From: Cupriavidus necator
GTDB lineage: Bacteria; Pseudomonadota; Gammaproteobacteria; Burkholderiales; Burkholderiaceae
Reading direction: 5' to 3'
DNA length: 32,000 nucleotides
Assembly (NCBI RefSeq): GCF_016127575.1
Contig: NZ_CP066018.1
Span: 270,001-302,000, forward strand
The position numbers and the translations under genes were made by a program. Numbering within the stretch: position 1 is the stretch's first letter; each line of letters begins with the position of its first letter. Of this stretch, positions 1 through 32,000 are shown one piece after another. The notes beneath the pieces were generated by a model. The model worked only from the letters and a program-made list of their open reading frames with translations, did no database searches and was not told where the DNA came from.

Positions 1-50
1 GTCCCCGCGCCGGCCCAGGCGCAGGTCGCCTGATCCACGGAGCCCCGCCC

Positions 51-782
51 ATGGCCACCACCACCGCTTCCAACCCCTACAAGCACAATGTCTTCGCCGC
101 GTTCCAGGCCGTTCGCAAGCTGATGGCGAACGGCAACGACACGGAGCAGGTGTTCCGCATCATGCGCGCGCTCAACGGGCCGTCCATGCCCCGCAACTTC
201 AACCGGCTGCTGAGCACGCCCGACGGGCGGCGCATGGTCTACCAGCGCATCGAGCTGGCGGAGCGCCTGTCCGATCCCGCCTACGTGGCCAGGTTCGCAC
301 CGGGCACGGTGGGCGCGGCCTATCGCGCGTTCCTGGAACAGACCGGCTACAGCGCTGACGGGCTGGCCAAGGTCTCGAACCTGGACCAGGAACCGTTGAT
401 CGAGGACGCCTACATGTGGTTCGGCCGGCGTACCCGCGACATCCACGACATCTGGCATGTGCTCACCGGCTACCGGGCCGATGAAAGCCTTGGCGAAGCC
501 GCACTGGTGGCATTCAGCTATGCGCAGACCGGCGGCAAGGGCTGGGCCTTCATCGCCATCGCGGCGTCGCTGAAAAGCCTGCGCGTGAGCGGCAGCCTGG
601 CCTTTGCGCGGGCCGTGCTGGAAGGCTACCGGCTGGGCCGGCGCGCCCGCTGGCTGTTGGGCGAGGACTATGAAAAGCTGCTGCACGAACCCATCGGCGC
701 GGCCCGCGCGCGGCTTGGCATTGCCGAACCCCAGCGCTACCTGGCCTGCAATCCCGATCCCCTGCAGGAGTGGACGGCCTGA
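51..782 (+). CDS. Coq4-family protein (bacterial homologue of ubiquinone biosynthesis protein COQ4)
   Basis: 243-aa ORF from ATG 51 with GGAG at 38-41. Overall sequence resembles the Coq4 family and carries the HDxxH-(x)n-E metal-binding motif (HDIWHVLTGYRADESLGE, nt 444-497). Followed by the terminator at 803-835. Confidence 0.8.
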   Translation: MATTTASNPYKHNVFAAFQAVRKLMANGNDTEQVFRIMRALNGPSMPRNFNRLLSTPDGRRMVYQRIELAERLSDPAYVARFAPGTVGAAYRAFLEQTGYSADGLAKVSNLDQEPLIEDAYMWFGRRTRDIHDIWHVLTGYRADESLGEAALVAFSYAQTGGKGWAFIAIAASLKSLRVSGSLAFARAVLEGYRLGRRARWLLGEDYEKLLHEPIGAARARLGIAEPQRYLACNPDPLQEWTA

Positions 783-802
783 AGCGCTGCTGCGTGCCCC
801 CC

Positions 803-835
803 AAAAAAAAGCGACCACGGCCGGGTCGCTTTTTT
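803..835. terminator. Bidirectional rho-independent terminator between convergent genes
   Basis: A-run 803-810; stem GCGACC 811-816 pairs with GGTCGC 824-829; T-run 830-835. Lies between the Coq4-family stop (782) and the stop of the minus-strand nitroreductase (853). Confidence 0.7.
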
Positions 836-852
836 GATGGTGCGCAGCGCGA

Positions 853-1440
853 TCAGACGATACGGCAGGCTTCGTCGAACGACAGGCGCGGGCCGCGCGG
901 GAACAGCTTGTCGGCCTCGCCGTAGCCCAGGTTGCACAGGAAGTTGACCTGCCACTTGCCATCGGGGAAGAAGGCTGCGTTGACCTTGTCGGCATCGAAG
1001 CCGCCCATCGGGCCGCAGTCCAGGCCCAGCGCGCGCGCCGCCAGGATGAAGTAGCCGCCTTGCAGCGAGCTGTTCATCAGCGCGTCGCGGGCGATCTTCT
1101 CGTCGTTGCCGGCGTACCAGGAACGGGCGTCGGCATGCGGGAACAGCTTGGGCAGCTGGTCGTGGAAGGCGGTGTCGAAGGCGATGATGGCCGTCACCGG
1201 CGCCGAACGGGTCTTGTCGACGTTGCCGGCCGACACGCAGTCCACCAGACGCGCCTTCTCGGCAGCGCTCTTGACGAACACGATGCGCGCCGGGCTGCTG
1301 TTGGCAGCGGTCGGGCCGAACTTCATCGCTTCATAGATCTGGTGCAGCACGGCGTCGTCCACGTGGCGGTCCTGCCACACGTTGTGCGTGCGGGCTTCGG
1401 TGAACAGCTGCGCCAGCGCGGCGTTGTCGATCTGGGACAT
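853..1440 (-). CDS. Nitroreductase-fold protein, RutE-like (malonic semialdehyde reductase family)
   Basis: Track ORF 853-1569 trimmed to the ATG at 1440 ([25 protein letters not shown]...). The segments [15 protein letters not shown] and [12 protein letters not shown] are typical of RutE/YdjA-type nitroreductases. The upstream 43 codons are Arg-rich and look non-coding. Confidence 0.8.
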
Positions 1441-1528
1441 GCGCTTCTTTCCTGTACGGGATTTGAGGGAAGGGGCGATTGTACCCAACGCTTTGTGCGC
1501 GCCACGACAGCGCCTTTGAGCAACCCGT

Positions 1529-2467
1529 TCAATTCCCTTGCATATCGGCGCGGGCCGGCGCCGGCGCACTGCCCCTGCGGGTCAGCCACAGCACGCCGGC
1601 CAGGATCAGCCCGCCACCCACGGCCTGCGCCGTGCCGATATGCTCGCCCAGCAGCAGCGCCGCCAGCAACACGGTGACCACCGGCTCCAGCGTCGACAGC
1701 ATCGACGCCTGCGCCGCGCCCAGTCGCTGCAGGCCGGCGAAGAAGGTCAGGATCGCCAGCACCGTCGACAGCAGCGCGATGCCCGCCAGCGCCAGCCAGC
1801 CGCCGGCAGTGGCCGGGAACTGCGGCGGCGCGCCCGCCCCCATCCGCAGCAGGCCGACGGCGCCGTAGACCAGCGCCGCCGCGGTGCAGATCACCGTGGT
1901 GGTGGCAATCGGGTTGACGCCAGCGGTCACGCGCGCGCCGACGATGATATAGACCGAGTAGATCACCGCCGCCGCCAGCCCCAGCGCGATCCCCAGCGGC
2001 GAGCCCTCGCCGCCGCCGACGGTCAGGCCGGCGCCGACCGAGCACAGCACCAGCGCGATCACCGCGGCGGTGGTCAGCCGCTCCTTCAGGAAGATGGCCG
2101 CCAGGATCGTCACGAACAGCGGGTACAGGTACAGCAGCAGCGCCACCAGGCTGGCCTGCGCATGGTTGAGTGCGCTGAAGAAGCAGAACGACTGGCCGAC
2201 ATAGCCGATGCCGCCCATCGCCGCCAGCGCCAGCACGCGGCGCCACGGCGGCAGGCCGATGCCGCGCGTGCGCATCACCCAGGCCAGTGCCGCGGCGGCC
2301 AGCACGAAGCGCACCAGCAGCAGCCCGTAGACATCCGCGCCGGCCGCGTAGGCAAAGCGCGCGAAGATCGCCATGGCGCCAAAGGCGCTGGCCGACAGCG
2401 CGATCAGCAGCACGCCGGCCAGCTTGTCGCGGGCATGGTCCGGGGCGGTTTGGGCGGAAGCGGTCAT
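1529..2467 (-). CDS. EamA/DMT-family (drug/metabolite) transporter
   Basis: About 10 hydrophobic helices in a two-fold EamA-type repeat architecture. Start chosen at [10 protein letters not shown] (ATG at 2467). The longer track start at 2521 is possible. Confidence 0.8.
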
Positions 2468-2568
2468 CGGGCGGGCGGGAAGTCGGCGATCCCGCATTCT
2501 ACTTGGCGCCGTCTGCAGCAACCGGACCGCCAGCGCGGGCCGCGGCCCTCGTTTACAATGTCGCCACC

Positions 2569-3000
2569 ATGTTTAATCCCTCACGAGAAGAAGTCCGCCG
2601 GTTCTTCTGCGATGCCTGGCAGAAGCAGCTCACAGGCGGCGTGCTGACCCCGCTGGAAGCCATCGCTGTAGACTGGATCGGCGAGCACCCCGAGTACCAC
2701 GGCCTGCTGCGCGACACCGAAGGTGCGCTGTCGCAGGACTACACACCCGAGCAAGGCCAGACCAACCCCTTCCTGCACCTGTCGATGCACCTGTCGATCT
2801 CCGAGCAGGTCTCGGTCGACCAGCCGCGCGGCATCCGCCAGGCCTATGAGGCGCTGGCACGCCGCCTGGATTCCCCGCACGAAGCGCAGCACCAGGTGAT
2901 GGAATGCCTGGGCGAAATGCTGTGGCAGGCACAGCGCACCGGCCAGCCGCCCGACGGCGACCACTATGTCGATTGCGTCAAGCGCCGCGCCAACCGCTAA
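2569..3000 (+). CDS. DUF1841-family protein
   Basis: Track ORF 2287-3000 trimmed to ATG 2569 (MFNPSREEVRRFFCDAWQK...NPFLHLSMHLSISEQ...), which matches the DUF1841 pattern. The upstream part of the ORF is an Arg/Pro-rich shadow that overlaps the divergent EamA gene. Confidence 0.75.
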   Translation: MFNPSREEVRRFFCDAWQKQLTGGVLTPLEAIAVDWIGEHPEYHGLLRDTEGALSQDYTPEQGQTNPFLHLSMHLSISEQVSVDQPRGIRQAYEALARRLDSPHEAQHQVMECLGEMLWQAQRTGQPPDGDHYVDCVKRRANR

Positions 3001-3109
3001 GTCCGGTACGCGTCACGCATCAAGTGCAGCGTACAATTCGTCACAACCCTCCGATGGGTGCGTGGTAGTCTTTGCGGGTCCGCATTTTCCCTAGCCGCGT
3101 TGCCGTCAC

Positions 3110-4426
3110 ATGGCGGCGCGGTGCCCGCAAGCCATGTCCCGTATTACCCTCCCCCGCCGGCGCCGGCTCGCGCCCGCCGGCCGCGCCGTTGCCCCGCTCT
3201 GCCTGTCGCTGATGCTGGCCTGCCCCCTCGCCGGCCACGCCGGCGTGGCGCTGTTGCAGCCGCCGCGCGTGATCGACGGCAACCAGCCGCTCACGCTGAC
3301 GCTGGTGGTCAGCGCCGACGACGCCACGCGCCGCTACCGTATTCCCGACACGCTCGAAGTGACCGCCTCGGGCGACCTGCAGGCGCCGGTGCGGCTGGTG
3401 CTGTGGCGCGAAGTCTCGGGCCCGGCCGTGGTCAACCTGCGCCGCGGCGAGCACCGCGCGATCCGCTACACGGTGGCGCTGCCGCCGGCCCTGCGCGGCC
3501 AGGTGCGGCTGGATGCCACCGGCATCGACGCCGCGCCGGTGCTGTTGACGCTGAACCGCCTGCCGCGGCCCGGTGAATCCGCCACCGCTGAGCCGCCGGT
3601 TGCCGGCAAGGCGCTGGCAGCGAACGGCTTGGAGCCGGCCACCGAAGCCGCCGTACCGGTGACCCCGGTCACCACCGCCGACGCTGCCGCACCCGCTCCG
3701 GCCGACCTGCGCGACAGCGCCCGGCTATCGTTCCATGACCCGATGTATTTCATGGTCGGCGCGCATGACGGGGCCAACGCCAAGTTCCAGCTGAGCTTCA
3801 AGTACCGCCTCTTCCAGGGCGAAGATCCGGCGTCGAAGCGTCTGTTCGACAACCTCTACGTGGCCTACACCCAGTTCTCGCTATGGGACCTGTCCGAGCA
3901 GTCCAAGCCGTTCCGCGACACCAACTACCGGCCCAGCCTGTTCTATTACCTGTCGGATACCGGCGTGCGCAACAACGCCATCAGCCGGCTGTCGCTGGCG
4001 GCCGGCCTGGAGCATGAATCCAATGGCCGCAACGGCGACGACTCGCGCAGCATCAATACGGTCTTCGTCAAGCCGACCTTCTACTTTGGCGACCAGAACG
4101 ACTGGCACTGGCGCGTCGCGCCCAAGCTCTACGCCTACGTGGAAAAGGGCGACAACCCCGACATCGCCCACTACCGCGGTTTCATGGACCTGGGCATTGC
4201 CTACGGGCGCCCGGACTCATGGGAGTTCTCCGCCACGCTGCGCAAGGGCACGCGCAAGTGGTACGGCAGTGTCGACGCGCAGCTGACCTACCCGATGGCG
4301 CGGCTGATCCCCGGCACCGCGGGCTACCTGATGGCGGGCTACTTCGTCGGCTATGGCGAGAGCCTGCTGGACTACAACCACAAGCTGCCGTGGCAGTTCC
4401 GCATCGGCTACGCGCTGTCCCGCTGA
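3110..4426 (+). CDS. pldA: Outer-membrane phospholipase A (PldA family) with an N-terminal extension
   Basis: The C-terminal ~235 aa match PldA: FHDPMYFMVG, YTQFSLWDL, and the catalytic LEHESNG (His codon 4013-4015, Ser codon 4019-4021). Signal peptide ...LMLACPLAGHA. Alternative start at ATG 3134. Residues ~45-205 are an extra module plus a Pro/Ala linker. Confidence 0.85.
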   Translation: MAARCPQAMSRITLPRRRRLAPAGRAVAPLCLSLMLACPLAGHAGVALLQPPRVIDGNQPLTLTLVVSADDATRRYRIPDTLEVTASGDLQAPVRLVLWREVSGPAVVNLRRGEHRAIRYTVALPPALRGQVRLDATGIDAAPVLLTLNRLPRPGESATAEPPVAGKALAANGLEPATEAAVPVTPVTTADAAAPAPADLRDSARLSFHDPMYFMVGAHDGANAKFQLSFKYRLFQGEDPASKRLFDNLYVAYTQFSLWDLSEQSKPFRDTNYRPSLFYYLSDTGVRNNAISRLSLAAGLEHESNGRNGDDSRSINTVFVKPTFYFGDQNDWHWRVAPKLYAYVEKGDNPDIAHYRGFMDLGIAYGRPDSWEFSATLRKGTRKWYGSVDAQLTYPMARLIPGTAGYLMAGYFVGYGESLLDYNHKLPWQFRIGYALSR

Positions 4427-4432
4427 ACCCAC

Positions 4433-4861
4433 TCAGCCGGCCAGCGGCTTGCCGCTGGCCTTGAGCCGCGCATTGGCCACCGCGGCGGCAAACTGGCCGT
4501 GGCCATGCCAGCCGGTGGCGCGGCCCAGCTTCTTGCCGTTCCGGAAGAACATGAACACCGGGATGCCATGCAGGCCAAAGCGCCGGCCCAGCCCGGGATG
4601 CGCGTAGACGTTGGCATGCAGCCAGCGCAGTTCCAGCGCGCGGATCGGTTCGGGGTTGGCCAGCATGGCCTTCTTGGCCATCTCGCAGTTGAAGCAGTCC
4701 TCCCCCCAGAAGAACACGCACACCAGCGCATCGCCCGCAGCGGCGATGGCGGCGTCGATGCTGCCGTCATCGACCTCGCGCATGCCGAATGCCTCGAAGG
4801 CGCGGTGGTCGAGGTGGGGGGCCGGGAATGTCGCCGGGCCAGCGCCTGGTTCAGTGGTCAT
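4433..4861 (-). CDS. Thioredoxin-fold protein (CxxC = CFNC)
   Basis: Track ORF trimmed to ATG 4861 (MTTEPGAG...), which is preceded on the minus strand by GGAG. The segments VFFWGEDCFNCE and GIPVFMFF are thioredoxin-like. Same strand as grpE and downstream of it. Confidence 0.75.
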   Translation of the reverse strand: MTTEPGAGPATFPAPHLDHRAFEAFGMREVDDGSIDAAIAAAGDALVCVFFWGEDCFNCEMAKKAMLANPEPIRALELRWLHANVYAHPGLGRRFGLHGIPVFMFFRNGKKLGRATGWHGHGQFAAAVANARLKASGKPLAG

Positions 4862-4876
4862 GCTCGCTCCAGAATG

Positions 4877-4907
4877 ACAAACGCCCGGGCCAGCCGGCAC
4901 CGGGCGT
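4877..4907 (-). terminator. Hairpin with weak U-tract between grpE and the thioredoxin-like gene (possible partial terminator)
   Basis: On the minus strand, ACGCCCGG (complement of 4900-4907) pairs with CCGGGCGT (complement of 4881-4888) across an 11-nt loop, followed by TTTGTCATT. The U-tract is weak, so readthrough is likely. Confidence 0.35.
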
Positions 4908-4949
4908 CAGGTCGCGATCCAGGACGGCACGCCGCCGCCCCAGGCGGCC

Positions 4950-5510
4950 TTATTTCGGTGCCGCCACCGTCACCAGAGCCGGCCGCAGCACGCGCTCGGC
5001 AATGGTGTAGCCGCGCTGGAGCACGGTCACCACGGTATTGGGTTCCTGGTCCGCCGGCACCATCGAGATGGCCTGGTGGCGGTGCGGGTCAAATTTTTCG
5101 CCCACCGGGTTGAGTTCAACGATCTTGCCTCGCTCAAAGGCGGCGGCCAGCTGGCGCGCGGTCAGCTCGACGCCTTCGCGCAGCTTGGCGATATCGCCCG
5201 AGCCGTCGGCCAGCGCGGCCTGCAGGCTGTCCATCACCGGCAGCAGGTTGTCGGCGAAGTTCTCGATGGCGAACTTGTGCGCCTTGGCGACATCTTCCTG
5301 CGCCCGGCGGCGGATGTTCTCGCCCTCGGCAACGGCGCGCATATACAGGTCGTAATGCTCGCGCGCCTTGGCTTCCAGGGCGGCCAGCTGGGCCGCCACG
5401 TCGTCCACGGCAGCGGTTTCCGGCGCGCCGGCCTCCTGGCTGGCGTTGGCCGCCTCATCGCCAGCGGGCGTAGGCGTCTGGGTGGTTGGCGTCTGCTTCT
5501 GTTCTTCCAT
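4950..5510 (-). CDS. grpE: Nucleotide exchange factor GrpE
   Basis: [11 protein letters not shown]... start at ATG 5510. Acidic N-terminus, then a coiled-coil and C-terminal beta domain ([27 protein letters not shown]) typical of GrpE. Confidence 0.93.
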
Positions 5511-5785
5511 GTCGATCCGTATCAATGCATTGTCGCGGCCCGCCATGGGCCTGGCCGCGGGTGGTAAATCGGCGCGTGTTCCGTGCAGGTGGTGGCAAGG
5601 CGCAGGTTTTCAAGAGTGGCGCTGGCGTGACGCGGAAACACACGGTTACAAAGGCCAGGCATATGCAATCGACGCCTTATTGCTTTGCTGCATCGCAATC
5701 ACTAAGATTCCCAGTAATAAAAATGACAAAAATGCCGGGGGTTGTGGAGATGGTTCATCTTTGTGCCTCTTCCGGAAGGTTGGCC

Positions 5786-5959
5786 ATGCATAAGCTGCCA
5801 GTCGTGACACTCTGCCTTGTGGCCGCATTGGCGGTCATGACCGTCTTTATCTGCCTTTCCGGCGCATTCACCCCGCGCGATACGGAGTATGGCAGCGGCA
5901 AGGCGGTGTTCAAGCACTACATCGTCCCTATCGTCAGCCAGGAAGTCACGCAGGAATAA
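5786..5959 (+). CDS. Hypothetical small membrane protein (57 aa)
   Basis: ATG 5786 is preceded by GGAAGG at 5773-5778. Product is MHKLPVVTLCLVAALAVMTVFICLSGAFTPRDTEYGSGKAVFKHYIVPIVSQEVTQE, with one hydrophobic helix. Most third codon positions are G/C although the local region is markedly AT-richer than its surroundings, which favours this frame being translated. No family recognised. Confidence 0.4.
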   Translation: MHKLPVVTLCLVAALAVMTVFICLSGAFTPRDTEYGSGKAVFKHYIVPIVSQEVTQE

Positions 5960-5985
5960 GCGCCACCTGACCCTGGTCCAAGCGC

Positions 5986-6018
5986 GCGGCGGCAGCGGGG
6001 GCTTCCCGGTGCCGCCGC
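5986..6018. other. GC-rich hairpin between the small ORF and the hslR 3' end
   Basis: GCGGCGGCA 5986-5994 pairs with TGCCGCCGC 6010-6018, and further pairing is possible inside the loop. It sits between convergent stops (5959 and 6028). No clean U-tract on either strand. Confidence 0.35.
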
Positions 6019-6027
6019 ATTGTCATT

Positions 6028-6423
6028 TCAGCTCTTCAGGTGGTCGATGCGGCGCCGGTCCCGCTTGGTCGGGCGCCCCTGGATCTGCGCGGACGGCTCC
6101 GGCTGCAGGCGCCGGCGCTCGGCGTCGGCCAGCCGGCGCGACTGGCTTTCGGCACTTTCCTCGTACAGCGTCTGCGCCACCGGCGCCGGCCCGCGCGCCG
6201 GGGCAATGCCTTTCACCACCAGTTCCCAGCGCTGCTGGTGCGCTTCCAGCACCACCATGTCGCCGGGCTTCACCTCGCGCGAGTTCTTGCATGGCTGGCC
6301 GTTGACGGTCACCTTGCTGCGCTCCACCGCTTCGGCCGCGAGCGAGCGCGTCTTGAAGAAGCGCGCGCACCACAGCCATTTGTCGATGCGCTGGCGCGCA
6401 TCCGGCTCAAAGTCGACATTCAT
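6028..6423 (-). CDS. hslR: Ribosome-associated heat shock protein Hsp15 (S4-domain RNA-binding protein)
   Basis: The segment [32 protein letters not shown] is the S4-domain signature of HslR. Basic C-terminal tail. Its ATG (6421-6423) overlaps the hemH stop (6420-6422) as ATGA. Confidence 0.88.
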
Positions 6424-7535
6424 GCCGCCGCTCCCCGGGTCTGGGCGCGCGTGCGCCGTGCTTCCAGTTCATGCGGATGCGGCGTGGCCAGCGGCCAGCC
6501 CTGCAGGTGCTGCAGCGCGATCTCGGCCATGGCCGCGACCCACGGATCGGCGTCATTCAGGCACGGGATGAAGTGGAAATCCTTGCCGCCCGCGACCTTG
6601 AACTCGGTCTGCCCTTCCATGGCGATTTCCTCCAGGGTCTCGATGCAGTCGGCCGGAAAGCCGGGACAGAAGACATCGACCCGGCCCGCGCCGACCTTGC
6701 CCAGCTCGGCCAGCGTCGGCGCGGTGTACGGCTGCAGCCATTCCGCCTTGCCGAAACGAGACTGGAACGTCACCTGGTACTGGCCCGGCTGCAGGCCCAG
6801 CGCCTCGCCCAGCAGCCGGCCGGTCTTCAGGCATTCGCAGTGATAGGGGTCACCCAGCTCCAGCGTACGCCGCGGCACACCGTGGAACGACAGGATCAGC
6901 TTGTCGCCGCGGGCAAAGTCCGGCATGCCGTGGCGCGCCCAGTAGGCGCCGACCTGCTGGTGCAGCGCCGAGATATAGGCCGGATGGTCATGGAAATGCT
7001 TGACCAGCCGCAGCTCGGGCTGGTTGCGCCACTGGCCCAGCACCCGGAACACCTCGTCGAAGGCCGTGGCCGTGGTGGTGCCGGAGTATTGCGGATACAT
7101 CGGCAGCACCAGCACCTGCTCGCAGCCCTGCCGGCGCAGCGCCTCCAGCACCGAGGCGATCGACGGGTTGCCGTAGCGCATTGCGCACGCGACCGTCACC
7201 TCATGGCCGTGCTGGTTCATCAGCCGCTGCAGCGCATGGGCCTGGCGCTCGCTGTAGACCAGCAGCGGCGAGCCCGTCATATGGGCCTCGCGCAGCCAGA
7301 TCGATTCGTATTTCAGCGCCGAGGCGCGCGAACGCAGCGGCAGGATCACCCCATGCAGCAGCGGCAGCCAGGCCGCGCGCGGGATCTCGACCACGCGCGG
7401 GTCGGACAGGAACTCCTTCAGGTAGCGCCCCACCGCCTTGGGCGTGGGAGCGTCCGGGGTGCCCAGGTTGACCAGCAGGATCGCCGTGCGCGGCGCGTGG
7501 CCGTGCTGGTAGGCCGGTTCGGGAGAAAACGTCAT
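6420..7535 (-). CDS. hemH: Ferrochelatase
   Basis: Start at ATG 7535 ([28 protein letters not shown]...). The segments [18 protein letters not shown] and [16 protein letters not shown] are ferrochelatase hallmarks. The longer track start at 7583 is possible. Confidence 0.93.
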
Positions 7536-7641
7536 GTCGCTTCCGGGTTGACACGGTGCCGGGATGGCGCCGGTGCGGCGCACCGGCGATTGCCGCGCTC
7601 GGCAGGAATGGGGCCGCTTGTCAGACCAGCCAGTCTTTGCA

Positions 7642-8676
7642 CTAGTTCTGGCTCAGGGCGCTGGACAGCAGGCGCGCGGTGATGTCGACGATGGGGATCA
7701 CGCGCTCATACGCCATGCGCGTGGGGCCGATCACGCCGAGCGTGCCGACGATCTGGCCGTCGACCTCGTACGGGGCGGTGATGACCGCCATGTCTTCGAT
7801 CGGCACCAGCCGGCTTTCGCCGCCGATAAAGATCTGCACACCCTGCGCATGGCTGGACACGTCCAGCAGCTGCAGCAGGCTGGTCTTGTGCTCGAACACG
7901 TCGAACAGGCGCCGCAGCTTGTCCATGCTGGAGGCCAGGTCTTCCACTTCCAGCAGCTTGCGCTCGCCACTGATGAAGACGTGGTCGTCGTCCTCGTCCT
8001 CGGCGACGCTGCCGGCCTCGACCGCGGCCTGCATCAGCTGCGACATGTCGCGGCGCAGGTCCTGCAGTTCCACCCGCAGGTGGCCGCGCACCGCGTCGAA
8101 GCTCATGCCGGCATAGTGCGAGTTGAAGAAGTTGGCCGCCTCGATCAGCTGGGCCGGCGTGTACGACAGCTCGGTCTGGATGATGCGGTTCTGCACGTCG
8201 CCCTCGGGGCTGACGATGATCAGCAGGATGCGCTTGTCCGACAGCCGCATGAATTCGATCTGCCGGAACGCCTGCGCGCGGCGCGGCGTCATCACCACGC
8301 CGGCGAAGTGCGACAGGTTGGACAGCGTGCGCGCCGCCGCCGTGATCATGCGCTGCGGCCCCAGCTGCTGGCCGCCGAGCTGGTCCTGGATCTGGCCGGT
8401 CAGCTCGGCCAGGTCGGCGTTGCGCTCCAGCGGCTTGGCCGTCAGCATCGAATCGACGAACAGCCGGTAGCCGCGCGGGGTCGGGATACGGCCGGCCGAG
8501 GTGTGCGGACTGGCAATAAAGCCCATTTCCTCCAGATCGGACATCACATTGCGAATCGTCGCAGGCGACAGGTCCAGCCCCGAGTATTTCGACAAGGTGC
8601 GGGAACCGACCGGCTGCCCTTCGGCAATATAGCGCTCGATCAGGGTCTTGAGCAGCGTTTTGGAGCGTTCATCCAT
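7642..8676 (-). CDS. hrcA: Heat-inducible transcription repressor HrcA
   Basis: 344 aa. N-terminal winged helix ([30 protein letters not shown]...) and full-length HrcA architecture. Confidence 0.93.
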
Positions 8677-8778
8677 GATGCCCCGATTTTACGCAAGTTT
8701 TGGACCTTCTGGCGGCCGGCCTGGCCCGCTCGCTGGCGCCTGCTGACAAGCGTCATGGCGGTATGGTCTAATCCACGC

Positions 8779-9696
8779 ATGTCCGCCCCCCCGAAAGCCA
8801 GCGCCGTGCGCACTTCGTTCAAGACCGTCGCCCTGGTGGGCCGGTACTCCACTGCCGGCATCGAAGGGCCGCTGGAGGAGATCGCCTCTTATATCCTGCG
8901 CAACGGGCAGGACGTGGTGTTCGAGCGCGAAACCTCGCTCGCCACCGGGCTGACCGCCTACCCTGCCCTGTCCGCCGAGGAGATCGGCCGGCAGGCCGAC
9001 GTGGCCGTGGTGCTGGGCGGCGACGGCACGCTGCTGGGCATCGCCCGCCAGCTCGCCGGCTATGACGTGCCATTGATCGGCGTCAACCACGGGCGGCTGG
9101 GCTTCATGACCGACATCGCGCTGGAAGACGCGCACACCGTGCTGCCCGACATGCTCGACGGCCGCTATGAGGCCGAGACCCGCCTGCTGCTGGAATCGCG
9201 CGTGGTGCGCGACGACATGAACATCTTCTCCGCGCTGGCCCTGAACGACGTGGTGGTGAACCGCTCGGGCATCTCCGGCATGGTCGAGCTGGCGGTGTCG
9301 GTGGACGGCCACTTCATGTACAACCAGCGCTCGGACGGCCTGATCGTGTCGACCACCACCGGGTCCACCGCCTACGCGCTGTCCGCCGGCGGCCCGATCC
9401 TGCATCCGACGCTGTCGGGCGTGGTGCTGGTGCCGATTGCCCCGCACGCGCTGTCCAACCGCCCGATCGTGCTGCCGCACGACGCCGAGGTCACCATCGA
9501 GGTGGCCAGCGCGCGCGACGCCAGCGTCAACTTCGACATGCAGTCGCTGACCTCGCTGCTGCCGGGCGACCGCATCGTGGTGCGGCGCTCCGAAAAGACC
9601 ATCAACCTGCTGCACCCGGTCGGCTACAACTACTACGCCACGCTGCGCAAGAAGCTGCACTGGCACGAATACCCGTCCGAGGACAACCGCCTCTGA
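8779..9696 (+). CDS. nadK: NAD(+) kinase
   Basis: C-terminal 305 codons of track ORF 7564-9696. The segments [20 protein letters not shown] and [16 protein letters not shown] are NAD kinase motifs. The upstream 405 codons are antisense to hrcA and are not part of the gene. Alternative ATG at 8755. Confidence 0.9.
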
Positions 9697-9762
9697 GCCA
9701 GTATCAAGCCGCCCTCCAAGCCTGAGCCCGAACCCATCGGACCGACTACCTTCCACGCCACG

Positions 9763-11517
<1,755 letters not shown>

Positions 11518-11571
11518 CGGCCCCGCCCGCCCCGCACGTGCGCCAATCCATACACTGACAGGAGCTTCACC

Positions 11572-12021
11572 ATGACCCGCCAAGCGCAAGCCGGCCTCCG
11601 GCAACGACCGCGCGCATCGCTGCGCGCCGTGCTGGCCATCGCCACCGCCGCATCGGCCGCACTGCTGGCGCTGTCCGCCTGCCAGGCCCAGCCCAAGTCC
11701 TCGGCCCCGCCGCCGGGCAGCATCAGCGATGACCGTTCCCTTGGCGACATCATGGTGCGCTTCAAGCCGCCCGCGGTGAACCTGTCGGAGGACGCCGGCA
11801 AGCTGCTGGCCGGGATCAAGGGCCCGATCCGCTATGTGGTCAAGCGCCCGATGTCCGGCGGCGTCTGGCTGGTCACCGCGATCTCGCCGTCGGCGGATGC
11901 CACCATCGACCAGGCGGTCGAAACCCTGCGCGCCACGCCCCGCATCGAGACCGCCGAGCCCGACCGCGTGCTCAAGCCTAACCGCAACATTCCCACCAGC
12001 CGTGACATGCCGCAGAGCTGA
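11572..12021 (+). CDS. Lipoprotein with a subtilase-propeptide (inhibitor I9-like) domain
   Basis: ATG 11572 is preceded by AGGAG. Signal peptide ends in the lipobox LSAC (Cys37). Residues ~58-140 align by eye with the propeptide of the downstream S8 protease: IMVRFK/IIVRWR, KRPMSGGVWLV/RRAMGGNLQLL, LRATPRIETAEPDRVLKPN/LRQDPRIADAVPDRWLKLH. Confidence 0.75.
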   Translation: MTRQAQAGLRQRPRASLRAVLAIATAASAALLALSACQAQPKSSAPPPGSISDDRSLGDIMVRFKPPAVNLSEDAGKLLAGIKGPIRYVVKRPMSGGVWLVTAISPSADATIDQAVETLRATPRIETAEPDRVLKPNRNIPTSRDMPQS

Positions 12022-12128
12022 GCCCGACTGCAGGACGGTTCTTAAGCCTTCGGTCGCCCTTGCGCAACGACGCTGAATCGTATTCGCTACATAACAAGCC
12101 CCCGCGCGCTACGCCCCAGGAGGTATGC

Positions 12129-13751
12129 ATGCCGCAACCCGCGCAGTCCGACTTCCGTAGCAGCCCCGTGGCCCGCCGCTGGCGGGCCATCGTCATCGCC
12201 GCCGCCGCTGTGTGCGGCGCAATACCGGCCAGCGCGGCACTGGCTGCCGGCGTCCATGCCGCACCCGCCTACACCGGCCAGATCATCGTGCGCTGGCGTG
12301 ACGGCGCCGATGGCACAAGCAAGACGCCCGCAGCCGCGGCGGATGCGCTCAAGCAGCTGAGCGCGCGCACCGGCATTGCCGTCACGGCGCGCCGCGCCAT
12401 GGGCGGCAACCTGCAACTGCTGCAGGTCCCCGACGCACTGGCAGCCGACCCGGAAGGCGCGGCGGCCCGGCTGCGCCAGGACCCGCGCATCGCCGATGCC
12501 GTGCCCGACCGCTGGCTGAAGCTGCACGACACCCTGCCCAACGATTCCGAGTTCATCTCGCGCCAGCCTTACCTGATGGGCACCGGCACGGCGGTGGGCG
12601 GCGTCAACCTGCCGCGCGCGTGGGACCGCAGCCGCGGCAGCAGCGGCGTGGTGATCGCGGTGGTGGACACCGGCATCCTGCCGCACCCCGACCTGGCGGC
12701 GCGCGTGTTGCCTGGCTACGACTTCATCAGCAGCAGCACCATTTCCAATGACGGCGATGGCCGCGACGCCGATGCCACCGATGCCGGCGACAACGTGACA
12801 GCGGGTTTCTCGTGCCCGGGTGGATCGCCGGCCCCGACGACCGAGCCCAACAGTTGGCACGGCACCCGTGTCGCCAGCGTGCTGGGCGCGCTGACCAACA
12901 ACGCGCAGGACATCGCGGGCGTCGACTGGAACGCGCGCATCCTGCCGGTGCGCGTCTCGGGCCGCTGCGGCGCGCTGCTGTCCGATACCGTCGATGCCAT
13001 GCGCTGGGCCGGCGGCTTGTCGGTACCCAACGTGCCGGCCAATCCGACGCCGGCGCGCGTGGTCAATATCAGCCTCGGCGGCGGCACCTGCAGCAGCATT
13101 GAGCAACAGGCCGTCACCGACCTGAACGCGCGCGGCGTGGTGGTGGTGGCCGCCGCCGGCAACGAGCGCGGCGCGGTGGAGGCGCCGGGCGACTGCAGCG
13201 GCGTGATCGCGGTCACGGCGCATGCCAACGACGGCGAGAATGCCAGCTATGCCAATGTCGGCCCGCAGGTCGCGATCAGCGCGCCAGGCGGCGGGTGTGG
13301 CAACTCGCAGGTAGTCAATGGGCAGTGCACGACCGCGCCCTCGGTCATTCGCACCCTGAACAACGATGGCAAGACTGGCCTGGGCAACTATGTGGTGACG
13401 TCATCCGCGGGCACCAGCTTCGCCGCACCGATGGTCTCGGGCGTGGTGGCCATGATGTTCGCGGTCAATGGCTCGCTGACCCCGGCCCAGGTCACCGCGG
13501 CGCTGAAGTCTTCGGCACGCCCGCATCCGTCCGGCACCTATTGCACCACCAATCCGGGCGTCTGCGGCGCCGGCCTGCTCGATGCCGACGGCGCACTGGC
13601 GGCCGCGGCGGGCATGCCACCGGCGCAGGCTGCGCCGGCACCGGCCTCGGGCAACGGTGGTGGCGGTGGCGGCGGCGCCGTTGCGCCCTGGACCGCGGTG
13701 CTGCTGGCGCTGTCCGGCCTGCTGGCCTTCGCGCTGCGGCGCCGCATGTAA
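12129..13751 (+). CDS. S8-family (subtilisin-like) serine protease with N-terminal propeptide and C-terminal GlyGly-CTERM sorting signal
   Basis: ATG 12129 is preceded by CCAGGAGG. Catalytic triad contexts VIAVVDTGI (Asp), WHGTRVASV (His) and AGTSFAAPMVSG (Ser). Has a signal peptide. The C-terminus is GNGGGGGGGAVAPWTAVLLALSGLLAFALRRRM. Confidence 0.9.
   Translation: MPQPAQSDFRSSPVARRWRAIVIAAAAVCGAIPASAALAAGVHAAPAYTGQIIVRWRDGADGTSKTPAAAADALKQLSARTGIAVTARRAMGGNLQLLQVPDALAADPEGAAARLRQDPRIADAVPDRWLKLHDTLPNDSEFISRQPYLMGTGTAVGGVNLPRAWDRSRGSSGVVIAVVDTGILPHPDLAARVLPGYDFISSSTISNDGDGRDADATDAGDNVTAGFSCPGGSPAPTTEPNSWHGTRVASVLGALTNNAQDIAGVDWNARILPVRVSGRCGALLSDTVDAMRWAGGLSVPNVPANPTPARVVNISLGGGTCSSIEQQAVTDLNARGVVVVAAAGNERGAVEAPGDCSGVIAVTAHANDGENASYANVGPQVAISAPGGGCGNSQVVNGQCTTAPSVIRTLNNDGKTGLGNYVVTSSAGTSFAAPMVSGVVAMMFAVNGSLTPAQVTAALKSSARPHPSGTYCTTNPGVCGAGLLDADGALAAAAGMPPAQAAPAPASGNGGGGGGGAVAPWTAVLLALSGLLAFALRRRM
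13650..13748 (+). other. GlyGly-CTERM-type sorting signal (Gly run + TM helix + RRR)
   Basis: Seven consecutive Gly codons at 13656-13676, then the hydrophobic helix AVAPWTAVLLALSGLLAFAL, then RRRM-stop. This is the tripartite layout described for rhombosortase substrates. Confidence 0.7.
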
Positions 13752-13769
13752 GCCCGGCGCCTGGTCGGT

Positions 13770-14408
13770 TCAGGCGTCGTCGCCGCGGGCCGGGCGCCGC
13801 GCCAGCCACCACTCCTGCAAGACCCAGCACAGCAGGCCGGCGACGGCGCCGGCCGCGTGCGCGACGCGCACCACGCCAAAACCCCAGGCCGGATCGAACA
13901 CCACCGGCGCCAGCCACGACTGTTCCACCCAGACCTTGGCCAGCACGCCCAGGCACAGCAGCACGCCGGTGACGCGCGCCAGGCCCGATGCCCGCAACAG
14001 CCCGAGCGCGCCCCACAGGGCCAGCCCGTGCAAGGCGCCTGAGAGCCCGCCATACCATGCAATCGCCGGCACGCGCAGCAGCACCACCTGCACGCCGATG
14101 CCGCAGGCAACCAGCACCAGCAACAGGGTGCGCGCACGCGCCACGCGCGCGGCGATGGCAAGCACGCCGGTGGCGGCCAGCGCGTCGGCCAGCCAGTGGT
14201 GTCCGTCCAGGTGCACCCACATGGCGGTGGCCAGGCGCCACCACTGGCCGTCCAGCCGCACCGCATCGCGCAGGTAGAGGCCGTGCGCATGCCACCACGG
14301 CATGAAGGTGAACCAGGCCGACAGCGCCCACACCAGCGCGATCGCCGCCAGCAGCCCCGGCCACGATGCGCCGGCGGGTGCCGGCGGAACTGCCGCGTCA
14401 GGCCTCAC
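13770..14408 (-). CDS. rrtA: Rhombosortase (rhomboid-family intramembrane serine protease)
   Basis: Rhomboid motifs: WWRLATAMWVHLDGHHW (WR loop and TM2 His), GGLSGALHG (GxSG catalytic Ser) and a later VAHAAGAVAG (catalytic His). About six TM segments. Convergent with, and 18 nt from, the GlyGly-CTERM protease. Start set at GTG 14408. The in-frame ATG at 14480 is disfavoured because the intervening codons include AGA, AGG, AGT and TGT and lie inside the glnE reading frame. Confidence 0.75.
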   Translation of the reverse strand: MRPDAAVPPAPAGASWPGLLAAIALVWALSAWFTFMPWWHAHGLYLRDAVRLDGQWWRLATAMWVHLDGHHWLADALAATGVLAIAARVARARTLLLVLVACGIGVQVVLLRVPAIAWYGGLSGALHGLALWGALGLLRASGLARVTGVLLCLGVLAKVWVEQSWLAPVVFDPAWGFGVVRVAHAAGAVAGLLCWVLQEWWLARRPARGDDA

Positions 14409-17391
14409 CGAACACGGCCTGCCACAGCGCGCGCACCTGTCCGGTCTGCTGCGCCACCGACTCGGGCGCGACGCGCGCATGCGCCTGCCCCTCGAGCCGC
14501 AGCTGGTGCTGGCGCGCGCGGAACAGCCGGTAGGCATCGCCCACCGCCAGTGCCAGCGTGGCGTCGATCAGGCCCAGCTCGCCCGCTGCGCGCAGCAGCG
14601 CGATATTGCCCGCGTTGCGCGTCAGCTGCGGGTGCGCCCGGCTGTGCAGCAGCACCAGGTACTGCACCGTGAATTCGATATCGACCATGCCGCCGCGATC
14701 GTGCTTCAGGTCGAACAGGTCGGTCGGGTTGGGATGGCCTTCGGCGACCTTGCGGCGCATCTGCATGATCTCGTCGCGCAGCGCGGCGGCATCGCGGTCC
14801 TGGCACAGCACCTCGCCGCGCAGCGCCTCGAAGCGGTCGCCGATGGCGGCATCGCCGGCGCAGAAGCGCGCGCGCGTCAGCGCCTGGTGTTCCCACACCC
14901 AGGCGGTGTTGTCGCCTTCGCGCAGCTGGTAGCGGCGGAACGCCTCGAAGCTGGTCACCAGCAGGCCGGCCGCGCCGTTGGGGCGCAGCCGAGTGTCGAC
15001 GTCGAACAGCGCACCGGCGGCGGTATGGCTGGTCAGCCAGGTGATCAGCCGGCGCGCATACGCGGAGTAGACGTCAGGCGCACGTTCATGGTCATCGTCG
15101 TACAGGAAGATGATGTCCAGGTCCGAGGCATAGCCCAGTTCCTTGCCGCCCAGCCGGCCGTAGGCGATCACCGCGAAGCGCGGCGTGTCGCGGTGGCGCG
15201 TGGCCAGCTGGCGCCAGACCGTTTCCAGCGTGGCCTCGAGCATGGCATCGGCCAGGTCGGACAGGCGGTCGGCCACCTGCTCCACCGTCAGCATGCCCTG
15301 CAGGTCCTGCAGCAGCACGCGGAAGGTCTCGACATGATGCTCGCGCCGCAGGATGTCCATCTGCTGCTCGATCTGGCCTTCGGCGGCCAGCAGCCGCTCA
15401 TGCAGGCGCTTGCGGAAGGCGGCCCAGTCGGGCGCGCCGGCCAGCGCATCGCTGTCGAGCAGTTCGTCCAGCAGCTGCGGATGCCGCGTCAGGTAGGCCG
15501 CGGCCCAGCGCGAGGCATGCAGCGTCTGCGCGACGCGGTCCATCGCCTGCGGGTATTCGGACAGCAACGACAGGTAGGAGGCGCGGCGGCTGATCGCCTC
15601 GAGGAAGTCGATAAAGCGCGCGATGGTGCTGTCGGCATCTTCCTGGCGCGCGGCCAGGTCGAGCGCGCGGTTCACCAGCTGGTCGAAGCGCGCGCGGCTG
15701 GACTCGGACAGCGCGCGGTAGCGCAGCGACGAGGCGATCGCGCGCAGCCGGTCCAGCAGCCCGGTGCAGTCGGTAAAGCCGGCGGCCTGCAGGCGCTGGC
15801 AGGGCGCGGCGTTATCGCCGCAGGCCGCGTCGTCCTGCTTCTGTTCCGGGTTGTCCTGCGCTTGCGCGGCGTTGTCGTCGAACACAATGCCCGGCCACAG
15901 CGCTTCGCACGGGGCGGCATCGGGATCCGAGAAGGTGGCCTCGAACTGCTGCGCCACCGGCTCCTGCAGCGCCGCCAGGCGCGCCAGCAGTTGCTGCCAG
16001 TCGTCGCAACCCATCATCCGCGCCACCGCCAGCTGTTCGTCGGGCGAAGTCGGCAGGTGGTGGGTCTGGGCGTCGTCGCGGTACTGCAGCCGGTGTTCGA
16101 GCTGGCGCAGGAAGCGGTAGGCATCGCCGAGCTGCCCGGCCTGGCCGGCGGGAAGCAGCCCGCGCTCGACCGCCACCGCCAGCACTTCCAGCGTCGGGCG
16201 CACGCGCAGTGCCGGGTCCTGGCCGCCGCGGATCAGCTGGAACACCTGCGCCATGAACTCGATCTCGCGGATGCCGCCGCGGCCCAGCTTGATATTGAAC
16301 GACCGCTGGTTGACGCCGTGCCCCGCCAGCCCGCCGCTGCGCTTGGCGGCCTCGCTGCGGATCTGCGCGTGCAGCGAGCGGATCGCGGCGATCACGCCGT
16401 AGTCCAGGTAGCGGCGGAACACGAAGGGCGTGGTCAGCCGCGCCAGCAGGCCGGCGGTGCGCTGCGCGTGCGGCGTGTCGAGCGCCGACACCACGCGGCC
16501 CTTGATCCAGGCATAGCGCTCCCACTCGCGCCCCTGCACCACCAGGTATTCCTCCAGCATGCCAAGGCTGCACGCCAGCGGTCCGGCGTCGCCGTTGGGG
16601 CGCAGCCGCATGTCGACGCGGAACACATAGCCGTCGGCGGTCACCTCGGCCAGCAGGTTGATCAGCCGGCGGCCGAGACGGATGAAGTACTCGTGGTTGG
16701 ACAGGCTGCGCGAGCCGCCCTGGGTCTCGCCGTCCTCGTCATAGAGGAAGATCAGGTCGATGTCGGACGAGACATTGAGCTCGCGCCCGCCCAGCTTGCC
16801 CATGCCCACCACCACCAACTCCTGCACCTCGCCGCTTTGGGCGCCGACCGGGCGGCCGAAGGTGGCGGCCAGGTCGTCGCCCAGCATCGCCAGGCCGTGC
16901 TGGATCGCCAGCTCGGCCAGGTCGGTCATGGCGCCGGTGACCTCGCCCAGCGTGGCCAGGCCGCGCAGGTCGCGCTCGATCACCGCGCACATCACTTCGG
17001 CGCGCAGACGGCGCAGGCTGCGCTTGGCGGATTCCTCGGCATCGGCCGAGGGCTCGTGCAGCGCCTGCAGCCGCGCCTGCATCCAGGCGCGCGTCAGCGG
17101 CTGGGCGGCTGCGGCGGCCAGGATGGCCGGCAAATCCGGCCGGGCCTGCACCACGCGGCGCGCGTAGTGCGAATACGCAGCCGAGTACAATACGTGGCCG
17201 CCCGCGTGGCCAGCCTCGTCAGCCGGCTGCAGCGCCTGCGCCGCGGTGATGGCGAAGGCGCCGGCAGCCATGGTGCCGGCGCCCGGCCCCGGCTGCGGGT
17301 CCGCCGGATTGGCCGGATCCGGTGTGGCGCGCGCGCCATGTTGGTCAGCAGCGTCGCCAGCGGCGGAACTCGTCGGTTCAGAGGCAGTCAT
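14398..17391 (-). CDS. glnE: Bifunctional glutamine synthetase adenylyltransferase / adenylyl-removing enzyme
   Basis: 997 aa with two nucleotidyltransferase domains (GKLGGRELNVSSDIDLIFLYD and GRLGGKELGYASDLDIIFLYD). Alternative start at ATG 17271, because the first ~18 codons have atypically many A/T-ending codons. Confidence 0.93.
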   Translation of the reverse strand: MTASEPTSSAAGDAADQHGARATPDPANPADPQPGPGAGTMAAGAFAITAAQALQPADEAGHAGGHVLYSAAYSHYARRVVQARPDLPAILAAAAAQPLTRAWMQARLQALHEPSADAEESAKRSLRRLRAEVMCAVIERDLRGLATLGEVTGAMTDLAELAIQHGLAMLGDDLAATFGRPVGAQSGEVQELVVVGMGKLGGRELNVSSDIDLIFLYDEDGETQGGSRSLSNHEYFIRLGRRLINLLAEVTADGYVFRVDMRLRPNGDAGPLACSLGMLEEYLVVQGREWERYAWIKGRVVSALDTPHAQRTAGLLARLTTPFVFRRYLDYGVIAAIRSLHAQIRSEAAKRSGGLAGHGVNQRSFNIKLGRGGIREIEFMAQVFQLIRGGQDPALRVRPTLEVLAVAVERGLLPAGQAGQLGDAYRFLRQLEHRLQYRDDAQTHHLPTSPDEQLAVARMMGCDDWQQLLARLAALQEPVAQQFEATFSDPDAAPCEALWPGIVFDDNAAQAQDNPEQKQDDAACGDNAAPCQRLQAAGFTDCTGLLDRLRAIASSLRYRALSESSRARFDQLVNRALDLAARQEDADSTIARFIDFLEAISRRASYLSLLSEYPQAMDRVAQTLHASRWAAAYLTRHPQLLDELLDSDALAGAPDWAAFRKRLHERLLAAEGQIEQQMDILRREHHVETFRVLLQDLQGMLTVEQVADRLSDLADAMLEATLETVWRQLATRHRDTPRFAVIAYGRLGGKELGYASDLDIIFLYDDDHERAPDVYSAYARRLITWLTSHTAAGALFDVDTRLRPNGAAGLLVTSFEAFRRYQLREGDNTAWVWEHQALTRARFCAGDAAIGDRFEALRGEVLCQDRDAAALRDEIMQMRRKVAEGHPNPTDLFDLKHDRGGMVDIEFTVQYLVLLHSRAHPQLTRNAGNIALLRAAGELGLIDATLALAVGDAYRLFRARQHQLRLEGQAHARVAPESVAQQTGQVRALWQAVFGEA

Positions 17392-17585
17392 TCCAGTATT
17401 TGAAATGCGAGAAAAGGTGCGGCCCGTGGTTGGTCCCGCGGTTCACCTGCTCGCGTCCTGTTGTCCGCGCAGCGGGCGCGCCATCGTGGCTATTGTCGCT
17501 TTGGGTGCGCGCAGCTTGCGCGTTCTTGTTTCAGCCGGCCGGGCACCAGATTGGAGAGCGGCTAGTATTGTCGGATAATCTGCGC

Positions 17586-20500
17586 ATGTCCAGCCGCGCC
17601 CCACAACCCGCTGATGGTTCCCCCCCCAATGGCGGCGCGGGCGGGCAGGACGCCGCCTCCACCCTGGCCCCGCCACACCCCGTGAATCCCCCGGCCAACG
17701 ATGCCACCAGCGCCCGGCGCAACGATTCCGCCCGCGCGCACGCCGGCGCGTTCCTGCGCGCCTGCACGCGCGGCGTGGCGGCAGCCGTGCGCCACCCGTT
17801 CTGGCGCGGGCTGGGCCGCGCGCTGGTGCGGCTGGCGCTGGTGCTGGCCGCGCTGGCGCTGGTGGCGGGCCTGCTGATCCGCTTCGTGCTGTGGCCACAG
17901 GCGTCCACCGCGCGCCAGTGGCTGGAAGAACGCGGCTCGGTGGCGCTCTCGGCCAAGGTCAGCATCGGCGCGCTCGATACCTACTGGGACGGCTGGCACC
18001 CGGCCTTCCGCGCCCGCGGCCTGCGCGCCGTGGACTCCGGACAGCGCGTGCTGCTTGCGGCCGCCACGCTCGACGGCAAGCTGGCGTGGCGCTCGCTGTT
18101 CAGCATGAACCTGCAGTTCGTCAGCCTGGGCGCGACCGGCACCGACATCCTGGTGCGGCGCACGCCCGAGGGCCGGCTGCTGGTCGGCGGCATGCTGGTG
18201 GACGCGACCGGCGGCCAGCAGGACGACGATCGCTTCCTGGGCTGGCTGATGTCGCAGGGGCGCGTGGCGCTGTCCGACGGCAAGCTGCGCTGGCTGGACG
18301 AGAAGGCACGCCTGCCCCAGCTCGATATCGGCGAGATCCGCCTCGACACCCGCCGCGACGGCGCGCGCCACACGGTGACGCTGGAAGCGCGCTCGCCGGC
18401 GCTGGGCCCGAGCCCGCTGGTGGTGCAGTCCTCCTTCAGCAACGACTACCTGCACAGCGCCGGCAACTGGCGCTACTGGACCGGGCAGGCCAGCTGGGAC
18501 CTTGGCCAGCTGCAGCTGCCGGTGCTGCAGCGCTACCTGGCGATGTTCGAGCGCGTCGCCAGCGGCACCTTCAGCACCGACGGCAGCATTGAATTCCGCC
18601 AGGGCCGCATCGTGCGCAGCCAGACGCGGCTGCGCGCCAGCGGCGTCGACCTGCAGCTGGCCGGCGCCTCCGCCCCGCTGCGCCTGGCCAATGCGCAGGC
18701 CTTCCTGCTACACCGGACCGAGCGCGACGGCAGCAACCTGCTGACCGTCGACACCCTGCTCTGGCAACCCCAGCCCGCCAGCGACGACGAGGGCACCCCC
18801 GCCGACAGCACCTGGCGCGAAGGCATGCGCAAGGTCACCCTCGGCTGGGCCTCCGGCAAGGACGGCACCCTGCGCAAGTTCTCGCTCAAGGCGCCCACGC
18901 TGGACCTGAACACGCTGCGCGCGGTGTCCAGCTCGATGCCGCTGGACACCGCGGTGCTGCGCCGGCTGCGCGCGCTGCAGCCAGCTGGCCACATCGACAA
19001 CCTCAACGTGAGCTGGAGCCGCGAGCGCGCCGGCATGCTCGAGCGCGGCGACGGCAAGCTGCGCTACAGCGTGCAGGGCACGCTGCGCGACGTCTCGGTC
19101 AACGGCCAGCCGGCCGTGCCCGCGGTGGACGCCAGCGGCCACCCCCGGCTGGGCACGCCTGGCTTTTCGCACCTGTCCGGCACCTTCTCCTTCGATGACC
19201 AGCAGGGCAATGCCCGCTTCGAAGGCAACGGCGCGGCACTGGTGCTGCCTGGCCTGTTCGAGGAGCCGCGGCTGCCGTTCGACCAGATCGGCGGCGAAGT
19301 GCGCTGGACCCATGCCGGAGGCAAGCTCGCGGTTACGCTGGACGGCGTGCGCTTTGCCAATGCCGATGCGGCCGGCTCGGTGCGCGGCACCTGGCGCGCA
19401 GGCGGCGACGGTGTATCCGGCATCGCCGACCTGAGCGGTGAAATGACCCGCGCCCAGGTGGCGCGCGTGCCGCGCTACCTGCCGCTGAGCATTCCGGCCG
19501 GCACCCGGCACTACCTGGCCGGTGCGCTGGCGGGTGGCGAAGCTGCCGGCGTGAGCTTCGTGCTGCGCGGCGACCTGGCGCATTTCCCGTTCCATGCCCC
19601 GCACGAGAAGGCCGGCGAGTTCCATGTCGAGGTGCCGATCGAACACGTCAGCTACCAGATCGCCCCGCACGAGACCGCCAGCGGCACCACCACCGGCGCG
19701 CAGGCGTGGCCAACCTTCACCGACATTTCCGGGCGGGTCGTGTTCGACCGCGGCGGCATGACGTTCCTGGCAAGCCGGGCCACGGTCCACGACATCCCCG
19801 GCGTCACGCTGCAGGACGTCAAGGGCCGCATCGATGACCTTGGCCCGCACGGCAAGCTGGTGATCGACGGCGGCGCCAGCGGACCGGTGCAGGGCTTCCT
19901 GCGCTACATCAGTGCTTCGCCGGTGCGCGAATGGACCGGGCACGTGGCCGATGCGGCGCAGGCCCACGGCAACGGCGAGCTCAGGCTCAAGCTCGACATG
20001 CCGCTGGAACACGCCAATGCCGCCAAGGTGGACGGCCGCTTCCGCTTCCCCGGCAACGATGTCGTGCTCAGCCCGCAGCTGCCGCAACTGGGCCATGCCA
20101 ACGGCACCATCACATTCAATGAACACGGTTTCGGGCTGGAGAACATGCGGGCCCGCTTCCTCGGTGGCGAGATCCGGCTCGGCGGCGGCACCCAGCCGGA
20201 CGGCGCCACGCACGTCACCGCCAGCGGCAGCGTCTCGGCCGCCGGGCTGCGCGAGGCCGCCGCGGGCTCGGCGCTGGCGCCGGTGGCCGCGCGGCTCGAA
20301 GGCAGCACCAGCTACAGCGCCGTGATCGCCACGCGCGAGCGCCAGCTGCAGGTGCAGTTGAGCTCCGAACTCAATGGCATGGCGATCGGCCTGCCCGCGC
20401 CGCTGGCCAAGGCCGCGGCGCAAGACCTGGCGCTGCGCGCGGACCTGCGCCCGGCCAGCGCCCCGGACCGCGCCGGCACCAGCGAGCTGGTGCTGCAGCT

Positions 20501-21866
20501 GGGCCATGCGCTGAACGCGCGCTACCTGCTGCGCCGCGACCAGGGCGGCGGCATCGACGTGCTCGCCGGCGCCATCGGCATGCAGCAGGCGCCGCCGCCG
20601 CCCGCGGCCGGCGTCAGCGCCGCGGCCACCTTCGACCAGCTCGATATCGATGCATGGCGGGCGGCCTTCGGCGGCGGTGCCGGCAGCGCGGGCCCCGCCG
20701 CGGCGCCCTCACCCTTCCTGCCTGGCCGCATTGCGCTGCGCGCGCGCACGCTGCACGCCATGGGCCGCACGCTCGACGAGGTGGTGCTCGACGCCAACCG
20801 CGAAGCCGGCGGCTGGAACGCCAGGATCGACTCGCGCCAGGTGGCCGGCGCGGTGCAGTGGCGTCCGGCCGGGCCCTCGGCCACCGGGTCGCTGCAACTG
20901 CGCCTGGCGCGCCTGAACGTGCCCGATGCCAGCGACGAGCGCAACGTGGTGGACGCGCTCGCCAGCAGCATCGACGAGCTGCCCGCGATCGACCTGGTGG
21001 TCGACCAGTTCATGCTGCGCGGGCACGACTTCGGCAAGCTTGAAGTCAAGGCCCATACCGGCACCAGCTCCGCCGATCCGGTCTGGACCCTGGAAAAGCT
21101 GCAGATCGAGCAACCCGGCGCCACCCTGACCGGCAGCGGCAGCTGGCGCGTGCCGCGCCAGCTGCGCGCCGACGCCAATGCCGAGCGCCGCACCCTGTTG
21201 TCCTTCAGCATCGACGTGCGCGATGCCGGCGCCACGCTGGAACGGTTGGGGCTGGCGCACACGCTGAGCGACGGCAAGGGCAAGCTCGAAGGCCGCGTGG
21301 CCTGGCGCGGCTCGCCGCTGTCGATCGACTACCCGACGCTGTCGGGCAAGCTGTCGCTGGACCTGGAGAATGGCCAGATCCTGAGCGTGGAGCCCGGCGC
21401 GGCGCGGCTGCTGGGCGTGCTCAGCCTGCAAGGCCTGCTGCGCTTTGCCATGCTGGACTTCCGCACCCTGTCGGGCCGCGGGCTGGTGTTCGACCGCATT
21501 GCCGGCACTGGCACGATCGAGAACGGCGTCGGCACGATCCAGGACTTCGAGCTCAGGAGCCCGCAGATCATCGCCAGCATGAGCGGCACCGCCAACCTGC
21601 TGCGCGAGACCCAGGACCTGCGCGTGGATGTGGTGCCACGCATCAACGCCACCTCCACCTCGATCGCGGCCGCCTTTATCAACCCGGTGCTGGGAATCGG
21701 CACGCTGGCCGCGCAACTGCTGTTTGCCGACGAGTTCTCCAAGGTGTTCACCCAGCACTACCGCATCACCGGCAGCTGGGCCAACCCGCAGATCGGCAAA
21801 CTGGAGGACAATAAGGCGCAAGCCCCGACCTTCCAGAACCGCGCGGACCCCGCCCTCCCGCGCTGA
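17586..21866 (+). CDS. yhdP: YhdP-family (AsmA-like, TIGR02099-type) large envelope protein
   Basis: About 1426 aa from ATG 17586. One N-terminal TM helix (LVRLALVLAALALVAGLLIRFVLW), then a long beta-rich periplasmic region. The conserved C-terminal end (YRITGSWANPQI) is typical of YhdP/AsmA-like proteins. Alternative TTG start at 17568 behind GGAGAG. Confidence 0.85.
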   Translation: MSSRAPQPADGSPPNGGAGGQDAASTLAPPHPVNPPANDATSARRNDSARAHAGAFLRACTRGVAAAVRHPFWRGLGRALVRLALVLAALALVAGLLIRFVLWPQASTARQWLEERGSVALSAKVSIGALDTYWDGWHPAFRARGLRAVDSGQRVLLAAATLDGKLAWRSLFSMNLQFVSLGATGTDILVRRTPEGRLLVGGMLVDATGGQQDDDRFLGWLMSQGRVALSDGKLRWLDEKARLPQLDIGEIRLDTRRDGARHTVTLEARSPALGPSPLVVQSSFSNDYLHSAGNWRYWTGQASWDLGQLQLPVLQRYLAMFERVASGTFSTDGSIEFRQGRIVRSQTRLRASGVDLQLAGASAPLRLANAQAFLLHRTERDGSNLLTVDTLLWQPQPASDDEGTPADSTWREGMRKVTLGWASGKDGTLRKFSLKAPTLDLNTLRAVSSSMPLDTAVLRRLRALQPAGHIDNLNVSWSRERAGMLERGDGKLRYSVQGTLRDVSVNGQPAVPAVDASGHPRLGTPGFSHLSGTFSFDDQQGNARFEGNGAALVLPGLFEEPRLPFDQIGGEVRWTHAGGKLAVTLDGVRFANADAAGSVRGTWRAGGDGVSGIADLSGEMTRAQVARVPRYLPLSIPAGTRHYLAGALAGGEAAGVSFVLRGDLAHFPFHAPHEKAGEFHVEVPIEHVSYQIAPHETASGTTTGAQAWPTFTDISGRVVFDRGGMTFLASRATVHDIPGVTLQDVKGRIDDLGPHGKLVIDGGASGPVQGFLRYISASPVREWTGHVADAAQAHGNGELRLKLDMPLEHANAAKVDGRFRFPGNDVVLSPQLPQLGHANGTITFNEHGFGLENMRARFLGGEIRLGGGTQPDGATHVTASGSVSAAGLREAAAGSALAPVAARLEGSTSYSAVIATRERQLQVQLSSELNGMAIGLPAPLAKAAAQDLALRADLRPASAPDRAGTSELVLQLGHALNARYLLRRDQGGGIDVLAGAIGMQQAPPPPAAGVSAAATFDQLDIDAWRAAFGGGAGSAGPAAAPSPFLPGRIALRARTLHAMGRTLDEVVLDANREAGGWNARIDSRQVAGAVQWRPAGPSATGSLQLRLARLNVPDASDERNVVDALASSIDELPAIDLVVDQFMLRGHDFGKLEVKAHTGTSSADPVWTLEKLQIEQPGATLTGSGSWRVPRQLRADANAERRTLLSFSIDVRDAGATLERLGLAHTLSDGKGKLEGRVAWRGSPLSIDYPTLSGKLSLDLENGQILSVEPGAARLLGVLSLQGLLRFAMLDFRTLSGRGLVFDRIAGTGTIENGVGTIQDFELRSPQIIASMSGTANLLRETQDLRVDVVPRINATSTSIAAAFINPVLGIGTLAAQLLFADEFSKVFTQHYRITGSWANPQIGKLEDNKAQAPTFQNRADPALPR

Positions 21867-21883
21867 GGAAAACAACGCCGCCT

Positions 21884-22714
21884 ATGACTGCAACCGCCGC
21901 CTCCGCCCCGTTCCGCGTTGCCGCCGTCCAGACCGTGACCGGCACCTCGCTCGATGCCAACCTGGCGCGCGCCGACGCGCTGATCGCCGAGGCCGCAGCC
22001 GGCGGCGCGGCACTGGTGCTGCTGCCCGAATACTTCTGCATGATGGGCCGCTCCGAATCCGACAAGGTGGCCGTGCGCGAGCATGACGGCGACGGCCCGG
22101 TGCAGCAGTTCCTGGCCGATGCGGCACGCCGCCACGGCATCTGGCTGGTCGGCGGCACGCTGCCGATGTGGTGCGACGACCCGGCGCGCGTGTACAACAC
22201 CTCGCTCGCCTTCAACCCGCGCGGCGAGCGCGTGGCGCGCTATGACAAGATCCACCTGTTCGGCTTCACCCGCGGCACTGAAAGCTACGACGAGTCGCGC
22301 ACCATCCTGGCCGGGCGCACGCCGGTCAGCTTCGACGCGCCCTGCGGCCGGGTGGCGATGTCGGTGTGCTACGACCTGCGTTTCCCCGAGCTTTACCGCG
22401 GACTGGCCGCCGGCGACGGCACCAGCTTGATTCTGATGCCGGCCGCCTTCACCTACACCACAGGGCAGGCGCACTGGGAGATCCTGCTGCGCGCCCGCGC
22501 CATTGAAAACCAATGCTATGTGCTGGCCGCGGCACAGGGCGGCAAGCATGAGAATGGCCGGCGCACGTGGGGCCATTCGATGCTGGTCGATCCGTGGGGC
22601 GAGGTGCTGGCAACGCTGCCTGAGGGCGAAGGCGTGGTCGGCGGCGTGATCGATCCCGCGCGCCTGGCCGAGGTCCGGCAGAACCTGCCGGCACTGCGAC
22701 ACCGGGTGCTGTAG
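21884..22714 (+). CDS. Carbon-nitrogen hydrolase family protein (nitrilase superfamily, Nit/omega-amidase-like)
   Basis: Glu-Lys-Cys triad contexts LLPEYF, YDKIHLF and MSVCYDLRFPE. 276 aa. Begins 18 nt after the yhdP stop. Confidence 0.88.
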   Translation: MTATAASAPFRVAAVQTVTGTSLDANLARADALIAEAAAGGAALVLLPEYFCMMGRSESDKVAVREHDGDGPVQQFLADAARRHGIWLVGGTLPMWCDDPARVYNTSLAFNPRGERVARYDKIHLFGFTRGTESYDESRTILAGRTPVSFDAPCGRVAMSVCYDLRFPELYRGLAAGDGTSLILMPAAFTYTTGQAHWEILLRARAIENQCYVLAAAQGGKHENGRRTWGHSMLVDPWGEVLATLPEGEGVVGGVIDPARLAEVRQNLPALRHRVL

Positions 22715-22813
22715 CATGTACGCAATCGCGGCAGCCTTCACCGGCTCCCGCCCGGAGAATTTTTTGCCGCGCCGGCCGCAAGCCGGCGCGTCCCCAGGAA
22801 GAAAGGACATCTC

Positions 22814-24274
22814 ATGAACGCCGGCGATCTCGGAATCCGCAACCTGGCCACCGCGCAGCAACTGCTGCTGGCACCGTACGGCCTGGACGAGGCCAAGCTC
22901 CAGCGCGTGCTGGCCGATATCTTCACGCACAAGGTCGACTATGCCGACCTGTACTTCCAGTACACCCGCAACGAGGCCTGGAGCCTGGAAGAAGGCATCG
23001 TCAAGTCGGGCAGCTTCAGCATCGACCAGGGCGTGGGCGTGCGCGCGGTCTCGGGCGACCGCACCGCCTTCGCCTATTCGGACGACATCAGCCTGGCGGC
23101 GCTGTCGCAGGCCGCGGCGGCCACGCGCACCATCGGCCGTGCCGGCAACGGCCGCGTCAAGGTGGCCGGCGAGCTGGCCACGCACGCCGGGCGCAACCTG
23201 TACGCGCCCAACGACCCGCTCGACTCCATGAGCGCGGCCGAGAAGGTGGCGCTGCTTGAGCGCGTCGAGCGCATGGCGCGCGCCAAGGATCCGCGCGTGG
23301 TGCAGGTGATGGCAGGCCTGGCCGGCGAATACGACGTGGTGCTGGTGGCGCGCAGCGACGGCGTGATCGCCGCCGACGTGCGTCCGCTGGTGCGGGTCTC
23401 GGTCACGGTGATCGCCGAACACGGCGGGCGCCGCGAGGTCGGCTCTTCCGGCGGTGGCGGCCGCTATGCCTATGGCTACTTCACCGACGAGCTGCTGCAG
23501 AAATATGTTGACGAGGCCGTCTCTTCGGCCCTGGTCAACCTGGACGCGCGCCCGGCCCCGGCCGGCTCGATGACCGTGGTGCTGGGCCCGGGCTGGCCCG
23601 GCGTGCTGCTGCATGAAGCCGTCGGCCACGGCCTGGAGGGCGACTTCAACCGCAAGGGCTCGTCGGCCTTTGCCGGCCGCATGGGCGAACGCGTCGCGGC
23701 CAAGGGCGTGACCGTGGTCGACGACGGCACGCTGGCCAACCGCCGCGGCTCGCTCAACCTGGACGACGAAGGCAACCCGACCCAGTGCACCACGCTGATC
23801 GAGGACGGCATCCTGCGCGGCTATATCCAGGACACGCTCAACGCGCGCCTGATGAAGATGCCGGTCACCGGCAATGCGCGCCGCGAAAGCTATGCCGCGC
23901 TGCCGATGCCGCGCATGACCAACACCTACATGCTCAACGGCGACAGGGATCCGCAGGAGATCATCGCCAGCGTCAAGCGCGGCCTGTATGCGGTCAACTT
24001 CGGCGGCGGCCAGGTGGACATCACCAACGGCAAGTTCGTGTTCTCGGCGAGCGAGGCCTACATGATCGAGGACGGCAAGATCACCTACCCGGTCAAGGGC
24101 GCGACGCTGGTCGGCAACGGCCCGGAATCGCTGAAGGATGTCACCATGATCGGCAACGACATGCGCCTGGACTCGGGCGTCGGCGTGTGCGGCAAGGAAG
24201 GCCAGAGCGTGCCGGTGGGCGTGGGCCAGCCGACGCTGCGCATCGAGAACATGACGGTGGGCGGCACCGCCTGA
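22814..24274 (+). CDS. tldD: Metalloprotease TldD
   Basis: 486 aa. [11 protein letters not shown] (HExxxH) and overall TldD/PmbA-fold sequence. Preceded by AGGAAGAAAGGA. Confidence 0.93.
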
Positions 24275-24295
24275 CCAGTCCGGCGATGACGAAGA

Positions 24296-24320
24296 CGGGA
24301 CCCTGCGGGGTCCCGTTTTT
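24296..24320 (+). terminator. Rho-independent terminator after tldD
   Basis: CGGGACCC 24296-24303 pairs with GGGTCCCG 24308-24315 (loop TGCG), followed by TTTTT 24316-24320. Confidence 0.75.
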
Positions 24321-24338
24321 CACGGGATCGCCCCGGCC

Positions 24339-25394
24339 TTACGGCCGCACTTCATACACCAGGTTGAACGGCGTCTGCGCCGCGCGGCGGAAACTGCTGA
24401 AGCCGGCCTGCTCAACCACTGCGCGCATGCGCGCCTCGCCCGCCTGCGCGCCCAGGCACAGGCCGACTTCCTGCGCGCGCGACGCTGGCGTGCAAATGAA
24501 GGTGGACGCGGAATAGAACACCCGGCCCAGCGGGTTCAGGTTCTGCTCCAGCGTGTCGTTGGCAAACGGTTCCACGATCATCCAGGCGCCATCGGCACGC
24601 AGGGTCTCGCGCACGTGGCGTGCCGCGCCGACCGGATCGCCCATGTCGTGCAGGCAGTCGAATACCGTCACCAGGTCATAGTCCTTGCCGCCGTAGTCCT
24701 TGGCGGTGGCCACTTCGAAGCGCACGCGCTCGGTCATGCCGGCGCGGCGCGCGGCTTCGGCCGCATGGCGCACCGAAGGCTCGTGGTAGTCGAAACCGAC
24801 AAAGCGCGAGGCCGGATACGCCTGCGCCATGATGATGGTCGACGCGCCGTGGCCGCAGCCCACGTCCGCCACCGATGCGCCCGCCTTGAGCCGCGCCTCC
24901 ATGCCGTCCAGCGCGGGAATCCATTCCGAAACCAGGTGCGCCGCGTAGCCCGGCCGGAAGAAGCGCTCGGTGCCGTGGAACAGCGCGGGATCGTGCTCGT
25001 GCCAGCCCAGCCCGCGGCCGTTGCGGAAGATATCGATCACCTTCGGGATGGCGCGGAACTGCGCCACCGCGATCTGGAACGCGCCCGGGATGAATGCGAG
25101 GCTGCCCTCCTGCGCCAGCGCATAGGCCTGCTCTTCGTTCAGGCTGAACTGCCCGGTGGCCGGGTCATAGTCGACGTAGCCGCTGGCCGCCTGTGCCGAC
25201 AGCCATTCGCGCAGGTAGCGCACGTCTGTATGGGTCTTTGCCGCCAGCACTTCGGCGGTCATTGCTTTTTCCGCCATGGCCTTGTACAGGCCGAGTTCAT
25301 CGCCCACCACCACGGTCGCGGCATGCATCACCGCGCCGATATCGTTGACGAATTTTTCCATGAAGGCATTCAGCCTCGCTTCATCGACGCTCAT
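24339..25394 (-). CDS. Class I SAM-dependent methyltransferase with N-terminal helical/wHTH-like domain
   Basis: Start at ATG 25394 (MSVDEARLNAFMEKF...), preceded on the minus strand by GGGGAGG. Motif I is VADVGCGHGAST. The upstream 53 codons of the track ORF lack an RBS and look non-coding. Confidence 0.8.
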   Translation of the reverse strand: MSVDEARLNAFMEKFVNDIGAVMHAATVVVGDELGLYKAMAEKAMTAEVLAAKTHTDVRYLREWLSAQAASGYVDYDPATGQFSLNEEQAYALAQEGSLAFIPGAFQIAVAQFRAIPKVIDIFRNGRGLGWHEHDPALFHGTERFFRPGYAAHLVSEWIPALDGMEARLKAGASVADVGCGHGASTIIMAQAYPASRFVGFDYHEPSVRHAAEAARRAGMTERVRFEVATAKDYGGKDYDLVTVFDCLHDMGDPVGAARHVRETLRADGAWMIVEPFANDTLEQNLNPLGRVFYSASTFICTPASRAQEVGLCLGAQAGEARMRAVVEQAGFSSFRRAAQTPFNLVYEVRP

Positions 25395-25718
25395 GATGCA
25401 CCTCCCCGTGCTCACTGCTCCCCGGTTCCAATATAGCCCCGGGTATGTCGGGGAAAGCCGAAAAGCAGTGGCGGGACAAGGCTTGGCAAGGCGCCGGGAG
25501 ATGCGTACGCCAGCGCACCGCATGGCCTCGTCGACACTTGCCAATTCTGGCAAAAGGCGCTATAAAGATGCTTCGCGGCGCGACAGGCAACTGACGCACG
25601 CCGAAAATTGACCGGCCGGCGCGCAATTTCCTGCCTTTCTGCTACGCAGTGCAGCATAAATTCGGCGCTCACGACGATAATCGATTCAAGCTGACCCAAG
25701 CCAAAGCCTTTTTCCGCC

Positions 25719-25790
25719 ATGTCCGCTAAGTTTTACTTTTACTTTTTTAGCGATCTCACACCGCTGGCGGATAGGGAGGGACGGCTGTAG
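25719..25790 (+). CDS. Candidate aroG leader peptide (23 aa, MSAKFYFYFFSDLTPLADREGRL)
   Basis: ATG 25719 to TAG 25788-25790. Codons 5-10 are TTT TAC TTT TAC TTT TTT, six consecutive aromatic codons. Lies directly upstream of the antiterminator/terminator pair and of aroG. No obvious Shine-Dalgarno sequence, which lowers confidence. Confidence 0.55.
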   Translation: MSAKFYFYFFSDLTPLADREGRL

Positions 25791-25823
25791 GCAGCGCCCC
25801 GAATACAAAAAAGACCGCCAGCG
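25762..25823 (+). promoter_or_regulatory. Candidate antiterminator helix of the aroG attenuator
   Basis: CGCTGGCGG (25762-25770) is the perfect reverse complement of CCGCCAGCG (25815-25823). That segment contains the 5' arm of the terminator stem, so the two helices are mutually exclusive. Confidence 0.5.
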
Positions 25824-25841
25824 ACCCTGGCGGTTTTTTTT
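25814..25841 (+). terminator. Rho-independent terminator in the aroG 5' leader (attenuator terminator)
   Basis: ACCGCCAG 25814-25821 pairs with CTGGCGGT 25827-25834 (loop CGACC), running into 8 T (25834-25841). It ends 55 nt upstream of the aroG ATG. No plus-strand gene ends upstream of it, because the neighbouring gene is divergent. Confidence 0.75.
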
Positions 25842-25895
25842 ATACCTGTTTGTTTCCCCACCCACTCACGACCTCACAAGAATCCCGGAGCCATC

Positions 25896-26975
25896 ATGCT
25901 GAAGAACACCGACGACCTGCGCATTCGCGAACTCAAGGAACTGCTGCCGCCCGCGCACCTGATCCGCGAGTTCGGCTGCTCCGAACAGGCTTCGGACGTG
26001 ATCTACGGCGCGCGCCAGGCCATGCACCGCATCCTGCACGGCATGGATGACCGCCTGATCGTCATCATCGGCCCGTGCTCGATCCACGATACCCGCGCCG
26101 CGCTGGACTACGCCAAGCTGCTCAAGGTCCAGCGCGACCGCTTCGCCGGCGAGCTGGAAGTGGTGATGCGCGTGTACTTCGAGAAGCCGCGCACCACGGT
26201 GGGCTGGAAGGGGCTGATCAACGATCCGCACATGGATGGCAGCTTCAAGATCAACGATGGCCTGCGCACCGCGCGCGAACTGCTGCTGAACATCAGCGAG
26301 ATGGGCGTGCCCACCGGCACCGAGTACCTCGACATGATCAGCCCGCAGTACATCGCCGACCTGGTCAGCTGGGGCGCGATCGGCGCCCGCACCACCGAGT
26401 CGCAGGTGCACCGCGAGCTCGCCTCGGGGCTGTCGTGCCCGGTGGGCTTCAAGAACGGCACCGACGGCAACGTCAAGATCGCGGTCGATGCGATCAAGGC
26501 CGCGTCGCAGCCGCACCATTTCCTGTCGGTGACCAAGGGCGGCCACTCGGCGATCGTGTCGACCTCGGGCAACGAAGACTGCCATGTGATCCTGCGCGGC
26601 GGCAAGGCGCCCAACTACGACGCCGCCAGCGTGCAGGAAGCGTGCGACGCCATCGCCAAGGCCGGCCTGGCCTCGCGCCTGATGATCGATGCCTCGCACG
26701 CCAACAGCAGCAAGAAGCATGAGAATCAGATCCCGGTGTGCGAGGAGATCGGCCGCCAGATCGCCAGCGGCGACCAGCGCATCATCGGCGTGATGGTGGA
26801 ATCGCACCTGGTGGCGGGCCGCCAGGACCACGTTCAGGGCCAGCCGGTCGAGCAGCTGACCTACGGCCAGTCCGTGACCGATGCCTGCATCGGCTGGGAC
26901 GACTCGGTCAAGGTGCTCGAGGGACTGGCCGAATCGGTGCGCCAGCGCCGGCTGGTGTCGGGCAGCGGCAACTGA
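25896..26975 (+). CDS. aroG: 3-deoxy-7-phosphoheptulonate (DAHP) synthase, class I, AroG-like
   Basis: 359 aa. The N-terminus MLKNTDDLRIRELKELLPPAHLIREF closely parallels E. coli AroG. Also has KPRTTVGWKGLINDP and the rest of the class I-alpha DAHP synthase pattern. GGAG lies upstream of the ATG. Confidence 0.93.
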   Translation: MLKNTDDLRIRELKELLPPAHLIREFGCSEQASDVIYGARQAMHRILHGMDDRLIVIIGPCSIHDTRAALDYAKLLKVQRDRFAGELEVVMRVYFEKPRTTVGWKGLINDPHMDGSFKINDGLRTARELLLNISEMGVPTGTEYLDMISPQYIADLVSWGAIGARTTESQVHRELASGLSCPVGFKNGTDGNVKIAVDAIKAASQPHHFLSVTKGGHSAIVSTSGNEDCHVILRGGKAPNYDAASVQEACDAIAKAGLASRLMIDASHANSSKKHENQIPVCEEIGRQIASGDQRIIGVMVESHLVAGRQDHVQGQPVEQLTYGQSVTDACIGWDDSVKVLEGLAESVRQRRLVSGSGN

Positions 26976-27014
26976 TAGCGCCGCGGGGCCAGGGCCCCGC
27001 GCTCGCGCACACAA

Positions 27015-27047
27015 CAAAAAAGCCGCTTCCAGGGAAGCGGCTTTTTT
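27015..27047. terminator. Bidirectional rho-independent terminator between aroG and the cytochrome c genes
   Basis: A-run 27015-27021; GCCGCTTCC 27022-27030 pairs with GGAAGCGGC 27033-27041; T-run 27042-27047. A second GC hairpin without a U-tract lies at 26982-27001. Confidence 0.8.
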
Positions 27048-27075
27048 GCATTGGCGCGGCGGCGGCCGCGCGTTC

Positions 27076-27474
27076 TTACTTCTTCAGCACCAGGTCGCCA
27101 GGCAGCGACTCGATGTAGGCGGCCATGTCCTTCAGCTCCTTGCGGGTGAACGGGCGCGGCTTGCCGTCCTTGTCGGTCACGGCCGGATTGGCGTTGACCT
27201 GGCCCGCCATGATGGCATTGGAGCGGCCCACCAGCGGGTTGCCCGACACCTGGTACGACGCCAGCGCGTGGTACAGGTAGTCGGCGTGCTGGCCCGCCAG
27301 CTTGGGGTAGTCCGGCGAGATCGGGGCGTTCATGCCCGCGCCGTGGCAGGCCACGCAGGCACCCTTTTCCACCAGCGCCTTGCCGGCGGCAAGGTCGGCG
27401 GCCGAGGCCGGCATCGCGGCAGCACCCAGCACGAGTGCGCCGAGCGCGAACGAAAGCGTCTTGAGCGTATTCAT
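27076..27474 (-). CDS. Monohaem class I cytochrome c
   Basis: Signal peptide (…AAAMPASA), haem-binding CVACHG, and a distal Met candidate in SNAIMAGQ. 132 aa. Confidence 0.85.
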   Translation of the reverse strand: MNTLKTLSFALGALVLGAAAMPASAADLAAGKALVEKGACVACHGAGMNAPISPDYPKLAGQHADYLYHALASYQVSGNPLVGRSNAIMAGQVNANPAVTDKDGKPRPFTRKELKDMAAYIESLPGDLVLKK

Positions 27475-27484
27475 GAGGGGTCTC

Positions 27485-27832
27485 TTACTTGAGGGAATTG
27501 TTCTGCGTGCCGGCCTTCTGCTGCGAGTAGTAGGCCGCCACGTTGGCGATGTCCTGCTCGGTCAGCGTCGCGGCGATGCCGCGCATGGTCGGGTGCTTGC
27601 GCTCGCCCTTCTGGTAGGCCTTGAGCGCGTTCTCGATGTACTTGGCGCTCTGGCCGCCCAGCAGCGGCACTTCATAGATTTCGGGGAATGACGCACGGTA
27701 GCCCGGAATGCCGTGGCAGCCGATGCACATTGCAACCTTGTCCTTGGCAGCGTCTCCATTGCCCTTGACTTCCTGTGCCTGCGCAGCCGTTGCAGCCGCG
27801 CCCAGCACCACCATCGTGAGGAGCTTTTTCAT
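27485..27832 (-). CDS. Monohaem class I cytochrome c
   Basis: Signal peptide (…AATAAQA), haem-binding CIGCHG, and a distal Met candidate in HPTMRG. 115 aa. Its stop is 10 nt upstream of the next cytochrome c start. Confidence 0.85.
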   Translation of the reverse strand: MKKLLTMVVLGAAATAAQAQEVKGNGDAAKDKVAMCIGCHGIPGYRASFPEIYEVPLLGGQSAKYIENALKAYQKGERKHPTMRGIAATLTEQDIANVAAYYSQQKAGTQNNSLK

Positions 27833-28372
27833 TGTCTTTGCGGATTGGAAGTTAAACCGTGTGACCTGCCCTGCCGGGCGGAGACGGTTTCAGAATGCTG
27901 CTGCGGGGAAAACCAGGGCAGCCGGAGGGATTGCCGAGGTGCAACCCGCCAGACATGTCGCATCCGGTCTGTTGCCGGGATGTGGAACACCATTCTGGAA
28001 CCACCTCTCGCAATCGCCGCGACCCGGAAGGGCCGCTGGGACTTCTGAACGCGGACTGCCGGATGCTGGGAGAACTGGACGTGGGGGCGCGTCAAACCGC
28101 CGCATTGTACCGCAGCCGGCACCTGCCAGTCCAGCAACCGGCCCGGGCCGCCGGCGGCCTGTCAGCGCGCCCCAACACGAACCGCAAAGGTCTTTTATAC
28201 TGGCTGATCCCGGGAATCTGCACGACCGTTCGCGAATGCTGCCGCCAGCAGCGCGCGGGCGCCCTGCACCGGACCCCGTTTCCATAATGAAAGCGCGCAT
28301 GACAGCGCGAAGAGACCGCGCCAAGCACGCCAACCCGGCCCTCGATCCGAGGCCGTCACCTCAGGTTGCCTC

Positions 28373-29263
<891 letters not shown>

Positions 29264-29276
29264 GGCATTGCCCGCC

Positions 29277-29870
29277 ATGACTGCGTTCGTCAAACCCGTC
29301 ACGCTGGTGGGCCGGCACGTCACGCTGGAGCCGCTGCGCGCCGAGCATGCCGAGGGCCTGCGCAACGCCTGCGCCGACGGCGAGCTGTGGAAGCTCTGGT
29401 ACACCAGCGTGCCCGCGCCCGAGCGCATGGAGGCCGAGATCGCGCGGCGCCTGGCGCTGCAGGAACAGGGCTCGATGCTGCCGTTCGCGGTGCGCGATGC
29501 CGCCGGCGAGCTGGCGGGCATGACCACCTACATGAATATCGACGCGACCAACCGGCGTGTGGAGATCGGCTCCACCTGGTATGCGCGCCGCGTCCAGCGC
29601 ACGCCGCTGAACACGGAATGCAAGCTGATGCTGCTGGGCCATGCCTTCGACCATCTCGACTGCATCGCCGTGGAGTTCCGCACGCACTGGATGAACCAGC
29701 AGAGCCGCGCCGCCATCGCGCGCCTGGGCGCCAGGCAGGACGGCGTGCTGCGCAACCACCAGCGCATGCCGGACGGCTCGTTGCGCGACACCGTGGTGTT
29801 CTCGATCATCGCCAGCGAATGGCCGGCCGTGCGTCAACACCTGCAATTCCAGCTCGACCGTCCGCGCTGA
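29277..29870 (+). CDS. GNAT-family N-acetyltransferase (RimJ/RimL-like)
   Basis: The track ORF starts at TTG 29268. ATG 29277 is preferred because GAGG lies 11 nt upstream. The segments VGRHVTLEPLRAEHAEGL, RRVEIGSTWY, and the core LGHAFDHLDCIAVEFRTHWMNQQSRAAIARLGARQDGVLRNH fit the Acetyltransf_3-type GNAT pattern. Confidence 0.8.
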   Translation: MTAFVKPVTLVGRHVTLEPLRAEHAEGLRNACADGELWKLWYTSVPAPERMEAEIARRLALQEQGSMLPFAVRDAAGELAGMTTYMNIDATNRRVEIGSTWYARRVQRTPLNTECKLMLLGHAFDHLDCIAVEFRTHWMNQQSRAAIARLGARQDGVLRNHQRMPDGSLRDTVVFSIIASEWPAVRQHLQFQLDRPR

Positions 29871-29898
29871 AGCGGCCGCCGACTGATAGCGAGGCATC

Positions 29899-31074
29899 AT
29901 GCTGATCGATTTCTTCTTCTCGCTGCGCCACGCCAAGCTGCCGGTCTCGGTCAAGGAATACCTGACCATGCTGGAAGCGCTCAAGGCGCAGGTCATCTCG
30001 CCGTCCATCGACGAGTTCTACTACCTGTCGCGCATGACGCTGGTCAAGGACGAGAAGCACTTCGACAAGTTCGACCAGACCTTCGCCGCCTACTTCAAGG
30101 GCGTCGAGAGCCTGGTCGACTGGAAGTCCGACATCCCGCTCGACTGGCTGCAGAAGACGCTGGAGCGCGAACTCTCGCCCGAGGAAAAAGCCAAGATCGA
30201 GGCCATGGGCGGCCTCGACAAGCTGATGGAGCGCCTCAAGCAGCTGCTCGAGGAGCAGAAGGAAAAGCACGAGGGCGGCAACAAGTGGATCGGCACCGGC
30301 GGCACCTCGCCGTTCGGCCACGGCGGCTACAACCCCGAGGGCGTCCGCATCGGCGGCCCGTCCAAGGGCAACCGCACCGCGATCAAGGTGTGGGAGACAC
30401 GCGCCTACAAGGACTATGACGACCAGGTCGAACTGGGCACGCGCAATATCAAGGTGGCGCTGCGCCGGCTGCGCCGCTTTGCGCGCGAAGGCGCCGACAC
30501 CGAGCTGGACCTGGACGACACCATCCACTCCACCGCGGCCAACGCCGGCCTGCTCGACATCAAGCTGCGGCCCGAGCGCCACAACAAGGTCAAGGTGCTG
30601 ATGCTGATGGACGTGGGCGGCTCGATGGACGACCACATCAAGCGCGTGGAAGAGCTGTTCTCGGCCACCAAGACCGAGTTCAAGCACCTGGAGTACTACT
30701 ACTTCCACAATTGCCTGTACGACTACGTGTGGAAGAACAACCGCCGCCGCCACGCCGAGAAGCTGGCCACGTGGGACCTGCTGCACAAGTACACGCCCGA
30801 CTACAAGATCATCTTCGTCGGCGACGCCACCATGAGCCCGTACGAGATCCTGCAGCCGGGCGGCTCGGTGGAGTACAACAACACCGAAGCCGGCGCGGTC
30901 TGGCTGAACCGGATGACCGAGCAGTTCCCGCACTTCGTCTGGCTCAACCCCGAGCCGGAAGGGCTGTGGCAGTACCGGCAGTCGATCACGGTCATCAACC
31001 AGCTGATGAAGGGACGGATGTATCCGGTGACGCTGGCCGGGCTGGAACAGGCGATGAAGGTGTTGTCGAAGTAA
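29899..31074 (+). CDS. VWA-domain protein, CoxE-like
   Basis: The N-terminus MLIDFFFSLRHAKLPVSVKEYLTMLEAL and the C-terminal VWA region (VLMLMDVGGSMD with a MIDAS-like DxGxS) are typical of CoxE-family partners of MoxR ATPases. GAGG lies upstream of the ATG. Confidence 0.85.
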   Translation: MLIDFFFSLRHAKLPVSVKEYLTMLEALKAQVISPSIDEFYYLSRMTLVKDEKHFDKFDQTFAAYFKGVESLVDWKSDIPLDWLQKTLERELSPEEKAKIEAMGGLDKLMERLKQLLEEQKEKHEGGNKWIGTGGTSPFGHGGYNPEGVRIGGPSKGNRTAIKVWETRAYKDYDDQVELGTRNIKVALRRLRRFAREGADTELDLDDTIHSTAANAGLLDIKLRPERHNKVKVLMLMDVGGSMDDHIKRVEELFSATKTEFKHLEYYYFHNCLYDYVWKNNRRRHAEKLATWDLLHKYTPDYKIIFVGDATMSPYEILQPGGSVEYNNTEAGAVWLNRMTEQFPHFVWLNPEPEGLWQYRQSITVINQLMKGRMYPVTLAGLEQAMKVLSK

Positions 31075-31103
31075 GGCAGCGCTGGCTGCTGAAGCGCGTA
31101 AGT

Positions 31104-31129
31104 GGCGGCATCGACATGCCGCCTTTTTT
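31104..31129 (+). terminator. Rho-independent terminator after the VWA gene
   Basis: GGCGGCAT 31104-31111 pairs with ATGCCGCC 31116-31123 (loop CGAC), followed by TTTTTT 31124-31129. Confidence 0.8.
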
Positions 31130-31135
31130 CATGGG

Positions 31136-32000
31136 TCAGTCCACGGTGATGCCCGCCTGCCGGATGAACCTGCCATAGCGCGCGCGATCCACGTTCTGCC
31201 GCTCGGCAAACGCCTGGATGCTCAGCGGCGCCACGGCGCCGCCCAGCTTGTTGACGTTTTCCTGCAGCTGCGCGCCGGCGAGCGTGCGGTTGATCTCGCG
31301 GTTCATGCGCTCGACGATGGCCGGCGGCGTGCCGGCGGGCGCATAGACGCCGAAGGTCGAGTCGCCGTCCACGTCCTGCAGGCCGGCCTCGGCCAGCGTC
31401 GGCACGTCCGGGTATTGCGCCGCGCGCTTGGCGCTGGCCACCGCCAGCAGCCTGAGCTTGCCGCTGGCCACGTGCTGCAGGCCGGGGCCGGGATCGAACA
31501 TGAACTGCACCTGCCCTGCCAGCAGGTCGCTCAGGGCCGGGGCCGCGCCCTTGTACGGCACGTGCACGGCGTCCAGCTTGCCGGCGCGTTTGAACATCTC
31601 GGCAGCGATATGCGGCGTGCTGCCGTTGCCGGCCGAGCCGTAGCTAAGCCTGCCCGGATGCTCGCGCACATAGGCGATGAACGCTTCCAGCGTCTTCGCC
31701 GGCACCGACGGATGCACCAGCAGGTAGACCCGCACCAGCGCCACCGACGCGACCGGGGTCAGATCCTTGATCGGATCGTACGGCATCTTCTTGTAGAGGA
31801 AGGGATCGATCGCCACCGCGCCGCCCGAGGTCAGCAGGAAGGTATAGCCATCGGCCGGCGCCTTGGCCACGGCATCGCCGCCGACGATGCCGTTGGCGCC
31901 GGGGCGGTTGTCGATCACCACCGGACGCTTCAGCGCCTCGGACAGACCGGGCGAGATGCCGCGCGCCAGCGTATCCGCGGCCCCGCCGGCCGGGAAGTTG
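31136..32000 (-). CDS. Bug-family (TctC-like) tripartite tricarboxylate transporter substrate-binding protein, 5'-truncated by the window edge
   Basis: The segments DNRPGANGIVGGDAVAKAPADGYTFLL, YDPIKDLTPVA and SYGSAGNGSTPHIAAEMF are Bug-family hallmarks. The frame stays open from 31921 to 32000 (…DTLARGISPGLSEALKRPVVIDN…), so the track start at 31921 (a GTG) is internal. Confidence 0.85.
   Translation of the reverse strand, partial: NFPAGGAADTLARGISPGLSEALKRPVVIDNRPGANGIVGGDAVAKAPADGYTFLLTSGGAVAIDPFLYKKMPYDPIKDLTPVASVALVRVYLLVHPSVPAKTLEAFIAYVREHPGRLSYGSAGNGSTPHIAAEMFKRAGKLDAVHVPYKGAAPALSDLLAGQVQFMFDPGPGLQHVASGKLRLLAVASAKRAAQYPDVPTLAEAGLQDVDGDSTFGVYAPAGTPPAIVERMNREINRTLAGAQLQENVNKLGGAVAPLSIQAFAERQNVDRARYGRFIRQAGITVD

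Follow-up and report, generated by a model that had tools for sequence, protein, structure and literature searches.

In the 32-kb stretch of Cupriavidus necator DNA analysed here (hereafter, the window), aroG is preceded by an element that is very likely a ribosome-mediated (leader-peptide) transcription attenuator. This core reading—a leader ORF, a Phe/Tyr codon sensor, and two exclusive helices controlling aroG—had been proposed in the original prediction and is borne out by conservation, codon phase, frame-independent RNA blocks, spacing, and covariation. The mechanism is a classic one; its place, the aroG leader of Burkholderiales, is apparently uncatalogued. The element and its surroundings consist of the following parts:

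25631–25660, plus strand: candidate sigma-70 promoter CTGCCT-N18-CATAAA, assigned by analogy with relatives at low confidence
25719–25790, plus strand: leader ORF of 23 codons, peptide MSAKFYFYFFSDLTPLADREGRL, from the sequence and the ORF list
25720–25727, plus strand: region 1 (UGUCCGCU), candidate arm of an anti-antiterminator or pause helix, pairing with 25766–25773 in the minimum free energy (MFE) fold
25731–25748, plus strand: sensor run TTT TAC TTT TAC TTT TTT, codons 5–10, from the sequence
25762–25770, plus strand: region 2 (CGCUGGCGG), antiterminator 5' arm, a 9-nt perfect complement of 25815–25823
25778–25800, plus strand: inner hairpin of the antiterminator loop, with the UAG (25788–25790) in its apical loop
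25807–25812, plus strand: A-tract (A6) just 5' of the terminator, able to pair with the U-tract
25814–25823, plus strand: region 3, the terminator 5' arm ACCGCCAG (25814–25821) overlapping the antiterminator 3' arm CCGCCAGCG (25815–25823)
25827–25834, plus strand: region 4 (CUGGCGGU), terminator 3' arm, from the sequence and a terminator scan
25834–25841, plus strand: U-tract of eight T, conserved across alignment A1
25887–25890, plus strand: Shine-Dalgarno sequence GGAG of aroG, 5 nt before its ATG, from the sequence
25896–26975, plus strand: aroG, 3-deoxy-7-phosphoheptulonate (DAHP) synthase, 359 aa, the gene under the proposed control, from the ORF list and NCBIfam NF006723

The leader ORF extends from an ATG at 25719 to a TAG at 25788–25790, and its coordinates and peptide, as first predicted upstream of aroG, match both the sequence and the ORF list. 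Its six consecutive aromatic codons, in which all four Phe codons are TTT, are seen directly in the sequence; across the six frames of the window, no other run reaches six aromatic codons. TTT had been called unusual for this genome, and indeed it makes up 12% of the Phe codons in the window genes. Across 69 leaders, UUU accounts for 85% of Phe codons, whereas the aroG genes next to them use it for 16%; the Phe-codon bias of the leader is the inverse of that of aroG, and the rare, wobble-read UUU is favored. The leaders of relatives feature 6–8 aromatic codons, with 43 TGG codons in total over the 69 leaders. Many of these relatives have an additional Trp codon (FYFYFFWH or FYFYFFWY), so that the leader family as a whole resembles a Phe+Tyr(+Trp) sensor; the copy in the window has lost the Trp codon. 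The leader peptide matches no NCBIfam or Pfam family, and an exact-peptide look-up returned a single recorded Alcaligenaceae leader peptide, which carries no name.

The intrinsic terminator is formed by ACCGCCAG (25814–25821) and CTGGCGGT (25827–25834), which pair in an 8-bp stem around a 5-nt loop as predicted. The first T of the T-run at 25834–25841 closes this stem, leaving seven T unpaired, and the terminator ends (25841) exactly 55 nt before the aroG ATG at 25896. Taken with its U-tract, the GC-rich stem of 8–14 bp has an energy of −19.5 kcal/mol. In the MFE fold, the hairpin reaches 14–15 bp by pairing in the A6 tract (25807–25812)—an extension because of which a simple scanner called the terminator on the minus strand only. 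The A-tract is conserved (columns 153–157 of alignment A1) and is paired in the MFE fold as well as in the RNAalifold consensus. The competing antiterminator is formed by region 2, which begins 13 nt past the last aromatic codon: CGCTGGCGG (25762–25770) is, base for base, the exact reverse complement of CCGCCAGCG (25815–25823), and the 9-bp duplex of regions 2 and 3 (2:3) has an energy of −16.9 kcal/mol. The two helices are mutually exclusive, since 25815–25821 is common to the arms of both. The stem, its distance from aroG, and the complementarity of regions 2 and 3 had been read from the sequence beforehand and are confirmed; the A6 extension is an addition of this analysis.

A comparison of aroG upstream regions in relatives, suggested as a check, finds the mini-ORF and the paired segments conserved. 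A covariance model finds the element in 70 of 80 species-level relatives, where each locus has a single copy that directly precedes aroG in the same orientation; carriers belong to Cupriavidus, Ralstonia, Burkholderia, Paraburkholderia, Oxalobacteraceae, Alcaligenaceae, and Burkholderiales metagenome-assembled genomes (MAGs). The same model has no match in 507 kb of control loci. At 55 loci of a 55–61% identical DAHP synthase paralogue, no aromatic leader with an adjoining terminator is found; these loci stem from a degenerate "RIDDVRI" scan and serve as a negative control with no firm bearing on Burkholderiales aroG2. The upstream region of R. solanacearum aroG2 itself was sought with a primer-derived 32-mer, which gave 0 matches. 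The element is not due to chance.

The coding and the RNA features of the element are conserved in different ways. The leader ATG and the aromatic run recur in 68 related loci, and the aromatic identity of the run is maintained through synonymous changes and F/Y/W/H exchanges. The distance from the ATG to the GGCGG of region 2 is 44, 47, 50, 53, or 56 nt, 61 of 69 sequences share one phase, and indels ahead of region 2 are mostly in phase. Three GGCGG/CCGCC blocks are conserved among the copies. The GGCGG core of region 2 is invariant (69/69), though read in three frames, as is the CCGCC core of region 3 (69/69), and three natural frameshifts after the run (loci L019, L025, and L037) scramble the peptide while the RNA is kept. 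The last aromatic codon lies 11–17 nt from the GGCGG in 63 of 69 sequences—about the leading edge of one ribosome. The outliers have a gap of 8–9 nt (L046 and L064) or a split aromatic run, and region 2 is always found 8–17 nt past the dominant aromatic run.

At the level of base pairing, 97% of alignment cells are paired in the terminator, where five pairs show compensatory changes, and 87% are paired in the antiterminator. At a flank position, the three blocks vary together (U/A/U in 50 sequences, U/G/C in 7, and C/G/C in 3). The antiterminator shows modest covariation, its 5-bp core being invariant. RNAalifold run on the 69-sequence alignment returns the terminator only, and the antiterminator was hence tested as a named structure.

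A 151-nt stretch holding the element folds with z = −3.65. Comparing the energies of the alternative folds, another of the checks proposed, puts the terminator fold lower in every ribosome state modeled, by about 6–12 kcal/mol at equilibrium; with no ribosome, it amounts to −42.7 kcal/mol versus −33.8 kcal/mol for the antiterminator fold. Since the terminator fold is favored at equilibrium, antitermination must be kinetic, as in trp. When a ribosome is modeled at successive aromatic codons, 2:3 pairs in the truncated transcripts of nearly all sequences; with the ribosome at the most 3' aromatic codon, this pairing fails in many of them. When the window transcript is truncated, 2:3 likewise gives the MFE structure in the absence of a ribosome and with one at the stop codon, so the on/off logic has to come from kinetics and sterics. 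Equilibrium folding was accordingly rejected as proof of the switch, as the terminator always wins and 2:3 forms without stalling.

The original prediction had a ribosome at the stop codon sitting between the antiterminator arms and favoring the terminator. The stop codon does lie between the arms, but in the window it is 17 nt past region 2, which a terminating ribosome would itself leave uncovered. An inner helix holding or flanking the stop codon is present in most of 61 distinct spacers, with a mean z of only −1.2, and a terminating ribosome would be expected to melt the inner hairpin 25778–25800 of the antiterminator.

A further helix, 1:2, which the original prediction lacks, pairs the start-codon region 25720–25727 with 25766–25773 in the MFE fold (−8.65 kcal/mol). 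Compared with shuffles, the 1:2 duplex scores z of about −3 in most Burkholderiaceae; Trinickia has it disrupted, and it does not reach significance in families other than Burkholderiaceae. As its significance is limited to most Burkholderiaceae, the 1:2 helix was rejected as a general feature of the family.

The attenuator would work as follows. Transcription would begin upstream of 25719, with a ribosome translating the 23-codon leader. Under a shortage of Phe-tRNA or Tyr-tRNA, this ribosome would stall at 25731–25748 with its footprint over region 1, stopping just before region 2 (25762–25770). Region 2 could then capture region 3 (25815–25823) once the latter leaves the polymerase, and the resulting long antiterminator hairpin would sequester the terminator 5' arm, allowing the polymerase to read through into aroG. 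With ample supplies of both charged tRNAs, the ribosome would pass region 2 and proceed to the stop codon in the inner hairpin of the antiterminator; region 2 would be occluded, or taken by region 1 behind the ribosome, and region 3 would pair with region 4, so that transcription halts at the U-tract, 55 nt before aroG. In this scheme, four points are inferred: that the leader is translated, that the ribosome stalls, in which order the helices fold, and what region 1 does. This Cupriavidus, and most Burkholderiales with it, would very probably raise aroG only when Phe or Tyr runs short.

In the window, as in most Burkholderiaceae, the leader ATG lacks a Shine-Dalgarno sequence; GAGGA is found at this position in some Oxalobacteraceae. 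A −10 box 8 nt before the leader ATG suggests a leaderless mRNA in Alcaligenaceae; over Alcaligenaceae and several MAGs, this distance is 6–9 nt. Burkholderia and Paraburkholderia feature a conserved TTGYCA-N17-TATAAA about 35 nt 5' of the leader ATG. A consensus scan found no canonical promoter; by analogy, 25631–25660 is put forward, with low confidence, as a candidate sigma-70 promoter, and its "gcagCATAAAt" is kept in close Cupriavidus relatives.

The identity of the downstream gene is given by the NCBIfam equivalog NF006723 (592 bits versus a cut-off of 568). The window aroG is the orthologue of R. solanacearum AroG1/RSc2660, and its product is the enzyme through which Phe, Tyr, and Trp synthesis begins. 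In R. solanacearum, an aroG1-lacZYA fusion is up 10–15-fold in a ΔaroG2 strain, and 1 mM Phe lowers it about 2.2-fold; no mechanism was proposed for this regulation (Zhang et al. 2019, PMC6379268). The primers of that study match locus L006 exactly, and if the reporter fragment starts at primer aroG1A1B (position 963), as is likely, it spans the leader and terminator up to +54 of aroG.

These reporter data fit attenuation and promoter control alike. It is conceivable, yet improbable, that aroG is mainly governed by a promoter-bound transcription factor of the TyrR/PhhR type, with the hairpin acting as a constitutive partial terminator or an insulator. The latter is conceivable in Ralstonia, since tldD lies upstream on the same strand there. 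The window, however, has no co-directional gene immediately upstream, the methyltransferase-like gene at 24339–25391 being on the minus strand as originally noted, and no TyrR-type box with at most three mismatches is found upstream of aroG. Moreover, an insulator leaves the conserved ORF, the codon run, the complementarity of regions 2 and 3, and their spacing unaccounted for. A transcription factor could also act besides attenuation; the two are not exclusive.

Slightly less probable again is a small gene standing by itself, with a terminator of its own and no part in aroG control, whose product is a hydrophobic micro-protein or a trans-acting sRNA. The strong terminator, the compact transcript of about 125 nt, and the conserved sequence would suit such a gene, and attenuator-derived sRNAs and peptides have precedents in rnTrpL and peTrpL of Sinorhizobium. 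Against it speak the constant position of the element, a single copy per locus that directly precedes aroG in the same orientation, the natural frameshifts, which show a lack of peptide conservation past the aromatic run, and a peptide that belongs to no family. A role in trans could be secondary to the one in cis.

Least probable is attenuation in which a protein or small molecule is sensed by the conserved RNA (riboswitch-like or TRAP/PyrR-like) and the aromatic ORF is incidental: RNA blocks better conserved than the C-terminal peptide, a leader without a Shine-Dalgarno sequence, and modest antiterminator covariation speak for it, but the ATG and aromatic run persist between distant relatives while codons change synonymously and indels stay in phase, the enrichment of rare codons would have no role, the one-ribosome spacing between run and region 2 would be left unexplained, and no Rfam riboswitch or T-box family reaches its gathering threshold in the window.

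With ribosome-mediated attenuation as the preferred reading, the element offers a testable mechanism for carbon entry into aromatic amino-acid synthesis in Burkholderiales—an order including Cupriavidus necator, the Ralstonia wilt pathogens, the Burkholderia cepacia complex, Bordetella, and Achromobacter, and one in which TyrR-type control of aroG was not found. An attenuator would explain the 10–20-fold aroG cross-derepression and the Phe repression of R. solanacearum, which were published without a mechanism; aroG1 of this species also affects type III secretion and virulence. For aromatics engineering in C. necator, removal of leader and terminator should deregulate aroG. A more far-reaching and tentative possibility is that the element is the main shikimate valve across Burkholderiales, in which a single leader without a Shine-Dalgarno sequence (leaderless in Alcaligenaceae and several MAGs) integrates the charging of two to three tRNAs (Phe, Tyr, and often Trp). 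If true, this would be a proteobacterial attenuator working by 70S or leaderless initiation, and the terminated RNA, being abundant, might have a trans role as well.

The element is absent from Rfam 15, and the suggested Infernal search against the Rfam leader families finds no family at gathering anywhere in the window. Matches to Thr_leader (RF00506; 21.7 bits versus a gathering threshold of 55), Phe_leader (RF01859; 19.0 bits, E = 0.98, versus 55), and Leu_leader (RF00512; 17.9 bits versus 50) remain below threshold and were rejected because they are driven mainly by the terminator hairpin; the element is a member of none of these families. Because a well-populated family is missing from Rfam 15, genome annotation leaves the region blank. 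The searchable literature, which did not extend to subscription papers, holds no description of a Burkholderiales aroG leader.

Among known systems, the pheL-pheA leader of E. coli also features a short ORF with a Phe run, alternative helices, and a U-tract, and stalling likewise leads to readthrough. However, it has a Shine-Dalgarno sequence, carries Phe codons only, and controls pheA of the terminal Phe branch, whereas the aroG element lies at the common entry enzyme; the two share neither sequence nor model homology. The trpL and pheM-pheST leaders of E. coli follow the 1:2, 2:3, and 3:4 logic by kinetic competition, with the terminator as the stabler fold, and the aroG element shares this four-segment logic. 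They are sensors of a single amino acid, and their region 1 overlaps the regulatory codons. In the aroG element, region 1, where present, is located at the start codon, the regulatory codons are in the 1:2 loop, and, unlike in trpL and pheM-pheST, the 1:2 helix is dispensable in several lineages.

E. coli aroG encodes the same enzyme and responds to the same aromatic amino acid signals as the window aroG; it is repressed at the DNA level by TyrR and has no leader peptide (PMC5343134), while no TyrR box with at most three mismatches was found here. The distinct wiring claimed in the original prediction is less novel than was supposed there, as DAHP synthase leaders are already described in Corynebacterium (aroR) and predicted in Acholeplasma. 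The latter, the uORFC-13-1 motif, is a computationally predicted Phe uORF by an intrinsic terminator upstream of aroF, known from 24 representatives in Mollicutes, with an RBS and a U run coding for at least one Phe (Brewer et al. 2021, PMC8632094). It resembles the aroG element in placing a Phe uORF and a terminator before a DAHP synthase gene; its sequence is unrelated. In C. glutamicum, the aroR leader (F-Y-F) controls the DAHP synthase gene aroF, and stalling upon Phe limitation enhances transcription; Tyr availability is reported not to matter (Neshat et al. 2014, via PMC11802643). Thus described, aroR-aroF shares with the aroG element a mixed aromatic leader upstream of DAHP synthase. 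The two presumably have independent origins and are likened by function alone: aroR is actinobacterial with three aromatic residues, whereas the Burkholderiales element features 6–8 aromatic codons, often with Trp.

The element upstream of aroG is very probably a ribosome-mediated attenuator that would sense Phe and Tyr and, in many relatives, Trp. Most Burkholderiales conserve it, yet it carries no annotation and Rfam 15 does not include it. The original prediction of an attenuator at this site is essentially right, as judged by conservation, codon phase, spacing, and covariation, and all its coordinates are borne out by the window sequence and a mechanical ORF list.

Features of the aroG leader in the window (plus strand throughout; the ORF is taken from the sequence and the ORF list, the aromatic run, terminator stem, and T-run from the sequence).
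25719-25790, +, leader ORF, ATG at 25719 and TAG at 25788-25790, peptide MSAKFYFYFFSDLTPLADREGRL
25731-25748, +, aromatic run, codons 5-10, TTT TAC TTT TAC TTT TTT
25762-25770, +, region 2, CGCTGGCGG, exact reverse complement of CCGCCAGCG at 25815-25823
25807-25812, +, A6 tract, not part of the original prediction; with it the MFE fold has a terminator hairpin of 14-15 bp
25814-25821 with 25827-25834, +, terminator stem, ACCGCCAG with CTGGCGGT, 5-nt loop
25834-25841, +, T-run
25887-25890, +, aroG Shine-Dalgarno, GGAG
25896, +, aroG ATG

No other run of six or more aromatic codons occurs in any of the six frames of the window. The gene downstream encodes a DAHP synthase of the AroG type, which scores 592 bits with NCBIfam NF006723 (cut-off 568). 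The AroG protein scan, with one genome per species, yielded 80 loci at 70-98% identity, the nearest being Cupriavidus lacunae (98%) and another Cupriavidus (97%), which places the window in Cupriavidus. Conservation of an aromatic-rich mini-ORF before aroG, which had been proposed as a check, holds in 68 of the 80 loci, and a terminator of CCGCC...GGCGG plus U-tract follows the mini-ORF in 68/68. The leader peptide reads MSAKFYFYFFWHLRPLADREG(C) in Burkholderia, Paraburkholderia, and Caballeronia, MKFASPAFYFYFFGFLKPLAEEG... in Alcaligenaceae, and M..RFYFHFYFSYS.P.AVEKR in Oxalobacteraceae. The covariance model R1, built from the 69-sequence alignment A1, finds exactly one strong match per locus—always just upstream of aroG and on the same strand—and adds L065, which is cut by a contig end, and L072, bringing the count to 70/80. 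The 10 loci without a match include Rhodocyclaceae, Nitrosomonadales, and several MAGs. R1 has no match at E ≤ 0.01 in 507 kb of unrelated control loci, and an aromatic leader with an adjoining terminator occurs in 0/55 metagenomic loci encoding a 55-61% identical DAHP synthase paralogue.

The gene upstream of the leader (24339-25391, − strand) is class-I methyltransferase-like and, because of its orientation, leaves the terminator without a co-directional gene to end, as had been pointed out. In Ralstonia (L006:64-1500), tldD is followed directly by leader and aroG on one strand; in the window, the methyltransferase-like gene is inserted between a tldD-like ORF (22814-24274) and the leader, so that the aroG leader promoter is divergent from the promoter of that gene. 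A second A-tract/hairpin/T-tract at 27012-27048, 37 nt past the aroG stop, matches the terminator part of the covariance model weakly and on both strands; it is probably a bidirectional terminator, since it lies where aroG (+) converges with a predicted c-type cytochrome gene (27076-27474, −). Judged by translation only, the region downstream of aroG carries tandem small CxxCH ORFs, predicted to be c-type cytochrome-like (27076-27474 and 27485-27832, −), and a predicted MoxR-like AAA ATPase ORF (28373-29263, +).

The leader behaves as code up to the aromatic run and as RNA thereafter. The distance from the ATG to the GGCGG of region 2 is 44, 47, 50, 53, or 56 nt, with the same codon phase in 61/69 sequences, so indels before region 2 are mostly multiples of three. 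The run stays aromatic despite synonymous changes (TTT/TTC, TAC/TAT) and F/Y/W/H exchanges, and the GGCGG is invariant in 69/69 sequences, though read in three frames. Natural frameshifts in three loci scramble the C-terminal peptide and leave the nucleotides intact. Such a pattern would arise if protein-coding constraint were confined to the start codon and the aromatic codons, with the remainder mattering as RNA. The frameshifts are 1-nt indels just past the aromatic run (L019:1314-1460, L025:1315-1395, L037:1247-1315) with intact RNA blocks; the frameshifted ORF of L019, from the leaf-nodule symbiont Candidatus Burkholderia humilis, runs through the terminator. TTT makes up 85% of leader Phe codons (257/303), whereas its share is 16% in the aroG genes that follow these leaders and 12% in window genes, which supports the earlier remark on TTT codons in a GC-rich genome and would fit selection for a wobble-read, slower codon. 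His codons, each one transition from a Tyr codon, also occur (leader ORFs of L021, L022, L040, L049, L053, and L057): they are interleaved in the runs of Trinickia (FHFHFYFF) and Oxalobacteraceae (FYFHFYF), and many Burkholderia leaders have "WH" after the run; the His codons may be sensed or may reflect neutral drift.

Compensatory changes, a check suggested by the original prediction, are found in five pairs of the terminator, e.g., A-U to G-C at two positions (9 and 9 sequences), and 97% of its alignment cells are paired. The five core pairs of the antiterminator (region 2 with region 3, 25814-25823) never vary and are hence uninformative either way, whereas its flanking pair is U-A in 47, U-G in 6, C-G in 3, and A-U in 2 sequences. 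Across regions 2, 3, and 4 (the last at 25827-25834), the flank position reads U/A/U in 50, U/G/C in 7, and C/G/C in 3 sequences; when region 3 changes there, both alternative partners stay compatible. The predicted antiterminator register is 87% paired versus at most 54% for slid registers. RNAalifold by itself returned only the terminator and did not recover the antiterminator. Regions 2 and 3 are separated by a spacer that forms an inner helix of lineage-specific sequence; this helix holds or flanks the stop codon in most of 61 distinct spacers (mean z only −1.2), so the antiterminator is best viewed as a long interrupted hairpin.

The last aromatic codon lies 11-17 nt before the GGCGG in 63/69 sequences—about the reach of the ribosome leading edge—the outliers having a gap of 8-9 nt (L046, L064) or a split run (L019, L058, L061, L070). 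With a modelled footprint at successive aromatic codons, regions 2 and 3 pair in the truncated transcripts of nearly every sequence; many lack the pairing at the most 3' codon, at which the footprint, as assumed, extends to region 2. In the MFE fold of the 151-nt leader region, the start-codon region (region 1, 25720-25727) pairs with 25766-25773 (fold z = −3.65), a pairing not part of the original prediction. For this 1:2 helix (UCCGCCA/UGGCGGA), z is about −3 in most Burkholderiaceae; the pairing breaks down in Trinickia and does not reach significance in other families.

The comparison of helix energies proposed at the outset gives −19.5 kcal/mol for the 14-bp terminator, −16.9 kcal/mol for the antiterminator, and −8.65 kcal/mol for the 1:2 helix of the window; the whole-leader fold has −42.7 kcal/mol with the terminator forced versus −33.8 kcal/mol with the antiterminator forced. 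On this folding model, antitermination would have to be kinetic, as in trp. In truncated window transcripts, the antiterminator is the MFE structure also when no ribosome is present and when one is placed at the stop codon, which lies 17 nt past region 2. The position first proposed for a terminating ribosome, between the two arms, is plausible; a ribosome there would melt the hairpin 25778-25800 and abut region 2.

No Shine-Dalgarno was found before the leader ATG of the window (..aagcctttttccgccATG), and some Oxalobacteraceae leaders have GAGGA. TTGYCA-N17-TATAAA about 35 nt upstream of the leader ATG is common to Burkholderia and Paraburkholderia; a consensus promoter scan of the window leader found nothing, and the weaker CTGCCT-N18-CATAAA at 25631-25660 is a low-confidence candidate. 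A conserved extended −10 (e.g., TGcTAGAGT, TGgTAGATT, or TAAAAT) ends only 6-9 nt before the leader ATG in Alcaligenaceae and several Burkholderiales MAGs (L050-L056, L060, L063, L069, L070, and L075; 20 nt upstream of each ATG, e.g., L050:1301-1320). This proximity predicts a leaderless leader-peptide mRNA, unusual for Proteobacteria. Two features of this system stand out as most interesting: the leader may be translated without a Shine-Dalgarno or from a leaderless mRNA, and the 1:2 helix seems dispensable.

A published reporter bears on the regulation. In R. solanacearum, lacZYA was fused to aroG1 (RSc2660) at about +54 with the native upstream region kept (Zhang et al. 2019, PMC6379268); deletion of aroG2 brought activity up from 47 to 702 Miller units, 1 mM Phe brought it down to 316, and the authors offer no mechanism (PMC6379268). 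Their primers match L006 (R. syzygii) with zero mismatches, one at 963-982 within tldD and one at 1481-1500 shortly ahead of the ATG, and the primer-encoded N-terminus MPKNTDDLRIRELKEL is that of the window AroG. The promoter fragment presumably begins at the tldD primer and would then hold the leader (1265-1345) and terminator (stem 1367-1389, U-tract to 1398). A low basal level that rises strongly on limitation and is partly pushed back by Phe alone is what an aromatic-amino-acid attenuator predicts and is also compatible with promoter control; no TyrR-type box with ≤3 mismatches was found upstream in the window. R. solanacearum aroG2 is regulated like aroG1 (PMC6379268). Its annotated start codon (RSc0743), known from the Table S1 primers alone, lies inside an inverted repeat, UCCGCCG-N12-CGGCGGA, with the CCGCC/GGCGG theme of the aroG1 leader, and what is described as a "unique 43-aa N-terminal extension" in AroG2 may be a misannotated 5' leader RNA.

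The suggested Rfam scan found no family of Rfam 15 at gathering score anywhere in the window. Only sub-threshold matches came out of a permissive scan, with Thr_leader at 21.7 bits, Phe_leader at 19.0 bits, and Leu_leader at 17.9 bits where gathering takes 50-55; membership in these families is rejected, the scores being below threshold and the alignments leaning on the terminator. Neither NCBIfam nor Pfam has a model that the leader peptides match and, bar one unnamed entry, the peptides are absent from a 15-billion-protein collection. No description of the Burkholderiales aroG leader was found in the searchable literature; one may exist in older subscription papers on attenuators. In a comparative study of proteobacterial regulons, attenuation comes up only for trp and pheA, in gammaproteobacteria, and the aro genes are discussed in terms of TyrR and TrpR control (PMC5343134). 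In C. glutamicum, the DAHP synthase gene aroF is preceded by aroR, a leader with Phe-Tyr-Phe that was reportedly shown to respond to Phe limitation (Neshat 2014, reviewed in PMC11802643), and the uORFC-13-1 motif is predicted upstream of aroF in Acholeplasma (PMC8632094). The aroG attenuator would work like pheL and trpL, stands outside every curated leader family because the model scores fail, and is presumably an independent instance of a DAHP synthase leader design already seen in Corynebacterium and predicted in Acholeplasma.
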